Of a DNA stretch of 64,000 bases, positions 1 through 64,000 are shown in pieces. The first letter of the stretch is position 1; every line of letters starts with the position of its first letter. This DNA comes from Candidatus Eiseniibacteriota bacterium. GTDB taxonomy: Bacteria; Eisenbacteria; RBG-16-71-46. The position numbers were made by a program, and so were the translations under genes. The notes below the pieces were generated by a model. It made no database searches. It was not told the DNA's origin and saw only the letters and a program-made list of their open reading frames with translations. The stretch is taken from the NCBI GenBank assembly GCA_036505355.1, contig DASXTP010000155.1, positions 3,182 to 67,181 of the forward strand. The letters are read 5' to 3'.

Positions 1-377
1 GTTTCACCGGGAAAGGATGGACCACGTCGTTCGAGAACGGCCAGGTGGTCCGGATCACCGACGCCGGCTCGGTGGACGATACTTTCCCCGGCTTCGCCGG
101 TCCGATCGGATTGGCGGTGGATCCCCGGCGGGGACGGATCTGGGTCGCCGACGCGCGCGCGAACCAGGTGGTCATCCTCGACCGCGGCGGCAGCGTGGTG
201 TTCCGCACCGGTGGGGTCCCGGAAGTCCACGATCTGGCGGTGGACCTGGAGAGCGGCGAGGCCTGGGCGGTGGCTCCGGGCTCGGGCGAAGTGGTGCGGC
301 TCTCTCCGACCGGCCAGGTGCTGCGCCGGCTCCGCGGGTTCGAGGCACCCTACGGCGTGGCGGTCGATCCGGACTGA
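1..377 (+). CDS. NHL/beta-propeller repeat protein, C-terminal fragment (5' end outside window)
   Basis: Frame 3 is open from the window edge and the stop lies at 375-377. Repeated G-x-AVD / VAD-type blades (GLAVDPRRGRIWVAD, YGVAVDPD) are typical of NHL six-bladed propellers. Confidence 0.55.
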   Translation, partial: FTGKGWTTSFENGQVVRITDAGSVDDTFPGFAGPIGLAVDPRRGRIWVADARANQVVILDRGGSVVFRTGGVPEVHDLAVDLESGEAWAVAPGSGEVVRLSPTGQVLRRLRGFEAPYGVAVDPD

Positions 378-429
378 GGCCGGGGCCCGTCCTCAAGCGC
401 GGGCCACACGGATACGAACGGCTTCTGGG

Positions 430-3276
430 CTAGAAATTGAACCCGATCATGAATTGGGTCCGGGGTCGCGGCGAGAAGTTGATGAAGTCGGTCGTGGTCC
501 AGGCGAAGTTCCAGCGCACCGCCGGGAAGTACACGCCGCCGAAGTACACCGCCGTTCCCACGCTCCCCAGACGGCGCTGGTCACCGATATCCCAAGCCCA
601 CGCCACGTCGGCGAAGCCCGCGGCGCTGATGGTCGGCAGCTCCCACGGCGCGGGCACCGCGAGCGTCAGCCCGCGCAGCAAGGGCAGGCGGAACTCCTGC
701 TGGACCACTACCGTCCGTTGCCCGGAAAGCTCGCGGCGGTCGTAGCCCCTGAGGCTGGTCGCGCCGCCGAGATAGAACCGCTGGGCGTCCTGGCCGAACG
801 TCGATTGGGCCTGAATCCGGGTCGCCGACACCACCACCGGGATGGGCAGCGCGTAGTGGCGCACCTCGCCCAAGAGGGTCGTGAAGTCGCCGGCCCCCGA
901 GGTGAGATCGCGGGTGAAGCCGGCGGATAAGATCCAGCGCGATCCGGCGCTCGGACCGAGCTGGGTCCATCCCGAGTTGTCGTGCACCAGCGACAGGTAA
1001 TGGGACACCAGGTCCACGTCCTGGAAGCTGCCGCTGCGCAGCAAGTGGTCGCTGGCGTGGCGGATCACCACCGAGCCCTCGATCCGCGTGAACTTGCTGA
1101 ACGGATAGCGGGCCAGGCCCAGGATGCCGAACCGCCGCTCGCGGCGCACCGCGTCCAAGTCGGCATCGTAGACCTGGGTCAGGCGGAAGATGCCGAGCCC
1201 GTAGTTGAGGCGCTGACCCTGATTGATGTAGGTGACGCCGCCCTCGAAGCCGTCCCAGAAGTTCCCGAAGCGGTCGGCGTCGTTGGCCAGGAAGAAGTGG
1301 AACTGCTCGTTGCCGAGCACGTCGCTCATCGCGATCTGACCGCCGCCGGCACCGCCGAGCCCGGGGTCGAAGGCGATCCCGTTCTGGATCAGGTCGAGCC
1401 CCAAGCGCCGCTCGTAGGGTCGCCGGGGCCCGGAGTGGTAGACCACCGCGGTTTCGTGTCCGCTCCCGGCGGCCCCGTCGAGGGCCAGCCGCTGGGGCAG
1501 CGAGTCCGACGCCGACGGGGTCTCGAGCTCGGGGCTCAGCGTGTCGGGGTCGAAGGCCATCTGGTAAGCCTGGAACTCGACCCGATCCTGGCCGGTGAAG
1601 AGCAATCCCCGACCGTTCGGGATCCAGTCGGGATCGTAGGCCGGGCCCACCAACCTCGTGACGCGGCGCGCCTCTTGCGATGGCTCGGCCGGCCGCACGT
1701 ACAGGTCGCTGGTGCCGCCGCGAGTCGAGCGGAACGCGATCCAACGCCCGTCGGGCGAATAAACCGGCTGGCGGTCGTCCCCTTGCGCGGGATCGCTGAC
1801 CGGCTCGGGCACGCCTCCCGTCAACGCCAGGCGGAAGATCGCGTACCGGCCGCCGTCGAGTTCGCGGTCCGAAGCAAAGGCGACCCAGCGGCCGTCGGGT
1901 GAGACGTCGGGCTCGAGGTCGTCGTAGTCGTCGTTGGTCAGCCGTTCGAGCCGCACTCGCCCCTCGGGCCAGCTCGCGCGGTAGAGGTCGGACCGGCCGC
2001 CGTAGTCCTGGGCCGAGAACACCACCGCCTGATCCCCGGGAACGATGCTGGGATCGAGGATCGCGACCAGGTGAGGGAATTCGAGCCGCCGCACCACGTG
2101 ACCGGCGCGGTCCACCAGGTAGAGGGCGTCACGGCCCCCGCGCTTGGACGACAACGCCACCATGCCCGAGGCCGACGCATCCGGGCGATTCCGGAACAGG
2201 TGGAACGACTCGAACGAGGGCGATTGTCCGGCGCGCAGTAGCCGCCGCTCCCGGCGACGACCCTTGGACCCGGGTTCGCTCAGCACCAGCTCGACGCCGC
2301 TCTCCCGAGCCGCGAAGTAGCAGAAGCGCACCGTGGTGTCGCTGGCAGACGCCGAGGGCAGCGCCCGCGGACCCAGATTGAAGTGGCCGCGCCGGGTGAG
2401 GCGCTGGCCCCGCTCGGGAGCGGTCTGGGCGTTGGCGATGCTCGGATAGTAGCGACGCTTGAGGTCGGCGAACCATTCCCGGTCCAGTTCCGGCAGCCGT
2501 CGCCCGAAGGTGAGTCGGAACGCGGTCTCGAAGTCGTCGGCCCGGTACCAGTTGTCGAGCAGATCGAACACCTTGTCGGGGCCGCAGTGCTCCGCCAGGT
2601 AGAGCAGGAAAGACTGCCCCTCCTTGTACATCAGCACCGTGCCGAGAATGGGCTCGCTGCGGGTCAGCGGCAGTGCGCGGTTCGAGATCACCGCGTCCCT
2701 CAGCAACCCCTCGGCATCCGCGTCCCAATGGGTGCCGCAGAACTCGGCCAGTCCCTCGATGAACCACAACGGCGGCAGATAGCCTTGAGTGCGGTGATGA
2801 TCCTTCATTACCCGAGCCAGCTTCTCCAGCATGTAGGCATGGGTCAGCTCGTGCCGCGTGACCCACTCGAGACGCGCCCAGGAGCCGTTGTGCGGGATCA
2901 GCACTCGGCCCTTGATCAGCTCCGTGATGCCGCCCACCGACTCCGAGATCAGGCCCGGGGTGGCGTTCGTCTGCTGGAAGAGCTGATGCGCCGAGTAGAG
3001 CAGGATCGGGATCGAGTGCCGGAACTCGAGGCGAAACCGGCGGTCGTACTCCACGCACACGGTTTCCGCCGCCGCCGCCAGCCGCCGCGCCAGACTCTCC
3101 TCCTCCGCGTAGTAGTGGAGGCGGACGTGAGGCGTTTCGAGCACCGCCCAGTGCAGGGGCTCGTACTGCACCTTGTTCTTGCCAAAGCCTTGGGCGAGAA
3201 CCGAAGAGGGGGCGAGCGAGAGCGAGGAGGCGGCGAGGAGGGGGGCCAGAAGCCGCACCGGGCGTAACCACCGCAT
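430..3276 (-). CDS. Outer-membrane protein: peptidase-MA-like (HExxH) N-domain, TolB/PD40 beta-propeller and Omp85/surface-antigen-like barrel
   Basis: Track ORF 430..3318 trimmed to M15, which gives a signal peptide (MRWLRPVRLLAPLLAASS) and has AGGAG 7 nt upstream. HELTH motif, PD40 repeats (SPDGRWVAF, SPDGRWIAF), and a C-terminal barrel ending MIGFNF. Confidence 0.75.
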   Translation of the reverse strand: MRWLRPVRLLAPLLAASSLSLAPSSVLAQGFGKNKVQYEPLHWAVLETPHVRLHYYAEEESLARRLAAAAETVCVEYDRRFRLEFRHSIPILLYSAHQLFQQTNATPGLISESVGGITELIKGRVLIPHNGSWARLEWVTRHELTHAYMLEKLARVMKDHHRTQGYLPPLWFIEGLAEFCGTHWDADAEGLLRDAVISNRALPLTRSEPILGTVLMYKEGQSFLLYLAEHCGPDKVFDLLDNWYRADDFETAFRLTFGRRLPELDREWFADLKRRYYPSIANAQTAPERGQRLTRRGHFNLGPRALPSASASDTTVRFCYFAARESGVELVLSEPGSKGRRRERRLLRAGQSPSFESFHLFRNRPDASASGMVALSSKRGGRDALYLVDRAGHVVRRLEFPHLVAILDPSIVPGDQAVVFSAQDYGGRSDLYRASWPEGRVRLERLTNDDYDDLEPDVSPDGRWVAFASDRELDGGRYAIFRLALTGGVPEPVSDPAQGDDRQPVYSPDGRWIAFRSTRGGTSDLYVRPAEPSQEARRVTRLVGPAYDPDWIPNGRGLLFTGQDRVEFQAYQMAFDPDTLSPELETPSASDSLPQRLALDGAAGSGHETAVVYHSGPRRPYERRLGLDLIQNGIAFDPGLGGAGGGQIAMSDVLGNEQFHFFLANDADRFGNFWDGFEGGVTYINQGQRLNYGLGIFRLTQVYDADLDAVRRERRFGILGLARYPFSKFTRIEGSVVIRHASDHLLRSGSFQDVDLVSHYLSLVHDNSGWTQLGPSAGSRWILSAGFTRDLTSGAGDFTTLLGEVRHYALPIPVVVSATRIQAQSTFGQDAQRFYLGGATSLRGYDRRELSGQRTVVVQQEFRLPLLRGLTLAVPAPWELPTISAAGFADVAWAWDIGDQRRLGSVGTAVYFGGVYFPAVRWNFAWTTTDFINFSPRPRTQFMIGFNF

Positions 3277-3301
3277 GTACGACTCCTGAAATTGAACCAA
3301 T

Positions 3302-4075
3302 CTATCGGACTGCAGCACTCAGAACGTGATCAAGTGTATAGAGCCCCGGCGCGGCGTTCACTACAAATCCTGCGGCGGCGAGTGCTCCGCGCGCGAATGC
3401 CGTGCGGTCCTGGGCGACGTGTCGCAGCTCGATCGACTCTCCCGGCCCGGCGAGGATCACTGTATGGTCGCCGACCCACGAGCCACCGCGCAGCGCGTGC
3501 ACTCCGATCTCGGCCGCCGGGCGTCGCCCCAGGCGGCCCTGCCGCCCATGGCGCAGCGCGCCGGGATCGTAGCCGCGGCATTGGGCCGCCTCGCGGGCCA
3601 ACTGGAGCGCCGTCCCCGACGGACTATCGGCCTTGTCCCGATGGTGCCGCTCGACGATCTCGATGTCCCAATCGGGGATTCCCGGCAGCACCGCCTTGAG
3701 GGCGCCGCGCAGGGCCGCGACCCCCAGGCTGAAGTTGGAGGAGTGCAACACGGCCACCGTGCGTCCCGCCACTCGCATCGCTTCCTCCTGCTCCGCAACC
3801 AGACTGGTCGTCCCGGAGACCAGCGCCGCGCCGACCCCGGCACAGCACCGCGCCGCCTCGACCGCGGCCTCGGGAACGCTGAAATCCACCACCACGTCCC
3901 CGCGCCCGACGAACCGCCCGAGCTCGGTCCCCCAGGCCCGACCGTCTCCTTGGGACCAGGGAGGCAAGACTCGGTCCACACAGCCTTTGATCTTGAACCC
4001 CGGAGCCGCGGCCGCGGTTTCCAGAACCGTCCGGCCCATCCGGCCCGCCGCCCCCTGGAGGACCAGCGAGATCAT
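3302..4075 (-). CDS. dapB: 4-hydroxy-tetrahydrodipicolinate reductase
   Basis: Starts MISLVLQGAAGRMGR (NAD-binding GxxGxxG) and contains the EIVERHHRDKADSPSGTA signature. The start ATG at 4075 overlaps the dapA stop (ATGA). The upstream part of track ORF 3302..4810 was rejected as an out-of-gene extension. Confidence 0.9.
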   Translation of the reverse strand: MISLVLQGAAGRMGRTVLETAAAAPGFKIKGCVDRVLPPWSQGDGRAWGTELGRFVGRGDVVVDFSVPEAAVEAARCCAGVGAALVSGTTSLVAEQEEAMRVAGRTVAVLHSSNFSLGVAALRGALKAVLPGIPDWDIEIVERHHRDKADSPSGTALQLAREAAQCRGYDPGALRHGRQGRLGRRPAAEIGVHALRGGSWVGDHTVILAGPGESIELRHVAQDRTAFARGALAAAGFVVNAAPGLYTLDHVLSAAVR

Positions 4076-4983
4076 GTCCGGGCCGCGGTCGGGACCGCCC
4101 GGGACGAGGTTGCCGGAAGCTCGAGGCCGGCCGCCCGGGCGGCCTCGCGAAGGGTGGCCTCGGTGCCCGGCTCGACCGGCACCAACGGGAGCCGCAACTC
4201 GTTTTGGATCAGCCCCAGCGCGGCCAGCAGCTGCTTGATGGGACCAGGATTCGACTCCACGAACAGCGCCTTGAACATCGGCATCAGCCGTCGATGCAGG
4301 GCTTCGGCCTCCTGTTGCCGGCCCGCTCGGGCCGCGTCGCACAGCTTCCGCATCTCGCCGGGCATCGCGTTGCCAGCCACCGAGACCACCCCCTTGGCCC
4401 CGATCGCGATCATCGGCAGGGTCAACGAGTCGTCCCCGGAAAGCAGCGTCAGCTTGCCCCGGGACCGGATGGCGCCCGCTTGGTCGAGGTTGCCGGAAGC
4501 CTCCTTGACCGCCACCAGGTTCGGCAGGTCCTGCAGCTTCTCGATCGTCTCCGGCAACGTGTTGGTCCCCGTCCGGCTCGGCACGTTGTACAAAATGACC
4601 GGCAGACGAGTGCTGCGAGCCACGGCGCCGAAATGCGCGACCTGTCCGCGCGGGGTCGGACGGTTGTAATACGGGGTCACCAGCATGACCCCGTCGAGCC
4701 TCAGGTCCTCGGCCATCCGGGTTAGGGCGATGCTCTCCGACGTGGAGTTGGTGCCGGTCCCTGCCACCACCGGCACGCGCTTCTTCACTCGATCTCGAAC
4801 GAACCCCCACAGCGTCCGCCGCTCGTCCACGCTGCAGGTGGCGGCCTCGCCGGTGGACCCGGAGACCACCAGGGCCTCGACGCCCCCCGCGAGCATGAAG
4901 TCGACCAGTCGCTCGGTTCCCTCGAGATCGAGGTCCCCGTCGCGGAACGGGGTCACCATGGCTACCGTCAATCCTTCGAACAT
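4072..4983 (-). CDS. dapA: 4-hydroxy-tetrahydrodipicolinate synthase
   Basis: MFEGLTVAMVTPF, GTGTNST and YNVPSRTG motifs. Trimmed to M28 of track ORF 4072..5064. Confidence 0.9.
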   Translation of the reverse strand: MFEGLTVAMVTPFRDGDLDLEGTERLVDFMLAGGVEALVVSGSTGEAATCSVDERRTLWGFVRDRVKKRVPVVAGTGTNSTSESIALTRMAEDLRLDGVMLVTPYYNRPTPRGQVAHFGAVARSTRLPVILYNVPSRTGTNTLPETIEKLQDLPNLVAVKEASGNLDQAGAIRSRGKLTLLSGDDSLTLPMIAIGAKGVVSVAGNAMPGEMRKLCDAARAGRQQEAEALHRRLMPMFKALFVESNPGPIKQLLAALGLIQNELRLPLVPVEPGTEATLREAARAAGLELPATSSRAVPTAART

Positions 4984-5014
4984 CGTCCCTCCTGCCTGGG
5001 TGGGAAAACGGTGC

Positions 5015-5848
5015 TCAGTCTCGTGCCGCGGGAGCCGGGACGGGCCCGGTCCACTCCCCCGCATGGACGGTCTCGGCCGGGCCCATCAGGGTGACCTCGA
5101 CCTGGTCGCCGACCTCGGTCAGCCCGACGCGGAGCTCGTCCCCGCCGGCCGTCATCACCGAGATCGGCGGGCGGTCGCCGTCGGCCATGGATCCCAGCGA
5201 AGCCGCCATGGCCCCGCTTCCGCAGGCCAGGGTCTCGGCCTCGACGCCGCGCTCGTAGGTGCGCAGGGCAATGCGGCCGGGCCCGAGCCGAGCGACGAAA
5301 TCGACGTTGGCGCCCTCGGGGCCAAAGCCTGGATGATGCCGCAAGGCCGGCCCCCACTCCGCCAGCGGTGTCCATTCCACGCGCTCGACCGGCGTGACGA
5401 AATGAGGGACCCCGACGCGGATCAGGCGGCCGACGAAGCTTCGCCCGGCGGCGTCCACCACCACCGGCTCAGCGGACTTGGCCACCCGCCCGAACTGCAG
5501 CTCGATCCCGCCTCCGTCGCTGCCCAAAGCCCGCTTGGGCCCGACCGCGGTGCGGAAGCGGACCTCACCCGAGCGACCCAGGCCAAGCTCCAGGGCGCGA
5601 CGGGCCACACAGCGTGCCCCGTTGCCGCAGAACTCGGCCGGACAGCCGTCGGCGTTGAAGTAGCGCATGGCGAAATCGAGCTCGGAGTCGCGCTCGATCA
5701 GCAGCACGCCATCCGCGCCGATGCCGCGCCGGCGATCGCACAGCCGCTGCATCAGCGGCGTCAGCGGCTCGGGCAAGAAGGGGCGGCGGTGATCGATGAC
5801 GACGAAGTCGTTCGCCGCACCGTGCATCTTGACGAACGGGATCTTCAT
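5015..5848 (-). CDS. dapF: Diaminopimelate epimerase
   Basis: MKIPFVKMHGAANDFVVID start. Two catalytic Cys contexts are present (FNADGCPAEFCGNG, ACGSGA). Confidence 0.9.
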   Translation of the reverse strand: MKIPFVKMHGAANDFVVIDHRRPFLPEPLTPLMQRLCDRRRGIGADGVLLIERDSELDFAMRYFNADGCPAEFCGNGARCVARRALELGLGRSGEVRFRTAVGPKRALGSDGGGIELQFGRVAKSAEPVVVDAAGRSFVGRLIRVGVPHFVTPVERVEWTPLAEWGPALRHHPGFGPEGANVDFVARLGPGRIALRTYERGVEAETLACGSGAMAASLGSMADGDRPPISVMTAGGDELRVGLTEVGDQVEVTLMGPAETVHAGEWTGPVPAPAARD

Positions 5849-5852
5849 AGGC

Positions 5853-6896
5853 CTAGGGAGGCGGAAGCCACTTCAGGACCAGCACCAGGTTCTGCAGATC
5901 CACGGCGGGTTGGAGCACGACGGGGCTGGGCGGGTCGCTCGCGGGCTCGTGGGCGCGCTCCCAGGCGCGGTTCCCGTCGATGTCCCGGTAGGCGCGCAGC
6001 TGCCACTTCCCGGCGGCGAGCTCGATGTCGAACTCGGACCGCTCGTTCACCTCGAAGGCCTGCTTCTGCGTCGAGTCCCCTTGCGCGACCGCCAGGATTC
6101 GGAGCCTGCCCTGGCTGACGTGGAGCGAGTCTAGCACAGTGCCACGCACCCTCCCAGGCGCGTGCGGGTTGACCACCAGGAGCTTGAGACCGCTGCCGAC
6201 CGGCTGCTCCCGGCTCAGGGCGATCGCCGAGTCGGTGGGCGCCAGGATGTCGCTCGCCGGCTCGAACGAGCGGTTGCCGTTGAGGTCGACGAACGCCCAC
6301 AGCCGGTAGCGTCCGGGCACCGGGAGACCGACTACGCGGAAGCGTCCGTCGTCGTCCACCAGGCCCAGCGCGTCGAAGTCACGCGCCGTGCTGTCGGGCT
6401 CGTGACCTCGGGCGGCGTCGTAGCACCACAGGTAGGTGCCGGCCGGCTTGAATCCCCGGGCGTCGATCTCCCCTTCCAGGATCCCGGCCGGCAGCGAGTC
6501 GGCGGTGGAGAAGACCACGCTGGCACTTCGCGCCAAGGCGTTGCCGTGGCGATCGCGCGCGCCGTTGCCGACGAACACCGTATAGGTCTGATCCGCGCGC
6601 AGCGACTCGGCCAGCACCAGCGTCACGGTGTGCCCGCGCCAACGCTGCTGGCCGATGTCGACCCGGGGCGCCAACGCGATGGCGTCGCCGGTGGAGCGCG
6701 GTTCCATGCCCTCGCTGAAGGTGAGCGTCGGCCGCACGTCGCGCGCGACCCGCGCGACTCCCGAATCCGGCGTCGAGGCGATCAGGCGGGGCGGCTCGAG
6801 GTCGGGAGGCCCCCCCGAAGGAGGCCCCTTCTTGCCGCAGCTTCCGGCCATCAGGGTCGCGAGCAAGAGGGCCGACGTGGCGGCCGCCCGCTTCAT
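5853..6896 (-). CDS. Lipoprotein with SbsA/Big_5-like Ig domain
   Basis: Trimmed to MKRAAATSALLLATLMAGSCG (lipobox-like). The region TLTFSEGM...YTVFVGNGARDRHGNAL resembles bacterial Ig-like domains. The rest of track ORF 5853..7547 overlaps xerC out of frame. Confidence 0.6.
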   Translation of the reverse strand: MKRAAATSALLLATLMAGSCGKKGPPSGGPPDLEPPRLIASTPDSGVARVARDVRPTLTFSEGMEPRSTGDAIALAPRVDIGQQRWRGHTVTLVLAESLRADQTYTVFVGNGARDRHGNALARSASVVFSTADSLPAGILEGEIDARGFKPAGTYLWCYDAARGHEPDSTARDFDALGLVDDDGRFRVVGLPVPGRYRLWAFVDLNGNRSFEPASDILAPTDSAIALSREQPVGSGLKLLVVNPHAPGRVRGTVLDSLHVSQGRLRILAVAQGDSTQKQAFEVNERSEFDIELAAGKWQLRAYRDIDGNRAWERAHEPASDPPSPVVLQPAVDLQNLVLVLKWLPPP

Positions 6897-7777
6897 GCCC
6901 GCGGATGCGCCATTTGGTAGGCCTTGCGCAGGCGACTCGGGGACACGTGGGTGTAGATCTGCGTGCTGGCCAGCGAGCGATGCCCCAGCAGCTCCTGGAT
7001 CGCGCGCAGGTCGGCGCCGCGATCCAGCAGGTGGCTGGCGAACGAGTGGCGGAGCGCGTGCGGCGTCACCCCGAGCCCGCCGGCGATCTCGCCCAGTCGA
7101 CGGCGGACGACGCGCTGCACGGTGCGTCCCGAAAGCCTGGATCCCCGGGGGTTCACGAACACCGCGGCGTCCGCCCGTTCTCCGGCTCGCCCCGGGAGCG
7201 CGAGGTAGCGCCGCAGCGCCGCCAGCGCACTGCGGCCGACCGGCACGATGCGTTCCCGCCGGCCCTTGCCCCGGACCCGCACCAGCGATCCCGCGGCATC
7301 GACGTCCCCTCGGTTCAGGCCGACCAGCTCGGAGAGCCGCAGCCCGGAGGAGTACAGGAGCTCGAGCAGCGCCCGGTCGCGCTGCGCCGACACACCGTCG
7401 GCAGCGATCCGGTCCAGGGCGCGGATCAGATCGCCGGCGGGCAGGGTCCGCGGCAGACGCCGCGGCAGGCGCGGAAAGGCCAGGGCTCTCGCCACGTCCT
7501 CGGCAATCACCCCGCGGCGCACACAGAAGCGCGAAAAGCTGCGCCATGCCGCCAGCGCCCGCGCCACGCTGGCCGCGGCGTGCCGCGATCGGTGCAGCTC
7601 CCGCACCGCGCGCTCGAGCAACCCGCGGTCCCAGGCAGCAGGCTTGACCGGCCGACCCGGTCCGGCCGCCAGGTCGAGCACGCGGGCGATATCGCGACGG
7701 TAGGCCGCCAGCGTGTGAGGCGAGGCGCGGCGCTGGGCGGACAGTTCGGTCAGGAACCGCTCCAGCGCCTCACGCAC
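6893..7777 (-). CDS. xerC: Tyrosine recombinase XerC/XerD family
   Basis: N-terminal SAM-like domain followed by the catalytic region HALRHSFASHLL...LLGHRSLASTQIYTHV. GTG start. Confidence 0.85.
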   Translation of the reverse strand: MREALERFLTELSAQRRASPHTLAAYRRDIARVLDLAAGPGRPVKPAAWDRGLLERAVRELHRSRHAAASVARALAAWRSFSRFCVRRGVIAEDVARALAFPRLPRRLPRTLPAGDLIRALDRIAADGVSAQRDRALLELLYSSGLRLSELVGLNRGDVDAAGSLVRVRGKGRRERIVPVGRSALAALRRYLALPGRAGERADAAVFVNPRGSRLSGRTVQRVVRRRLGEIAGGLGVTPHALRHSFASHLLDRGADLRAIQELLGHRSLASTQIYTHVSPSRLRKAYQMAHPRA

Positions 7778-10343
7778 CGACCATTTCCGGTTGGAACTGC
7801 CCCTTGCACTTGAGGCAGCGCAGCACGAGACCGTCCTTCTTGGTCTCTTTCTCGACCAGGAACGGCGCGGCGCAAGTCGGACAGGGCACGGGCCGCGGCT
7901 TGTCCCAGGCGGCGAAGGTGCAATCCGGGTAGCGGGTGCAGCCGTAGAACGTCTTGCCGCGCTTGGTCCGGCGCTCGGCGATCTCCCCCTGGCCGCACTC
8001 GGGGCACGGGATGCCGAGCGTGACCGGTTTCGTGAACTTGCAGTCCGGCCGGCGGGAGCAGGAGATGAACCGTCCGTACGGGCCGCTGCGTGCCACCAGG
8101 GGGGCGCCGCAGAGCTCGCAGGCTCCTTCCACCGGCGTTGGCAGCTCGGCGTCGTCCACCGGACGAGTGAACTTGCATTCGGGGTAGCCGGGACAGGCCA
8201 GGAACGGACCTCGCCGACCGAACTTCTTGACCAACATCCGGCCGCAGTTGGGACAGGCGACCTCCGTGGTCTCCTCGACCTTGCGACGGTGCTTGTGGCG
8301 AGCCTCTTCGGCTTGCTCCAAGTCCTTGCTGAAGGGGCCCCAGAAGTCCCGCACCACCTTGTGCCATTCCCGCTTGCCCTCCTCGATCTCGTCGAGTTCC
8401 TCCTCCATGCGGGCGGTGAAGGGAACCTCGAAGATGTCGGGGAAGGTCGACGTCAGCAGCCGGTTGACGGCCTCGCCCAGATCGGTGGGCCTGAGCCGTC
8501 CACGGTCCCGGGCCACGTACTCCCGCGAGGTGATGGTCCCGACGATGGTCGCGTAGGTGCTCGGCCGTCCGATGTTCTCCTCTTCCAGAGCCTTGACCAG
8601 CGAGGCCTCGGTGTAGCGTGGGGGCGGCTGAGTGAAGTGCTGCTCCGGTCGGATCGGCGCGACCTCGGTTTCGACCGCCGGCCCGACCTCGGCCGACCCG
8701 GTGGGCGCACCCGGCTCTCCCTCTTCCCGGGTCACCGGCGCGGCCACCGCGAGCGGCGTGCCGACGGTCACCTCGGGCAACTGGGACTCGGCGGCCTCAT
8801 CGTCCTCGTCCAGCCCGTAGAGTTTCTGGAACCCGGCGAACTTGAGCACGCGACCGGTGGCTCTCAGTCCCAGCCGGCCGGCCTCGACCTCGAGGGTGGT
8901 GGCCAGGTATTCGGCCGAGGCGGTCTGCGAGGCGACCGCCCGCTTCCAAATCAAGTCGTAGAGCTTCCAGACCTCGTCGCTCAGATGGGGGCGCACCACC
9001 TCGGGGGTGAGGCTCACGTCGGTCGGCCGAATCGCCTCGTGGGCGTCCTGCGCCGACTTCCGGCTCTTGAACTGCCGCGGTGACTCGGGCACGTACTGAG
9101 CGCCGAGCTGTTGCTCCAGCCAGGCACGGATGCCGGCGATCGCCTCGCCCGCCAGCCGCGGCGAGTCGGTGCGCATGTAGGTGATGAGGCCGACGCTTCC
9201 CGCCTTGCCCAGCGTCACGCCCTCGTACAGGTGCTGTGCCAGCGACATGGTGCGTTGGCTGTTGTAGCCGAGACGGTTGAAGGCGGCCTGCTGGAGCGTG
9301 CTGGTGATGAAGGGCGCCTTCGGATGCACCAGGCGCGGGACGCTCTCGACGCTCGCCACCCGCGCCGCTGCCGTCTTGAGCTCCTCGGCCAGCGACCGGG
9401 CTTGGGCCCCGGCATCGGCGCCGCGGAGCTGACCCTGCTCCAGCTCCGCTTCCCCGACGCGCACCAGCCGCGCGGTGAAGCGGCTCCGAGCCGCATCCGC
9501 GGTCTCGTAGTCGACCTCGAGCGTCCAGTACTCCTCGGGGACGAACACGCGGATGTCTTGCTCGCGCTCGCAGATCAAGCGCAGAGCGACGCTTTGCACG
9601 CGGCCCGCCGAGAGCCCATAGCGAACTGTGCGCCAGACGAACGGGCTCACCTTGTAGCCGACCAGGCGATCCAGGACGCGCCGGGCTTGCTGGGCGTTGA
9701 CCAGGTTCATGTCCAGCTCGCGCGGATGGTCGAGCGCCAGCTTGACGGCGCGCTCGGTGATCTCGTTGAAGGTCAGCCGCTGGATGGGTCGCCGCGCGCT
9801 CTTCAGCACGCCCGCGAGATGCCAGGCGATCGCCTCGCCCTCGCGATCCGGATCGGGCGCGAGGTAGATGCGGTCCGCCGACTTGGCCGCGGTCTTGATG
9901 CGGACGACGGCCTGGGCCTTGCCGCGGATCGGCACGTACTTGGGCTCGAAGCCGTTCTCGAGATCTACCCCCAGCTCGCTCTTCGGCAGGTCCATGATGT
10001 GCCCGTTCGAGGCCAGCACGGAGAAGCCGCGACCCAAGAACTTGGTCAACGTGCGCGACTTGGTCGGAGACTCGACGATCACCAGGGACCGCCGGGCGCT
10101 GCCCTCGGCCTTGGCCGAGCCGGCCTTGGCGGTTCGCCCGGCCTTGCGGGAGGTGACCGGGTGATCCGACCGAGTCTCGGCTGCGACGGCTTTGCGAGCC
10201 CCGACCCCCGAGGGCTTGCGGGTCAACCCGCCTTTGGCCTTGCGAGCCTGGCGAGCCGCCCCGGCTTTCCGGTCGCCCACCGCGGCTCGCTTCGCCGGCC
10301 CAGCCGGCTTCGAGGCCGTCTTCGAGCGGCTCAGCGCCACCAT
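7770..10343 (-). CDS. topA: DNA topoisomerase I with ~95 aa basic N-terminal extension and four C-terminal zinc ribbons
   Basis: Toprim start LVIVESPTKSRTL, the active-site region, and repeated CPxCG...C zinc-finger modules at the C-terminus. The N-terminal K/A/R-rich tail is in frame with GC-rich third positions. Confidence 0.9.
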   Translation of the reverse strand: MVALSRSKTASKPAGPAKRAAVGDRKAGAARQARKAKGGLTRKPSGVGARKAVAAETRSDHPVTSRKAGRTAKAGSAKAEGSARRSLVIVESPTKSRTLTKFLGRGFSVLASNGHIMDLPKSELGVDLENGFEPKYVPIRGKAQAVVRIKTAAKSADRIYLAPDPDREGEAIAWHLAGVLKSARRPIQRLTFNEITERAVKLALDHPRELDMNLVNAQQARRVLDRLVGYKVSPFVWRTVRYGLSAGRVQSVALRLICEREQDIRVFVPEEYWTLEVDYETADAARSRFTARLVRVGEAELEQGQLRGADAGAQARSLAEELKTAAARVASVESVPRLVHPKAPFITSTLQQAAFNRLGYNSQRTMSLAQHLYEGVTLGKAGSVGLITYMRTDSPRLAGEAIAGIRAWLEQQLGAQYVPESPRQFKSRKSAQDAHEAIRPTDVSLTPEVVRPHLSDEVWKLYDLIWKRAVASQTASAEYLATTLEVEAGRLGLRATGRVLKFAGFQKLYGLDEDDEAAESQLPEVTVGTPLAVAAPVTREEGEPGAPTGSAEVGPAVETEVAPIRPEQHFTQPPPRYTEASLVKALEEENIGRPSTYATIVGTITSREYVARDRGRLRPTDLGEAVNRLLTSTFPDIFEVPFTARMEEELDEIEEGKREWHKVVRDFWGPFSKDLEQAEEARHKHRRKVEETTEVACPNCGRMLVKKFGRRGPFLACPGYPECKFTRPVDDAELPTPVEGACELCGAPLVARSGPYGRFISCSRRPDCKFTKPVTLGIPCPECGQGEIAERRTKRGKTFYGCTRYPDCTFAAWDKPRPVPCPTCAAPFLVEKETKKDGLVLRCLKCKGQFQPEMVGA

Positions 10344-10388
10344 GTCCCCCCCTGCCTGCCGGGTGTTCTCGGGTACGTCATCGGTTCC

Positions 10389-10864
10389 TCAATGAGCCAG
10401 ATCCGCATCGCCATGGGGCTCGAGCCCTCCGTCGGCGGCCCTCAATGCCACGCGCGCCGCCACCTCGCGGGCCAACTCGACGCCCACCGGGCGCACGCCG
10501 CTCGCCGCCAGCCGATCCATGACCCGCTCGAGCTGCTCGGGATCCAGCGAGCCGCGCCGCCTTAGATCGAGCAGGTACCCCCACGCCTCGGGGCTCAGCG
10601 ACTCGCGCTCCTGGGCGCTCAGCACCCGCTGCGAGGCCCGACCGGGAGGGTCGTCGACGGCCGCCGTCCCGGGGCCGGCTCCCTCTCCCGCCAGGCTCCG
10701 CAGCGCCAAGACCACGGCCTGTAGGTCTTCGGCGCCGAAACCGCCCTGCTCGAGCGATTCGCCCAGGGTCTCGAGCGCGAGCTCGTTGCCTTCCAGGAAC
10801 TCCTCGAGGTGATCGGCCACCAGCGACAGCAATCGCAGCACCGACGCCCGGTCGCGGTCCTCGC

Positions 10865-10868
<4 letters not shown>
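10389..10868 (-). CDS. smg: Smg-like protein (DUF494)
   Basis: Acidic ~159 aa protein starting [27 protein letters not shown]. Its position next to topA and its general pattern fit the Smg family. The ATG overlaps the secA stop (ATGA). Confidence 0.6.
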
Positions 10869-13885
<3,017 letters not shown>

Positions 13886-13979
13886 CGTTCTCAGGATAGA
13901 GGCCCTGTCAAGACGTTCGAACGGTCACGCCTCCGGACCATACCGTTGGTCGCGCCCGGCGTGGGGCACCGAAGACGAC

Positions 13980-14006
13980 GCGGCCCGATGCATTGCATCG
14001 GGCCGC
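13980..14006 (-). terminator. Hairpin downstream of the cold-shock gene
   Basis: Near-perfect palindrome GCGGCCCGATGCA.TGCATCGGGCCGC about 23 nt after the csp stop, followed on the minus strand by GTCGTCTTCGG, which is a weak U tract. Confidence 0.45.
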
Positions 14007-14028
14007 GCGGTGTCCGGGCGGCGAATCT

Positions 14029-14229
14029 TCAGACTTTGACCACGTGCGTGGCCTCCGTGCCTCGCTCGCTCGACTTGATCTCGAATTCCACCTGCTCCCC
14101 TTCACGGAGGGTTCGGAATCCGCTGCCTTCGATCGCGGAGAAATGAACGAACACGTCCTGTTGGTCCTCCGCGGAGATGAACCCGTAGCCCTTTTGGTCG
14201 TTGAACCATTTCACCTTGCCACGCGCCAT
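14029..14229 (-). CDS. Cold-shock protein (CspA family)
   Basis: [18 protein letters not shown]...VFVHFSAI carries the RNP1 and RNP2 motifs. GGAGG lies upstream of the ATG at 14229. Confidence 0.92.
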
Positions 14230-14309
14230 GGGGGATCCTCCCTGGTCGCCAGGTACCCGACGAGAGCCCGGAGGCACGTACCTAGGTTGACCACTTTCCC
14301 GCCGCGGGG

Positions 14310-15257
14310 TCAAGAGACTTTGCGAACCTCGACTCCCGGACGCCGCCGCCGACTTCGCAGTCGGCTCCAGCGCTCCTGGAGACTCAGAGCCTGCGGGTTC
14401 CCGGGATCGGCCTGCAGCACCAGGGCGATCTGCTCACCGGCCTGGACCAAGTCGCCCAGGGATTCCAACGCCCGCGCGAACTGCACGCGCGCCCCGTGGT
14501 AGTCAGGATGGAGCTCCAAGGCCCGCGCGAAGGACCACAGCGCCTCGTCGGCGCGCCCGTCCTCCAGCTCGGCGGCACCGAGCAGGCAGTGCAGATCGGC
14601 GTAGCCTTCGTGGTGCCGTAGCGCCTGCCGCACCAGCCGGGCGGCGGCCGCCGCGTCCCCTTCCGACAGCAGCCGCTGGAACTGTTGGACCACCACTTCC
14701 ATCCCCGGCTCGGAAAGCTGCAGCGCCTGCTTGAGCAGGATCTCCGCTTCCTCCCAGTCGGCCTGCTCCAGGCTCTTCAGCCCCTGGCGGAACACCCGGG
14801 GCTTCTCGACGGGATGCTGCTGGCCGAGGCGCCGCAGCGCCTCCAGGGCCTCGCCCAGCAGACCCTCGCGCGCATCGAGCAACGCGCGCTCGAGCCGCGC
14901 CGCGACGTACCCGGGGTTGATGCGCAGCGCTTGGTCGAGCGCGCGGCGAGCCTCGGGCCGCTTGTGGCGCAGCAGCAACACGCAGGCCTTGTGACGGTGC
15001 AGATCCGCGTAGTCGGGACTGGCGCGGAGGGCCTCATCGAGCGCCTGCTCGGCGCTGTCGAGATCGCCGGCGGCCTCGGCCAGTCGGGCGATGTGGGACA
15101 GGGCCGTGGCGGCGGCCGCCCGATGCTGCTTGTGCAGGGCGCGGCCATCGAGCACCCGCCGCAGGGCCGCAACGGCCTCGCCGTGGTGACCTTCCTGGGC
15201 GAGCTGCAGTGGGCCGTCGAAGGCGGCGGCCTCCGGGTCGAGCGGGCGTGGGTTCAT
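14310..15257 (-). CDS. Tetratricopeptide (TPR) repeat protein
   Basis: Repeated ~34 aa A/L/Y-rich helical units (AL..DP....A...LA). Confidence 0.65.
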
Positions 15258-15865
15258 CCAGGAATCCCCAGGAGTTTCATGACGTAGCCCGACGAAAGAG
15301 GCACGCCGAGGTTGTCGTCGAGGGGTATCGGCAGGAACTCCACCAGACTTGCGACCACGGCGCCGGCGACCGCCACGGTCCAGGGAAGTCGACCGTCGAG
15401 GGCCAGGAAGGCGGCCCAGCCGAGACAGACCCCGAGGCCGACCGCCGCACCCTCGAGCGTCTTGTGGAAGAAGCGCCTTCGGCCCCAGGCGCGGCCGGCG
15501 AGCCCCGCCAGTCCGTCACCCAGCACGGTGAACCCGAGAGCGGCTGCCGCCACCGGCTGCGGGAACATCTCCAGGGACAGGAGTGCGGCGATCAGCAGGT
15601 AGGTCGAGCCCAGCAGGTTGAACTGCTCGTGCTCGCGGATCATGCCGCCAAAGAACTCGCCAAAGAACCGTCGCGCGCGTCGTTCGTGGATTCGCAGCAG
15701 GTCGATGGCGAGCGCCGTCAGGGTGAGCGCAATCAGGAGGACCCGCCACTCGGCCTTGCCGCGGGGCCACGGCAGCCATTCGTAGAGCATGCCGAGCGGC
15801 AGGATGAGGCAGGAGAGATGGATGGCCTTGCGTTGGGCCTCGGTCAACCAGGCCTGGCGGTTCAC
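15254..15865 (-). CDS. Polytopic membrane protein, phosphatidate cytidylyltransferase / dolichol-kinase-like family
   Basis: The C-terminal 203 aa of track ORF 15254..16951 are hydrophobic, with a GD..A...GR.WG.....K..EG pattern. The GTG at 15865 overlaps the guaA stop (GTGA). The start is uncertain. Confidence 0.5.
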   Translation of the reverse strand: MNRQAWLTEAQRKAIHLSCLILPLGMLYEWLPWPRGKAEWRVLLIALTLTALAIDLLRIHERRARRFFGEFFGGMIREHEQFNLLGSTYLLIAALLSLEMFPQPVAAAALGFTVLGDGLAGLAGRAWGRRRFFHKTLEGAAVGLGVCLGWAAFLALDGRLPWTVAVAGAVVASLVEFLPIPLDDNLGVPLSSGYVMKLLGIPG

Positions 15866-17400
15866 TCCCACTCGATCGTCGCCGGCGGCTTGCTGGTGCA
15901 GTCGTAGACCACGCGGTTGACGCCGCGCACCTCGTTGGCGATGCGGCTCGCTACGCGGCCCAGCAACGCGCTCGGCAGCCGGGTCCAGTCCGCCGTCATG
16001 CCATCCTGGCTGTCGACGGCGCGCAGCGCGATCACCCGCTCGTAGGAGCGCTCGTCGCCCTTGACGCCCACGGTCGACACCGGCAACAGCACCGCGAACG
16101 CCTGCCAGGTGCGCGGGTACCACCGGGCCCGGCGCAGCTCGTCGATGAAGATCGCGTCGGCCTGACGCAGGATGTGGAGATCGGCCGCGTTCACCGCGCC
16201 CAGCGTGCGCACGGCGAGACCCGGCCCCGGGAACGGGTGCCGATCGACCAGCGGGTCCGGGAGTCCCAGCTCGCGGCCCAGCTGCCGGACCTCGTCCTTG
16301 AACAGGAGGCGCAGCGGCTCGACCAGCTGAAGGTGCATGCGCTCGGGTAACCCGCCGACGTTGTGGTGGGTCTTGATCACCTGGGAGCCGAACCCGGCCG
16401 AGGCGCTCTCGATCACATCGGGATAGAGGGTGCCCTGGGCCAGGAACTCGATCGGGCCGTGCCTCCTCGCCTCTTCCTCGAACACCGCGATGAACTCGGC
16501 CCCGATCGCGCGGCGCTTCTGCTCGGGATCGGTGACGCCCTCGAGCCGCTTCAGGAAACGCTCCCGCGCGTCGACCACCGTGAGCTGGAGCTTCCGCTTC
16601 TCCCCCAGCTCGCGGGCGACCTCCTCGGCCTCGCCCTGGCGCAGCAGGCCGTGGTCCACCAGCACGCACCGCAGCCTCTGCCCGACCGCCCGGTGGCAGA
16701 GCGTGGCGACCACCGTGCTGTCGACGCCGCCCGAGAGTCCGCACAGCACGTGGCCCGCTCCCACCTGCCTGCGGATGTCCGCCACCGCCTGGCGGAGGAA
16801 GCTCTTCATGCTCCAGCCGCCCTTGAGCCCCGCGATACGGAACAGGAAGTTGTGGAACACCCGCTTGCCGTACGGCGAGTGGACCACCTCGGGGTGGAAC
16901 TGGATCAGGTGGAACGGCAGCCGGGCGTGGCGGGCGGCGGCGAAGCGACAATTAGAGGTATGGGCGACCGGCAGGAAATCCTCGCCCAGGGACTGCACCT
17001 CGTCGCCATGGCTCATCCAAGCCCGGAAGCGCCGCGGCACCCCGGCGAACAGGGGCGACGGTCGGTCGATGACGAAGGTGGCGGTCCCGTACTCGGCCGC
17101 CGGCGCCTTGGCCACGGTGCCCCCGGTGAGCTGGGCAGTGGCCTGGAAGCCGTAGCAGATGCCGAGCAGGGGTTTCTCGAGGGCGTAGATGCCCGGGTCG
17201 GGCAGCGGTGCCGACGTGCGGTAGCCGCTGGCCGGAGAGCCGGAAAGGATCAGCGCGGCGGGCTTCCGCCGCCCGATCTCGGCCGCCGGGGTGGTCCCGG
17301 GAACAATCTCCGAGAACACGCCCGCTTCGCGCACCCGCCGGGCGATGAGCTGCGTGTACTGGGAGCCGAAATCCAGGATCAGGACATGCTCGCGGGGCAT
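15862..17400 (-). CDS. guaA: GMP synthase (glutamine-hydrolysing)
   Basis: GATase domain (ILDFGSQYTQLIARRVRE), ATP-PPase SGGVDS motif, C-terminal ..PPATIEWE. Confidence 0.97.
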   Translation of the reverse strand: MPREHVLILDFGSQYTQLIARRVREAGVFSEIVPGTTPAAEIGRRKPAALILSGSPASGYRTSAPLPDPGIYALEKPLLGICYGFQATAQLTGGTVAKAPAAEYGTATFVIDRPSPLFAGVPRRFRAWMSHGDEVQSLGEDFLPVAHTSNCRFAAARHARLPFHLIQFHPEVVHSPYGKRVFHNFLFRIAGLKGGWSMKSFLRQAVADIRRQVGAGHVLCGLSGGVDSTVVATLCHRAVGQRLRCVLVDHGLLRQGEAEEVARELGEKRKLQLTVVDARERFLKRLEGVTDPEQKRRAIGAEFIAVFEEEARRHGPIEFLAQGTLYPDVIESASAGFGSQVIKTHHNVGGLPERMHLQLVEPLRLLFKDEVRQLGRELGLPDPLVDRHPFPGPGLAVRTLGAVNAADLHILRQADAIFIDELRRARWYPRTWQAFAVLLPVSTVGVKGDERSYERVIALRAVDSQDGMTADWTRLPSALLGRVASRIANEVRGVNRVVYDCTSKPPATIEWE

Positions 17401-17413
17401 TGGACTTGCTCGG

Positions 17414-18967
17414 CTAATGGCGGAACACCCTGCGGCCGGTGAACATCATGGCCAGGCCTTGGGCATCGCAGGCGGCGATCACCTCGGCGTCCCGCACCGA
17501 GCCACCAGGCTGGACCACCGCGCTGATCCCGGCTTGGGCAGCGTGTCCGATGTTGTCGGCGAACGGAAAGAACCCGTCCGAGGCCAGCACCGCGCCTTGG
17601 ACATCGTGCCCGACCCGCCGCGCCTTCATGAGCGCCACGTCCACCGCGTCGACCCGACTGGTCTGCCCCGAGCCGAGACCGATCAGTACCGTTTCGCGAG
17701 CGATCGCGACGGCGTTCGAGCGCGCGGCGGCGACCACGGTCCAGGCGAAGCGGAGGCCCTCCATCTCGTTCTGGGAGGGGACGCGCTGGGTCACGGCGCG
17801 CCACGCCGGCGGCGGGCCCGAGGGCTCGCGCTGCAGCAGCCCCCACGGTCCGAGCTGGCGAAGGGCCCACGGGCTCGCGGGGACCAGCTCGCTCGAGCCC
17901 AGCCGCAGCAGCCTGAGGTTCTTCTTGGATCCCAAGGCCCCCTCGGCGGCCGGGGTGATCTCCGGGGCGGCTACGCACTCGACGAACTGTGCGGCCAGCG
18001 CTTGGGCCGTGGCGCGGTCGAGCGGCCGATTGAAGGCCACGATCCCGCCGAACGCCGAAAGTGGATCGGTGCCGAGCGCGGCCTGGTACGCCTGGTCGAG
18101 GCTCGCGGCGACGGCGGCCCCGCAGGGCTCGTTGTGCTTGACGATCACGCAGCCGGGCTCATCGAACTCGCCACACAGCGAGACCGCGGCGTGGAGGTCG
18201 ACAAGATTGTTATAGGATAGCTCCTTGCCTTCACGTTCTACGTGAATGGACACCGGCTCTCCCACCCCCCGGTAGAGCGCTGCGGCCTGCTGGGGATTCT
18301 CGCCGTAGCGCAAGGTCCTGGCGCGCTCGAGCGCCATCACGTACACGGGCGGCGGCTCCAGATGGCTCTCCGGCGCCCCAGGGGACCCGCTGCGGCGTGC
18401 CAGCTCGGCCCCGATCGCGGCATCGTAGCGAGCGGTGCGAGCGAAGGTGGCGAGCGCCCAGGCGCGGCGCTGCCCGAGCGATGGCCCCCCGGACTCCAGC
18501 GCCCGCAGCACCTCCGGATACTGCGCCGGATCGTGGACCACGATCACGTCGGCGAAGTTCTTGGCCGCGGCGCGCAGGAGTGCCACGCCACCGATGTCGA
18601 TCTCCTCGACCGCCCCCGCTTCGTCGAGCGCGGCAGCCCGAGACTCGAACGGGTAGAGGCTCACCGCCACCAGGTCGATCGGCTCGAGGCCGCGCTTCTC
18701 GAGCGCCTCGAGATCCTCGACCACGCCACGTCGCGCCAGAATCGGCGCGTGCACGTGCGGATGGAGCGTCTTCACGCGCCCGCCCAGCAGCTCTGGAAAT
18801 CCGGTCCACTGCTCGACCGCCGTGACTTCGATCCCGGCCTGCTCGAGAACCTTGGCCGTGCCCCCCGAAGCCAGCATCCGGGTGCCGTGCTCGGCCAGGG
18901 CGCGTGCGAACTCGACCGCGCCGCTCTTGTCCGAAAGCGAGAGCAGCGCCGCGCGCGGCCAGGTCAT
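17414..18967 (-). CDS. purH: Bifunctional AICAR transformylase / IMP cyclohydrolase
   Basis: RAALLSLSDKSG (MGS-like domain) ... C-terminal FTGRRVFRH. Trimmed to M16. Confidence 0.95.
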   Translation of the reverse strand: MTWPRAALLSLSDKSGAVEFARALAEHGTRMLASGGTAKVLEQAGIEVTAVEQWTGFPELLGGRVKTLHPHVHAPILARRGVVEDLEALEKRGLEPIDLVAVSLYPFESRAAALDEAGAVEEIDIGGVALLRAAAKNFADVIVVHDPAQYPEVLRALESGGPSLGQRRAWALATFARTARYDAAIGAELARRSGSPGAPESHLEPPPVYVMALERARTLRYGENPQQAAALYRGVGEPVSIHVEREGKELSYNNLVDLHAAVSLCGEFDEPGCVIVKHNEPCGAAVAASLDQAYQAALGTDPLSAFGGIVAFNRPLDRATAQALAAQFVECVAAPEITPAAEGALGSKKNLRLLRLGSSELVPASPWALRQLGPWGLLQREPSGPPPAWRAVTQRVPSQNEMEGLRFAWTVVAAARSNAVAIARETVLIGLGSGQTSRVDAVDVALMKARRVGHDVQGAVLASDGFFPFADNIGHAAQAGISAVVQPGGSVRDAEVIAACDAQGLAMMFTGRRVFRH

Positions 18968-19028
18968 GGAGAACGCCTCACGCCCGGGTCGTCCGTCGGT
19001 CGCCCTTGGCACGCCCGCGCGTATTCGG

Positions 19029-19925
19029 TCACGCCTTGTCCCCGGTCAGCCGGCGCATCGCCTCGACGTAGCGCTCGCGAGTTCGGCGCACCACGTCGTC
19101 CGGCAGCGGCGGTGCCGGCGGCTCGTGGTTCCAGCCCGAGCGGTCGAGCCAGTCGCGGACGAATTGCTTGTCGAACGACAGCAGGCGTCCAGCCTGGTAC
19201 TCGGCTCGATCCCAGTAGCGCGAGGAATCGGGCGAGAGCACTTCGTCGATCAGGGTCAGCTCGCCGTCGACCACCCCGAACTCGAATTTGGTGTCGGCCA
19301 GCACCAGACCCCGATCCCAGGCCCAGGCGCGCGCTTCCTCGTAGATCGCCTGGCTCCGCCGGCGCAACGCTTCGGCCCGCTCGCGGCCGACCCGGGCGAC
19401 CATCTCGTCGAAGTCGATGTTGACGTCGTGTCCGGCGTCTTCCTTGGTGGCGGGCGTGAAGATCGCCGGGTCGAGTCGCGATCCGTCGTGGAGCCCGGGC
19501 GGCAACCGCAAGCCGCACACGGCCCCGTGCTCCTGGTACTCCTTCCAACCCGACCCGGTAAGGTACCCGCGCACCACGCACTCGATGTCGATCCGCCGCG
19601 CGCGGCGCACCAGCATGCTGCGGCCCGCGAGCCGTTCCCGGTGCGCCGGAAACGGCGCTGGGTAGCTTCGCGGCTCGTCCGACACGAAGTGGTGCGGGTG
19701 CGCGTTGACCAAGGTCTTGAACCAGAAGCTCGACAATTGGGTCAGCACCTCTCCCTTGCCGGGGATCGGCGTCGGCAGCACGCTGTCGTAAGCCGATAGT
19801 CGGTCGCTCGCCACGATCACTAGATGCTCGGGGCCGGCTTCGTACACCGAGCGAACCTTGCCGCGGCGCCACGGCTCCAAGCCCGGCAGCTCGACTGCGG
19901 CGACCCCCGACGGTGTGCTCAGCAT
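19029..19925 (-). CDS. purC: SAICAR synthase (long form)
   Basis: GKVRSVYE...SDRLSAYD...ADTKFEFG motifs. Confidence 0.92.
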   Translation of the reverse strand: MLSTPSGVAAVELPGLEPWRRGKVRSVYEAGPEHLVIVASDRLSAYDSVLPTPIPGKGEVLTQLSSFWFKTLVNAHPHHFVSDEPRSYPAPFPAHRERLAGRSMLVRRARRIDIECVVRGYLTGSGWKEYQEHGAVCGLRLPPGLHDGSRLDPAIFTPATKEDAGHDVNIDFDEMVARVGRERAEALRRRSQAIYEEARAWAWDRGLVLADTKFEFGVVDGELTLIDEVLSPDSSRYWDRAEYQAGRLLSFDKQFVRDWLDRSGWNHEPPAPPLPDDVVRRTRERYVEAMRRLTGDKA

Positions 19926-19944
19926 GTGAGCCTCCGAAGGGCGA

Positions 19945-20721
19945 TCATCGTCCGCTCCCGGCGACCATGCGCGGCACGGCGTAGGACGAGGCGACGAACG
20001 CGGCCAGCGATTCGAGCCCCGCTATCGCCGCCGTGCCGGGGGCGGCATAGTCACCGTACGGATCGATCAGCACGAACGGCATCTTCGCGACCCGGGCGCC
20101 GGCCTCGTCCACCGACCGGATGTCGCCCACGAACAGCGCCCTTTCGGGCGCGACCGCGAGCCGCTCGAGCGCCATCCGAAAGATCCCGGGATCGGGCTTC
20201 TCGACGCCCACCAGGTGCGAATCGAGCACGAATTCCACGCCGCGTGTCATCTCGCAGCGCTCGAGGGTCGCCTCGGCGCGACCGTCGGAGTTGGAGATCA
20301 CGGCACAGCGCAACCCCATCTCGGCGACCGCGTCGAGCGCCTGGCGCGCCCCTTCCATGGGCCGGGCCCACAACCCGCTGGTCCGATCGCGGGCCAACAG
20401 GCGGACGATGACCGGACCAATCAGGTAGTGGGGCAGGCCCGCCGCAGCCAGCATGCCGCCGAGATACGCGCGGATGTCGCCGTTGGCGCCCAATGGCTGC
20501 GGCAACGCCGCATCGCCGATGCCGCGGCTCGAGTCGTAGCGGCGACGCCCCTCGATCTCGCCCCGTCGCAGCCGGGCAGCGTCCATCGGGTGACCCATCT
20601 GGGTGATGGCCAGGGCCATCCACTCGTAGTCGAGACGCACCAGCGTCCCGCCGGCGTCGAACACGACGGCCGCGAGCCGCGATGCATCCTGACCCGAGCG
20701 TGACGCGCCCGAACCCTTCAT
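19945..20721 (-). CDS. HAD-superfamily hydrolase
   Basis: Motif I variant VVFDAGGTL, later SNSDG and FVGD. Embedded among pur genes. Confidence 0.65.
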   Translation of the reverse strand: MKGSGASRSGQDASRLAAVVFDAGGTLVRLDYEWMALAITQMGHPMDAARLRRGEIEGRRRYDSSRGIGDAALPQPLGANGDIRAYLGGMLAAAGLPHYLIGPVIVRLLARDRTSGLWARPMEGARQALDAVAEMGLRCAVISNSDGRAEATLERCEMTRGVEFVLDSHLVGVEKPDPGIFRMALERLAVAPERALFVGDIRSVDEAGARVAKMPFVLIDPYGDYAAPGTAAIAGLESLAAFVASSYAVPRMVAGSGR

Positions 20722-21347
20722 GTCCGTTCCTCCAGAGGCGAGGCTGCGAACTGGAGCCGGCGTCCCTCACGATGCCAGGGCTCGGTCAGGAAGCGGCGCG
20801 TCACCTGGGGATAGAGTCGATGCTCCGTCTCGTGGATCCAGATTTCCAACGATTGGAGCGTGTCGTCGTCGCGCACCTCGACGGGCGACTGAGCGAGGAT
20901 CGGGCCGCCGTCAACCGACTCGTCTACCAGATGCACGGTGCAACCGGTCACCTTGACGCCGTGCTCCCAGGCCTGCCGGATGGCGTCGACTCCTGGAAAG
21001 GCGGGCAGCAGCGAAGGATGGATGTTGAGGATGCGATCCGGGAAGGCGTCCAGCAGCGTGGCGTGGAGCCGTCGCATGAAGCCCGCCAGCAGCACGGTCT
21101 CGACGCCGCGCCTCCGCAACGCCTCGACCCACGGACCCTCGTCCTCGATGCGAGTGCGCCAGCGCCGGCCACAGTCCATCACCAGAGCCTCGATCCCGAG
21201 GCGTCGGGCGCGTTCGAGGGCCGGGGCATCGGATCGGTCGCTCAGCAGGACGACGATCGCACCCCCCAGCTCGCCACGACGGGCGGCGAGGGCGAGCGCT
21301 TCGAAATTGGATCCCTGACCGGAGGCGAACACCGCGAGCCTGGGCAT
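20718..21347 (-). CDS. purN: Phosphoribosylglycinamide formyltransferase
   Basis: MPRLAVFASGQGSNFEAL, NIHPSLLPAF, GCTVHLVDE.VDGGPI. Trimmed to M59 of the track ORF. Confidence 0.92.
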   Translation of the reverse strand: MPRLAVFASGQGSNFEALALAARRGELGGAIVVLLSDRSDAPALERARRLGIEALVMDCGRRWRTRIEDEGPWVEALRRRGVETVLLAGFMRRLHATLLDAFPDRILNIHPSLLPAFPGVDAIRQAWEHGVKVTGCTVHLVDESVDGGPILAQSPVEVRDDDTLQSLEIWIHETEHRLYPQVTRRFLTEPWHREGRRLQFAASPLEERT

Positions 21348-21373
21348 GGGAGCGCGTGGAGCCACGCCGCAAT

Positions 21374-23797
21374 CTACCAACGCGGTGCAGGAGGGGCAAG
21401 CCGACCGGCCAGCCCCGGCCGCGACTCGCGTGCCCGCTCGGGCGGGGACGCCGACCGAGTGCCGGGGATCTCGGCTCGCCAATCCAAGAGTTTCGCGCCG
21501 CTGGAATCGAGCTCGAACCACGCCGCCCCCATCTGATCCGTCCGATGGACGATCGCCCCGGCTCTGCGCAGCCGATCGAGCGCGCCGGCGTCAGGGTGGC
21601 CGAACGGATTGTTGCGCCCGCAGGAGATCACGGCATGGCGCGGCCGGAGGCGGGCCAGGAATCCGGCGCCGCTCGACGAGCCAGCACCATGATGAGCGAC
21701 CTTGAGAACCGCGACCTCCGAGTCAACCTCGAGCCACTGCTCGACGACGCTGTCCACATCGGCGGCGAGCAGCGCGCGGCCCAGACCACTGCCCCCTTCG
21801 AGCACCAAGGAGGCCACGTTGGGGTTGGCGAGCCCGGTGTCGGGGGGCGGCCAGCGCACGATCCACCGGGGCGCAACCGCCAGCGTGTCGCGGCGTTCGG
21901 CGGCGCGGGCGGCGAAGCGTCGGCCGGGTCCCGCGAGCCCCGGCAGCGCTGGAGGTGCGAATCGGCGGCGTACTGGCAGACTGCGGAGCACTGCCCAGGC
22001 ACCCCCGGTGTGGTCGGCATGATCGTGGGTCAGCACCAGCCCCTCGAGCCGGCGAATGCCGGCCCAGCGAAGGAATGGGACCACCACTTGGGCGCCGGCA
22101 TCGTGCCACGTCGAGCGTGGTCCGGCGTCCACCAGCCACCATCCACTTGGCAGGCCCAGGGCCAACGCGTCCCCCTGCCCCACGTCCAGTACCACCAACC
22201 ACCAGGACCCAGGTGGAGGAGTCAGCGGGCAGGCGGTTACGGCCAGGCCCAGCGACAGCACCGTCGCCAGCCCTCCGAACCACCCGGCTGCGACTCGGGG
22301 GCGCGACCATGGAGTGGCTCGGTGGTCGATGTCCCGCGGCGCAGAAGCCGAGAGCACGAGCAAGAGAGCACCGGCGGCTGCGAGGCACGCGATCGCCGGT
22401 TCGCTTCCGGTGGGCAGCAGCGCGAGCGGGGCCCGGGCGGCCGTGCCGGCGATCGTTCGCAGGGCCTGCGCCAGCACCTCGCAGGCGCCGAAAGCCCAGC
22501 GGCCCACCCCGGGGATCGCGCCCTCGAGGAACACGCCCAGCCAGGCCGCGGCCAGCAGCAGCCCGCCCACCGGCACCGCGATCAGGTTCGCGGCCAGCGT
22601 GGTCCACGGCAGGGCGTGGAAGCGCCCGATGAGGATCGGGAGCGACGTGACCTGGGCCGTCGCGGTCGGCACCGCGGGGGCGGCCAGCGCGGCCACCAGG
22701 CGGCTTGGATTCCGGCCGGAGGTCTCCTTCCACCAACCCCCGAGCACGACCAGGCCGAGGGTGGCTGCGCACGAGAGCTGAAATCCCAGGTCCTCCGCCC
22801 ACCCCGGCGCCACCGCCAGCAGCGCGATCGCGCTCAGGGCCAACGCCTGCAGCGGGTCGAGCGCCCGGTCGAGGAGTCGCGCCGCGGCGGTCAGCAGCTC
22901 GGTCGCGACGGCCCTCATCAGCGAAGGCAGAGGGCCCGCCAGCGCCGCGTAGAAGACCGCGCAGGCCGCGCCGGCCAGCGCTCGACTCCGGGGTCCCGCG
23001 CCGGCCAGTGCGCTCGCCCCGCGTGCCACCCCGGCGAGCCAGGTCACGTGGAGCCCGGAGAGCGCGAGCAGGTGCGTGAGCCCGGCGGCCTGGAGCTCGA
23101 CGCCCAGCTCGGGGGTCAGCCCCGACCGGTCGCCAACCACGAGCGGCGTGACCAGCTCGCGCGCTTGCGGAGTCAGCTCGCGCGCGAAGCAGCGCTCGAT
23201 CGCACGCCGCCACCGTACCGAGGTGGCGTGGGGCCAGCCATGCCAGCCAACGGTGGGCCCCCGTCGCGCGACCAGGGCGCGACCCTGAGCGACGATCCCG
23301 ATCGCCCCCGCTGCGGCCCGTGCCGATCCGCCGCCCGGGTTGCGCACCGAGGGCGGCCGCGCGAGGGCGACCAGCAGCTCCACCCGATCGCCCCACTCGA
23401 GGTCGGTCCCGACAGGCAGCCGCACTCGAACGCGGGCGCCCGCGGGAACGGGCGCGCCGCGACATTCGACCTGGACCACGGCCAGCGGCTCGCCGGACTC
23501 ACGGGAGGGATGGTCCACCACTCGCCCCACCAGCCAGCGCGGCGCGGCTTGGGCCGGCAACCATGCGGCGGCGCTGGTCAGCCGCGCCTCACCGGCTCCC
23601 CCCCGCGCGACCGCTGCCAAGGTCAGCGCGGCGATCAACAGCGCCGCGCCGGACCAACCGCGTGTCCGGGCAGCCGGCCAGACCAAGATCAAGGCCAGCG
23701 CCAGGCTCACCCAGGCAGCCGCGTCCCCCAGGTGTCGACCCGCCAGCGTCCCGATCCACAACGGCCCGACCCACAGCACCGCCCCTCTCCCACCCAT
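21374..23797 (-). CDS. comEC: DNA internalisation competence protein ComEC/Rec2
   Basis: Polytopic competence domain followed by a C-terminal metallo-beta-lactamase domain (LDVGQGDA, THDHADHTGG, KVAHHG). Confidence 0.88.
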   Translation of the reverse strand: MGGRGAVLWVGPLWIGTLAGRHLGDAAAWVSLALALILVWPAARTRGWSGAALLIAALTLAAVARGGAGEARLTSAAAWLPAQAAPRWLVGRVVDHPSRESGEPLAVVQVECRGAPVPAGARVRVRLPVGTDLEWGDRVELLVALARPPSVRNPGGGSARAAAGAIGIVAQGRALVARRGPTVGWHGWPHATSVRWRRAIERCFARELTPQARELVTPLVVGDRSGLTPELGVELQAAGLTHLLALSGLHVTWLAGVARGASALAGAGPRSRALAGAACAVFYAALAGPLPSLMRAVATELLTAAARLLDRALDPLQALALSAIALLAVAPGWAEDLGFQLSCAATLGLVVLGGWWKETSGRNPSRLVAALAAPAVPTATAQVTSLPILIGRFHALPWTTLAANLIAVPVGGLLLAAAWLGVFLEGAIPGVGRWAFGACEVLAQALRTIAGTAARAPLALLPTGSEPAIACLAAAGALLLVLSASAPRDIDHRATPWSRPRVAAGWFGGLATVLSLGLAVTACPLTPPPGSWWLVVLDVGQGDALALGLPSGWWLVDAGPRSTWHDAGAQVVVPFLRWAGIRRLEGLVLTHDHADHTGGAWAVLRSLPVRRRFAPPALPGLAGPGRRFAARAAERRDTLAVAPRWIVRWPPPDTGLANPNVASLVLEGGSGLGRALLAADVDSVVEQWLEVDSEVAVLKVAHHGAGSSSGAGFLARLRPRHAVISCGRNNPFGHPDAGALDRLRRAGAIVHRTDQMGAAWFELDSSGAKLLDWRAEIPGTRSASPPERARESRPGLAGRLAPPAPRW

Positions 23798-23926
23798 GCC
23801 CCGAACTCGGCGCCAGACTCGTGCCGGCTGGCGATGCGACTCACACGCGTCCCGGTCGCCACTTCGGTTCGCGTCGCGACGTCGGCGTTGTCCACGGCGT
23901 GGACGACGCCGACGCCCCGGCGGCGC

Positions 23927-26437
23927 TCAGCGGCCCCGAGGACGCGGGGGAGCTTCCGCCTTCACGCTCTGGAGCTCGGTGAAGTACTCGTCGCCCTGGG
24001 CGGTCAGGGCGCTGACGTAGTAGGAGGTGTGGCCCTGGGCCCCGAGCAAGAGGGTCGGGAACGGGATGGCTCCGACGGTGCCACTGGCCTCCGATTGGAG
24101 CAGGGTCATGGGATAGCGGCGCCATCGGCCTTCCGGTGTGCGAACGTGGAGCCACATCTCCCGCGGCTCTCCGGGCGGGGCATTCTCGAGCGTGGCGGAG
24201 ATCACCACCGGCTGCTCGGGAATCCGCACCGGTGCGGTCAGGGCCAAGCGGGGGTGCTCGTCTTCGAGCCCGAACTCGAAGCTCGCAAACCGCTGATTGC
24301 CGCCCGGCAGATCGATCACCTGGACCGGCGCCTCCTCGTCGCGGTAGGCCACGCGGACGCTGTGAGGCCCGCGAGGAAGCTCGAGCGTCAGCGGCAGGAC
24401 GCCGCGCGGCTGGCGGTCCACCCACACCCTGGCCCCGCTAAGCGGTTGGCTCTCTCCGTTCTCGGTGAGGACGGCGCCGATCTGGAGCAGGCCGGTGGCC
24501 GGCGATCGCAACGGGCGGGTGAGGATCTGCCGTGCCTCGCGCACCCGGATCTCCACGGTTTGTCCCCACGAGGCCATTCCTGGACCCGAGAAGCGCACCT
24601 CGTGAGGGCCGGGCGCCAGACTGTCGATGCGAAGCGGGGCGAAGCCCTCGGGCTGATCATCCACCGTCACCGTGATCGGCGCCCCGGGGTCGGGCGAGAT
24701 GACTTCCAGCGTTCCCCACAGCGGCACGTCGAGCGTCACCGGCTCGCGCTCCCCGCGCACTTCGTACGTCGCGCTGCCCAGATCCGGGAAGGAGAGGCCC
24801 ACTTGGTGCCTTCCGGGTCGCAGCTCGATCCTGGCCGGGGTGTGCGAGCCCAGGTTCTTCCCGTCCACGCTGACCCACGCTCCGGCCGGCCGGCTGCCGA
24901 GGACCAGCTCGAATCGCGGGCCGACGAGCCCCAGCCCTCGGAGTGTGGCGACCAGCGGGTTGGCGCGCCGCGACGCCGGCGGGGCGGTCTGGAGCGAGCC
25001 GAGCAACCAGCCGCCGCCGAACAGCAGTGCCACCAGCGCCGCCAGTCCTCCCCATTTCCACCACGCGACCGACGGCCGTTCGAGCTGCTCGATCGACGGC
25101 CACTCCGGCCGCCGAATCGGCGCCGGAGGCCGGCTGACCGGGGTCTCGGCCGGTTCGGCTCCACGCGGCCCCATCGGCTCCGTCTCCGCGGACGCCGTCG
25201 CGGGCAATGGTTCCAGGCGAGGAATCACGTCCAGGCGAGGAATCACGTCCAGCGGCGCCACGTCCGTCATGCCCAGGCCTTCCTCGGAGACCGCTGCGCT
25301 AGACGTTCCGACGGCCGGCGCGGTCCCCAGATCGAGTGGCGGCGTCTCACGGGGCAGCTGGATCGCCCGGGGGTCGAACACCTCACTCGCCCCGACCGTT
25401 TGGGCCGTGAGCTGACTCGGTTCCGGCGTAGGCGGAATGAGGTCGGGCACATCGGCGGACAGACCCACCGGCCACTTGAGCGATCGCACCGTCGGCGGCG
25501 CCGGCTCCCGCCCCTCCATTGCCACCGCTTCGAAGGGGAGCGGCTCGCCGCGCCCCGCGGGCTCCGGCATCGCGGGCTCGCCGGGCGAAAGCTTGACGGG
25601 TGCGACCTCCACGACGGGTGGAGAACGAGGCACCGACTCGGCCGCCGATGCTTCCGAGCCGGGCGCCGGCACGATCGAGCGCCGCGCCCCGCGCCGGCCG
25701 AGATAGCGCTCGAGCCAGCGCGACACTCCCCACGACGGCCTCACCGGCCGAGCCGGTTCCGACTCGGCGGCAGACGCTTCCAACGCGATCCACTCCGTCG
25801 AGGCGGCTGGGGTGGCAGGCTCCGGCCAGTGCTCACGACCCTCTGGCGAAGCGGGCTCAATCACCGGCACGGTCGCCGGCCCCCTGGTCCCCTGCCAGGT
25901 CGCCTCGAGGACCACGTCGGGTTCGGTGGCGTCCTCCGCAAGAGTTGGCCAGGACAGCCGCAGGTCAATGCGGCTTTCCGCGTCGGCGCACCAAGCCTTG
26001 GCTTCCCGGCCTTCTGCGTCGCGAACCACCGACCACGGGACATCGATCGGCTCCTGGTCGAGGAGGACGTCGACCTCGGCGTCTCCGACCCAGCCGATCC
26101 CGATCTGATGGCCGCCCGACGTCAAGGCAACCGAGCAGGGCGCCCGCGCTCCGCTGGGGCTCCAGACGGCGGCGTGAGAGAACAAGAGTCCGGTGAGAGC
26201 GTGGTGTAGCACGGCCGGAATCGGCGTCGTCGGCGTGTCGTCGCGGGCCGCCTGGTCGCGCGTCACCTGCATCACGTCGCGCAGCCAGCCTTCGACTTCT
26301 TCCCGCGTGAACCCGTCCGGCACTCCGAGGACTAGGACCTCGAGCCCCGGCGCCCGGACCTCGGCGGTCAGGAGTTCACCGCCCGCGCGGGCCGAAACTG
26401 CCCACTGCTCCGAGGCGTTCGCGATCGCTCGCATCAT
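23927..26437 (-). CDS. Single-pass membrane protein with PEGA-type domains; function unknown
   Basis: Central TM segment WWKWGGLAALVALLFGGGWLLG, then repeated carboxypeptidase-regulatory/PEGA-like beta modules (VDDQPEGFAPLRIDSLAPGPHEV). Start taken at MMRAI, with GGAGGGAG upstream; 26506 is an alternative start. Confidence 0.6.
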   Translation of the reverse strand: MMRAIANASEQWAVSARAGGELLTAEVRAPGLEVLVLGVPDGFTREEVEGWLRDVMQVTRDQAARDDTPTTPIPAVLHHALTGLLFSHAAVWSPSGARAPCSVALTSGGHQIGIGWVGDAEVDVLLDQEPIDVPWSVVRDAEGREAKAWCADAESRIDLRLSWPTLAEDATEPDVVLEATWQGTRGPATVPVIEPASPEGREHWPEPATPAASTEWIALEASAAESEPARPVRPSWGVSRWLERYLGRRGARRSIVPAPGSEASAAESVPRSPPVVEVAPVKLSPGEPAMPEPAGRGEPLPFEAVAMEGREPAPPTVRSLKWPVGLSADVPDLIPPTPEPSQLTAQTVGASEVFDPRAIQLPRETPPLDLGTAPAVGTSSAAVSEEGLGMTDVAPLDVIPRLDVIPRLEPLPATASAETEPMGPRGAEPAETPVSRPPAPIRRPEWPSIEQLERPSVAWWKWGGLAALVALLFGGGWLLGSLQTAPPASRRANPLVATLRGLGLVGPRFELVLGSRPAGAWVSVDGKNLGSHTPARIELRPGRHQVGLSFPDLGSATYEVRGEREPVTLDVPLWGTLEVISPDPGAPITVTVDDQPEGFAPLRIDSLAPGPHEVRFSGPGMASWGQTVEIRVREARQILTRPLRSPATGLLQIGAVLTENGESQPLSGARVWVDRQPRGVLPLTLELPRGPHSVRVAYRDEEAPVQVIDLPGGNQRFASFEFGLEDEHPRLALTAPVRIPEQPVVISATLENAPPGEPREMWLHVRTPEGRWRRYPMTLLQSEASGTVGAIPFPTLLLGAQGHTSYYVSALTAQGDEYFTELQSVKAEAPPRPRGR
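25213..25248. repeat. Perfect 18-bp tandem duplication inside the PEGA-protein CDS
   Basis: CCAGGCGAGGAATCACGT occurs twice in tandem, encoding DVIPRL-DVIPRL on the minus strand. Confidence 0.9.
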
Positions 26438-26702
26438 CTGAATGGGGGCTCCCTCCCCAACGCTCACGGCCGGCTCTCGATGGCACGCTATCGGAGGCCT
26501 CCGCAAGTGTCAATGTGGGACCGGGTTGTGGCATACGCCTTGCGACCGCCCGGAATGGGACGAGCCTTCCGATCCCAAGCCGCGAGCACTGAACGTGCGC
26601 GTCATGCACGTTTTGCGAGAACAGGGTTGCAAGTTGCACAAATCCTCTGTAGGTTGCCGCGGGTTTTCTCGCCTGGGGATGGCCCTACCGACAGGAGACG
26701 AG

Positions 26703-28568
26703 ATGCCGGTTCGCGCGATCATCCCGGCGGCCCTGCTGGCCGCCTGCATGATGTGGCTTGGTGCCGGAGACTGTCTGGCTCAAGCGTTTACGCCTTCCCT
26801 GCTGGCAGCCGTGCCAGCGGCCGATTCGTTGTCCCCGGCCGCTCGATCGATCGCCGCCGCGCGCGTCGCGTACCAGGCCGCATGGGCCCAGCGCCAGAGC
26901 GCCGAGTACAACATGGCGGTCGAGACCGCCGAGTCGGGGCTCGAGTTGCTCAAGGTGGCGCTCAAGGAGAACCCGGACGCCGCCACCCGACGCGAGTTGG
27001 TCGAGCTGAGGGCCCGCCTGATCGGAGTGCGGAACGCCGCCCGGCACCAGGAGCAGGAGCCCTCGGGATCTTCGGACAAGGCCGGGAACGAGCCCGACTC
27101 CCAAGTCCTGAACACGCCGGCAACCGAAAACCTCGAGCCGCAGTTCAATCCCCAAGTCTACCGCTACATCGAGTACTTCACGGGCGCCGGTCGTTCGGTG
27201 TTCGAGCGTTGGCTGAGGCGGTCGGGCCGCTACGTGAAGCTGTTCCGCGACGTGCTGCGCCGGGAAGGCTTGCCGACCGAACTCGTCCATCTGGTCTTCG
27301 TCGAGAGCGGGTTCAACCTGCACGCCCGTTCCGCCTCGGCGGCGGTTGGGCCGTGGCAGTTCCTCCGCTCCACGGGCCGTCTGTTCGGGTTGACCGTGAA
27401 CCAGTGGGTGGACGAGCGGAAGGACCCGGAGAAGTCCACGGTCGCGGCGGCGCGCTACCTCAAGCACCTCTACTCGATCTTCAACGACTGGCCGCTGGCC
27501 CTGGCCTCCTACAACGCCGGCGAAGGCACCATCCTGAGGGCCATCAAACGCCAGGGCACGACCAACTATTGGGATCTCAAGCTGCCTCGCCAAACCGAAG
27601 ACTACGTGCCGCAGTTCATGGCGGTGCTGGCCATCTCCCGCGACCCGGAGAAATACGGCTTCGACGACGTCGAACTCGACGATCCCATGGACTTCGACGA
27701 GGTCGCCCTGAAGGGCACGGTGGACCTGCGCGCCATCGCGCGACTGGCCGACTGCAGCGCCGAGGAGTTGCGAGACCTGAATCCGGCGGTGCTGCGCCAC
27801 GCCGCGCCGGAGCGGGACGGCGTGACCTCCTTACGGGTGCCGAAGGGCAAAGCCGAGATCATCTTGTCCAAGCTCGAGAGCGGCGTCGCGCTGCCCTCCG
27901 TGGACCTCACCGTGAAGCATCGGGTGCGGCGCGGCCAAACGCTCCAGGGAATCGCCAACCAATACCACGTCGACGCCAAGCAGCTCGCGCGAGACAACGG
28001 CATCGGCCGCGCGCACCCGCTGCGCCGGGGCATGGTGCTGACCGTCCGCTCCGGTTTGCGGGCCACGGCGATCCGGCCCGCCGAGCTGGATCCCGACGAC
28101 CCGCGGCGCTCGACCGATTACGTCCCTCCGCGCAACCTGAAGCTGCCCACCACCTCGTTCAACGCCGAATCCGACGCCGAGGGACGGATCACCCATACGG
28201 TGCGCCGCGGCGAGACCCTCGCTTCGATCGCCGAGAGGTACGACGTGTCGGCCGACGACATTCGGCGCTGGAACCGCCTCTCCTCCAGCCGTCTGCCGCG
28301 CGGCACGCGCTTGAAGATCCGCACCGGGGACGCCCGCAACAGCACCGCCGAAACGCTGGCCGCCGACAGCCTCCGCATCGCCGCCATCAAGGCTCCTCCC
28401 GCTCGCACGTCGCACCGGAGCGCCCGCCACACCGTCGTGGTGCGGCGGGGCGAAACGCTGAGCGGCATCGCCACCCGGCACGGCACGACGGTCCGCAGGC
28501 TCAAGCAGGCGAACGATCTGCGCGGCAATGTGGTTCGCGCCGGCCAGCGGCTGAAGATTCCGGCTTAG
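26703..28568 (+). CDS. mltD: Membrane-bound lytic murein transglycosylase (MltD-like) with multiple LysM domains
   Basis: Signal peptide [25 protein letters not shown] catalytic region ([23 protein letters not shown]...AYNAGEG). At least four LysM repeats (H.V.RGETL..IA..Y). Confidence 0.85.
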
Positions 28569-28712
28569 TTCGTCGGAGAGCACCCGACCCGCTTCGTGAG
28601 ACTCGCGACAGCGCGACCGGCAGGAGCCGTCGCGCGTCGGCGGGTCAGGGAGCGAAGCCAGGATGGCGCAGCGACCGGGTCTCGCGAAGCGGGTCGGGCG
28701 CTCTCCGACGAA
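28569..28712. repeat. Long imperfect inverted repeat between convergent genes (possible bidirectional terminator)
   Basis: 34-nt arms at 28569-28602 and 28679-28712 with 2 mismatches, flanking a ~76-nt spacer that itself contains GCGCGAC...GTCGCGC. Confidence 0.7.
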
Positions 28713-28725
28713 CAGGTCACTCCGT

Positions 28726-30003
28726 TCAGTGCTCCGGCTCGGGTCCGCGTAGCACGCCGCCCGCCGGGAGGTCGCCCGCGAAGTCGCGCTCGGCCACGTA
28801 CGGGCCGATCCGGGCGTTGCGCCCGACCCTGACGCGCTCCGGCAGGCGCGCTCCCTTGCCAACCACCAGCAGTCCGCTCGACAGGTGCTCGGGGCAAGCC
28901 CCGTTCGGTGCGGCCTCCTCGCCCCAGCCGACGCACGCCCCCTCGCCGATCGCTACTTCTTTGTCCAGGATGGCCCGGTCCACCGTCGCGCCGCGCCCGA
29001 TCTGCGTGTCGTGCATCACGATGCTCTCCGACACCACGGCGCCGCGCGACACGGTGACCCCGGGAAACAACACCGAGCGCACCACCCGGCCGGCAATCCG
29101 GCAGCCGTTGGCGATCAGGCTCCGCTCGGCACGGCCTCCGGGCTCGAACCTCACCGGAGGGCGATCCGCGCTCTGGGTGTGAATCACCCATTCGGCATCG
29201 TTGAGGTCGAGGGGCGGAGGATCCGAGACGAAGGCGAGGTTCGACTCGTAGTAGGAATCGAGCGTGCCGACGTCCTGCCAGTAGCCGTTGAACCGAAAGC
29301 CGTAGACGGCCTCACCTCGCGCCACCAGGCGCGGCAGCAGGTCCTTGCCGAAGTCGTGGCGCGACTCGGGCCGCTCGGCGTCCTCGACCAGCCACTGGAT
29401 CAGCGCGGACCGGTCGAACAAGTACACCCCCATCGATGCGAGTCGCGAACGGGCACGACGCGGCTTCTCTTCGAAACCCACCACACGGCCGCGTCGGTCG
29501 ATTTCGATGATCCCGAACGAGCTCGCCGCCCGCTCGGGCACTTCGGTGACTGCCACCGTGACCGAGGCGTAGTTGGCTTGGTGAAAGGCATACAGGGGAT
29601 CGTAGTTCATCTTGTAGACGTGATCGCCCGAAAGCACCAGCACGTGGTCGGCGCGGCGGCGCCTCAGATGCACCAGGTTGCGAAAGATGGCGTCCGCGGT
29701 GCCCTGATACCACTCGCTGGCCACCGAATCGAGCGACGGCTGCAGCAGCTGCACTCCGCCGCGCGTGCGATCGAGATCCCAGGGACGGCCGATCCCGACG
29801 TGCTCGTGGAGCGAGGTCGGGTGATATTGGGTGAGCACTCCCACGTCGAAGATGCCCGAGTTCACGCAGTTGGAGAGCGTGAAGTCGATGATGCGGTACT
29901 TGCCGGCGAACGGCACCGCCGGCTTGGCACGGCGCTCGGACAGCAGGCACAGCCGCGTGCCGAGCCCACCGGCCAGGATGAAGGCGTAGCGCGAGGCGCT
30001 CAC
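28726..30003 (-). CDS. glgC: Glucose-1-phosphate adenylyltransferase
   Basis: [29 protein letters not shown]-terminal left-handed beta-helix. The GTG start overlaps the upstream paralogue stop (GTGA). Confidence 0.88.
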
Positions 30004-31259
30004 CCCAGGTCCGCGTGCGCGGGATGATCCGGGATTCGCGTACCGGCCCGGACTTCGTTGCCCACGAAGTCCTCGGGCCCGGTCCCGACCCCCAGAACCG
30101 CCCCGCGCCCGACCCGCGCCCGGTCGGGAATGAGGGCGTACTTGCCGACAAGCGTGAGCCCGGCCACGCCGGACGCCTCGGGGCCCGCCGGTGGCTCCCC
30201 TTCGCCCACGCGCGCCGCGTCGCCTACCTGGACGAACTTGTCCACGATCGCGCGGTCCACCCGTGCCCCTCGCCCCACCCGCACGTCCTGCATGACCACC
30301 GAGTCCACCACCGCCGCCCCCGGCTCCACGGTGACCCCCGGAAACAGGATCGAGCGGCGCACCTTGCCCGCGACGCGGCAGCCGTTGGCCACCAAGCTGC
30401 TCTCGACGTCGGCCCCGGGCAAGGTCAGGACCGGCGGCCGTTCTTCGTCCCGGGTCAGGATCGGCCAGCGCGCATCGTGAAGCTGCAGACGCGGCTCGGG
30501 AGCCAGCAGCTCGAGACTCGCGCGATAGTAGGACGGCAGCGTGCCGACATCCTCCCAGTACCCCTCGAAGCCGTGCCCGTACACCGGCTGGCCGGATTCG
30601 ATCGCCGGGCGCAGCACGTCCAGCACTAGGTCCACCGGGTGACCGCGTAGGGCTTCGGCCAACACCTCCGACTCGAAGAGATAGATCCCCATCGAGGCGA
30701 ATCGCGCCGAAGTGGCCTTAGGCTTCTCGTCCAGCTGGTGCACCCGGCCCGAGCGGTCCAAGCTGGCCATGCCAAACCGGTGCACTTCGCTGGGCGCGAC
30801 CGTCGTCACCGCCAGGGTGGCCGCCGCGCCTCGCTCCTCGTGGGTGTGGAACAAGGCGCGGTAGTCCATCTTGTAGACGTGGTCGCCGGAGAGGATCAAT
30901 ACCTGGGACGCTCGGCTCGCCTCGATCAGGTCCCAGTTCTGGGCCACGGCGTCGGCGGTGCCCCGGTACCACCCCGCGTGTTCGCGGGTCAGATAGGGCT
31001 GGAGGATGCGCACGCCGCCTCCGCGGCGGTCGAGATCCCAGGGACGACCGGAGCCGATGTGATCGTGGAGCGAGGTCGGCGCGTGCTGGGTGAGTACCCC
31101 GACGCGCTCGATCTCCGAATGGCAGCAGTTGCTCAGCACAAAGTCGATGACCCGGTACTTGCCGCCGAACGGAATCGCGCTCACCGCTCGCTCGGAGGAC
31201 AGCACGCTCAGCCGATCACCGCTGCCGCCCGAGAGCACCAGCGCTATCGCGTGTCGCAC
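30000..31259 (-). CDS. Glucose-1-phosphate adenylyltransferase paralogue (GlgD-like, possibly regulatory)
   Basis: Same fold, but the motifs diverge (LSGGSGDRL; RAVSAIPFGGKYRVIDF lacks the Lys of RAKPA). GTG start with AGGAG upstream. Confidence 0.75.
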   Translation of the reverse strand: MRHAIALVLSGGSGDRLSVLSSERAVSAIPFGGKYRVIDFVLSNCCHSEIERVGVLTQHAPTSLHDHIGSGRPWDLDRRGGGVRILQPYLTREHAGWYRGTADAVAQNWDLIEASRASQVLILSGDHVYKMDYRALFHTHEERGAAATLAVTTVAPSEVHRFGMASLDRSGRVHQLDEKPKATSARFASMGIYLFESEVLAEALRGHPVDLVLDVLRPAIESGQPVYGHGFEGYWEDVGTLPSYYRASLELLAPEPRLQLHDARWPILTRDEERPPVLTLPGADVESSLVANGCRVAGKVRRSILFPGVTVEPGAAVVDSVVMQDVRVGRGARVDRAIVDKFVQVGDAARVGEGEPPAGPEASGVAGLTLVGKYALIPDRARVGRGAVLGVGTGPEDFVGNEVRAGTRIPDHPAHADLG

Positions 31260-31397
31260 ATCACTCTCCTTGGGGATCGAGCCGGGGAGGAATCGCGAAA
31301 CCGGAACCTACGGAGGGCGTACGGTCAAGTCAAGAACGCCGGCCGGTCGGTCGGTTTTGCCGCGTCCGCGCCGGGGCGCGGAGGTCGCCGGCCGCGT

Positions 31398-32534
31398 CTA
31401 CCAGGCGTACGACGCCGAGACCAGATGGGTGGCGTCGAGGTTCTGGTCGCCGGGGAAATTCTCGTCGGCGGCGGCGAAGAAGCGATGCAAGTCTGCGGCG
31501 TAGTCCACGCCCACGTGCTTGTAGCGCACGCCGGCGCCGAACGCCAGGTCCTTGCCGTTTGCGCCCGAGCGGAGGGCGAACGTGTTCCGGTACCAATACT
31601 CGAGCCCGGTGCGCAGGTCCGCCGTCACCGAGCCCAACCGGATCTGGCTGTCAAGCTTGCGGTTCTCGAAGCCCCAGCCCAGGTCGATCGCCCAGGTCAG
31701 TGCGTGACGCTCGGCCGGGTAGAAGCTGAAGGCGACCCCGGTATCCAGCACCGGCACGATCAACTCCCGCGACCCGTTGCTCCAGGCCAGGTAGGTAGTG
31801 GTGAGATCGTGCACCACGGCGCCGATGGTGACCGCGTCGGTGGCCATGTAGAGTGCGCCCACGTCGATCCCGGCCCCGAACGACGTCACGTGCTCGCCCC
31901 GCAGCGTGTCGGGCACGCTCTGCCGGATGAACTTGACGTTGCCGCCGAAAGCCCATCGTATGCCGCGTTGACGGGCATAGGACACCAGCAAGGCCATGTC
32001 GCTCGCGCTGGCTTGATAGAGATCGAGGTTGAGCAGCCGCTCACCCGGCTCCCACTTGCCATCGAGGTTGCTGCCATCCGGGTCGTTGGTCGAGATGTCG
32101 TTGTCCACCCCGCCATCGTAGAAATCGATGCCGGGTCGGAGATCTCCCGGGCGCGGGGTGACCGGGATATCGTCCACCGCCAGCCGGATCAAGCCCACCC
32201 CCATCGCGGCCCGCCGGCCGGTCGGAGCGCCGAGCGGAAAAACCGCGCCCAAGTAGTCGTGCTTGATCAGGCTGCCGAACTTCTCCGAGTGCTGCGGCAG
32301 GACCTCGCGATACGGCAGGTAGACCATGCCGGCCGGGTTCCAGTACGGCGCCGTGGCGTCGTCCGCCACCGCCACGAAGGCCCCACCCATGCCGATGGCA
32401 CGCGCGCCGAGCTGGGCCTTGAGGAACTCTCCGGCGTACTTGGTAGCGTGGGCTCGGGACGGGAAGACGAGCGGGGTCAGGGACAGCAGAGCGACGACGA
32501 AGGCGCGCGACGAGCGGTTCAAAAGCGACTCCAT
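31398..32534 (-). CDS. Outer-membrane beta-barrel protein (PorV/FadL-like)
   Basis: Signal peptide, GARAIGMGGAFVAVADDATAPYWNPAG motif, alternating beta-strand pattern, aromatic C-terminus SASYAW. Confidence 0.6.
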   Translation of the reverse strand: MESLLNRSSRAFVVALLSLTPLVFPSRAHATKYAGEFLKAQLGARAIGMGGAFVAVADDATAPYWNPAGMVYLPYREVLPQHSEKFGSLIKHDYLGAVFPLGAPTGRRAAMGVGLIRLAVDDIPVTPRPGDLRPGIDFYDGGVDNDISTNDPDGSNLDGKWEPGERLLNLDLYQASASDMALLVSYARQRGIRWAFGGNVKFIRQSVPDTLRGEHVTSFGAGIDVGALYMATDAVTIGAVVHDLTTTYLAWSNGSRELIVPVLDTGVAFSFYPAERHALTWAIDLGWGFENRKLDSQIRLGSVTADLRTGLEYWYRNTFALRSGANGKDLAFGAGVRYKHVGVDYAADLHRFFAAADENFPGDQNLDATHLVSASYAW

Positions 32535-32569
32535 TCCGGTCGGACGCGCAACCTTACGGGGGCGCCGAG

Positions 32570-32926
32570 CTAGGTGTCAACCGGCCGGGGAGCCGGTTCC
32601 CCTCCGGGCATGTTCACTTCGCCGAGCGGCTGGGCGATGCGCCAGTGGCCTCGCAGCCGCACCAGCTCGTCCGCGGTGCGGAAGCTACGCACCTCCGACA
32701 GACCGTCGGGAACGTAGCGCACTTCGTAGCTCACCATCACGCGACCGCCGCTGACCGGCAGCGATCGAAACTCGTCGAGATTCAGCTCGCGCATCGGGGG
32801 GAGCGACCACAACATGCCGGGAAACGGCAGGTCGTGGCGGCCCTCCACGAAGCACTCCCAGACCCCTTCCGCATCGCCGGTCCGCATCGCCTCCCAGTAG
32901 GTCCGGAGGGTGGCGCTCGGCGACAC
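32570..32926 (-). CDS. Small hypothetical protein (possibly secreted; NTF2/SnoaL-like guess)
   Basis: The track ORF starts at GTG 32926. The frame stays open upstream and encodes a signal-peptide-like LRRLLLLLLASTSLLG with no ATG/GTG/TTG, so the true start is unresolved. Confidence 0.4.
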   Translation of the reverse strand: MSPSATLRTYWEAMRTGDAEGVWECFVEGRHDLPFPGMLWSLPPMRELNLDEFRSLPVSGGRVMVSYEVRYVPDGLSEVRSFRTADELVRLRGHWRIAQPLGEVNMPGGEPAPRPVDT

Positions 32927-33376
32927 GAAGCGCGGATCGATGCGGCAGCGCTCGCCTTGACCGAGCAGGCTCGTGCTCGCCAGAAGGAGCAGGAGGAGAC
33001 GCCGCAGGTAGACCCAAGGTCGAGCGATCGGCTGAGTCGCCGCGATCTCTCGATCGTTTTCCGTTTCTACCCCGCCATCCGGGTGGAGCGTTCCGAGATT
33101 CTCGCCAGGCGCCGCAGAGTCGGGCCCACGGACCGGTGCCGGGCCGAGACGTTCCAGTTGCAGGTGCGACCCCTTTGCCGCAGGGCGGCGAACTTGGGTG
33201 GCGCATCCTTGCGAGCGGGACCCGGGGGGTCCGCATGGTCCGTGGTCGGTCTTCCAGACCCGTCTTCACATCCCCTGACGCGGCACGAACCGTACCGGTC
33301 GTCGGCGACCACTCCATATCTTCGAGTACAATTTTAGCCATGGGGCAGAAACCGAGCAATATCAATACGTTCCATG

Positions 33377-34285
33377 TCAACCTCCAGACAGGCGCCCAAG
33401 CCCTTTCCGATCTCCGACCCGGTTCCTCGCTCGCGAGCCTCTCCCCCGCGCGGCGGCGCCTGGGCTGGCCCGCCCAGGTCGGCCCGCCGTATGGCCCATG
33501 GTGGGCCGGCGCCCGACCCCCACTTTCGCGCTCACCCCCCAGCTCGGGCGCTGGCCCCCGGGGCGCGCCGCTGCCGCCTTGAGGCGCGCGACCTCGGTGG
33601 CCGAGAGATCCCGCCACACCCCGGCTGGGAGCTGACCCAGGCGCAAGGGCCCGAATCCCCAGCGCCTCAGCGCCTTCAGCTCGAGGCCGACTGCCTCGCA
33701 CATGCGGCGGACTTGCCGGTGGCGCCCCTCGTGCAGCGCGATGTCCAGCACGGCTCGGCCGGAGCGAACGCGGCGCAACCGCACCTCGGCCGGGCTTGAA
33801 ACCACACCCCGCTCGAGCTCGACCCCCGCCCTCAGCCGGCGCAGCTGGTGGCCGTCAGGAACCGCCGCCACCGCCACCCGGTAGAGCTTCCATACGCCGT
33901 AGCGCGGATGCGTCAGATGGTGCGCCAAGTCCCCGTCGTTGGTGAACAGCAGCAGCCCGCTGCTATCGGCGTCGAGGCGTCCGACCGGAAAGAGCCTGGG
34001 GCCGGGCGGGAGCAGACCGCGTACGGTCGGCCGTCGCTGCGGATCGCGGAGCGTGGTCAACACCCCGACCGGTTTGTGGAGCATGACGTACCGCAACGCG
34101 CTCGAGCCGGGGATCGGACGCCCGTGGACCGCGACCCGGTCGCGGTCGGGCTCGACGCGAACGCCCGGCTCGCGCACCACCGTGCCGTTCACGCGCACCG
34201 AGCCGGCCCGGATCAGCTCGTCACATTTGCGACGCGACGCCAGCCCGCGGGAGGCGAGCAGCTTGTTGAGCCGGATGCCGCTCAA
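33377..34285 (-). CDS. rluB: Pseudouridine synthase, RsuA/RluB family
   Basis: S4 domain (IRLNKLLASRGLASRRKCDELI), catalytic GRLDADSSGLLLFTNDG, basic C-terminal tail. TTG start. Confidence 0.88.
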   Translation of the reverse strand: MSGIRLNKLLASRGLASRRKCDELIRAGSVRVNGTVVREPGVRVEPDRDRVAVHGRPIPGSSALRYVMLHKPVGVLTTLRDPQRRPTVRGLLPPGPRLFPVGRLDADSSGLLLFTNDGDLAHHLTHPRYGVWKLYRVAVAAVPDGHQLRRLRAGVELERGVVSSPAEVRLRRVRSGRAVLDIALHEGRHRQVRRMCEAVGLELKALRRWGFGPLRLGQLPAGVWRDLSATEVARLKAAAARPGGQRPSWGVSAKVGVGRRPTMGHTAGRPGRASPGAAARGRGSRARNRVGDRKGLGRLSGG

Positions 34286-34301
34286 GGGTCCGGTTCGCGT
34301 C

Positions 34302-34976
34302 TCAGGCGTGATCCAGCTCCTCGGCCCGGTCCGCTGCCCCCGCTTCGCCGCTGGGAAGCAGCTCGACCTCGTGGGGGCTGTCGCCTGCCGGCAGATCCGA
34401 AGCCACCTCGGCCATGACCTCGAGCATCTCGAGTTGTTCGGGCTCGCGGGCCGCCACCAGCGCGCGCAGCTCCTCGGGCCGCGGCAGCTCGCTCAAGTCG
34501 CGCAGCCCGAAGTAGTCCAGGAACTCCTGCGTGGTCCCGTACAGCAGCGGCCGCCCCACCACCTTCGAACGCCCGCGAATCGTCACCAGGTTGCGCTCGA
34601 GCAAGGTGCCGAGGACGGCGCTCGAATCCACGCCCCGGATCGCTTCGACCTCCGACTTGGTCACCGGCTGCTTGTAGGCGATGATCGCCATTGCCTCGAG
34701 GGCGGCTCGCGACAGCCGCATCTTCTTCTTGCCTCGCAGCAGCCGCCCCACCCATTCGGCGTGCTCGGGGGCGGTCACCAACAGATACCCGCCGGCGATG
34801 TCACGCAGCTGGACGCCGGCCTCGCGCGCCGCGTAGTCCGCCTCGAGCCCGCGCAACGCCTGGAGGACCGCCTCGGCCGGCGCGTCCAGCGACTCGCACA
34901 GCAGCGACAGCGCCAGGGGCTGGTCGGACGAGAACAGCAGCGCCTCAAGCGCCGCCTGGAGGTTCCGCGGAGGCAT
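34302..34976 (-). CDS. scpB: Segregation and condensation protein B
   Basis: LEALLFSSDQPL start and tandem winged-helix pattern (IAYKQPVTKSEVEAIRGV). Confidence 0.88.
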   Translation of the reverse strand: MPPRNLQAALEALLFSSDQPLALSLLCESLDAPAEAVLQALRGLEADYAAREAGVQLRDIAGGYLLVTAPEHAEWVGRLLRGKKKMRLSRAALEAMAIIAYKQPVTKSEVEAIRGVDSSAVLGTLLERNLVTIRGRSKVVGRPLLYGTTQEFLDYFGLRDLSELPRPEELRALVAAREPEQLEMLEVMAEVASDLPAGDSPHEVELLPSGEAGAADRAEELDHA

Positions 34977-35850
34977 CCGTCTCCCTTTCTTCCGGGGCCC
35001 GGGCGACGATCGAGATGTCGCCGAAATGCTCAGCCTGGACCACCGACACCTGGCCGAGCTTGACGAGTTCGAGCAGCGCGATGAAGGTGACGATCATCTC
35101 CGCCCGCGCGTGGCAGCGCATCAGCAGCGTCGCGAATTGGACCGCGCCGTCCTCGGCGACCGTACGGGCGATCAGGGACATCTTCTCCTCGAGGTCGTAG
35201 ACCTCGCCGCGCACGTCGTAGACGGTGGTCTCCGGTACCCGCGCCATCACCCGACTGAGGGCGTCCAGCAGATCGAACAGCGTGGCCGGGGCGAGCGGAA
35301 GCGGACCGGCTTCGTCCTCGCCCGGCAACAGGCCACGTTCGTAGAGCCGGCGGCGTTCCTCTTCGCGGAGTTGGAGGGTGCTGGCGGCTTCCTTGAACTG
35401 GCGGTACTCGACCAAGCGCTGGACCAACTCCTCGCGTGGGTCGCCCTCTTCTTCCTCGTCGCCGACGCCCGGCAGCGGGAGCAGCATCTTCGCCTTGATG
35501 CGCATCAGGGTCGCGGCCATGACCAGGAACTCCCCGGCCACTTCCAGATCGAGCGACCGCATCAGCTCCAGGTAGGCCAGGTACTGTTGCGTGATGTGCG
35601 CGATCGGGATGTCGTAGATGTCGATCTCGTCGCGTTTGATGAGGTGCAAGAGCAGGTCGAGGGGCCCTTCGAAGCGCTCGAGCTTGACCAGCACCGGCGG
35701 CGACCCAGGAGCCAGGCCCGCGGCACGCCGGGACGGGACGGCTTCTGCGGTCGCGACCGAGGGCGGAGCCGCACCCGGCGCTGGCGCCTCGCGGGCCGGC
35801 GACTCGAGATCGGGCCGGCCGATGGGGGGACCGCTTTCGGGATCGATCAT
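34945..35850 (-). CDS. scpA: Segregation and condensation protein A (kleisin)
   Basis: FEGPLDLLLHLIKRDEIDIYDIPIA motif. The ATG at 35850 overlaps the trpS stop (ATGA). The rest of track ORF 34945..36789 was rejected. Confidence 0.88.
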   Translation of the reverse strand: MIDPESGPPIGRPDLESPAREAPAPGAAPPSVATAEAVPSRRAAGLAPGSPPVLVKLERFEGPLDLLLHLIKRDEIDIYDIPIAHITQQYLAYLELMRSLDLEVAGEFLVMAATLMRIKAKMLLPLPGVGDEEEEGDPREELVQRLVEYRQFKEAASTLQLREEERRRLYERGLLPGEDEAGPLPLAPATLFDLLDALSRVMARVPETTVYDVRGEVYDLEEKMSLIARTVAEDGAVQFATLLMRCHARAEMIVTFIALLELVKLGQVSVVQAEHFGDISIVARAPEERETDASAEPPGGA

Positions 35851-36926
35851 CGGGCGACCTCGGCGTGGGGCTCGAGCCGCATCGCGCTCCGCACTTCTTC
35901 CATGGTGGCTTCGGCCACCTTGCGGGCGCGGCGGTTGCCGTCGCTCACCACGTCCCGCACGGCGTCCGGGTCCGCGGCCCAGCGGGCGCGACGGTCGCGG
36001 ATCTCGGCCAGGGCTGCCGCCAGCACCCGGGCCAGGTGCTGCTTGTCCGGCACGCAGGCCAGCGTGCCGGCGCGACAGCGGCCGGCGATGTCCTCGGCCT
36101 CGCCCGGGTTGAACTTGCGATGGTACTCCCACACCACGCAGCCCGGGTGCCCGTCGGTCGGATCGGGCCCCGGCCGTCCCGGGTCGTCGGCCCGGATCTT
36201 CTTCGGATCGGTGTACGCTTGGCGCACACGCGCCGCGATCTCTTCGGCCGAATCGGCGAGCAGGATGGTATTGCCCACCGACTTGCTCATGCGGTTGCCG
36301 TCCAGCCCACGCAGGCGCGGGAACGCGGTGAGCTGGGCCTCCGGTTCCGGGAACACCGGATCCCGATCCCGGCAGTACAAGAAGTTGAAGCGCCGTGCCA
36401 GCTCGCGGGTCAGCTCGACGTGCGGCACCTGGTCCTCGCCCACCGGGACGTGGCTCGCCTTGTAGAGCAAGATGTCGGCGGCCTGCAGCACCGAGTACCC
36501 CAGGTGGCCGTACGAGATCGTCGCCTCGTCCAGATGGAGGTCGCGGATCTGTTCCTTCAACGTCGGAATGCGCTCGAGCCGCGCCTTGCTGACCAGCATC
36601 GACAGCAGCAGGTGCAGCTCGGCGTGCTCCTTGATCGCCGACTGGACGAAGATCACGCTGCGCTTGGGATCGAGCCCTGCCGCCAGCCAGTCCACCACCA
36701 TCTCGTGGATGTCGGTCTGGAGCATCGAGGTGTCCTCGTGGCCGGTGGTGAGCATGTGCCAGTCGGCCACCATGTGAAAGTTGTTCCAACCGGCATCCTG
36801 AAGTCGCACCCAGTTCTCGAGGGCGCCCACGTAGTTGCCGAGGTGCAGCCGACCGGTAGGCCGCATCCCGGAGAGGATCCGCCGCACCGGCAGCCCGGCT
36901 CCCGGCCCACCCACCGCCGCCGTCAC
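35847..36926 (-). CDS. trpS: Tryptophan--tRNA ligase
   Basis: PTGRLHLGNY (HIGH-type) and KMSKS motifs. The GTG at 36926 overlaps the upstream stop (GTGA). Confidence 0.92.
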   Translation of the reverse strand: MTAAVGGPGAGLPVRRILSGMRPTGRLHLGNYVGALENWVRLQDAGWNNFHMVADWHMLTTGHEDTSMLQTDIHEMVVDWLAAGLDPKRSVIFVQSAIKEHAELHLLLSMLVSKARLERIPTLKEQIRDLHLDEATISYGHLGYSVLQAADILLYKASHVPVGEDQVPHVELTRELARRFNFLYCRDRDPVFPEPEAQLTAFPRLRGLDGNRMSKSVGNTILLADSAEEIAARVRQAYTDPKKIRADDPGRPGPDPTDGHPGCVVWEYHRKFNPGEAEDIAGRCRAGTLACVPDKQHLARVLAAALAEIRDRRARWAADPDAVRDVVSDGNRRARKVAEATMEEVRSAMRLEPHAEVAR

Positions 36927-37579
36927 AGGCTCATCCCTTGCCGGGACACGCCGAACAGACCCAGGCACGCGTTCACCGCCAGGCTGAGCGGCACGTCGAG
37001 CACCACCCGCGCCACCCGGGGCGAACTCGCGATCAGGACCACCAGCATCAACCCCACCAGCCGGAACTGCTGCAGCACCAGGATGTGGCGCAGCGGCAGG
37101 AAGCGCATCAGCACCCACGAGCCGTCGAGCGGCGGGATGGGAATCAGGTTGAAGAGTCCGAGAGCGCAGTTCCACAGCACGCCGGCGTACCCCATGATGC
37201 GCAGCGGCGCCCAGAAGCCCGCCTCGGGAGCCAGCCGCGTCAGCGCCGCGAACAGCACGGCGAGCAGGAAGTTGGACGCCGGACCAGCCAGCGCCACCTT
37301 GACCGGATCGTTGCGCGGACGACGGAGGTTCGCCCAGCGGATCGGGACCGGCTTCGCCCATCCGAACAGGAACGGGGCATGGAGCAGCAGCAGCAGCCCG
37401 GGCAGGATGAGGGAGCCCACCGGGTCGACGTGCGGAAGCGGGTTGAGCGTCAGGCGGCCCTGATCCCGCGCGGTGGAATCGCCGTTCCACAGCGCGACCA
37501 GCCCGTGGGCACACTCGTGCACGACGATGCTCAGCACGAACACCGGGAAGGCCAACAGGATGCCGGGATCGAAGCTCAT
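36923..37579 (-). CDS. Site-2 protease family (M50) membrane metalloprotease
   Basis: HECAHG zinc motif, polytopic, NLIPIPPLDG second motif. Confidence 0.8.
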   Translation of the reverse strand: MSFDPGILLAFPVFVLSIVVHECAHGLVALWNGDSTARDQGRLTLNPLPHVDPVGSLILPGLLLLLHAPFLFGWAKPVPIRWANLRRPRNDPVKVALAGPASNFLLAVLFAALTRLAPEAGFWAPLRIMGYAGVLWNCALGLFNLIPIPPLDGSWVLMRFLPLRHILVLQQFRLVGLMLVVLIASSPRVARVVLDVPLSLAVNACLGLFGVSRQGMSL

Positions 37580-37749
37580 TCCGCCAGCTCCTTGAGTGGG
37601 GCCCGGGGAAAGGCGCCGCGCCGACTATAGAGGATGGGCGAACCGGGTCCAAGCAAGGTGCTGCGGGCCGCCGGGTTGGCGGACCCCGGCGGGATCTCGG
37701 GGGCACGCACGCCGGAGCGGGTTGCCCGCCCCGGTATACTGCGAGGCAC

Positions 37750-38244
37750 ATGAGCGGGACAAGGGGACTTGAGCAGCTTCTCGGCCAGCCGGTGCCGGAC
37801 CTGACGTTGCCTTCCCCGTCCGGGACCTTTTCCTTTCGGCAGTTCGTCGGCATCCAGCCGTTGGCGTTGTTCTTCTACATCCACAACGGCACGCCGGGCT
37901 GAATCCGCGAGCTTCGCGAGTTTCGCGAGCATCATCACGAGTTCCAGGAGCAACGAGTCGCCCTGGCCGGCGTGAGCGGCGACACGCTCGACAGCCATCG
38001 GACCTGGATCCGCCGGCTCAGGCTCCCCTATCCGCTGCTGTCGGATCTAGACCTCAGCGCCGGGAACGCCTTGGGCCTGATCCGGCGAATCGGGATCGGC
38101 GAGTGGCGCCTCGAGCTCTTCCGGCGGACCACGCTGCTGGTGGACGCGGCCGGCCGGATGGCCATGATCTGGGGCCAAGTCAAGATCCGGGGTCACGCCG
38201 CCGACGTGCTGCGCGCTGCACGAACGGTGGGGGTCGGGTCGTGA
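37750..38244 (+). CDS. bcp: Bcp/PrxQ-type peroxiredoxin with in-frame TGA (37900-37902) at the peroxidatic Cys position; candidate selenoprotein, or a pseudogene
   Basis: ATG 37750 and the track ORF 37972..38244 are in the same frame, with TGA 37900 as the only stop between them. The read-through product aligns with Bcp: LALFFYIHNGTPG[U]IRELREF...LAGVSGD...SH..W......LPYPLLSDLD...RRTTLLVD. Confidence 0.6.
37913..37929 (+). promoter_or_regulatory. Hairpin downstream of the in-frame TGA (candidate bacterial SECIS)
   Basis: UCGCGA-GUU-UCGCGA is a 6-bp perfect stem with an additional U.G pair. The loop begins 18 nt after the UGA with G in its first position. It lies within a triple CGCGAG-NUU repeat. 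Confidence 0.4.
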
Positions 38245-38253
38245 TCGAGCGGT

Positions 38254-38272
38254 GCCGCGAAACGCTCGCGGC
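38254..38272. terminator. Hairpin between convergent prx and PP2C genes
   Basis: GCCGCGA-AACGC-TCGCGGC, a 7-bp stem, with no clear U tract. Confidence 0.3.
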
Positions 38273-38296
38273 CGATCGAGCGTCTTCGAACAGGGG

Positions 38297-40093
38297 CTAG
38301 GTGGGCAGCGCCTTGACCACCATCAAGGTGAGGTCATCGTCGCGACCGCGCTCGCCGGCCCAGCCCTCGACCGCCTCCACCAATCCCTCCAGGATTTCGG
38401 CCGCGCTGCGGCCCGCCAGCGAGACGATGGCCTGCTCGATGCGTCGCTGCCCGAAGTGCTCGCCGCTCGGTGACTGGGCCTCCGAGAGTCCATCGGTGTA
38501 GAGCAACAGCACGTCGTCCACCCCGAGCGCGATCGGCTGGTCTTCGTACTGGGCGTCGGGCAGGACTCCGAACGCGACGCCGCCCTCCAGCAGGTACTCC
38601 ACCGTCCCTCCGCGCCGCAGCAGAATGGGCGGGTTGTGCCCCGCGTTCGAGTAGATCAGCACCCGGTTCTTGAAATCCAGCACGCCGTAGAGCGCGGTCA
38701 CGAACTTGTTGCGATCCGTGCTCTCGTAGAGCAGCGAGTTGACCTTGCGCATCACCGCCCGGATCGCGAATTCGTTGCGGATCTCGGCCAGCAGGCTCAT
38801 GCGGAAGCCGGCCATCAGCAGCGCCGCCGGGATGCCCTTGCCCGAGACGTCGGCGATCGCGAGCCCCAGCCGGGTGTCCGAGACCTGGATGAAGTCGTAG
38901 TAGTCCCCTCCCACCTCGCGATGCGGCCGTGCGGTGCCGGCAAGCTCGAACCCCGGAATCTCCGGCGCCCCGGTGGGCAGGAAGGACGCCTGGATTTCGC
39001 GCGCGATGGCGAGCTCCTTCTCGAGACGTCGTGTCTCGAGCAGCTCACGGGTCAGCCGGGCGCGCTCGACCGCCACCGCCGCCTGGGTGGCGAACGCCGA
39101 CAGCAGCTCGAGATGATCCTCGTGGTAGGCGTCCTCGTGGTCGCTCTCCAAGTTGAAGACCCCAATGGTGCGTCCGCCGACGATCAGCGGAGCGGCCAGC
39201 TCGCTGCGGGTCTGGGATCGGGCAGCCACGTAGCGCGAGTCGCGGCGCACGTCGGGCACAATCACCGCCTCGCCGGTCTTGGCCACCCAGCCCACCAGGC
39301 CCACTCCGACCCGCAGGCCGAAGGCTTCGTCGGAGCCCTCCGGATAACCCACGTCGCTCACCTTCTCGAGCGCCAGGGTCTTGCGGTTCACCAGATACAC
39401 GGCCGCCGCGTCGTAGTGGATCACCTGGCGCAGCGACTGGAGCATGGCGTCGATCAGCTCGTCGAGGTCGAGCCGGGCGAGTAGGGTCTTGCTGATCTCG
39501 AGCAGCACGTCCTTCTCGAGCGCGCGCTGTTCGGCCTCCTGATAGAGCAGGGCGTTGTCCAGCGCGATCGCGATGTGCTCCGCCGCCTGCTCGAGCCGGT
39601 CGAGATCCTGGCGGGTGAAGGCCACGCCGTCCCGGCGGTCGAGACATTCGATGGCGGCGAAGATCTCCCCGCGCCGGTAGAGCGGCACGACCAGCGCCGA
39701 GTGAAAGGCGGGAACCGCGCCCTCCAGCGTCGGGCGTGGGTCGGCAGGGCCGAGCCACAGCGACTTGCCGTGGTTGACCACCCAGCCGGCCAGCCCCTCA
39801 CCGCGCCCCACCCGATGGACGACCGGGGCCGCCCCGGGGGTCTCGGGGAAGTCACGCGCGATCCACCGGGCACCGCCGCGCCGCGCGACCCAGATCCGCG
39901 CCGTCTCGCAGTCCAGCAGCCGGCGGCAATGAACGCTCAGCGTTCGCAGCAGCTCGCGAAACTTCTCGCTCCCGGTGGCTCGTTCGCCCAAATCGACGAC
40001 CGCCGGAAGCAGCTCGGCCACGCGCGTCAGGGTCTCGGTCTCCGCTCCGGGGGGCGCGGACGGCGTGTCCGTCGGTGGGATGGAATCGCGCAT
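38297..40093 (-). CDS. GAF-GAF-PP2C (SpoIIE-type) serine phosphatase
   Basis: Trimmed to MRDSIPP at 40093. Two GAF domains, then the PP2C region (REIQASFLP, GGDYYDF, IADVSGKGIPAALLM, YTDGLSEA). The remaining 383 aa of track ORF 38297..41242 are antisense to the ATPase gene. Confidence 0.85.
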   Translation of the reverse strand: MRDSIPPTDTPSAPPGAETETLTRVAELLPAVVDLGERATGSEKFRELLRTLSVHCRRLLDCETARIWVARRGGARWIARDFPETPGAAPVVHRVGRGEGLAGWVVNHGKSLWLGPADPRPTLEGAVPAFHSALVVPLYRRGEIFAAIECLDRRDGVAFTRQDLDRLEQAAEHIAIALDNALLYQEAEQRALEKDVLLEISKTLLARLDLDELIDAMLQSLRQVIHYDAAAVYLVNRKTLALEKVSDVGYPEGSDEAFGLRVGVGLVGWVAKTGEAVIVPDVRRDSRYVAARSQTRSELAAPLIVGGRTIGVFNLESDHEDAYHEDHLELLSAFATQAAVAVERARLTRELLETRRLEKELAIAREIQASFLPTGAPEIPGFELAGTARPHREVGGDYYDFIQVSDTRLGLAIADVSGKGIPAALLMAGFRMSLLAEIRNEFAIRAVMRKVNSLLYESTDRNKFVTALYGVLDFKNRVLIYSNAGHNPPILLRRGGTVEYLLEGGVAFGVLPDAQYEDQPIALGVDDVLLLYTDGLSEAQSPSGEHFGQRRIEQAIVSLAGRSAAEILEGLVEAVEGWAGERGRDDDLTLMVVKALPT

Positions 40094-40288
40094 CCGAGGC
40101 AACCTAGCACGCGCTTCGTGGGGGTGCCAGCCACGCCCCGTCCCCCGCCGGCGCGCCGCCTGGTGCCCGGCTCGGTCCACACTGCCGTGCCGCGAGCGGC
40201 CGCCAAATCCCACTGAAGGTCGGAGCCGGAGCGCCGATACACAGAGGTAGGCGTTCCTGCCGCTGCCCACCCCGACCCGGAGCCGAGC

Positions 40289-42274
40289 ATGACCAAGGAG
40301 CACAAGCGCCTGGGCGACCTGCTGATCGAGGCCGAACTCATCACGCCTCAGGATCTGAGCGATGCGATCGCCGAGCAGCGACGAACCGGCGAGCTGCTGG
40401 GCGCGACCCTGATCCGCATGGGCCGCATTTCCGAGCCGGTGCTGATGAAGCACCTGCAGAGCCAGCTCGGCCTGCCGCTCGTGGACCTGGGGCAGCGCGT
40501 GGCCGACGAGCAAGCCCTGGCGCTCATCAAAGAGGAGCTGGCTCGCAAGTACGTCGCCCTGCCGCTCGAGATCGAGAGCCGCTCCACCCTGGTCGTCGCC
40601 ATGGCCGACCCGCTCAACGTCGCGGCGCTGGAAGACCTGCGCTTCCACAGCGGCATGTTCATCCGCCCGCTGCTTGCCACCTCGAGCTCCATCCGCGAAG
40701 CGATCGAGCACTACTACCACATCGACAACTCCGTGAACGAGGTGATCAGCAACATCATCAGCAGCGAGGAAGAGGTCGTGGTGAGCGCGGTCCGCGACGA
40801 CGAGCAGGCCGAGGCCATCGACGACCTGATCCGCGAGGCCGAGGGCCGACCGATCGTGCGGCTCACCAACTGGATCCTGCATCGCGCGGTCGAGGAGCGG
40901 GCGAGCGACATCCACATGGAGCCCCAGGAGCGGCACCTGGTGATCCGCTTCCGGGTCGACGGCCTCCTGCACGAGGTCCAGCGCCTGCCCAAGTGGACGC
41001 AAGGCGCCGTGGTCTCCCGGATCAAGGTGCTGTCCAATCTGGACATCGCGGAAAAGCGCCAGCCGCAGGACGGCCGCTTGGCGGCGGAGATTCGCGGGCG
41101 CCGGGTGGACATGCGCGTCTCGACCTTGCCCACCACGCACGGCGAGAAGGTCGTGATCCGCGTGGTCGACCAACAGCGCGTGGCGCTCGAGCTGGACCAG
41201 CTGGGTTTCCTGCCCGACGACCTCGATCATGTCCGGCGCCACCTCGAGCGTCCGCAGGGCATCCTGCTGGTGACCGGTCCGACCGGATCCGGCAAGTCGA
41301 CCTTGCTCTACTCGGCCCTACGGCACGTCCAGCACGAGACCAAGAACATCGTTTCGGTGGAAGACCCGGTCGAATACCAGATCCCTGGCATCAACCAGGT
41401 GCAGGTCGACGAGAAGGCCAAGAAGACGTTTCCGGCCGCGTTGCGGGCCATCCTGAGGCAGGACCCGGACGTGATCATGATCGGCGAGATCCGCGACCGG
41501 GAAACGGCGCAGATCGCGTTCCGCGCCTCGGTCACCGGGCATCTGGTGCTGAGCACCGTCCACACCAACGACGCCGCCGGCGCGGTGACGCGCCTGGTCG
41601 ACCTGGGGCTCGAGCCCTTCATGGTGGCCACGTCCCTGATCGGGGTGGTCGCCATGCGGCTGGTGCGCACCCTGTGCCCGCGCTGCCTCGAGCCTTACGA
41701 GGTCAATGCGTCGAACCTCAACCGGCTGGGGGCCCGCGAGCTGGCCGAGGGGACGGTGCTCCTGCACCGCGGCCGCGGCTGTCCGCACTGTCGCCACACC
41801 GGCTACCAGGGGCGCATCGGGATCTTCGAAGTGCTGGAGGTCAACGAAACGATCCGCACGCTGATCAACCAGAACGCGGCCGACGCGACCATCCGTCATG
41901 CCGCGATCGAGGCCGGCATGCGCTCGATCGGCGAAGACGGGCTGAAGAAGGTGCTGGGGGGATCGACCACGCTCGAGGAAGTGACCCGCGTCGTGTACCT
42001 GGCCGACCAGGGTGCGAAGGTGTGCCCTTCCTGCACCATGGTGCTCGCCAAGGACTACGAGTACTGTCCGAGCTGCGGGGAATTCGTCGGCGAACACTGC
42101 GAGAGCTGTCGCCGTCGCGTCCACCCGGGCTGGACGTTCTGCCCGTTTTGCGGCGAGCCCTCGGCCCAGGGGGCGGCCGAGGCGCAGCGGGAGGTTGTGG
42201 ACGACCGGACGCGGCGAGTCGCGCGTCTCGCGCGACGTCGCGGCGCCGAGCCACCTCTGAAGCGGGCGTCATGA
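40289..42274 (+). CDS. GspE/PilB-family secretion ATPase with MshEN-like N-domain and an extra C-terminal double zinc ribbon
   Basis: The N-terminus has two RLG..LI..G.I....L...L..Q-like motifs. Walker A is GPTGSGKST. Canonical tetracysteine CPRC...CPHC is present, followed by an extra CPSC..CPSC..CESC..CPFC tail. Confidence 0.85.
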   Translation: MTKEHKRLGDLLIEAELITPQDLSDAIAEQRRTGELLGATLIRMGRISEPVLMKHLQSQLGLPLVDLGQRVADEQALALIKEELARKYVALPLEIESRSTLVVAMADPLNVAALEDLRFHSGMFIRPLLATSSSIREAIEHYYHIDNSVNEVISNIISSEEEVVVSAVRDDEQAEAIDDLIREAEGRPIVRLTNWILHRAVEERASDIHMEPQERHLVIRFRVDGLLHEVQRLPKWTQGAVVSRIKVLSNLDIAEKRQPQDGRLAAEIRGRRVDMRVSTLPTTHGEKVVIRVVDQQRVALELDQLGFLPDDLDHVRRHLERPQGILLVTGPTGSGKSTLLYSALRHVQHETKNIVSVEDPVEYQIPGINQVQVDEKAKKTFPAALRAILRQDPDVIMIGEIRDRETAQIAFRASVTGHLVLSTVHTNDAAGAVTRLVDLGLEPFMVATSLIGVVAMRLVRTLCPRCLEPYEVNASNLNRLGARELAEGTVLLHRGRGCPHCRHTGYQGRIGIFEVLEVNETIRTLINQNAADATIRHAAIEAGMRSIGEDGLKKVLGGSTTLEEVTRVVYLADQGAKVCPSCTMVLAKDYEYCPSCGEFVGEHCESCRRRVHPGWTFCPFCGEPSAQGAAEAQREVVDDRTRRVARLARRRGAEPPLKRAS

Positions 42275-43227
42275 CTCGCACGCTGGCTCGGCTGTGGCGG
42301 GTGAACGGCGGCCTGCTGGTCCTGCTTGGCATCGTCGGCGGGACCGGGGTGATCAACTTCTTCGTGGTCAACCAGCGCGCGTTTCTCAACTTCTATTACC
42401 TGCCGGTGGTGCTCGGCGCCTACCTGCTGGGCCGCAAGAAGGGCGTTTACTCTGCGGTGCTGTCGTGCTCGATCGTCTTCGCGTTGGCGATTATGAACGA
42501 GGGACAGTTCCTTGCCACCAGCCAGGGGGCCCCGCTGCGCTGGCTGGACCTCGGCACCTGGGGCTGTTTCCTGATCCTCACCTCCTACGTCGTGGGTTCG
42601 CTCTACGAAGCCAAGCAGGCCCAGGTCCGCGAGATCCAGAACGCCTACGCCGGGGTGCTCGAGATCATGGCCAAGTTCATCGATTCGGTGGACGAGTACA
42701 CCGAGAACCACTCCCATCGGGTGGCGGAGTACTCGGTGAAGATCGCCGAGGAGATGAACCTCTCCGAGGTCGAGATCGAGGACATCCGGGTGGGCGCCTT
42801 CCTGCACGACGTCGGCAAGGTCGACGTCAGCATCGAGGTGCTCCGCAAGGCGGCCGGTCTGTCGCCCGAGGAATACGCCGAGATGCAGCGTCACGTCGAC
42901 AGCGGCGAGGAACTGGTGCGCTCGGTGGGCGGCATCCTGCGTCATGTTCTGCCGATGGTGGCCTACCACCACGAGCGCTTCGACGGCACCGGTTACAAGG
43001 GCTTGGTGGGTGAGAACATCCCGCTCGGCGCCCGCATCGTGGCCGTCGCCGACACCTACGACGCGATCGTGTCCCGGCGCGTCTATCGGGATGGCCGCAG
43101 CCACGAGGAAGCCCTGGAGATCATCCGCCAGGAAAGCGGGCGGCAGTTCGATCCGCGGGTGGTCGAGGCCTTCCTGGTCGCCATGGCCGTCGCTCCTGGA
43201 GACATCGCGCCTCGCGAGGCGGCCTGA
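42271..43227 (+). CDS. Membrane-anchored HD-GYP domain protein (putative c-di-GMP phosphodiesterase)
   Basis: N-terminal TM helices, then HSHRVAEY, FLHDVGK, HHERFDGTGY motifs. The ATG overlaps the ATPase stop (ATGA). Confidence 0.85.
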   Translation: MTRTLARLWRVNGGLLVLLGIVGGTGVINFFVVNQRAFLNFYYLPVVLGAYLLGRKKGVYSAVLSCSIVFALAIMNEGQFLATSQGAPLRWLDLGTWGCFLILTSYVVGSLYEAKQAQVREIQNAYAGVLEIMAKFIDSVDEYTENHSHRVAEYSVKIAEEMNLSEVEIEDIRVGAFLHDVGKVDVSIEVLRKAAGLSPEEYAEMQRHVDSGEELVRSVGGILRHVLPMVAYHHERFDGTGYKGLVGENIPLGARIVAVADTYDAIVSRRVYRDGRSHEEALEIIRQESGRQFDPRVVEAFLVAMAVAPGDIAPREAA

Positions 43228-43347
43228 GCGCGACCGGCACGGCCCCGCCTTCTTGTGCAGCACTCCGATGCTGACGTCGACCTTGCCGCTGCCGTTTCAG
43301 GTAGACACCGACCGACCGTCCCCAGGTCAAGCGTCCCTACGTTGCTT

Positions 43348-45639
43348 TCAGCTCGGACTGCATACTACGGTCCCCAGGTCGAGGATTGGATCGTCCGAAG
43401 CCGGAACACTCAGCTCGAACCGGCACACGCCGTTCTGGTATTCGACCTCCGCGGGGTAGCGCCCCGGCGGCACATCCTCGAGGTAGAACTCTCCCTGCTT
43501 GCCGAGCGGCGATACGACCGGCTTGCCATCCACGGTGACCGTGAGCTGGCCGTAGGCGGGGACGATTCTCTGGCCGGCAAACTCGACCACCAGCGTACCC
43601 GAGAGGCTCTGCAGGCGCTTGACCGGAAACAGAGCCTGGACCGCTCCCCCGAACGGCGGGGCGACGACGCGTTCGTTGGCCCCGATGTCGTAGGCGGGCG
43701 GAATGTCCTTGTCCTCGATGGTGAGACGATTGCCGTAGTAAGGGAGCAGGTTGGGGATGACCAGCTCGCCGCGGCCATTGGTGCGACCGACTTCTTGACG
43801 GTTCAGGTAGGCACGAACGCCCGGGAGTCCAGGCACCCGGAGGAGCGCCATGCCCTGCTGGGCGGTGCGCGTCAGATGGATCCTCCGGCCGATGGCGACC
43901 ACTCCTCCCGAGATGCTCACGGTCCTTGGAGTGCTTCGTCCCGTGCCATCGAATGACGCCTCGTAGCGACCATGGGGTCCCTGGTACTGAAGCACCGTGT
44001 TAGCCCGATCGGATCGGTCGAGCGGAGCTTCGATCCGATACCCGTAGCCGGTGCCGATGGGAAGCGACCGCTGAGCCCGCGCCAGAGTCGCTCCCCTGCC
44101 ATCCCGGATCTCGTGAGAGACGCCGGCCGTCGTCAGGGCTCCAGGCGAGCAGCTCACTTGGAGCGAAATCTGGTCGCCCTCTGCCCGTCCACCTTCCAGA
44201 GGTCGACTTCCGGAAACGAACAGACTGGTCCGCTTGAGGAGACGGATGTTGCCGACCAGAGAGAGCCGGTCGGACCGCCCCGCGCTCCGGTATTCGGTCC
44301 GAGAAAAGCGGAGGCCCAACGAGGAACGAGAGCCCACCTGTAGGGCGGCAGAGGCGCTTGCCGCCAGCGCTGCCCGGTCGTCGCCTGGCATGAGGCTCAA
44401 CGTGGCCCAACGGTCGCTCAGCCTTTGGACCGTGGCACCGAAGCCGAGAGGCCGGCCGAGATAGCTGAAAGCCAGCGAGGCGGCCCCACCGCCCAGACCC
44501 TCTCGGCGGCTCGCGGCGGCAGAGAGATCCAGTTGCCCGAAAGGCAATCCGGCCGTCAGGCTCGTGCCCCCGCTGATCAGCCTGGAAGCCGTTTCCAGAT
44601 GGGCGCCGGTGGTGACGGACCGGGTCAGGCCGACCCGATGGCGACCCAGGAAGGCGAGGTCACCGTAGTCCCCGTTGGCGGTCGCCAGGCGATTCCGACG
44701 GAAGCCCACGGAGTAGCCGTACTCGGAAATCCCGGGCGCCAGGAGCTGCGGGGCGAAGTAGAAGGTCGACAAGAGCTCCTGCTCCCCGCCGAACCGATCG
44801 CGGATCACGACCCGCAAGGAACCGTGACCGGAGGTGACCGGGAGGTTGCGCAGCTCGACCGGGCCCGGTGGAACCTGCTGGCGGTGGACCAGGTGACCGT
44901 TGACGTAGGTCTCAAGGGTCGACGGCGCAGGGGCGATGGCCGAGGATCCGAGGACAGGTTGGCGGATGAAGTAGGGGTCGAGACCAAAATCGCGTGTCAT
45001 GCTGACGCCGGCGAGGGACGCGGTCCCGCCCAGGGGTCCGCCGCCCGCAACGTTGTCGCCGATCACCCAGCGGCGCAGTCGACGGCCATCATCGAGCGTG
45101 AGGCTGGTGAGGTCGCGCAAGAACGAGCCGTCCGGTTGCCGAGAAAATCGGCCGAGAAGGAAGCCGCCTCCGAGGTTGAGTCCAGCCTCGCCGAGCGCCG
45201 AGACCTGCCCAGGTTCCTGCCTGTGGATGGCATAGTTCAAGAAGGCAACGCCCTCCCGACCGTACGTGATGCCCTGCGGGCGCGAGGAGCCGAGAAGGAC
45301 CACGGTCGCAGGCAGGAGGGTCGGTTGGGCCATCAGACGCAGCTCCAGCGCCTCTTCGTCGACCTCGAAGGTGACGGCCGGGCTCAACGAGGCCAGCGAG
45401 ACAAACGCTTCACCGTCCATGTCCCGGCGACGCCCGGCGAGGCCGCACAGCCCGGCCGCATCCAGGTCCGAGACCCGGACCAGGACGTCATCGACTTCCA
45501 AGTAGACGAGGACCGTCCCTCGATCGACGTAGTTGACGACCAGGTTGAGGAACGCGCCCTGGTCTTGGGCGAGCAGTTGCGACGGGGGGTACGAGGCGAG
45601 GAGGAGCCACAAGCGAACGCAAGAGCGAAACCTGCGCAT
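43348..45639 (-). CDS. Fimbrial outer-membrane usher (archaic/Csu-type)
   Basis: 763 aa with a signal peptide and a large beta-barrel pattern. It lies downstream of the chaperone and the spore-coat-U subunit. The C-terminal carboxypeptidase-regulatory-like plug ends in paired Cys. Confidence 0.7.
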   Translation of the reverse strand: MRRFRSCVRLWLLLASYPPSQLLAQDQGAFLNLVVNYVDRGTVLVYLEVDDVLVRVSDLDAAGLCGLAGRRRDMDGEAFVSLASLSPAVTFEVDEEALELRLMAQPTLLPATVVLLGSSRPQGITYGREGVAFLNYAIHRQEPGQVSALGEAGLNLGGGFLLGRFSRQPDGSFLRDLTSLTLDDGRRLRRWVIGDNVAGGGPLGGTASLAGVSMTRDFGLDPYFIRQPVLGSSAIAPAPSTLETYVNGHLVHRQQVPPGPVELRNLPVTSGHGSLRVVIRDRFGGEQELLSTFYFAPQLLAPGISEYGYSVGFRRNRLATANGDYGDLAFLGRHRVGLTRSVTTGAHLETASRLISGGTSLTAGLPFGQLDLSAAASRREGLGGGAASLAFSYLGRPLGFGATVQRLSDRWATLSLMPGDDRAALAASASAALQVGSRSSLGLRFSRTEYRSAGRSDRLSLVGNIRLLKRTSLFVSGSRPLEGGRAEGDQISLQVSCSPGALTTAGVSHEIRDGRGATLARAQRSLPIGTGYGYRIEAPLDRSDRANTVLQYQGPHGRYEASFDGTGRSTPRTVSISGGVVAIGRRIHLTRTAQQGMALLRVPGLPGVRAYLNRQEVGRTNGRGELVIPNLLPYYGNRLTIEDKDIPPAYDIGANERVVAPPFGGAVQALFPVKRLQSLSGTLVVEFAGQRIVPAYGQLTVTVDGKPVVSPLGKQGEFYLEDVPPGRYPAEVEYQNGVCRFELSVPASDDPILDLGTVVCSPS

Positions 45640-45704
45640 CGCCCGAGCCTTACATCAATGCCCGATCCCTTGGGCGCGGTCGTTGGAAGACATCCGGACT
45701 CTCA

Positions 45705-46475
45705 CTACCTTCCGCAGACGCCCGCGGGTGCTTCGAATCGCTCTGCGAACGTGTCCCCATCCGTGGTGACGTCGACTTCGAGACGCTCGACCCTCGGACA
45801 TTCGGCTGGGGGCACGTCCACCTCGTAGAGGCGCGTCCCCCCGGCCAAGACGTACGAGCTCGCCAGCTCTCGCTCGAAGACACTCACGCCGGCGGCGCCC
45901 AAGCCTTTGATTCGCACTCTATGCAGATGGAGGTGGACGTTCCCCGGGTTCCTCACGGCAACGGAGAAGTGGCCGGGACGGATATCGGTCAACTCCACGT
46001 TGCGCTTGGCCGCCGGCTTCGTCGGCTCCAGGAAGACAGGGATTCCAAACCGGGTCAGGGTGCGAACGTGGGTCCCTGTGTCCGGCCGGCCCGGCGACCG
46101 TAACGGGGGCAGCTCCTCGATGAAGAGTCGATAGGTCTTTTCGCTTGCGCCGCACGGGGTGATCTTGCCGACCCGGATCTTGCGCTCGGCTTTGGGCGCG
46201 AGACTCAGCAGCGGAGGAAAGAACACGAGGTCCCGCGTGGGCGTAAAGTGCGGTTCCCCCCGCGCACTCTGCTCCCAGGAGACAACGCTGAGTTGGAAAC
46301 GCGCCGCTTCGTCGCCCTGGTTACCCAGGGTCACGAGGGAGCTGGGAGCCCGGGAGGACAGATGGACTTGCGTCGGGTAGACGGTGAAGCTACCCGCTTC
46401 GGCTGCCAGGGCGCCGAGTGCCAGGACCAGCAACAGGCCGGGCAGAACCCCCAAGCGCCAACGCAGGAGAATCAC
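45705..46475 (-). CDS. Periplasmic pilus chaperone (PapD/CsuC-like)
   Basis: Signal peptide followed by FTVYPTQVHL...VTLGN.G......Q, an Ig-fold pattern typical of fimbrial chaperones. GTG start. Confidence 0.7.
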   Translation of the reverse strand: MILLRWRLGVLPGLLLVLALGALAAEAGSFTVYPTQVHLSSRAPSSLVTLGNQGDEAARFQLSVVSWEQSARGEPHFTPTRDLVFFPPLLSLAPKAERKIRVGKITPCGASEKTYRLFIEELPPLRSPGRPDTGTHVRTLTRFGIPVFLEPTKPAAKRNVELTDIRPGHFSVAVRNPGNVHLHLHRVRIKGLGAAGVSVFERELASSYVLAGGTRLYEVDVPPAECPRVERLEVDVTTDGDTFAERFEAPAGVCGR

Positions 46476-46490
46476 GACGCGGGAACGGCA

Positions 46491-47000
46491 TCAGAAGAAC
46501 ACAGTGACTTGGAGAAGGTCATCGTAGTGATCAGCGACGACCTGTTGACCGGCAAAGACTCTGCCGTATACCGGGAACTCCTGCAGGTTTCCGTTCCCGG
46601 CTGCACCCGTTGTGTATCCGAATGAGCCATCACCCCAGACTAGGGTCCTCTCAGCGTCGATAAAGAGGTTGTAATTCAGGAACTCGTTGCCTCCGTCACC
46701 GCCCATCCGGCGATTCCCATCCGCAGCGACGAAGGCGGAACCAGGGCCCATCTGAATGTTGTAGGGCAGGCCATTGGTCGCCGTGATCTGGATCGCGCCC
46801 TGCCCATCGACCTGATTCGTCTTCGCGAACGAGCCAAAGTCGATGCTCACCACGGCGAGCTGCACTGAGGCGACGACGAAAGCGTCGACCGCAAAGGTAT
46901 CGGTCGCCTGCTCTGACCAGGCCAAGTGGGCCGGGCTGCCGACCGACAGGCAGCAAAGGCACAAGACGAAGACGCTCAGACGGCACACAGCGTTTTTCAT
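46491..47000 (-). CDS. Spore coat protein U (SCPU) domain pilus subunit
   Basis: Trimmed to MKNAVCRLSVFVL (signal peptide). Contains F.V.A.V...C.....DFG, LNYNLF and C-terminal LQVTVFF, as in CsuA/B-type subunits. Confidence 0.75.
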   Translation of the reverse strand: MKNAVCRLSVFVLCLCCLSVGSPAHLAWSEQATDTFAVDAFVVASVQLAVVSIDFGSFAKTNQVDGQGAIQITATNGLPYNIQMGPGSAFVAADGNRRMGGDGGNEFLNYNLFIDAERTLVWGDGSFGYTTGAAGNGNLQEFPVYGRVFAGQQVVADHYDDLLQVTVFF

Positions 47001-47325
47001 CACGGGCTCCTTTCTTCTTTCGCCGAGCCCGGCGGCTCGGCATCGAGAGATTACGCCGTCGACGGGCTCCTCGTACGCGGAGACTCTGGTGCACCCCGGC
47101 AGGTGCGACGCAGAGGCATCGCGGGGGCATCCGTGCGCGACCTTGGCGAGGCGCGGCCAGGCGACCGCTTCCAGGTCCCTATCCAGCCCGGGACGCTCGC
47201 GCTGCGGACCGAGCCGTGTCAATTGTTTTCTTGCGACCCCCTCCACCCGAGCCTAGTTGTTCATCGGGGTCGATGTCGACCCTGTCCCCGAAGGGATGAA
47301 GCAGGGCGTGGTCTGTGGCGCGGGG

Positions 47326-48880
47326 GCGTAGACTGGGCTGCAGCGTCGGGGACGAGGTCGGTTTGTTCTTGGTGCGACGAGCCCGAAGCCTAGTTGGACC
47401 CGGAGTCCTGCGGGCACCCCGAATTGTGTCCAGCGGCCGGAAGGCCGTGGAGCACGCTTACTAGAATCCGACGACGAGGACTCCTCCCGACGCCACGAGG
47501 AGGCCCCATGGAAGTGCTGCATCCGCGATGCGCGGGACTCGACGTCCACAAAGACACGGTGGTGGCGGCGGTGCGCTGTGTTTCGCCGCCGGTCCATCAC
47601 GAGGTCCAGAGCTTCCCCACCACGACGCGGGGGCTGTTCGCCTTGGCCGACTGGCTGGAGTCGCAGGGCTGCACCCACGTGGCGATGGAGGCCACTGGCG
47701 TTTACTGGAAACCGGTCTGGCACCTGCTGGAAGGGCGGTTCGAGCTGGTTCTGGCCACGCCCAGCACGTCCGTAACGTGCCGGGACGCAAGACCGACGTG
47801 GGCGACGCGGCGTGGATCGCCGACCTGCTCGCCCACGGGCTGATCCGCGGCAGCTTCGTGCCGCCAGCGCCAATCCAGGAACTGCGCGACCTGACCCGCA
47901 CCCGCAAGCAGCTGGTGCGCGAGATCACTCAGCACTCGCTGCGGATCCAGAAGGTGCTCGAGGACGCCAACATCAAACTGGCGAGCGTGCTGTCGGATGT
48001 CCTGGGCCAGAGCGGGCGCGCCATGCTCGAGGCGATCCTGGCGGGGGAAGAAGACCCCGAGCGACTCGCCGAGCTGGCCCTGGGCCGCGCGCGCCGCAAG
48101 CAGGCCGCGCTGGTCGAGGCCCTGCGTGGGCGCGTCACCGCCCATCATCGCGCCCTGCTGCGGTTGCATCTGGATCTGGTGGATGCGCTCCAGGCGGCGC
48201 TCGCGGAGGTGGATCGCCACGTGGGAAAAGCCTTGGAGCCGATCCGTGATCTCGCCGGGCTGCTGACCACCATGCCGGGCGTCAGCCACGTGGTCGCACA
48301 CGTGATCCTGGCCGAGATCGGCTTCGACATGAAGCGCTTCCCCACCAGTGGTCACCTGGTCTCGTGGGCCGGGCTCTGTCCCCGCAGGGATGAGAGCGCC
48401 GGGAAGCGACGGTCCACCCGAGTCCGCAAGAGCGCGAACTGGCTCAAGACCACGCTGGTCAACGCCGCCTGGGCGGCGGTCCGCACCAAGAACAGCTACC
48501 TCCACGCCCAGTTCCTGCGGCTCAAGCCTCGCCGGGGTGCCAAGAAGGCGATCCTCGCCGTGGCCGCCTCGATGCTGACCGCCGCCTACTTCATGCTCCG
48601 CGACGGGGTCGAGCACCACGACCTCGGCCCCGACCACTTCGACCGCCGTGACCGCACCAAGGTCATTCATCGCCTCGTCCGGCGACTCCAGGACCTCGGC
48701 TGCACCGTTCAGATCACACCGGAGGCCGCCTGATCGCCCCTGGCTCCCGTGCTTCTTACTAGTGCACTTCAGGGCATGAGATTGGCCACCGGCCCGGCGA
48801 GCGCAGACCCGACGCGCAGTGCACATTCCGCGGACCTCGACCGGCTTGTCGCGTCCCCGGCGACCCGCTTAGACTGGCCT
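47326..48880 (+). mobile_element. IS110-family insertion sequence (boundaries approximate)
   Basis: Contains the transposase below. A near-identical 14-mer GC(G/T)TAGACTGG(G/C)CT occurs at 47326-47339 and 48867-48880. CTTACTAG occurs near both ends. Confidence 0.5.
47508..48733 (+). pseudogene. IS110-family (DEDD) transposase interrupted by a 1-nt frameshift near 47757
   Basis: The N-terminal part MEVLHPRCAGLDVHKD...MEATGVYWKPVWHLL...LVLA is in one frame, and AQHVRNVPGRKTDVGDAAWIADLL...PGVS... continues in the +2 frame. Inserting one A (GCC AaC GCC) restores the family-typical LANAQHV. Confidence 0.8.
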
Positions 48881-48911
48881 TAAGCGGCGCATCCCCCGTG
48901 GAGGAGCAAAC

Positions 48912-50765
48912 GTGCCTGCGCTATACCTGGTTGTGGTCTCGGCGTTGGTCGCCCTGATCGCGTATCGCACTTACGGGGCGTTCCTGGCCGCCAAGGTGGC
49001 GACCTTGGACGACTTGCGTCGCACGCCCGCCCACACGCTCGAGGACGGGCGGGACTACGTGCCCACCAACCGCTACGTGCTGTTCGGCCACCATTTCGCC
49101 GCGATCGCCGGCGCCGGCCCGCTGATCGGCCCGGTGTTGGCGGCCCAGTTCGGCTACCTGCCGGGCTTCTTGTGGCTGCTGGTCGGGTCGGTGGTGGCGG
49201 GTGGTGTGCACGATTTCGTCATCCTCACCGCCTCGGTGCGCAGTGGCGGACGCTCGCTCGCCAACATCGCCCGCGACCAGGTGAGCCCGCTCACCGGCTC
49301 GGCCACCGCGGTCGCCATCCTGTTCGTCATGGTGGTGGCGCTGGCGGCCATGGCGCTGGTGGTGGTCAACGCGCTCAAGGACAGCGCCTGGGGAGTGTTC
49401 AGCATCGCGCTCACCATCCCGATCGCCCTGGCGATGGGGTTCTGGTCCTACCGCATCCGGCCTGGCTCGATCCGCACCGTAACCGTGTTCGGCGTGGTGC
49501 TGCTGCTGGCGGCCGTCGCAGCCGGTGCCTGGGTGCAGGGCTCTCCGTTGCGCCCCTGGTTCCTCTACCCGCGTAACGGCATCGCGATCGGCATCATGGT
49601 CTACGGGTTCGTCGCCTCGGTGCTCCCGGTGTGGATGCTGCTCTGCCCCCGCGACTATTTGTCGAGCTTCATGAAGATCGGCGCCGTGGCGCTGCTCGCG
49701 GTCGGCGTCATCCTGGTGAACCCCCGGCTCCAGATGCCGGCGCTCACGCCCTTCGTCCATGGCGGCGGCCCGGTGTTTCCCGGCAGCTTGTTCCCCTTCG
49801 TGTTCATCACCATCGCCTGCGGGGCGATCTCGGGCTTTCATTCCCTCATCGCCTCGGGCACGACGCCCAAGATGATCGACCGCGAGCGCGACATCCTCCC
49901 GATCTCGTACGGGGCCATGGTGCTCGAGGGCTTCGTCGGCGTGGTGGCGCTGATTGCCGCCTGCGCCCTGTATCCGGCCGACTACTTCGCCATCAACGCG
50001 CGACCCGAGGTATTCGCCAAGCTCGGCCTGGCGGTGCAGAACCTTCACCAGCTCGAGGCCCAAGTCGGCGAGACGCTGGCCGGCCGTCCCGGCGGCGCGG
50101 TATCATTGGCCGTCGGCATGGCCCAGATCTTCTCGTCGCTGCCTTTCCTGCGCGGGCTGATGGCCTTCTGGTACCACTTCGCCATCATGTTCGAGGCGAT
50201 GTTCGTGCTCACCCTGATCGACACCGGCACGCGAGTCACCCGCTACATGCTGCAGGAAGTCGGAGGCATGGTGATCCCAGGACTCCGTGGCTGGCGCGGC
50301 CTCGCTCCGGCGCTGATGTTCAGCGCGTTCGCCACCGCCGCCTGGGGCTATTTCGTGTGGACCGGCACGGTCAGCACCATCTGGCCGATGCTCGGCGTGG
50401 CGAACCAGCTCCTCGCCGCGTTCGCGCTCGCCATCGGCACGTCGGTGCTGATCCACATGGGCCGGGCGCGGTACGTCTGGTGCACGCTCATCCCCCTTGC
50501 CTTCATGTGCGTGAACACGCTCACCGCGGGCTGGCTCAACCTGGGCGTCAACTACCTGCGACCGCAGCTCGTCGCCGGGGCCCCGTCGCTGTGGACGGCT
50601 TTCCTCCAGGCGCCGGTGACGGCCAAGATCCAAAGCGTGGTGACGTTGATCATCATGGCGTTGCTGGTGGTGGTGGTGGTCGACAGCCTCGTGCAATGGA
50701 GCCGGCCGGCTCGCCGGCGGTTGCCCGAGCGGGCCGACGCCGGCGAGATGCTCGCCGCTTCGTGA
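48912..50765 (+). CDS. cstA: Carbon starvation protein A (peptide/pyruvate transporter family)
   Basis: 617 aa polytopic protein with FGHHFAAIAGAGPLIGPVLAAQFGYLPG and ACGAISGFHSLIASGTTPKM motifs. GTG start with GGAGGAG upstream. Confidence 0.92.
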   Translation: MPALYLVVVSALVALIAYRTYGAFLAAKVATLDDLRRTPAHTLEDGRDYVPTNRYVLFGHHFAAIAGAGPLIGPVLAAQFGYLPGFLWLLVGSVVAGGVHDFVILTASVRSGGRSLANIARDQVSPLTGSATAVAILFVMVVALAAMALVVVNALKDSAWGVFSIALTIPIALAMGFWSYRIRPGSIRTVTVFGVVLLLAAVAAGAWVQGSPLRPWFLYPRNGIAIGIMVYGFVASVLPVWMLLCPRDYLSSFMKIGAVALLAVGVILVNPRLQMPALTPFVHGGGPVFPGSLFPFVFITIACGAISGFHSLIASGTTPKMIDRERDILPISYGAMVLEGFVGVVALIAACALYPADYFAINARPEVFAKLGLAVQNLHQLEAQVGETLAGRPGGAVSLAVGMAQIFSSLPFLRGLMAFWYHFAIMFEAMFVLTLIDTGTRVTRYMLQEVGGMVIPGLRGWRGLAPALMFSAFATAAWGYFVWTGTVSTIWPMLGVANQLLAAFALAIGTSVLIHMGRARYVWCTLIPLAFMCVNTLTAGWLNLGVNYLRPQLVAGAPSLWTAFLQAPVTAKIQSVVTLIIMALLVVVVVDSLVQWSRPARRRLPERADAGEMLAAS

Positions 50766-51355
50766 GACTTCGCACCGCCGCCGCCCTGGCTCTCGTGGCG
50801 GGGGTGGCATTCGCCGCCTGGCGCGGCAATCTCTACAGCGTGGCGCGCCCGGGCGACCGTCCCCGCCCGCTGGTCCTCGAGCGACCCGTCACCCGCCCGC
50901 CTGCCCGGTTCGACGTCGTGTTGCCCGCGGTGCCGGTCGGAATGGAGCGCCTCAAGGCGGGCGGGATGGTGCTCCTCGTCCATTACTGGGCGCCCTGGGA
51001 GCGCCATGCCCGCGAGCAGGCGTCGCGGCTCGACTCCCTACGCCGCCTGCCAGAGCTCGAGCCACTGCGCGCCGTCGTGGTTTGCTTCGATCCCTTCCCC
51101 TCGGTCGCTCGCTACGTCGCTCGACAGCGTCTGCGGCTGCCGGTGCTGCTCGACGGCCAAGCCGAGCTGCGTCGGGCTCTCCCCTGCCCGAGCCTGCCCT
51201 ACACCTACGTGCTCGACCGCTCGGGACGGATCGCGGTCGCCCAGGCAGGCGAGGTGGACTGGTGGCATGCCGGAACGCGTGGCGCGCTGCTTCGGTTGAT
51301 CGGGGAAACGGCCCGGGACCGGACGCCGGCTCCGGACCGATCCCGCACCTTGTAG
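50762..51355 (+). CDS. Membrane-anchored thioredoxin-fold (TlpA/ResA-like) protein lacking the CxxC motif
   Basis: The GTG overlaps the cstA stop (GTGA). N-terminal TM helix. LLVHYWAPWERHAREQ sits where family members have W-C-x-x-C. Confidence 0.55.
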   Translation: MRLRTAAALALVAGVAFAAWRGNLYSVARPGDRPRPLVLERPVTRPPARFDVVLPAVPVGMERLKAGGMVLLVHYWAPWERHAREQASRLDSLRRLPELEPLRAVVVCFDPFPSVARYVARQRLRLPVLLDGQAELRRALPCPSLPYTYVLDRSGRIAVAQAGEVDWWHAGTRGALLRLIGETARDRTPAPDRSRTL

Positions 51356-51584
51356 CCCTCCCGCTGAAGCCGCCAGGCTACGAGTACACATCGAACCAGT
51401 ATCCGATGGACCGCCGATTCGAGCTCGAAGACCACCGCTCGCGTGAGCCCGTAGGACACGAGATCCGAGCCTCGTGATCGGTCCGCTTGGCCCGGAAGTC
51501 ACGATTGAGGTCGATTGAAAGCCCATCCTTCCTTCCCCGCCCAACCAGTCTCAAACCTCTTGCCACCATTCGGCAGTATCTGAA

Positions 51585-51613
51585 TTGATATTGCTTGCTA
51601 TCGCAAGGATCAA
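51585..51613 (+). promoter_or_regulatory. AT-rich imperfect palindrome ~115 nt upstream of the sigma-54 element (candidate activator binding site)
   Basis: TTGATattgCTTGCtatcGCAAGgATCAA, with a perfect inner CTTGC-N4-GCAAG and outer TTGAT/ATCAA. Confidence 0.35.
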
Positions 51614-51713
51614 GATCGACAATCTTCGCCAGTTTTCCGAGACCCAAACGAAGCATGAGACGAGCGGGCTATGGGACCTTCCCTACTGAATGTAGATCTG
51701 GGTAGGTATCCTC

Positions 51714-51729
51714 TGGCATTTGCGTTGCA
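51714..51729 (+). promoter_or_regulatory. Sigma-54 (-24/-12) promoter
   Basis: TGGCATTTGCGTTGCA against the consensus TGGCAC-N5-TTGCA. The GG and GC dinucleotides are at exact spacing. It lies ~227 nt upstream of the first small ORF. Confidence 0.55.
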
Positions 51730-51955
51730 ATACTAGCGTGGCACGCGTCACCGGCGCCCCCATTGGTGCTGGAAGCGCGGACATACACGGAGAACTTGTG
51801 GCCGCTCTCGAGACGTTGAAGCAGCGATTCCGAGGGACGCAAGCCATGGTTTCCGTGGCGAGGTAGGTCACCGCCCTCGGAGAGGGCGGGCCTCTGGCGC
51901 CGCGTGCAGGGGCGATTGGGAATGGACTCGTGGAACCCTACGTAAGGAGGAGACC

Positions 51956-52105
51956 ATGGAGAAGCTGAACCTCGTTCTGGAGTCGCTCGAAGAGCGGATC
52001 GCCCCGGGCGGATTGGGCAACCCCGGCAACAACAACCCGCCCCGCAATAACACCAACAACCCGGGGAATGAGGGTACCGGCGGGCAGGTGTCGACCGGCA
52101 AGTGA
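51956..52105 (+). CDS. Precursor-like peptide 1 (49 aa): MEKLNLVLESLEERIAPGGLGNPGNNNPPRNNTNNPGNEGTGGQVSTGK
   Basis: Not in the ORF track (<60 aa). AAGGAGGAG lies 4 nt upstream of the ATG. It shares the leader motif with three paralogues. Confidence 0.7.
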   Translation: MEKLNLVLESLEERIAPGGLGNPGNNNPPRNNTNNPGNEGTGGQVSTGK

Positions 52106-52230
52106 CGGTCGATCGGGAACTCAGGACTCTCTCTTGAGTAGCTGAGGGAAGAAGGAGCCACGAATCGAAGCTGGGCAGCTCAAGGACCGGTCTGCCCCGC
52201 CCATCCAACAGAGGAAGGGAGCTTGAAGGG

Positions 52231-52377
52231 ATGAATCTCCAGATCGAAGTGTTGGAGGAGCGCATCGCCCCAAGCACGGTGGGGGCGCTGCACAACAACC
52301 CCAGCAACCCCAACAACAATAACGACCACAACGCCGTTCCCAAGGGTGCGATTCCTGAAGGGCCGGCAGGCAAGTAG
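52231..52377 (+). CDS. Precursor-like peptide 2 (48 aa): MNLQIEVLEERIAPSTVGALHNNPSNPNNNNDHNAVPKGAIPEGPAGK
   Basis: Not in the ORF track. A purine-rich GGAAGGGAG...GAAGGG stretch precedes the ATG. Leader motif LEERIAP. Confidence 0.65.
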   Translation: MNLQIEVLEERIAPSTVGALHNNPSNPNNNNDHNAVPKGAIPEGPAGK

Positions 52378-52416
52378 AAGCCGGGCCGCATCCGTGGCGA
52401 AGGAGGTAAGACGAGC

Positions 52417-52578
52417 ATGAGGGACATCATCCTGAAGATCGAAGAGCTGGAGCAGCGCATCGCTCCGGACAGCATTCACGGCGTCCCAGGAGAGAGCAAC
52501 GGCAACTCCGGGAACGAGGTTTCCAACGGATCCAAGCCCCAGCCGGGAAGCCACACCCGCGATTCCCACGGAAACTGA
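52417..52578 (+). CDS. Precursor-like peptide 3 (53 aa): MRDIILKIEELEQRIAPDSIHGVPGESNGNSGNEVSNGSKPQPGSHTRDSHGN
   Basis: Not in the ORF track. AAGGAGG lies 9 nt upstream. Leader motif EELEQRIAP. Confidence 0.7.
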   Translation: MRDIILKIEELEQRIAPDSIHGVPGESNGNSGNEVSNGSKPQPGSHTRDSHGN

Positions 52579-52593
52579 GGCCTGCCGGACGGG

Positions 52594-52620
52594 AAGGGCC
52601 ACCGGGCATCGGTGGCCCTT
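52594..52620 (+). terminator. Strong hairpin between the precursor genes and the processing gene (attenuator/terminator-like)
   Basis: AAGGGCCACCG-GGCAT-CGGTGGCCCTT, a perfect 11-bp stem, followed by only a short T run. Confidence 0.45.
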
Positions 52621-52649
52621 TCGCATCGGCGGCTCGTGAAGGGGCCTGA

Positions 52650-54875
52650 GTGTCGTCCATGCCACAACCGAAGTTCCGGGCCGACCTGATCGTCAGCCGG
52701 CAGGAAACCCCGGAGGGTCCGTACTTCGTGGTGAAGGACCCCCGGACCCGGCGCTTCTTCCGTCTCCGCGAGGCGGAGTACGCCATCGCCCGACGCCTCG
52801 ACGGCTCGTCGTCGCTGGAGGCGATTGCCGCGCAGGTCGCATCCGAGCTGGGAGCCGAGGTCAGCGCGGAAACCCTGGCTCCCTTCGTCGAACAGCTCCG
52901 GCGCGGGGACCTGCTCGAGAGCCCGAGCGACTCGAGGGTGGAAGCCGCGCGCCAGCCCTGGGCCCGTGGCAACCTGCTGTGGCTTCGATTTCGAGCGTTC
53001 GACCCCGATCCGCTGCTCGATTGGCTGGTGGGCAAGGTACGGTTCTGTTTCACCCCCGCGTTCGTCGTCGGGTCGGCGGCCCTGATCATTTGGGCGCTCG
53101 CCGTGGTGCTCAGCCAGCGCGCGGAGATCGGCGCCGACCTGGCGTCGTTGTGGAGCTTCCAGAGCCTGGCCCTGGCGTGGCTCACGGTGTTCGCCGTCAC
53201 GGCCCTGCACGAATTCGCCCACGGGCTCACGTGCAAGCGCTTCGGTGGTCACGTCCACGAGATGGGCTTCCTGCTCATCTATCTCCAGCCGGCGTTCTAC
53301 TGCAACATCAGCGACGCCTGGCTGTTCCCGGAGAAGTCGAGGCGCCTGTGGGTGACCTTCGCCGGCGGTTATTTCGAGCTCGTGCTGTGGGCGCTCGCGA
53401 CCCTGGTGTGGCGCATCGCCGAGCACGAGACCTGGCTTTCGGGCGTCGCGCTGGTCGTCATGGCGACATCGGGGATCAAGCTGTTCTTCAACCTCAATCC
53501 CTTGATCAAGCTCGACGGCTACTACCTGCTCAGCGACTGGCTGAACGTCCCGAACCTGCGCCAGCGCGCCTTCCAATACGTTGGCACCCAGCTCAAGCGG
53601 CTGCTGGGAGTTTCGGTGCTCGTCGCTCAGGAACCGACGCCACGCGAGCGGCGGGTCTTCCTGGGCTATGGGCTGGTGGCGGCGACCTTCTCCTATTGGC
53701 TGTTGAGCAGCGTGCTGGTCCAGTTCGCCGGCTATTTCACCGCGCGCTGGCAAGGATGGGGCGCCGCGCTCACGCTTGGGTTGATGGTCGGGGTGATGGG
53801 GAACGTGCGCGGAAAACCTCTCCTCCGCTGGCCGGCGGGCCTGTCCTGGAAGAGCCATCGTGTGCGGTTCCTGGGCTTCGTGGGCGCGATCCTGTTGCTG
53901 CTCTACCTGCTGCCGCTCGAGCTCAAGGTGGGAGGCGAGTTCGAGGTCGCACCGGCGCGCAACACCGACGTGCGCGCCCAAGTAGCCGGGATCATCGATG
54001 CCGTGTTCGTCGCCGAAGGCGACCGCGTGGCCGCCGGCGACACGCTCGCCCACCTCTCCGACCGGGACCGGAGAACCGAGCTGCGCATGGTGGACGCCGA
54101 GCTGGCGGAAAAGCGAGCGAAGCTCCAATTGCTCGAGGTCGGCCCCCGGGCGGAAGAGCTGGAGGTGGCCCGGCTCGACGTCCAGAAGGCCGAAGAGCGC
54201 CTGCGCTATGCGCGAGGCAACCTCGAGCGAAACCGGAAACTCGCGGCGATCGAGGCCGCGTCGCGCCAGGAGCTGGACCGGGCCGAGGAGGCGGTCGGCG
54301 TGCTGGCCAAGGAGCTCGAGGGCGAGCGCGCACGCCTCCGCATGCTGGTCGCGGGGAGCCGGCCCGAAGAAATTACCGCCATGCGTGAGGACATCGCCCA
54401 CACCGACGCCGAGCGGCGGCACGTCCAGGAACAGCTCGCGCGGACCTGGGTCCGGGCGCCGCACGGCGGCGTGGTGACGACGCCCAAGCTGCGGGAAAGG
54501 ATCGGCCAATACGTGCAGCCGGGCGACCTGATCGTCGAAGTGTACAAGCTCGACACCGTGACCGCCGAAATCGCCATTCCCGAGCAGGACATCGGCGAGG
54601 TGCGCGTCGGGCAGCGCGGAGCGGTCCGGCTTCGCGCCTACCCCGACCGGGCGTGGCAGGGACGCGTGACCGCCGTGGCGGCGGCGGCGGTGGAGCTCGA
54701 GAAGCAGCGCACTCGCATCGTCAAGACCAGGATCGAGCTGTCGAATCCCCTCGGGTTGATCAAGCCTTCGATGACCGGCTACGCCCGGATCTACTGCGGC
54801 AAGCGCCGCGCGCTGGAGGTGCTCACGCGGCCGTTCCGCCGTTACCTCCGGCTCGAGTTCTGGTCGTGGTGGTAG
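52650..54875 (+). CDS. Tripartite fusion: PqqD/RRE-like N-domain, site-2-protease (M50) membrane domain and HlyD-type membrane-fusion domain
   Basis: The N-terminus PKFRADLIVSRQETPEGPYFVVKDPRTRRFFRLREAEYAIARRLDGSSSLEAIAAQV...FVEQLRRGDLLE is PqqD-like. HEFAHG and NPLIKLDGYYLLSD are the M50 motifs. The C-terminus has a lipoyl-like barrel, a coiled-coil hairpin and a beta-barrel, as in HlyD/MFP proteins. Confidence 0.8.
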   Translation: MSSMPQPKFRADLIVSRQETPEGPYFVVKDPRTRRFFRLREAEYAIARRLDGSSSLEAIAAQVASELGAEVSAETLAPFVEQLRRGDLLESPSDSRVEAARQPWARGNLLWLRFRAFDPDPLLDWLVGKVRFCFTPAFVVGSAALIIWALAVVLSQRAEIGADLASLWSFQSLALAWLTVFAVTALHEFAHGLTCKRFGGHVHEMGFLLIYLQPAFYCNISDAWLFPEKSRRLWVTFAGGYFELVLWALATLVWRIAEHETWLSGVALVVMATSGIKLFFNLNPLIKLDGYYLLSDWLNVPNLRQRAFQYVGTQLKRLLGVSVLVAQEPTPRERRVFLGYGLVAATFSYWLLSSVLVQFAGYFTARWQGWGAALTLGLMVGVMGNVRGKPLLRWPAGLSWKSHRVRFLGFVGAILLLLYLLPLELKVGGEFEVAPARNTDVRAQVAGIIDAVFVAEGDRVAAGDTLAHLSDRDRRTELRMVDAELAEKRAKLQLLEVGPRAEELEVARLDVQKAEERLRYARGNLERNRKLAAIEAASRQELDRAEEAVGVLAKELEGERARLRMLVAGSRPEEITAMREDIAHTDAERRHVQEQLARTWVRAPHGGVVTTPKLRERIGQYVQPGDLIVEVYKLDTVTAEIAIPEQDIGEVRVGQRGAVRLRAYPDRAWQGRVTAVAAAAVELEKQRTRIVKTRIELSNPLGLIKPSMTGYARIYCGKRRALEVLTRPFRRYLRLEFWSWW

Positions 54876-54879
54876 AGCG

Positions 54880-54941
54880 GTGCGAGGCACGTGGCGAAAG
54901 GAACGAGGTTGGTCGGGCAACCGCTCGCCACGCCCTCGCAC
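54880..54941 (+). promoter_or_regulatory. Extended interrupted hairpin between the fusion gene and peptide 4
   Basis: GTGCGAGG..CGTGGCGA pairs with TCGCCACG.CCTCGCAC, giving two 8-bp helices around a ~27-nt loop. Confidence 0.35.
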
Positions 54942-54998
54942 CCTCGGAAGCACACCGATGGTGATGAAGCAATCTCAGGCGAAAGGAGGTGACCCGAC

Positions 54999-55151
54999 AT
55001 GAAGGAACTCACGCTCCAGCTCGAAGAGCTCGAGGCGCGCATCGCTCCCAGCGTCCACGGCACGGGGGGCTACGACGGACAGCCGGGCAATCAATGCAAC
55101 AGCCATGGCAACCCGTCCGGCAGCGCCAATCCGGAGAACTCGAATTCCTAA
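54999..55151 (+). CDS. Precursor-like peptide 4 (50 aa): MKELTLQLEELEARIAPSVHGTGGYDGQPGNQCNSHGNPSGSANPENSNS
   Basis: Not in the ORF track. AAGGAGGTGA lies 6 nt upstream. Leader motif EELEARIAP. Confidence 0.7.
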   Translation: MKELTLQLEELEARIAPSVHGTGGYDGQPGNQCNSHGNPSGSANPENSNS

Positions 55152-55332
55152 GTTGCCTTTCTCGATTCTGCGTCACACGACGACCAGCGGGGGCGCGCGA
55201 CGGACCAGGACCCGCAAGCGGGACCCGGTGCCCGGGCCATTTATGGGACCCCGCGACGGAGCGCGGCTCCCGCGGGTCGTCGTGCTACGCTGACGCCGTT
55301 CGACCGGCTGCCGGACCTTTGGATACGAGCTT

Positions 55333-57957
55333 CTACTTCATCCCCGCGAGCTGCGACAGATAGCGCGCCGCCGCCGCTCCCTCGCGCTCGTGCAGGCTCA
55401 CGCAGTCGTTGACCACGGCGAGCATCTTGTCCACTTCCTTGGCCGTCCCCACCGGGCTGTGGGCAGGCACCGAGAAGAACTCTCGCGCTTTGGCCGCGCG
55501 TCCTGCGGAACAGCCCCCGCCCTGCCATGGCAGGTAGATCACGTGCCACGCCGGGATGCGGGCCACGATCGCATCGTAGTGCTCCAGCGTCCACTGAAGC
55601 GCCAGATCTCTGAACTCGAGCCGTGAGCCGACGCCGTTCGCGATGCTCATGACTTCCTGGGGCCGCATCGGTCCCTCCAGGGCGTAACGCATCGCCCGGC
55701 CGACCAGCGCGGGGTCGGTGAAGCTCGACAGACCTTTGAGATACCGCTGACGCTCCGCCGGGATCCGCGCGCTCTCGAAGCCCTGCCGATAGGCCTCGAA
55801 CAGGCTCGCGTCCCCACGGAGCGCCGCGAGGCCGATGGCCACGTCGGCAACCGACGGATCGATCGAGCTGCGGTCCTTCAGGTACGACTGAGCCAGCGAC
55901 CGCGCCCGATCCAGCACCTGAGAGTCTTCCCCGTCGTCCCCCAGCCACGCCATCAGCGCCGGCCTTAGGAGCGCGACGGTCTGGGGCTCATCCTTGGCCG
56001 GCTCGGCGCCGATGCGGTCGAGAGCCGGACGCAGCGTGCGGCGGACATAGGCGGCGAAGTCTTTGCGCGTCTCATCGGTGACGAATGCGCTCTTGACGCC
56101 GCCGATCCCACCCACCACGGCTTGCACCACCTCGGGTTCGGGGTCGCCTGCGAACGTCGAGAGGACGTTCAGGAACTGGTCGCCGTGGATTTGGCCGGCG
56201 GCCAGCAGGGCGCGCAGGTTCCCCACGAACCCGATCCGCTCCCGAGGTGCGAGCCGCTGTGGGGCCTCTTTCGCCAAGGCGTCCAACATCCCTGGGGGAA
56301 CCAGCCAGCGGTAGTAGCCCTTCTCGTCCGCGTTGGGGTTGATCCATGCGGGTGTTGCACCATTCTCCAGCCGCACCGTCTGCACCGAATCGTCGAGGAC
56401 CAGGTTCTGGGCGACGACTCGGTCGCCCAGCGGGTAGCGTAGCGTGACCGGGATGCGCCACAGCGCGCGACCGGGCTCGGTGAGCCCGTAGTTGAGGAAG
56501 CGGCGCTGGGACAAGCGCACCTGTCCGTCCGGAAGCGTCTCTATCGTCACCAGGGGCACGCCCGGCTGGTCGAGGAACGACTTCGCCACGCTCGAGACGT
56601 CGCGGCCGGCAGCCTTCGAGAGCGCCGCCCACAAGTCATCGGCGGTCGCATTGCCCGACGCGTGCTCCTTGATGTAGCTCTGCACGCCTTTGCGGAAGGT
56701 GTCGGGGCCGAGCCACCGCTCGAGCATCCCGATCACGGCCTCCCCTTTTTGATACGCCAGCACGTCGAAGATCTGGTCCAGGTTGTCTGTGGCCAGGACG
56801 CTGCCGCGGATCGCGTGCGCGGTGAGGCGTGAATCGGTGGACATGGCACTGAGGGCGCCGTTCACCTGCTCGATCCCGACGTGGAACTCCGGCGCCACTT
56901 CGTCGGTGATCTTGTCGCCCATCCACGATGCGAAGGACTCGTTGAGCCAGATGTCGTCCCACCACTCCATCGTCACCAGATCGCCAAACCACATGTGCGC
57001 CAGCTCGTGGGCAGTGGTGCCGATGAACCCTCGACGCTGGCTCGGGCTCATGGTCTTCGGGTCCATGAGCAGGATCTCTTCGCGGAACGTGACCGCCCCG
57101 GCGTTCTCCATGGCCCCCGCGGTGAACTCCGGCACGGCCAGCAGGTCGAGCTTCTCGTAGGGATACTTGCGCCCGAAGTAGCGCTCGAGCGCCGCCAGGA
57201 TGGCGGGGGTCTCCCGGGCGGCTTCGGCGGCGAGTCGGCCGCTGCCCTGGATGGTCACCACGCGACCGGGCACCGACAGCCCACGAATCGGGACGGTCTC
57301 GAGCGGCCCGGTGGCAATCGCGAGTAGGTATGACGGCAAGGGCGGCGTGCGGTGAAACACCACCCGGCGTTGCTCTCCGATCACCGTATCGCGCGCGGCC
57401 AGGGTGTTGGAGAAGGCGCGGTGCGCCTTGGGCACGGTCAATGTCACCTGCCATGGGATCTTGAACGACGGCTCGTCCCAGCACGGGAACGCCTCCCGCG
57501 CGTCGGGTGCCTCGAACTGCGAGAAGACGTAGGCGTTCCCGCCGGTCGCGACCCGGTAGAGGCTGGTCGCGCGGGTGTTGAAGTCGTTGGTGAAGGCGAT
57601 TTCGAGCGTGTACGTCCCCGGGGCAAGACGCTTCGCCGGCCGTACCGTGAGCAGACCCGTCTCGCCTTCGCGCCATGCGGCGGGGATGACGGCTCCGTGG
57701 CCGCGCAGCGTGACCCGGGTGAGGCTCATTTCACGCGCGTGAAGCCGGAACGAGTCCGCCGGCGCGTGCGCCCGCAGATCGATCCGCACCCGGCCGGAGT
57801 ACTCGGTCTTGGCGGCATCGAGGTCGAGCTGAATGGATTCAAAGGTGGGAACCACGTCGCGACCTAGGCGGGCGGGATCCTCGGCGTGGACGTCCGGGGC
57901 GGCCATGGCGGAACCGATCATCAGCCAGCCGGCAACCAGCAGCGGGAAGGAACGCAT
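55333..57957 (-). CDS. pepN: Secreted M1-family aminopeptidase (aminopeptidase N-like)
   Basis: Signal peptide, GAMEN exopeptidase motif, HELAHMWFGDLVTMEWWDDIWLNESFA zinc site, ERAP1-like C-terminal domain. Confidence 0.9.
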   Translation of the reverse strand: MRSFPLLVAGWLMIGSAMAAPDVHAEDPARLGRDVVPTFESIQLDLDAAKTEYSGRVRIDLRAHAPADSFRLHAREMSLTRVTLRGHGAVIPAAWREGETGLLTVRPAKRLAPGTYTLEIAFTNDFNTRATSLYRVATGGNAYVFSQFEAPDAREAFPCWDEPSFKIPWQVTLTVPKAHRAFSNTLAARDTVIGEQRRVVFHRTPPLPSYLLAIATGPLETVPIRGLSVPGRVVTIQGSGRLAAEAARETPAILAALERYFGRKYPYEKLDLLAVPEFTAGAMENAGAVTFREEILLMDPKTMSPSQRRGFIGTTAHELAHMWFGDLVTMEWWDDIWLNESFASWMGDKITDEVAPEFHVGIEQVNGALSAMSTDSRLTAHAIRGSVLATDNLDQIFDVLAYQKGEAVIGMLERWLGPDTFRKGVQSYIKEHASGNATADDLWAALSKAAGRDVSSVAKSFLDQPGVPLVTIETLPDGQVRLSQRRFLNYGLTEPGRALWRIPVTLRYPLGDRVVAQNLVLDDSVQTVRLENGATPAWINPNADEKGYYRWLVPPGMLDALAKEAPQRLAPRERIGFVGNLRALLAAGQIHGDQFLNVLSTFAGDPEPEVVQAVVGGIGGVKSAFVTDETRKDFAAYVRRTLRPALDRIGAEPAKDEPQTVALLRPALMAWLGDDGEDSQVLDRARSLAQSYLKDRSSIDPSVADVAIGLAALRGDASLFEAYRQGFESARIPAERQRYLKGLSSFTDPALVGRAMRYALEGPMRPQEVMSIANGVGSRLEFRDLALQWTLEHYDAIVARIPAWHVIYLPWQGGGCSAGRAAKAREFFSVPAHSPVGTAKEVDKMLAVVNDCVSLHEREGAAAARYLSQLAGMK

Positions 57958-58148
57958 TGGACCTCCGTGCGGGGCGACATTCCGGGCGGCGAAGGAGTCC
58001 CCCCCGTCGCAAATTCTTGGCTTTCAAAGGCCGGAGAGAGACTATCGCTCGCTTTGGTGCGCTTCAAGCGCTGCTTCTATTCTGCCAATCCAATTCTCCG
58101 CACCCGGCCTTGCCCCAGACCCTGGCATCATCCATATCGAGCCGGGAA

Positions 58149-59483
58149 CTATTCGCGCGGCTGGACGCGCCACAGGGTCGCGGCCAGCAACGCGCTGGCG
58201 ACCGAGCCGCCAATCCACAGCGCGATCGGCGCCGACCAGTCTGAGATGTGCTTGGTGCCGTCGGCCATCACCACGGTGTGCGCTTTCAAGAACAGGCCCG
58301 AGAGCTTCTCCTGCGCCGCGGCACCCAGATACGAGATGAAGCCGATGAACCCCATCGCCATGCCGGCGGCGCGCTTCGAAGAGACGTCGACCGCCAAGAG
58401 CCCACCCAGCACGGCGAGGATGCCCGAGAGCGCGAAGCCGTAGACGATCAGTGCAGCGGTCAGCACGTAGCCGTTGCGCGGCCCGTAGAACATCACCAGC
58501 AGCGCCAATACCTCGACGACCCCGAACCACAACGTGGCCGGAGGTCGTCGCCCCTTGAACCCCAGATCGCTCACGAACCCGTAGGCCACCGAGCCGAAGA
58601 GCCCGGACAGCGTGTTCATGGCGATGAAGGCGGTCGCCGACGGCAGCGAATAGCCTCGCTCCTCCTGGAGGTAGAGCACTCCCCAGCTCTTGACTCCATA
58701 ACGGGTGACGAAGAGCAGGGCGCTCGACAGGGCACAGATCCAAATCGCCGGGCTGCGCACGACCCGGAGCTGCGCTTCCCGGGTCGAGGTCGCCGTCTCC
58801 TCGTGTATCTCCCCCTTCCAGTCGTGGACCTCCGGCAAGCCGTAGGCCTGAGGGCGGTCGCGTAAGACGAACAGCGCGGCTAGGGCCACCAGGAGACACG
58901 CGATCCCTGGAGCGAGAAACCCCGCGCGCCAGCCGAGATGCACCACGATCGACGCCGTGGCGATCAAGGTCGCCCCCTCGCCCAGCGAATGGGCCGCGCT
59001 CCAGGTGCCGTAGGCGCGGCCGCGCTCGGTGCCACTGAACCACTGGGTGAGGCTTCGCACGCTGGCCACTGCTCCGACCCCCTGGCTGTAGCCGTTGATG
59101 AGCCACAGCGCGCACCCGAAGAAGAACACCGTGTTGAGCCCCATCAGGATGTTCATCACCGCGCTCGCCCCGAGGCCGACCGCGAGGAAGCGCGACACCC
59201 GCACCCGATCCGCGACGACGCCGTTCAGGAGCTTGCCCACCGCATAGGCGCCGAGCAGGCACGTCCCCAGCGTCCCGAGCTGGTCCGCGTCGTAGATGCC
59301 CGCGTCGAGGAGCGGCTTCTTGACCACATCGAGGACGCCGCGGGTGGTGTAGAAAAAGGCGTAGATCAGGGTCAGCGCGGCCAGGACGCGGCCGCGGGCC
59401 GTCCGGTAGAGAACATCCCGAGTCGCCCCTTCGAGTCGGAGAGCGGCGTCGGGCAGCGGCTGGAGGAAGGCCGGGATGCGCAT
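58149..59483 (-). CDS. MFS transporter, organophosphate:Pi antiporter (GlpT/UhpC-like) family
   Basis: 12-TM pattern with GKLLNGVVADRV and WLINGYSQGVG...TQWF...ERGRAYG..S..HSLG motifs. Trimmed to MRIPAF. Confidence 0.8.
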   Translation of the reverse strand: MRIPAFLQPLPDAALRLEGATRDVLYRTARGRVLAALTLIYAFFYTTRGVLDVVKKPLLDAGIYDADQLGTLGTCLLGAYAVGKLLNGVVADRVRVSRFLAVGLGASAVMNILMGLNTVFFFGCALWLINGYSQGVGAVASVRSLTQWFSGTERGRAYGTWSAAHSLGEGATLIATASIVVHLGWRAGFLAPGIACLLVALAALFVLRDRPQAYGLPEVHDWKGEIHEETATSTREAQLRVVRSPAIWICALSSALLFVTRYGVKSWGVLYLQEERGYSLPSATAFIAMNTLSGLFGSVAYGFVSDLGFKGRRPPATLWFGVVEVLALLVMFYGPRNGYVLTAALIVYGFALSGILAVLGGLLAVDVSSKRAAGMAMGFIGFISYLGAAAQEKLSGLFLKAHTVVMADGTKHISDWSAPIALWIGGSVASALLAATLWRVQPRE

Positions 59484-59654
59484 GCTTTCACCAGGCAAGC
59501 CAGGGAAGCCGGGAGATGTTCGGTCGATGGCGCCGGTCGGGGGCAACCTCTCGGCGTGCGTCGGCGGGCGGTCACTCTCCTACATGGGACCCATCTTGTC
59601 CATGAGGCCCATGGCCACGTTCACCTGCGGAATGAACCAGTTCGCCACCACCAG

Positions 59655-60371
59655 CTACGGCACCCAACGTCGCGCCGCGAACGCGTTGCTCCGGAGCAGG
59701 TCGGCCACCCCGAGCAGCACCGGCATGAACGCGAGCGTGGCGATCCGCGTGACGTCGTAGGCGAGGAAGAGCTGCGCCAGAGCCAGTGGAATCGGCAGGA
59801 GCAGCGTCGCCGCCTCGGCCCACTCGCGGTGTCGCACCATCCGGACCGCTGCCAGGAGCGGGAACAGCCAGAACAGGTTGAACGCGCTGAGCACACCAAG
59901 CCAGCGGTGGGAGGCGGACACCCGGAACCAATGCAGCGGGTCCCCGAGGAGCGGATCCAGGTAGTAGCGAAATGAGAACTCTGTGTCGGGGTGTGCCCGT
60001 CCCAAGAGCCACCGCAGCCCCGCGAACACGGCGACGGTCGCGACGATCCATGCCGTCGACCGAAGCCATCGTCCGGCGCGCGGCGCCTGACGGCGCGCCA
60101 GCACCACCAGCAACCAGGGCGCCAGGAAGACCGCAGCCTCGTGGCTGAGAAAAGCGAGCAAGAGCAGCAGGCATGACGCCCACGGTGAGGCACTCGCCCA
60201 CCAGCTCAAGAACACGAGCAGGTACATCATCGTGTCGGGATAGCCGCCGTAGTGCAGCGTCGTCAGCACGACGGTGGAAAACGCCATTGTCGAGGTCCCC
60301 ACGAGCGCCGGCCATGTCTCGTGCCCCGAGGCGCGGAACCAGAGGTAGATCGCCGCCAGCAGCACGATCAC
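59655..60371 (-). pseudogene. N-terminally truncated polytopic membrane protein (function unknown)
   Basis: Hydrophobic 238 aa ORF. The same frame remains open and membrane-like upstream (RRLVSYLLGLRGPSILHTNLIF) but has no start codon, and it collides with an opposite-strand fragment. Confidence 0.45.
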
Positions 60372-60475
60372 GAAGATCAGGTTGGTATGGAGAATGGATG
60401 GACCGCGAAGGCCGAGGAGATAACTGACCAGCCGTCGGGAGTGACGTTCGCTTCCGTCGTCGACGGACGGCCGCC

Positions 60476-61605
60476 ATGGGCGGGCGCTTCGGCTTCGACT
60501 GGTCCCCCGACGGCAAGTCGGTGGTGTGGATCCGCAACTATCCCGACCGCAGGCAGGAGCTGGTCGTGCGCAATCTCGCCAGCGGGCGCGAGCGACAGAT
60601 CACGCACGACAGGCACAACATCGACGAGGTGTGCTGGACGCGGCAAGGAGAGATCGTGTTCTCCTCCAACCGCACCGGCGCCTCCAACCTGTGGACCATG
60701 CAAGCGTCCGGGGGAAACCCGTGCAGCTCACCCGCGGCAACGGGCCCGACATCGGGATGCGGGTCTCCACGGACGGTAAGACCCTCCTCTACCTCCAGCA
60801 GCAGACCGTGGGTAACGTCTGGATTGCCGCGCTCGATGGGGGCGAGGCGCAGCAGGTGACTCATGACGACCAGCCGGTGCGGGCCGCCGCGCTCTCGCCG
60901 GACAATCAGCGCATCGCGGCGATCATCTTCAGCTCCGATCCCCTCGCCCCGGGGACGCAGGCCATCGTGATGAGTCGCGACGGCACCGCCCGTCGGCCGA
61001 TCACGCCCGAGAATCAAGCGCCCCAAGCCCTTTCCTGGTCGTCCGACGGCCGCTGGCTCGCGTATACAGCCGCACCGCGCGATCAGCCCACCGATTCCTC
61101 GAGCCTCTTCCTCATGGACGGCGTGAGCCTTTCCGAACCTCGGCTGCTCGCGCGCGGACAGGCATTCCTCGGCGGCTGGCTGGACTCGACGCGCCTCACC
61201 TCGTTCGACGCGTCCTCGGGGGACCCGAGAATCGTGCGCGTCGACGGTCGCGTCGAGCCGGTGCCGGATTCGACGATCTCGTACCCCGCCCCGGACGGGC
61301 GTTATGCAGTGATCGCCCGCCTGAAGAGGAACGCCCGCCTGCGGATTCCGGCCTGGGGCCCGAACCCGCTCGCCAGCTTCCACGACATCCCCGGTCTGGA
61401 GTCGGGCTGGGGCATCGATCGTCGGGGTCGCTTCTTGATTGCGTTTCCAGCGCCAGAGCAGGTGGAACGTATCTGGCTGCCGGGGCTACGTCGGGAGCGA
61501 CTCCCAACCCGATTCCTCCATCTTGGGCCCTTCAGCCCATCCAAACTGAGCCCCGACGGGACTCAGCTCATCTACATCGACCAGCACTCCAGCTCGAAGT
61601 CCTAG
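60476..61605 (+). pseudogene. TolB/PD40 beta-propeller protein fragment with a 1-nt frameshift near 60719 and no N-terminus
   Basis: Frame A (FDWSPDGKSVVWI...NLWTMQASGGNP) continues in frame B (VQLTRGNGPD..VSTDGKTLLY...SPDNQRIAA...SSDGRWLAY). One base is missing in a C run, and there is no signal peptide or upstream domain. Confidence 0.65.
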
Positions 61606-61694
61606 TCGAGCATCTGCGATAGATCGAGCGGCCCGTAAATCCGAGGCCGCATCCCTCGCTCCCAGCCACTCGCGCCACCCGCAGAGGCCCTGGC

Positions 61695-63503
61695 TCACGT
61701 GCGATGCTTGACGAACACGCGGTCGATGTTCCACAGCAGTCGGTGCGGCATGACCGAGGGCTGCAGGTTGCCGAACCTGTTCCGCACCGGCAGCTTGGTG
61801 ATCACCGATGGCAACCACTCGATGAAGCACTCGCGGTTGACGAGGGTTTCGATCTGCTCCCACGTCTGCCGGCGCGCCGCGAGGTCGGCGGTCGTGACGT
61901 TCGCTTCGACGAGCCGATCGATTTCCGCCTCGGTCGAGGTCTCCGGCCTCGGCTGTTTGATGTTCCAGTAGTGGGTGAGTCCACTCGAACGCAACACGTT
62001 TTGAGCCATCCCGGGATCCGGCGGCACGGCGCTCTGAAAACCGACCAGGACCGCGTCGTACTGGAAATCATTCCGCAAGTTGCTGACGAGCGTGTTGAAG
62101 TCGACGGATGTCGGAAAGCACCGAATCCCGACTTTGGCGAGATCGTCCTTGATGAAATTGCACATCCCCACTCGCGCCGCATTGTCGGCGTGGGTCTTGA
62201 GGGCGAACGAGAGGGTGTGCCCCTGGCCGTCCTCGCGGAACCCGTCTCCGTCGGTATCCCTCCACCCCAGGCCATCCAGCAGTCTCCTGGCCTGCTGGGG
62301 ATCGTAGTCGTAGTGGACGATTCTCTCGCTGTACCAGGCCTTGTTGGCGGGCGTGCTAAGTGACCAGGCCTTCACCCCGTCGCCGAACAACACGCTGCGA
62401 ATGATCGCGTCGCGATCGATGGCCATCGACACGGCTCTCCGGAAGTCCGCTGTGGCGAACCATGAATACTTGACCGGATCCTCGCAGGTCTCCCCCACCC
62501 TCTTGCCCGGCCGGGGCTCGCGTACGCGGTTCAGGTTGAACCAGAAGCAATTGGTGTTGAGAGAGGCACCAATCTCGTAAAGGGTGTAGTCGCCTTTCCG
62601 CTGGTTCTCGGCGTAGGTCTTGTAGTCCTCGGGCTTCACGGAGTCGAGCCCGTCGAGGTCGCCCGCCTGGAACTTGAGCGCGGCCGTGTTTTGATCGGGA
62701 ACGATCAGGAACACCACCCGGTCGAGGTATGGCAAGCGGTGACCCTGCGGGTCCACGCCGAACCAGTACGGGTTGCGGGCGAGCACGGTCTTCTCGCCCG
62801 GCGCGTACCTCTCGAGCCGCCACGCCCCGCTCGTGACGATGCTGTCCGGGTTCGCGCTCACGGTGTAGGCGGCGGCGAATCGGCCGCTGCGAAACGCCGT
62901 CTCGAGCACGTGTTTCGGCATGATGCGGAGCGCGCCAATCGCGGGCACCATAAGCGCGTAGGGGCCGGCGATCTTGGTGATCACGGTGTAGGAGTCCACC
63001 TTGGAGACCTCGAACCGCTGGTTCTTGACCTTCAGCACGTCCTGCATCACGGAATGGAGCGAATCGTCGTACGCGACTTCGAACGAGAACAGCACGTCGT
63101 CGGCCGTGATCGGGTGACCGTCCGAGAAGGCGGCGCCGCGCCGCAGGTGCCAAGTCCAGACGAGACCGTCTGGGCTCATCTCCCACGACTTCGCCAGCAG
63201 CGGATAGTTCTGCTGCGTCTCGTTGTCGAAGTCGGTGAGGCCGGCGAACATGCGCTGAGTGCAGTCGGTGGACGAGGTCTCGTTCGCCATGATGGCGTTG
63301 AACGTCTTGGGGCCAGCCGTCTGGCCGATCACGAACTGTCCTCCGTAGCTGCCGATCTCGCGCACCGCAACAGTCATGGTGTCGATCGGCAGCGGATGGG
63401 TGTCGCGATAAACCGAAGGCGGGCGGCGCGCGCCTCCTCCACACCCACTGGCGGCCAGGCCCAGGGCCAGCGCCACGGTCCATTTAGCGCTCCGCCTCGG
63501 CAT
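61695..63503 (-). CDS. ABC transporter substrate-binding lipoprotein, family 5 (Opp/Dpp-like), orphan
   Basis: Trimmed to MPRRSAKWTVALALGLAASGC (lipobox). SBP_bac_5 pattern (AKSWEMSPDGLVWTWHLRRGAAFSDGHPITADDV). No permease or ATPase genes are adjacent. Confidence 0.85.
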   Translation of the reverse strand: MPRRSAKWTVALALGLAASGCGGGARRPPSVYRDTHPLPIDTMTVAVREIGSYGGQFVIGQTAGPKTFNAIMANETSSTDCTQRMFAGLTDFDNETQQNYPLLAKSWEMSPDGLVWTWHLRRGAAFSDGHPITADDVLFSFEVAYDDSLHSVMQDVLKVKNQRFEVSKVDSYTVITKIAGPYALMVPAIGALRIMPKHVLETAFRSGRFAAAYTVSANPDSIVTSGAWRLERYAPGEKTVLARNPYWFGVDPQGHRLPYLDRVVFLIVPDQNTAALKFQAGDLDGLDSVKPEDYKTYAENQRKGDYTLYEIGASLNTNCFWFNLNRVREPRPGKRVGETCEDPVKYSWFATADFRRAVSMAIDRDAIIRSVLFGDGVKAWSLSTPANKAWYSERIVHYDYDPQQARRLLDGLGWRDTDGDGFREDGQGHTLSFALKTHADNAARVGMCNFIKDDLAKVGIRCFPTSVDFNTLVSNLRNDFQYDAVLVGFQSAVPPDPGMAQNVLRSSGLTHYWNIKQPRPETSTEAEIDRLVEANVTTADLAARRQTWEQIETLVNRECFIEWLPSVITKLPVRNRFGNLQPSVMPHRLLWNIDRVFVKHRT

Positions 63504-63789
63504 GGTCGCCCTCCGGATGGTGTCCACGCGGATCCAGCAAGCGGGCGAGTATAGGAACCGACGAGAACCAGGCTCAACCCAAAACTGCCCATTCCCGCTC
63601 ACGCCCGCCAGCCGTCTCGGCGACGGCGGCTTTGCCAGCGGGCGACACTCCGGGCCCCTGTCTGCTGGTGGGGTTATGCTGGCGATTGAGCACGCTGCGG
63701 GAGGGTCAGTACACTGTGGCTGCGGTCGCCGACGCCCGGTCTCATTCCCTTCACTCGAGAGGCGTCCGCGCCGCGAAGAAAGGTCGCGC

Positions 63790-64000
63790 GTGGCTCGCAC
63801 GCTGAAACCCCAAGACCAGATCGCCCACTACCGCGTCGTCGGCCTGCTGGGGCCGGCGGCATGGGCGAGGTCTACCGTGCCCAGGACCAGACGGCGATGA
63901 CGGGCGAGCGCAAACTAGAGCCATATCATGCCATGAGTAACGCCGTTCACTGGCTTGCACGGATTTCTCCAGACGGTCGCTGGCTCGCCTATTCATCGAG
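63790..64000 (+). pseudogene. Remnant of a Ser/Thr kinase-PD40 fusion gene (frameshifted; runs off the window)
   Basis: GTG..IAHYRVVGLLG, then after a missing G in a G run the next frame reads AGGMGEVYRAQD (kinase glycine loop). The sequence then jumps to ..ISPDGRWLAYSS without the rest of a kinase domain. Confidence 0.4.

What the first reader, a model, noticed from the sequence alone, without database searches (positions are those of the whole stretch)
37750..38244. Peroxiredoxin with in-frame TGA replacing the peroxidatic cysteine: candidate selenocysteine protein missed by ORF calling
From ATG 37750 to the stop at 38242-38244 the frame has one interruption, TGA at 37900-37902. It falls exactly in the motif F-F-Y-x-x-x-x-T-P-G-[TGA], where Bcp/PrxQ enzymes have TPGC. 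The sequences on both sides align with that family (LAGVSGD, SH..W, LPYPLLSD, RRTTLLVD), so the downstream part is still under a coding-like pattern.

A 6-7 bp hairpin with a GUU loop starts 11 nt after the UGA. Its loop lies ~18 nt downstream with G first, which is within published bacterial SECIS constraints.

Sec-containing peroxiredoxin-like proteins are known in bacteria, so the class is established. This instance would still be mis-annotated as two fragments or as a pseudogene. The sel genes are not in the window.
Basis: partly seen in the sequence, partly recalled or inferred. Interest (0 to 1): 0.65.

Follow-up and report, generated by a model that had tools for sequence, protein, structure and literature searches.

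The report
Selenocysteine peroxiredoxin (BCP/PrxQ type), mis-called
This is a genuine selenoprotein gene: a small peroxide-detoxifying enzyme of a soil bacterium (Candidatus Eisenbacteria) whose catalytic residue is selenocysteine encoded by UGA. It is a known kind of selenoprotein, and gene callers routinely truncate it or read it wrongly.

Summary
Window 37750-38244 (+) is one 164-codon AhpC/TSA (BCP/PrxQ-type) peroxiredoxin gene. Its single in-frame TGA (37900-37902) sits at the peroxidatic position (G-T-P-G-U).

The same TGA is in the same column in 27 species of 16 genera of one Ca. Eisenbacteria family, at 46-66% protein identity. Purifying selection is equal on both sides of it.

A 7-bp hairpin with a GUU triloop (37913-37929) starts 11 nt after the UGA. 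It pairs in 20/20 aligned orthologues, covaries at 3 pairs and freezes synonymous sites. It is degraded in the two Cys (TGC/TGT) forms nested inside the clade. selD genes of relatives carry a hairpin of identical geometry (+11 to +27, GGN triloop).

The genome has tRNA-Sec and selB. selA and selD are missing from this 77%-complete MAG but present in the same genus and in 56-57 of 61 genomes searched (the window's MAG plus 60 relatives).

Public protein collections hold mostly truncated C-terminal fragments, or read-throughs under the wrong code.

Sec-peroxiredoxins (T/SxxU) are an established selenoprotein family, so this is a new member of a known kind. Minor peculiarities are the lack of a resolving Cys and Ile/Val/Leu in place of the motif's Pro.

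The parts
37750..38244 (+). Complete selenoprotein gene: 164-residue BCP/PrxQ-type peroxiredoxin (Sec at residue 51), terminal stop TGA at 38242-38244
   Evidence: The profile of 20 orthologues matches PDB BCP structures (5enu E=1.8e-33). The AF2 model has pLDDT 89.2 and pTM 0.85. Foldseek's top hits are BCP/PrxQ with TM 0.86-0.92. An ATG/GTG start is aligned in most orthologues.
37900..37902 (+). UGA = selenocysteine codon (U51), peroxidatic position of the T-P-G-U motif
   Evidence: TGA is in the same alignment column in 20/20 aligned orthologues. 27 of 28 orthologues in 206 genomes of the phylum have exactly one TGA. The TGC/TGT (Cys) forms are L032 and P0005. The codon is invariant in contigs of 4 metagenome runs.
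37913..37929 (+). Bacterial SECIS hairpin: 7-bp stem (37913-37919 / 37923-37929) with GUU triloop (37920-37922), at +11 to +27 from the UGA
   Evidence: RNAalifold predicts exactly these 7 pairs, and all 140 cells are paired. Covariation occurs at 3 pairs; the score is 0.287 against 0.114 for shuffles (0/500 reach it), and slid controls are <=0.072. Synonymous sites are frozen. The hairpin alone has -6.4 to -11.1 kcal/mol, against +0.3 and -1.6 in the Cys forms. selD of 12 relatives has the same geometry.
37891..37893 (+). Catalytic Thr48 codon of the TxxU motif
   Evidence: Thr in 18/20 orthologues and Ser in two.
38125..38127 (+). Codon of Arg126, the conserved active-site Arg of peroxiredoxins (aligned with the R of canonical IERTTF)
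   Evidence: Invariant in all 26 sequences of alignment A2, canonical Bcp paralogues included. It uses 4 synonymous codons.
37879..37881 (+). Ile44 codon, at the place where the canonical PxxxTxxC motif has Pro
   Evidence: I/V/L in the Sec orthologues of the clade (T in the Cys form L032) and P in the canonical paralogues. It aligns with the Pro of 5enu.
37972..38244 (+). Spurious 90-aa 'gene' (GTG start): the C-terminal fragment that gene callers report instead of the full protein
   Evidence: P0003 (90 aa, 100% identical, 55% coverage) is the product on record for this sequence.
38297..41242 (-). Convergent neighbour: GAF-GAF-SpoIIE (PP2C-type phosphatase) sensor protein. It is context only and not part of the element; its 3' end is syntenic in most orthologous loci.
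   Evidence: Pfam hits. A conserved 3' block lies at the end of alignment A3.
36923..37579 (-). Divergent upstream neighbour: peptidase M50-like ORF, followed by a class-I Trp/Tyr-tRNA synthetase gene. Context only.
   Evidence: The tRNA-synt_1b gene is also upstream of the Cys-form locus L056.

Best explanation
The locus is one intact gene for a selenocysteine-containing peroxiredoxin of the BCP/PrxQ subfamily.

Proposed mechanism of decoding: during translation the UGA at 37900-37902 is decoded by Sec-tRNA(Sec), delivered by SelB. SelB is recruited by a minimal SECIS hairpin (7 bp, GUU triloop) that starts 11 nt downstream, inside the coding sequence. The hairpin doubles as the codons for the conserved R-E-F-R segment of helix alpha2.

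Proposed enzyme chemistry: Sec51, activated by Thr48 and Arg126, attacks the peroxide and forms a selenenic acid. The clade has no conserved second Cys, so an external thiol (thioredoxin- or glutaredoxin-type) must reduce that intermediate. This is a '1-Sec' mechanism.

Shown here: the conserved UGA, coding constraint on both sides, a covarying and synonymously constrained hairpin, loss of the hairpin in Cys revertants, tRNA-Sec and selB in the genome, and the BCP fold.

Inferred, not shown: actual Se incorporation, peroxidase activity, and the identity of the reductant.
For: UGA conservation. TGA is in the same column in 20/20 aligned orthologues at 46-66% identity. 27/28 orthologues among 206 genomes of the phylum carry exactly one TGA, all in one family and 16 genera.

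Coding constraint on both sides of the UGA. Median NG86 dN/dS is 0.45 upstream and 0.51 downstream over 190 pairs. Pfam AhpC-TSA spans the TGA.

SECIS.
- RNAalifold recovers the 7-bp hairpin with 100% pairing. Pair types are UA/UG/AU/CG, GC/UA/GU/AU, and AU to GC in L027.
- Codons 56-59 are CGC 20/20, GAG 19/19, TTT 19/20 and CGC 20/20. Other invariant Arg codons use 3-4 synonyms, and the other conserved Phe codons are TTC in 18/19 and 18/18.
- It meets all four constraints of the published bSECIS model: loop 3-9 nt, stem 4-16 bp, G then G/U at the start of the loop, 16-37 nt from UGA to loop, and MFE <= -7.5 (PMC13188914). Here the loop is GUU, the stem 7 bp, the spacing 17 nt, and the MFE -14.2 for UGA plus 46 nt.

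Natural controls. The two Cys forms nested in the Sec clade keep the residues R-E-F but have CGG GAG TTC CGC or CGG GAG TTC GCC. The hairpin energy there collapses to -1.6 and +0.3 kcal/mol.

Same SelB target geometry. selD of 12 relatives has UGA followed by UGGGUCC-GGN-GGACCUG at +11 to +27.

Machinery. tRNA-Sec scores 65.7 bits with anticodon TCA. selB scores 341 bits against a cut-off of 242. Among the 61 genomes searched (the window's own MAG plus 60 relatives), 57 have a tRNA-Sec hit of at least 63 bits, 56 have selA and 57 have selD, and most selD genes are themselves UGA-containing.

Not an assembly artefact. The TGA and positions 37904-37930 are invariant in contigs of 4 runs that differ at 37896, 37903, 37931 and 37932.

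Fold. AF2 gives pLDDT 89.2. The best structural matches are BCP/PrxQ (5enu TM 0.86/0.89, X. campestris PrxQ).
Against: selA and selD were not found in this MAG. The gene upstream of selB looks like MurA by eye (no family search was run) and not like SelA, and no selD lies beside tRNA-Sec. The MAG is only 77% complete, so this is weak negative evidence.

No other convincing selenoprotein gene was found in the assembled part.

The hairpin of the single sequence is not more stable than shuffles (z = -0.45). No Rfam family matches it.

The hairpin has no bulged U as in E. coli fdhF (recalled, not tested).

There is no direct evidence for selenium in the protein or for expression.
Confidence: 0.94

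Rival explanations
1. Pseudogene: a nonsense mutation inactivated an ordinary Cys-peroxiredoxin, and the downstream half is decaying.
For: A single genome viewed alone shows only an interrupted frame. Gene callers report fragments.
Against: The same TGA is retained in 27 species of 16 genera. No further stops or frameshifts occur. dN/dS downstream (0.51) is about the same as upstream (0.45). The catalytic Arg126 downstream is invariant.
Confidence: 0.005
2. UGA is read as something other than Sec. Either the genetic code is reassigned (UGA = Trp or Gly), or near-cognate read-through inserts Trp or Cys.
For: Two database records give W or G at this position (P0004, P0002). P0004 translates only with TGA=W.
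Against: The gene itself and its neighbours end in TGA. selA and selB hits in the 61 genomes searched contain no internal stops, so TGA is a normal stop in this lineage. The UGA sits exactly where a redox-active Cys/Sec is required. It is always followed by a covarying hairpin that is lost when the codon becomes TGC/TGT. tRNA-Sec and SelB are present. The W/G records are gene-caller choices on 1-1.5 kb contigs.
Confidence: 0.03
3. Two separate products: a 50-aa N-terminal peptide, and an independently initiated C-terminal fragment (GTG 37972) with a non-peroxidase role.
For: An in-frame GTG exists at 37972, and 90-132-aa products are what databases list.
Against: Codons 52-74, between the TGA and the GTG, are conserved in frame in all orthologues. 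The internal start is not conserved: fragment lengths vary from 90 to 132 aa. Neither piece alone would contain the full Thr/Sec/Arg active site. The AF2 model is one compact Prx domain.
Confidence: 0.01
4. Sequencing or assembly error created the TGA from TGC/TGT.
For: The genome is a fragmented MAG (181 contigs).
Against: Contigs from 4 metagenome runs keep the TGA; three of them come from related strains 90-96% identical over the stretch, and the 100%-match run may be the source sample. 26 other species' assemblies show it too.
Confidence: 0.002

Closest known systems
Sec-containing peroxiredoxin (Prx) selenoprotein family, active site T/SxxU. PrxU of Eubacterium acidaminophilum (Sohling 2001) is the characterised example. 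The family is catalogued in Zhang et al. 2006 (PMC1794560) and the 2026 review PMC13188914.
   Same: The domain is PF00578. Sec replaces the peroxidatic Cys in TxxU. Cys homologues exist. The SECIS lies immediately downstream, inside the ORF. That family also shows repeated Cys/Sec exchanges (5 Cys-to-Sec events in Zhang 2006).
   Different: This clade is of the BCP/PrxQ subtype and is confined to one family of Ca. Eisenbacteria. The Pro of the PxxxTxxU motif stressed in the review is Ile/Val/Leu here. No NCBIfam selenoprotein model reaches its cut-off. I could not fetch the catalogued examples to measure how related they are.
BCP/PrxQ thiol peroxidases: B. ambifaria 5enu, X. campestris PrxQ 5iiz/3gkk, E. 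coli Bcp. Also the canonical Bcp paralogue of the same Eisenbacteria genomes (TPGCTREAC).
   Same: The fold matches (TM 0.83-0.92). The T-P-G-[C/U] motif, the conserved Arg and the size (~160 aa) agree. The profile E-value is 1.8e-33.
   Different: Sec stands in place of Cys. There is no resolving Cys at +5 or anywhere else conserved. There is no motif Pro. Identity to the paralogue is only 37-41%, and the two are separated with 100/100 support in the tree.
Bacterial SECIS consensus (bSECISearch model; E. coli fdhF SECIS as archetype)
   Same: It is a hairpin inside the ORF. The stem begins 11 nt after the UGA. The small apical loop starts with G followed by U. All four published constraints are met.
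   Different: It is very compact (7 bp plus a triloop) with no bulged U. No Rfam model detects it. The geometry is identical to the selD SECIS of the same lineage, which suggests a lineage-typical minimal SelB target.
Prx-like thiol:disulfide oxidoreductase selenoproteins (UxxC / UxxU)
   Same: PF00578-related thioredoxin fold with Sec.
   Different: The motif here is TPGU followed by I/V-R-E, with no Cys or Sec at +3. It is therefore not this family.

Membership tests
Peroxiredoxin (AhpC/TSA, PF00578) | Sequence match above the curated threshold, continuous over the domain | tested here: met
   83.1 bits against a cut-off of 26, over residues 12-137 and across the UGA.
Peroxiredoxin (AhpC/TSA, PF00578) | Thioredoxin-like Prx fold with the peroxidatic residue in the first turn of helix alpha2 | tested here: met
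   The AF2 model has pLDDT 89.2, and helix 49-60 begins two residues before U51. Foldseek TM is 0.86-0.92 to BCP structures.
Peroxiredoxin (AhpC/TSA, PF00578) | Active-site Thr/Ser at -3 and a conserved Arg | tested here: met
   T48 is Thr in 18/20 and Ser in 2/20. R126 is invariant.
Peroxiredoxin (AhpC/TSA, PF00578) | Pro at -7 of the PxxxTxxC/U motif | tested here: not met
   Ile44 in the window. It is I/V/L in the Sec orthologues, V and T in the two Cys forms of the clade, and Pro in the canonical paralogues and 5enu.
BCP/PrxQ subfamily | Closest sequence and structure relatives are BCP/PrxQ enzymes | tested here: met
   The best NCBIfam hits are PrxQ (68 bits) and Bcp (48.6 bits), both far below the equivalog cut-offs. 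The PDB profile's top 11 are all BCP/PrxQ, and so are Foldseek's top 18.
BCP/PrxQ subfamily | Resolving Cys (at +5, or the X. campestris-type distal Cys) for the atypical 2-Cys mechanism | tested here: not met
   Position +5 is the invariant Arg56. No other conserved Cys exists in the 20 orthologues. The enzyme is therefore of 1-Cys (1-Sec) type, as some BCPs are.
Bacterial selenoprotein | In-frame UGA conserved among orthologues, aligned with Cys in homologues | tested here: met
   27/28 orthologues carry TGA. The Cys forms are G022/G157 and P0005. The canonical paralogues have Cys.
Bacterial selenoprotein | bSECIS hairpin downstream of the UGA that fits the consensus model and is evolutionarily supported | tested here: met
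   The hairpin is lost in the Cys forms.
Bacterial selenoprotein | Complete Sec machinery (selA, selB, selD, tRNA-Sec) in the same genome | tested here: inconclusive
   tRNA-Sec and selB are present. selA and selD were not found in this 77%-complete MAG. All four are in the same-genus genome G001 and in most of the 61 genomes searched.
Bacterial selenoprotein | Selenium demonstrated in the polypeptide | not testable with these tools
   This needs 75Se labelling or mass spectrometry.

The most novel reading that the evidence does not exclude
The clade may be a mechanistically distinct '1-Sec' BCP. It has lost both the resolving Cys and the near-universal active-site Pro, and it was retained as a selenoenzyme for a long time in a soil lineage. 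Its recycling partner, and perhaps its substrate, would then differ from classical thioredoxin-dependent BCPs. The compact triloop SECIS, fixed at +11 to +27 and shared with selD, would define a minimal SelB recognition module for this phylum.
Probability: 0.25. Interest if true: 0.45.

Novelty: new member of a known kind. Interest (0 to 1): 0.3.

Why it matters
The practical value is for annotation. In a collection of 5.8 billion proteins, this enzyme family appears almost only in two wrong forms: active-site-less C-terminal fragments named 'peroxiredoxin Q/BCP', or read-throughs under the wrong genetic code. No NCBIfam model would rescue it. Antioxidant and selenium-use inventories of Ca. 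Eisenbacteria, a common soil phylum, are therefore incomplete.

Biologically it adds three things:
- a well-supported, lineage-restricted Sec-BCP clade;
- natural Sec-to-Cys revertants that lost the SECIS, which is a clean illustration of coupled codon and RNA-structure evolution;
- a very compact SECIS whose geometry is shared with selD.

It does not change what is known about selenoproteins in general.

Tried and rejected
- Rfam scan of 37700-38300 at E<=10 gave no SECIS or other credible family.
- The single-sequence fold significance was not distinguishable from shuffles, so the hairpin claim rests on comparative data only.
- The first protein alignment (A1) was garbage for 13 loci, because genome-search loci are not re-oriented for minus-strand matches. 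It was redone as A2.
- Two scans of the own genome for further selenoprotein genes were run. One looked for TGA flanked by high-GC3 open frames. The other looked for TGA plus a hairpin of the prx/selD geometry. They returned only ordinary gene junctions, off-frame noise and the prx gene itself, and the GC3 filter even missed the prx gene. This is therefore no evidence either way.
- I looked for selA upstream of selB and for selD beside tRNA-Sec, as in relatives. I found a MurA-like ORF (judged by eye) and unrelated secreted proteins.
- The '1 TGA' flagged in the G038 homologue is only its terminal stop.
- Literature searches for Eisenbacteria plus selenoprotein, and for Sec plus BCP/PrxQ, found no prior description. 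The library is incomplete.
- A sigma-70-like promoter upstream of the gene was considered. In the window the GTTGCC and TATACT elements are only 7 nt apart, so I make no promoter claim.

Full report
**Observation**

Window 37750-38244 (+) reads as one frame with a single internal stop, TGA at 37900-37902 (codon 51). The context is FFYIHNGTPG-[TGA]-IRELREFRE, and the terminal stop is TGA at 38242-38244. Mechanical ORF listing splits it into 37750-37902 (50 aa) and 37972-38244 (90 aa). With the TGA read through, Pfam AhpC-TSA matches residues 12-137 in one stretch (83 bits, cut-off 26). The best NCBIfam models are PrxQ and Bcp, all below their equivalog cut-offs, and no dedicated selenoprotein model fits. 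The described hairpin is present: UUCGCGA-GUU-UCGCGAG at 37913-37929.

**Comparative test of the UGA**

A six-frame search of the window's own genome plus 60 relatives found 20 orthologues at 46-66% identity. Each has exactly one internal TGA. A separate group of canonical Bcp paralogues at 33-44% identity has none. Protein and DNA alignments put the TGA in the same column in all 20 (T-P-G-TGA). One related gene (L032, genome G022) has TGC there.

Across 206 species-level genomes of the phylum, 28 carry the orthologue. All 28 are in one family (17 genera). 27 have TGA, and one (G157, same genus as G022) has none. Record titles identify the lineage as Candidatus Eisenbacteria, from soil MAGs.

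Pairwise NG86 dN/dS is 0.45 upstream and 0.51 downstream of the TGA (medians of 190 pairs), so the downstream part is not relaxed.

Contigs of four metagenome runs keep the TGA and all of 37904-37930. They differ at 37896, 37903, 37931 and 37932 and at many other sites. A nonsense mutation, a pseudogene and a sequencing error are thereby excluded.

**The SECIS**

On the 20 sequences, RNAalifold predicts exactly the 7-bp hairpin, paired in every sequence. Three pairs covary:
- columns 20-36: UA/UG/AU/CG;
- columns 21-35: GC/UA/GU/AU;
- columns 26-30: AU changed to GC in L027.

The covariation score is 0.287 against 0.114 for shuffles (0/500 reach it). Slid controls give 0.013-0.072.

Synonymous sites are frozen. 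Codons 56-59 are CGC 20/20, GAG 19/19, TTT 19/20 and CGC 20/20. Other invariant Arg codons use 3-4 synonyms. The other conserved Phe codons are TTC in 18/19 and 18/18, as expected at 69% GC.

The element meets the published bacterial SECIS constraints (PMC13188914, read): loop 3-9 nt, stem 4-16 bp, G then G/U opening the loop, 16-37 nt from UGA to loop, and MFE <= -7.5 kcal/mol. Here the loop is GUU, the stem is 7 bp, the spacing is 17 nt, and the MFE is -14.2 kcal/mol for UGA plus 46 nt.

Two weak points remain. The single-sequence fold is not better than shuffles (z = -0.45). No Rfam model hits it.

**Natural controls**

In a maximum-likelihood tree the Sec clade is separated from the canonical Bcp paralogues with 100/100 support. 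Both Cys forms (L032 and the metagenomic P0005) are nested inside it, so they are most simply Sec-to-Cys reversions. P0005 is encoded with TGT under the standard code, in a syntenic locus. Both Cys forms keep the residues R-E-F, and P0005 keeps the full R-E-F-R. Their codons are CGG GAG TTC CGC (P0005) and CGG GAG TTC GCC (L032). The hairpin evaluates at -1.6 and +0.3 kcal/mol, against -6.4 to -11.1 in the Sec forms. The RNA constraint therefore exists only where the UGA exists.

**Same target geometry in a bona fide selenoprotein gene**

Most selD genes of relatives contain one TGA. In 12 of them the UGA (motif C-A-G-U-A-S-K) is followed by UGGGUCC-GGN-GGACCUG. This occupies +11 to +27 with the triloop at +18 to +20, exactly the offsets of the prx hairpin.

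**Machinery**

The genome is a 3.03-Mb, 181-contig MAG, 77% complete, with 69% GC.
- tRNA-Sec is present: 65.7 bits, with ARAGORN giving anticodon TCA.
- selB is present: 341 bits, cut-off 242.
- selA and selD were not found.
- The ORF upstream of selB looks MurA-like by eye, and no selD lies next to tRNA-Sec.

Among the 61 genomes searched (the window's own MAG plus 60 relatives), tRNA-Sec of at least 63 bits occurs in 57, selA above cut-off in 56 and selD above cut-off in 57. The same-genus genome has all of them. The gaps in this MAG are therefore best explained by incompleteness, but that is inference.

TGA is a normal stop in this lineage. The gene itself ends in TGA, and selA and selB hits have no internal stops.

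**What the protein is**

A profile of the 20 orthologues finds BCP/PrxQ structures first (5enu E=1.8e-33, then X. campestris BCP). The AlphaFold2 model (pLDDT 89.2, pTM 0.85) places U51 at the start of helix 49-60. It superposes on BCP/PrxQ structures with TM 0.83-0.92. Thr48 and Arg126 are conserved.

Two features depart from the canonical BCP:
- No resolving Cys. Position +5 is the invariant Arg56, and no other Cys is conserved.
- The Pro of PxxxTxxC/U is Ile/Val/Leu throughout the Sec orthologues.

I therefore infer a 1-Sec mechanism in which an external thiol reduces the selenenic acid. This was not tested.

**Annotation status**

Of the 47 homologues in the 5.8-billion-protein collection, 43 are 90-132 aa, too short to reach the TGA; the four I read begin after it. 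This includes the window's own 90-aa product, and JGI names several of them 'peroxiredoxin Q/BCP'. One full-length record (P0004) translates only with TGA=W, and its DNA shows TGA plus the same hairpin. Another (P0002) has Gly at the site, probably a code-25 call. That last point is inference.

**Comparison with what is known**

Sec-containing peroxiredoxins with a T/SxxU site are an established bacterial selenoprotein family with repeated Cys/Sec exchanges (PMC1794560; PMC13188914; Sohling et al. 2001 as cited there). More distant Sec-BCPs with the canonical motif (FYPKADTPGU, FYPKDNTSGU) also occur in other families of this class.

I found no paper linking Eisenbacteria and selenoproteins, and none describing a Sec-BCP/PrxQ explicitly. 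The searchable library is incomplete, and I could not fetch the catalogued reference sequences.

**Verdict**

It is a new member of a known kind, with modest peculiarities. Its main value is correcting systematic mis-annotation.

Noticed in passing
Relatives' selD loci L057-L068 (e.g. G001:C157:27780-28080, minus strand): selD of this lineage is itself a selenoprotein (C-A-G-U-A-S-K). Its SECIS is UGGGUCC-GGN-GGACCUG at +11 to +27 from the UGA, the same 7-bp/triloop geometry as the prx SECIS. In most relatives selD lies next to tRNA-Sec.
   Followed up: partly
L070 (G054:C1:2563915-2564346), L072 (G060:C53:15147-15584), L073 (G052:C220:1968-2351, minus strand): Other families of the same class carry more distant (28-31% identity) BCP-type peroxiredoxins that also have UGA at the peroxidatic position (FYPKADTPGU, FYPKDNTSGU, FYVLAFTGGU). 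Sec-BCPs are therefore recurrent in this phylum.
   Followed up: partly
G000:C102:60720-65133 and G000:C169:13922-17354 (own genome, outside the window): Unlike in relatives, no selD lies beside tRNA-Sec in this MAG. The ORFs there look like secreted hypothetical or metallophosphatase-like proteins by eye. The ORF immediately upstream of selB looks MurA-like by eye, not SelA-like. selA and selD are missing from the assembly.
   Followed up: partly
window 37722-37749, and alignment A3 columns ~82-125: Most orthologues share GTTGCC, then about 18 nt, then TAnnnT, ending 8-12 nt before the start codon. This may be a promoter with a very short or absent leader. In the window the two elements are only 7 nt apart because of a ~10-nt gap, so the -35-like element may not be used here.
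   Followed up: no
window 38297-41242 (-): A 981-aa GAF-GAF-SpoIIE (PP2C phosphatase) sensor gene converges on the prx gene, with about 50 bp between the stops. Its 3' end is conserved next to prx in most orthologous loci (stable synteny).
   Followed up: no
window 37845-37876 (+): The consensus scan flags a terminator-like hairpin plus T-run (CGTCGGC…GTTGGCG TTGTTCTTCT) inside the CDS, just upstream of the UGA. The T-run is the LFFY codons, so this is probably chance (0.2 expected per region).
   Followed up: no
Own genome G000 versus relatives: In the window's own MAG only the Sec-form peroxiredoxin was detected at E<=1e-10. The canonical Cys Bcp paralogue (TPGCTREAC), present in most relatives, was not found. 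This could be due to the 23% of the genome that is missing.
   Followed up: no

Follow-up and report, generated by a model that had tools for sequence, protein, structure and literature searches.

What is made from four short open reading frames (ORFs) that flank one large gene, and what would the protein encoded by that gene do with the products? The locus lies in a 64-kb stretch of DNA, analyzed here as a whole (the window), and a preliminary description had read it as a candidate for an undescribed, RiPP-like processing and export system. We find that the two-part module, made of leader peptides and a fusion protein, occurs widely among uncultured soil bacteria, shares ancestry with the daptide systems and was previously undescribed.

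The precursor genes and the fusion protein

All four small ORFs of 48–53 aa that had been proposed on the + strand are present (Table 1), three upstream and one downstream of an ORF of 741 aa, with the Shine-Dalgarno sites ascribed to them (AAGGAGGAG, GGAAGGGAG/GAAGGG, AAGGAGGT and AAGGAGGTGA for precursors 1 to 4) and with a common ELExRIAP leader pattern. A six-frame scan of the window for [LIVM]ExR[IVL]AP gave exactly four matches, each corresponding to one precursor ORF. The precursors consist of a leader of 14–17 aa ending in ELExRIAP and a hydrophilic, G/N/S/P-rich core of 32–36 aa; none of the peptides has a transmembrane (TM) segment or matches an NCBIfam model. The description of these ORFs as unannotated was mistaken, because GenBank lists them as hypothetical proteins HEY3217093/94/95/97.

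The large ORF does encode the three domains claimed for it, a PqqD/RRE domain, an M50 protease and an HlyD adaptor, and its true start is probably the ATG at 52659, as the GenBank protein has 738 aa. Pfam PqqD matched residues 27–88 of the window protein (E = 4e-4) and 11 of 18 family members (best 5e-8), and a family profile searched against the PDB matched the lasso RRE TfuB1 (E = 3.5e-3). The N-terminal domain also models as an RRE-like fold, with AF2 strands at residues 14–20, 23–30 and 35–40 followed by helices at 41–49, 56–67 and 73–85 (pLDDT 75–85), in a model of the whole protein that is only moderate (mean pLDDT 75, pTM 0.37) and falls below a pLDDT of 50 over residues 195–220, immediately past the HExxH motif. 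A PqqD-like winged-helix domain in a processing protein encoded beside precursors with a common leader, conserved in 125 precursors, is the arrangement of an RRE-dependent leader system, and binding of the leader by this domain is predicted.

Pfam M50 matched all 18 family members (E up to 0.01, best 8e-7), with 18.2 bits for the window protein, under the gathering cut-off of 27.2 bits, and residues H187, E188, H191, N283, P284, D289 and G290 are invariant across 18 homologs. By its HExxH and NxxPxxxLDG motifs, each in a TM helix of its own, the protein is a site-2 protease of peptidase family M50. Hydropathy analysis revealed seven hydrophobic segments, and Lys/Arg-rich loops at residues 287–338 and 388–406 fit an N-in, C-out topology, in which the seventh TM helix would position the C-terminal half in the periplasm. 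This half ends in an invariant EFWSWW and matched Pfam HlyD_D23 (1e-25), TIGR01730 (103 bits, over the cut-off of 94.9 bits), EmrA (2e-16) and MacA in a profile search of the PDB, and MacA and EmrA in Foldseek (E = 1e-18), all pointing to a periplasmic adaptor of HlyD/MFP architecture.

Table 1. Features of the locus and one neighboring gene, in window coordinates
Feature	Position	Strand	Description
Precursor 1	51956..52105	+	49 aa; leader MEKLNLVLESLEERIAP (nt 51956-52006); core GGLGNPGNNNPPRNNTNNPGNEGTGGQVSTGK
Precursor 2	52231..52377	+	48 aa; leader MNLQIEVLEERIAP (52231-52272); core STVGALHNNPSNPNNNNDHNAVPKGAIPEGPAGK
Precursor 3	52417..52578	+	53 aa; leader MRDIILKIEELEQRIAP (52417-52467); core DSIHGVPGESNGNSGNEVSNGSKPQPGSHTRDSHGN
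Stem-loop	52592..52622	+	G+C-rich, 13 bp; between precursor 3 gene and protease gene
RRE / site-2 protease / HlyD fusion	52650..54875	+	741 aa from GTG 52650, or 738 aa from ATG 52659
Putative cytoplasmic RRE (PqqD-like) domain	52689..52913	+	residues about 14-88; beta-beta-beta-alpha-alpha-alpha topology
Site-2 protease (M50) membrane core	53037..53819	+	about six TM helices
HEFAH motif	53208-53222	+	residues 187-191
LDG motif	53511-53519	+	within NLNPLIKLDG, residues 281-290
Predicted seventh TM helix	53868..53924	+	residues 407-425
Predicted periplasmic adaptor (HlyD/MFP) domain	53922..54875	+	lipoyl, long alpha-hairpin, beta-barrel; HlyD residues 425-708
Precursor 4	54999..55151	+	50 aa; leader MKELTLQLEELEARIAP (54999-55049); core SVHGTGGYDGQPGNQCNSHGNPSGSANPENSNS
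MFS gene	58149-59546	-	window neighbor; no conservation at other loci

Linkage to the fusion gene and conservation of the cores

The leader search suggested in the preliminary description, run with an HMM trained on nothing but the four leaders of the window, found about 128 precursor sites in 57 of 81 loci, all of them on the strand of the fusion gene and at most 2.9 kb upstream or 0.64 kb downstream of it. At least one site was present in 56 of the 58 non-truncated clade loci, with 1–8 per locus. Linkage of RIAP leaders to M50-HlyD genes elsewhere was confirmed by a reverse, precursor-first test, in which 6/7 long contigs carried 4–7 small genes and then, directly downstream, a fusion of 730–815 aa; one precursor cluster in these look-ups lay more than 5 kb away from any fusion gene. 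The core type of precursor 4 was also found downstream of the fusion gene in L001, L002, L003, L005, L006 and L029. The association of the peptides with the fusion gene is far beyond chance.

The family is large and uncharacterized, with about 1,900 cluster representatives of the protease half at 50% identity (E up to 1e-30) and at least 600 database clusters of the type-1 precursor at 90% identity, each named hypothetical. Throughout the family, database names are either "hypothetical protein" or mistaken efflux-adaptor names. The hosts are nearly all uncultured soil lineages, and the module is kept across many phyla of Gram-negative soil bacteria.

The cores had been thought unrelated and variable, but they have a common composition (24% Gly, 15.5% Asn, 12% Ser and 11% Pro, with Leu, Ile, Phe, Met, Trp and Tyr together below 5% of residues) and common GNP/PGN sub-motifs, and their types are kept across phyla. 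The core of precursor 1 belongs to the type-1 family GNPGNNNPPxNNTNNPGNEGTGGxVSTG, which has 23 invariant core positions and occurs in 28 loci from six or more phyla; that of precursor 2 keeps 85–94% identity in MAGs of Rokubacteria, Bacteroidota and Burkholderiales in which protease identity is 41–54%; and that of precursor 3 falls within a superfamily bearing GN[EA]VS[NG]G[SA]xP[QE]P. Mean cross-phylum core identity is 78–88% in three of the four window types (about 80–90%) and 67% in the broader third type, while leaders are 66–74% and proteases 40–55% (about 52%) identical. By these figures, the cores surpass both leaders and proteases in conservation, so a layout of conserved leader and variable core does not describe them. 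The proposed check for purifying selection showed it to be strong, with a core dN/dS of 0.08–0.13 (0.08 for precursor 1, 0.11 for precursor 2 and 0.11 for precursor 4) and a codon-level dN/dS of 0.08–0.23, with pS about 0.65 versus pN 0.07–0.26. The four ORFs are genuine leader-bearing precursor genes, under selection and genetically coupled to the fusion gene. Cores far more conserved than the processing enzyme are the reverse of the usual RiPP pattern, suggesting a strongly constrained peptide function.

Daptides and other related systems

Daptide clusters combine several MpaA/DapA precursors, whose ELExMEAP leader is cleaved after a Pro at -1, with the RRE-site-2 protease MpaP/DapP (Ren et al. 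2023, bioRxiv 10.1101/2023.03.08.531785). The NCBIfam model of the daptide intramembrane metalloprotease, NF041824, matched 18/18 family members and residues 16–382 of the window fusion protein (226.9 bits, E = 4e-67, model 9–364 of 379), under its equivalog cut-off of 300 bits. YydH had been offered as the closest analogy, which did not hold: NF058609 (YydH/LiaK) scored 43 bits (cut-off 225) versus 227 for the daptide model, and because of this protease homology and the leader layout, the closest analog is daptides and not yydFGHIJ. The RIAP leader, which had not been recognized as a named family, indeed has no Pfam or NCBIfam name, but it is not without precedent, since its layout is that of the daptide leader. 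Both systems join an RRE to the N-terminus of an intramembrane M50 protease and have several short precursor genes in a locus, and in both the leader reads E-L-E-x-x-x-A-P with Pro at -1. On these sequence grounds, the module shares its evolutionary origin with the leader/protease portion of daptide RiPP clusters.

The two systems also differ. Here the protease is extended by a further TM helix and, at the C-terminus, an HlyD adaptor, and leader positions -4/-3 are R-I instead of M-E. The cores are hydrophilic and G/N/S/P-rich whereas daptide cores are aliphatic and helical, and they end in K, P, H, G, N, R or other residues, never (0/125 precursors) in the C-terminal Thr that is invariant in daptides. 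DapB (DUF-RRE), DapC (alcohol dehydrogenase), DapD (PLP aminotransferase), DapM (methyltransferase) and the ABC transporter set are absent from the window and from 80 related loci, and the hosts are Gram-negative soil phyla, whereas daptides are found in Actinomycetota and Bacillota. Because the cores are hydrophilic and invariant across phyla, we argue against a daptide-like membrane-lytic role for them.

The yydFGHIJ operon likewise places an M50 metalloprotease gene beside a small peptide gene for leader removal, but YydH has neither RRE nor HlyD, and the operon requires the radical-SAM epimerase YydG and the ABC transporter YydIJ, both missing here. The lipoyl, alpha-hairpin and beta-barrel architecture of the C-terminal half is that of the HlyD partners in HlyBD-TolC, MacAB-TolC, EmrAB-TolC and bacteriocin/NHLP-type exporters, with the usual single N-terminal anchor of the adaptor swapped for the seven-TM RRE-protease. 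C39-ABC double-glycine systems (class II bacteriocins, NHLP/Nif11) also have several precursors per locus and unmodified or lightly modified peptides with a short N-terminal leader cut by the export protein itself, but that protease has the C39 and not the M50 fold, cuts at GG and not at RIAP followed by D/S/G, and comes with an ATPase that is absent here.

As had been stated, no radical-SAM, Lan, YcaO or ATP-grasp gene lies near the precursors in the window, where the neighbors are CstA, an AhpC-like protein, an M1 peptidase, an MFS transporter and housekeeping genes. All-vs-all ORF clustering of the 81 loci found no other conserved neighbor: no inner-membrane pump (ABC, MFS or RND) or outer-membrane factor is conserved with the fusion gene, and an ABC-ATPase-like ORF occurs in 1/81 loci. 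The term RiPP-like therefore fits the leader/RRE precursor logic but probably not the modification that it implies, as tailoring enzymes are unlinked here and in most loci, suggesting that the products are unmodified, or modified by unlinked enzymes.

A proposed maturation and secretion model and its alternatives

The explanation that we consider probable, with moderate confidence, is a module of two components that matures and secretes peptides, with a single fusion protein that would strip the leader and pass the hydrophilic peptides to an envelope duct. The operon would yield four precursors of roughly 50 aa, and the cytoplasmic RRE domain would bind their ELExRIAP leader; the fused M50 site-2 protease would cut after the Pro of RIAP, as we infer by analogy with daptide ELExMEAP cleavage; and the periplasmic HlyD adaptor, held outside by the seventh TM helix, would link release with a duct in the outer membrane, and the core peptides would thereby move outward through the envelope and exit the cell. 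Inner-membrane translocation and energy would presumably come from a partner.

Site-2 proteases usually cut membrane-embedded helices, and this substrate habit counts against the mechanism, given precursors that have no TM segment. HlyD adaptors usually need an energized inner-membrane transporter and a TolC-like channel; a pump and such a channel are linked in no locus, which counts against the export step. The one precursor cluster far from a fusion gene and the moderate AF2 model count against the explanation as well.

A true RiPP, with cores modified by enzymes encoded elsewhere (for example by hydroxylation, isoaspartate formation or glycosylation at Asn, Pro and Gly), would explain cores that are near-invariant across phyla, since the substrate requirements of the enzymes would lead to extreme conservation. 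Candidate tailoring genes do exist at some loci: a 2OG-Fe(II) oxygenase (PF13759) adjoins the precursors in L028, L031, L035 and L089, all four with the GYEGQPGNQ core type, a protein of ~330 aa of no known family follows the fusion gene in 15 loci, and a PCMT-family methyltransferase follows it in L084. However, none of the three has a homolog in the 64-kb window, where housekeeping genes surround the locus, and none is conserved family-wide, so we regard this explanation as unlikely. Regulated intramembrane proteolysis is more improbable still; site-2 proteases are classically signaling proteases, no transporter is linked at any locus and two-component regulators adjoin loci L086-L088, all of which would suit cores or leaders freed inside the cell as regulators, with the HlyD-like part as a periplasmic sensor or oligomerization scaffold. 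Against it, the cores have no TM or DNA-binding feature, several precursor types per locus suit a secreted cocktail more than a single regulator, and the HlyD half retains the full adaptor architecture, including a long alpha-hairpin like the TolC-docking one of MacA/EmrA.

Two further explanations have next to no probability left. The entries for the protein in GenBank and IMG read "efflux RND transporter periplasmic adaptor subunit" or "multidrug resistance efflux pump", and its TIGR01730 score exceeds the cut-off, but an ordinary multidrug-efflux adaptor with small ORFs nearby by chance is effectively refuted: the name overlooks the N-terminal 400 residues, with their RRE and intact M50 protease, no pump gene is adjacent at any locus, and the small ORFs show conservation and selection and lie without exception on the strand of the fusion gene. 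A canonical daptide biosynthetic cluster, for which the top NCBIfam match and the similar ELExxxAP leader would speak, is refuted outright by the tests run, namely the sub-equivalog score, the missing DapB/C/D/M and ABC genes, and hydrophilic cores that lack the final Thr in precursors matching no NCBIfam model.

Returning to the maturation and secretion module, we raise only tentatively, as a rather doubtful extension, that the fusion protein, needing neither an ATPase nor another partner, itself recognizes and cuts the leader, takes the peptides across the envelope and secretes a fixed cocktail of small G/N/S/P-rich peptides. If so, both this class of bacterial extracellular peptides and the route of their secretion would be new. 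The near-invariant peptides range over Eisenbacteria, Bacteroidota, Verrucomicrobiota, Planctomycetota, Acidobacteriota and Burkholderiales, which would imply a common extracellular target or physical function in soil, possibly inter-phylum signaling or interaction with minerals, metals or water. Under the maturation and secretion model itself, the leader/RRE-protease logic of daptides would reach Gram-negative bacteria, with the HlyD fusion as an architectural answer to crossing two membranes. The entire module spans about 3.2 kb, a size suited to heterologous expression.

The stem-loop upstream of the fusion gene has no U-tract and folds at -44 kcal/mol (z = -3.7), with 0/200 shuffles folding equally well, and is a candidate partial terminator or mRNA-stabilizing hairpin. 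Against mononucleotide shuffles, the corresponding stretch between the genes scores z < -2 in 34 of 42 loci.

Precursor ORFs and their coupling to the fusion gene

Four small ORFs, each behind a strong Shine-Dalgarno sequence, flank the ORF of a fusion protein in the window, and the N-terminal 14-17 residues of all four precursors end in LE(E/Q/A)RIAP. A six-frame scan of the entire 64-kb window for [LIVM]ExR[IVL]AP found the sites of these four precursors and no more. The preliminary description had picked out the leader-bearing ORFs and their Shine-Dalgarno sites, and this reading is borne out by the coordinates, the motif scan, conservation, and dN/dS. It had also called the ORFs unannotated, but GenBank lists them as hypothetical proteins (HEY3217093, HEY3217094, HEY3217095, and HEY3217097). 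Conservation, the bias in strand and position, and dN/dS rule out chance ORFs, and the module is real and non-trivial. A 429-aa pyruvate kinase (P0144) that falls within the 90%-identity cluster of precursor 2 is a database clustering artefact.

Coordinates of the module and of other features in the window
Feature	Position	Strand	Remarks
Stand-alone M50 peptidase	36923-37579	-	218 aa
Chaperone-usher/SCPU (spore coat protein U-like) pilus cluster	43348-47246	-	just upstream of CstA gene
IS110-family transposase	47528-48733		just upstream of CstA gene
Precursor 1	51956-52105	+	49 aa
Precursor 2	52231-52377	+	48 aa
Precursor 3	52417-52578	+	53 aa
Spacer hairpin	52592-52622		G+C-rich
Fusion gene	52650-54875	+	741 aa; GenBank start is ATG 52659, 738 aa
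C-terminal E-F-W-S-W-W of fusion	54855-54872		invariant
Precursor 4	54999-55151	+	50 aa
MFS transporter	58149-59546	-	

We took 80 related loci from GTDB genomes of Eisenbacteria, Gemmatimonadota, Planctomycetota, Acidobacteriota, Verrucomicrobiota, Bacteroidota, Rokubacteria, Nitrospirota, Burkholderiales, Limnocylindrales, and a distant Zixibacteria/Ignavibacteria clade. From the four window leaders we trained an HMM and, after one round of iteration, ran it against 19,326 stop-to-stop segments covering both strands. All 128 matches shared the fusion gene's strand: 116 were upstream of it (by a median of 432 bp and at most 2,850 bp), 11 downstream (80-636 bp), and one (L059) inside the listed fusion ORF, whose start was called mechanically and is too far upstream; no leader was matched elsewhere in the searched loci. 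With the distant clade excluded and at least 300 bp of upstream sequence required, 56 of 58 loci carried at least one precursor, and copy number ranged from one to eight per locus. RIAP precursors are thus tied to the M50-HlyD fusion, a linkage for which the preliminary description had proposed this search. When the search instead began with type-1 precursors (the core family of peptide 1) on long contigs, six of seven clusters showed 4-7 small genes followed directly by a 730-815-aa fusion, and the fusion gene was missing within 5 kb of the remaining one. The four-precursor cluster seen in L085 and a 60.7-kb JGI contig has genes for an AraC-type regulator, a SnoaL-like protein, and a GDSL lipase behind it, and the 5 kb around it contains no fusion gene, indicating that precursor clusters can be unlinked from the protease.

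Two further arrangements were seen. A Burkholderiales MAG (L040:565-2842) carries a four-precursor cassette twice in tandem, giving eight precursors upstream of the fusion gene. The distant clade (L066-L074) has fusion proteins of ~32% identity without an LExRIAP ORF, and a conserved ~69-aa zinc-ribbon protein (CPYC...CKHCGS) with a C-terminal TM helix is encoded directly upstream of the fusion (e.g., L071:2164-2373); it may be a substrate of another class, handled by the shared protease-adaptor scaffold.

A strong hairpin (z = -3.7) separates the last upstream precursor from the fusion gene. The equivalent spacer hairpin has z < -2 in 34 of 42 loci and is kept across phyla as a feature, not as a sequence; by analogy only, it resembles the control of precursor/enzyme stoichiometry in bacteriocin operons. 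An Rfam scan of 50.7-55.4 kb returned nothing relevant, and the 600-bp intergenic region upstream is unconserved relative to the closest relative, L001.

Domain architecture of the fusion protein

The preliminary reading of the fusion as RRE, M50 protease, and HlyD adaptor was right, as judged from Pfam, NCBIfam, an alignment of 18 homologues from different phyla, an AF2 model, and Foldseek. Pfam matches were weak for PqqD (residues 27-88) and Peptidase_M50 and strong for HlyD (residues 425-708). The top NCBIfam model was NF041824, "daptide biosynthesis intramembrane metalloprotease" (226.9 bits, below its cut-off of 300 bits; E = 4e-67, residues 16-382). In the alignment, H187, E188, and H191 of HExxH and N283, P284, D289, and G290 of NxxPxxxLDG are invariant; all 18 homologues match M50 and the daptide protease model, and 11 match PqqD. 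The AF2 model (mean pLDDT 75, pTM 0.37) places three strands and then three helices at residues 14-85, which is the RRE topology, and the family profile matches the lasso-peptide RRE TfuB1 (E = 3.5e-3) and PqqD (0.05), in keeping with the RRE that had been proposed for the N-terminal domain. The C-terminal half resembles the MacA, EmrA, and AcrA adaptors in sequence and fold (Foldseek E = 1e-18).

Hydropathy gives seven TM segments, and the Lys/Arg-rich loops are consistent with an N-in, C-out topology, which would leave the RRE and the protease active site on the cytoplasmic side and the HlyD part in the periplasm. The protein ends, after an amphipathic helix, in an invariant E-F-W-S-W-W. More than 3,000 database proteins are related to the full-length fusion, under public names such as efflux adaptors, PqqD chaperones, or "putative peptide zinc metalloprotease", and the N-terminal half alone retrieved 1,929 representatives at 50% identity (E up to 1e-30). 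The sole stand-alone ~400-aa RRE-S2P homologue examined (P0297) is a contig-end fragment.

Leaders, cores, and comparison with daptides

Among 125 parsed precursors, the median length is 18 aa for leaders and 35 aa for cores. Glu, Leu, Ile, Arg, and Lys are abundant in the leaders; core composition is 24% Gly, 15.5% Asn, 11.7% Ser, and 10.7% Pro, hydrophobic residues being nearly absent. The first core residue is mostly Asp, Ser, or Gly, and the C-terminal residue is variable. Cores group into recurrent types, and every window peptide falls into one. Relative to the window, mean core identity is 83% for the peptide-1 type against 53% for the fusion proteins (91% against 41% in a Cyclobacteriaceae MAG), 88% against 51% for the peptide-2 type, 78% against 56% for the peptide-4 type, and 67% against 52% for the broader superfamily that includes peptide 3; leader identity is 66-74%. 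The cores had been described as unrelated and variable, a view that does not hold when types are 67-88% identical and the fusion proteins 51-56%. Nei-Gojobori counts (pS ~0.65) gave dN/dS of 0.08-0.13 for cores and 0.17-0.23 for three of four leaders (the peptide-2 leader was unscored, its synonymous sites being saturated), which answers the proposed comparison of selection on leader and core.

Type 1 has 23 invariant core positions, set off from RIAP by a variable linker of 3-9 residues, and its profile retrieved at least 600 clusters (49-88 aa), every one named "hypothetical protein" and lacking a Pfam domain. The sub-motifs GNP, PGN, and NPG are common to different types (z = 8-13 over composition-matched shuffles, in 6-8 types). 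Tandem duplicated core modules stand behind one leader in L085:21-575, L087:5001-5240, and L088:5001-5249, for example as two GNPGNNNPPxNNTNN...VSTG units, so the ~28-aa module acts as a unit that can be repeated. The SVH at the start of core 4 was considered as an ATCUN-type Cu/Ni site and discarded, as the position-3 His is unconserved among orthologues. Near-invariance of cores across phyla, beside divergent processing enzymes, suggests a constrained extracellular target or physical role, or else recognition by unlinked modifying enzymes.

The M50 protease YydH had been offered as the closest analogue, but the YydH/LiaK model NF058609 scores just 43 bits, and we set YydH aside as a far more remote relative than the daptide protease. 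Daptides were discovered by way of intramembrane site-2 proteases that carry an N-terminally fused RRE domain; their clusters hold a mean of 2.3 precursors with an ELExMEAP leader (Pro at -1) and aliphatic cores with an invariant C-terminal Thr, which DapB, DapC, DapD, and DapM convert; the products are exported by an ABC transporter, and the class is essentially limited to Actinomycetota and Bacillota (10.1101/2023.03.08.531785). The window module shares with them an RRE-S2P protein homologous over its whole length, a multi-precursor layout, and an E-L-E-x-x-x-A-P leader frame. A canonical daptide cluster is nevertheless ruled out: tailoring set and ABC transporter are missing, the protease scores under the equivalog cut-off, and the cores are hydrophilic without the terminal Thr. 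Unlike daptides, the peptides are neither amphipathic nor cationic. The fusion also has an extra seventh TM helix and a complete HlyD adaptor, and no NCBIfam model matched the window precursors. On these likenesses and differences we treat the module as a new Gram-negative variant of daptide-type leader/protease logic. The full-text literature searched, from which subscription journals are mostly absent, contained no description of LExRIAP peptides, their cores, or an RRE-M50-HlyD fusion, and the module is apparently undescribed so far.

Neighbouring genes and a putative export route

All-vs-all ORF clustering of 81 loci found no conserved neighbour gene, and, together with Walker-A and LSGGQ motifs, no linked ABC, TolC, or MFS partner; an ABC-ATPase-like ORF occurs in just one locus. 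The window neighbours (CstA, an AhpC-like protein, M1 aminopeptidase, an MFS transporter, IS110 transposase, pilus genes, and housekeeping genes) include no RiPP tailoring enzyme, in agreement with the preliminary description. Neither the stand-alone M50 peptidase nor the MFS transporter is conserved near the module elsewhere.

Most likely, the leader would bind the cytoplasmic RRE of the fusion protein, the M50 site would cleave after the Pro of RIAP, and the hydrophilic core would move outward via a duct organised by the fused adaptor. The analysis demonstrates the genes themselves, their coupling, the domain identities, and the catalytic motifs; we infer this cleavage site and export, together with an energy source and an outer-membrane partner. 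Site-2 proteases usually act on membrane helices, which weakens the export step, as do the lack of a linked pump or TolC gene in any locus and the precursor cluster that is unlinked to a fusion gene.

Candidate tailoring genes occur in a minority of related loci, and tblastn found no window homologue of any of the three. A 2OG-Fe(II) oxygenase (PF13759) adjoins the precursors in four Verrucomicrobiota or Acidobacteriota loci (L028:6081-7139, L031:1467-2138, L035:3756-4424, and L089:6477-6878), and the GYEGQPGNQ-repeat cores present in all four make it a candidate for hydroxylating that type. A ~330-aa protein without a Pfam, NCBIfam, or PDB family directly follows the fusion in L038, L041 (2577-3566), L043, L046, L048-L050, L053, L054, L059, L064, L072, and L078-L080; its "NNGSHRAYALR" stretch bears a weak likeness to the ParB/Srx-fold serine kinase SerK (E = 0.004), and in this subclade the precursor leaders read MKxLNPxLExLExRIAP and the cores are rich in Gly/Ile, His, Cys, or (SKSG)n. 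At L084:8508-9254, the gene immediately after the fusion encodes a PCMT-family (isoaspartyl O-methyltransferase-like) protein with a lipoprotein-type signal peptide, which recurs in one other locus only, L058; the abundance of deamidation-prone Asn-Gly in the cores makes it noteworthy. Response-regulator and HisKA_3 histidine-kinase genes adjoin the module downstream of the fusion gene in L086-L088, which could reflect peptide-linked regulation or coincidence.
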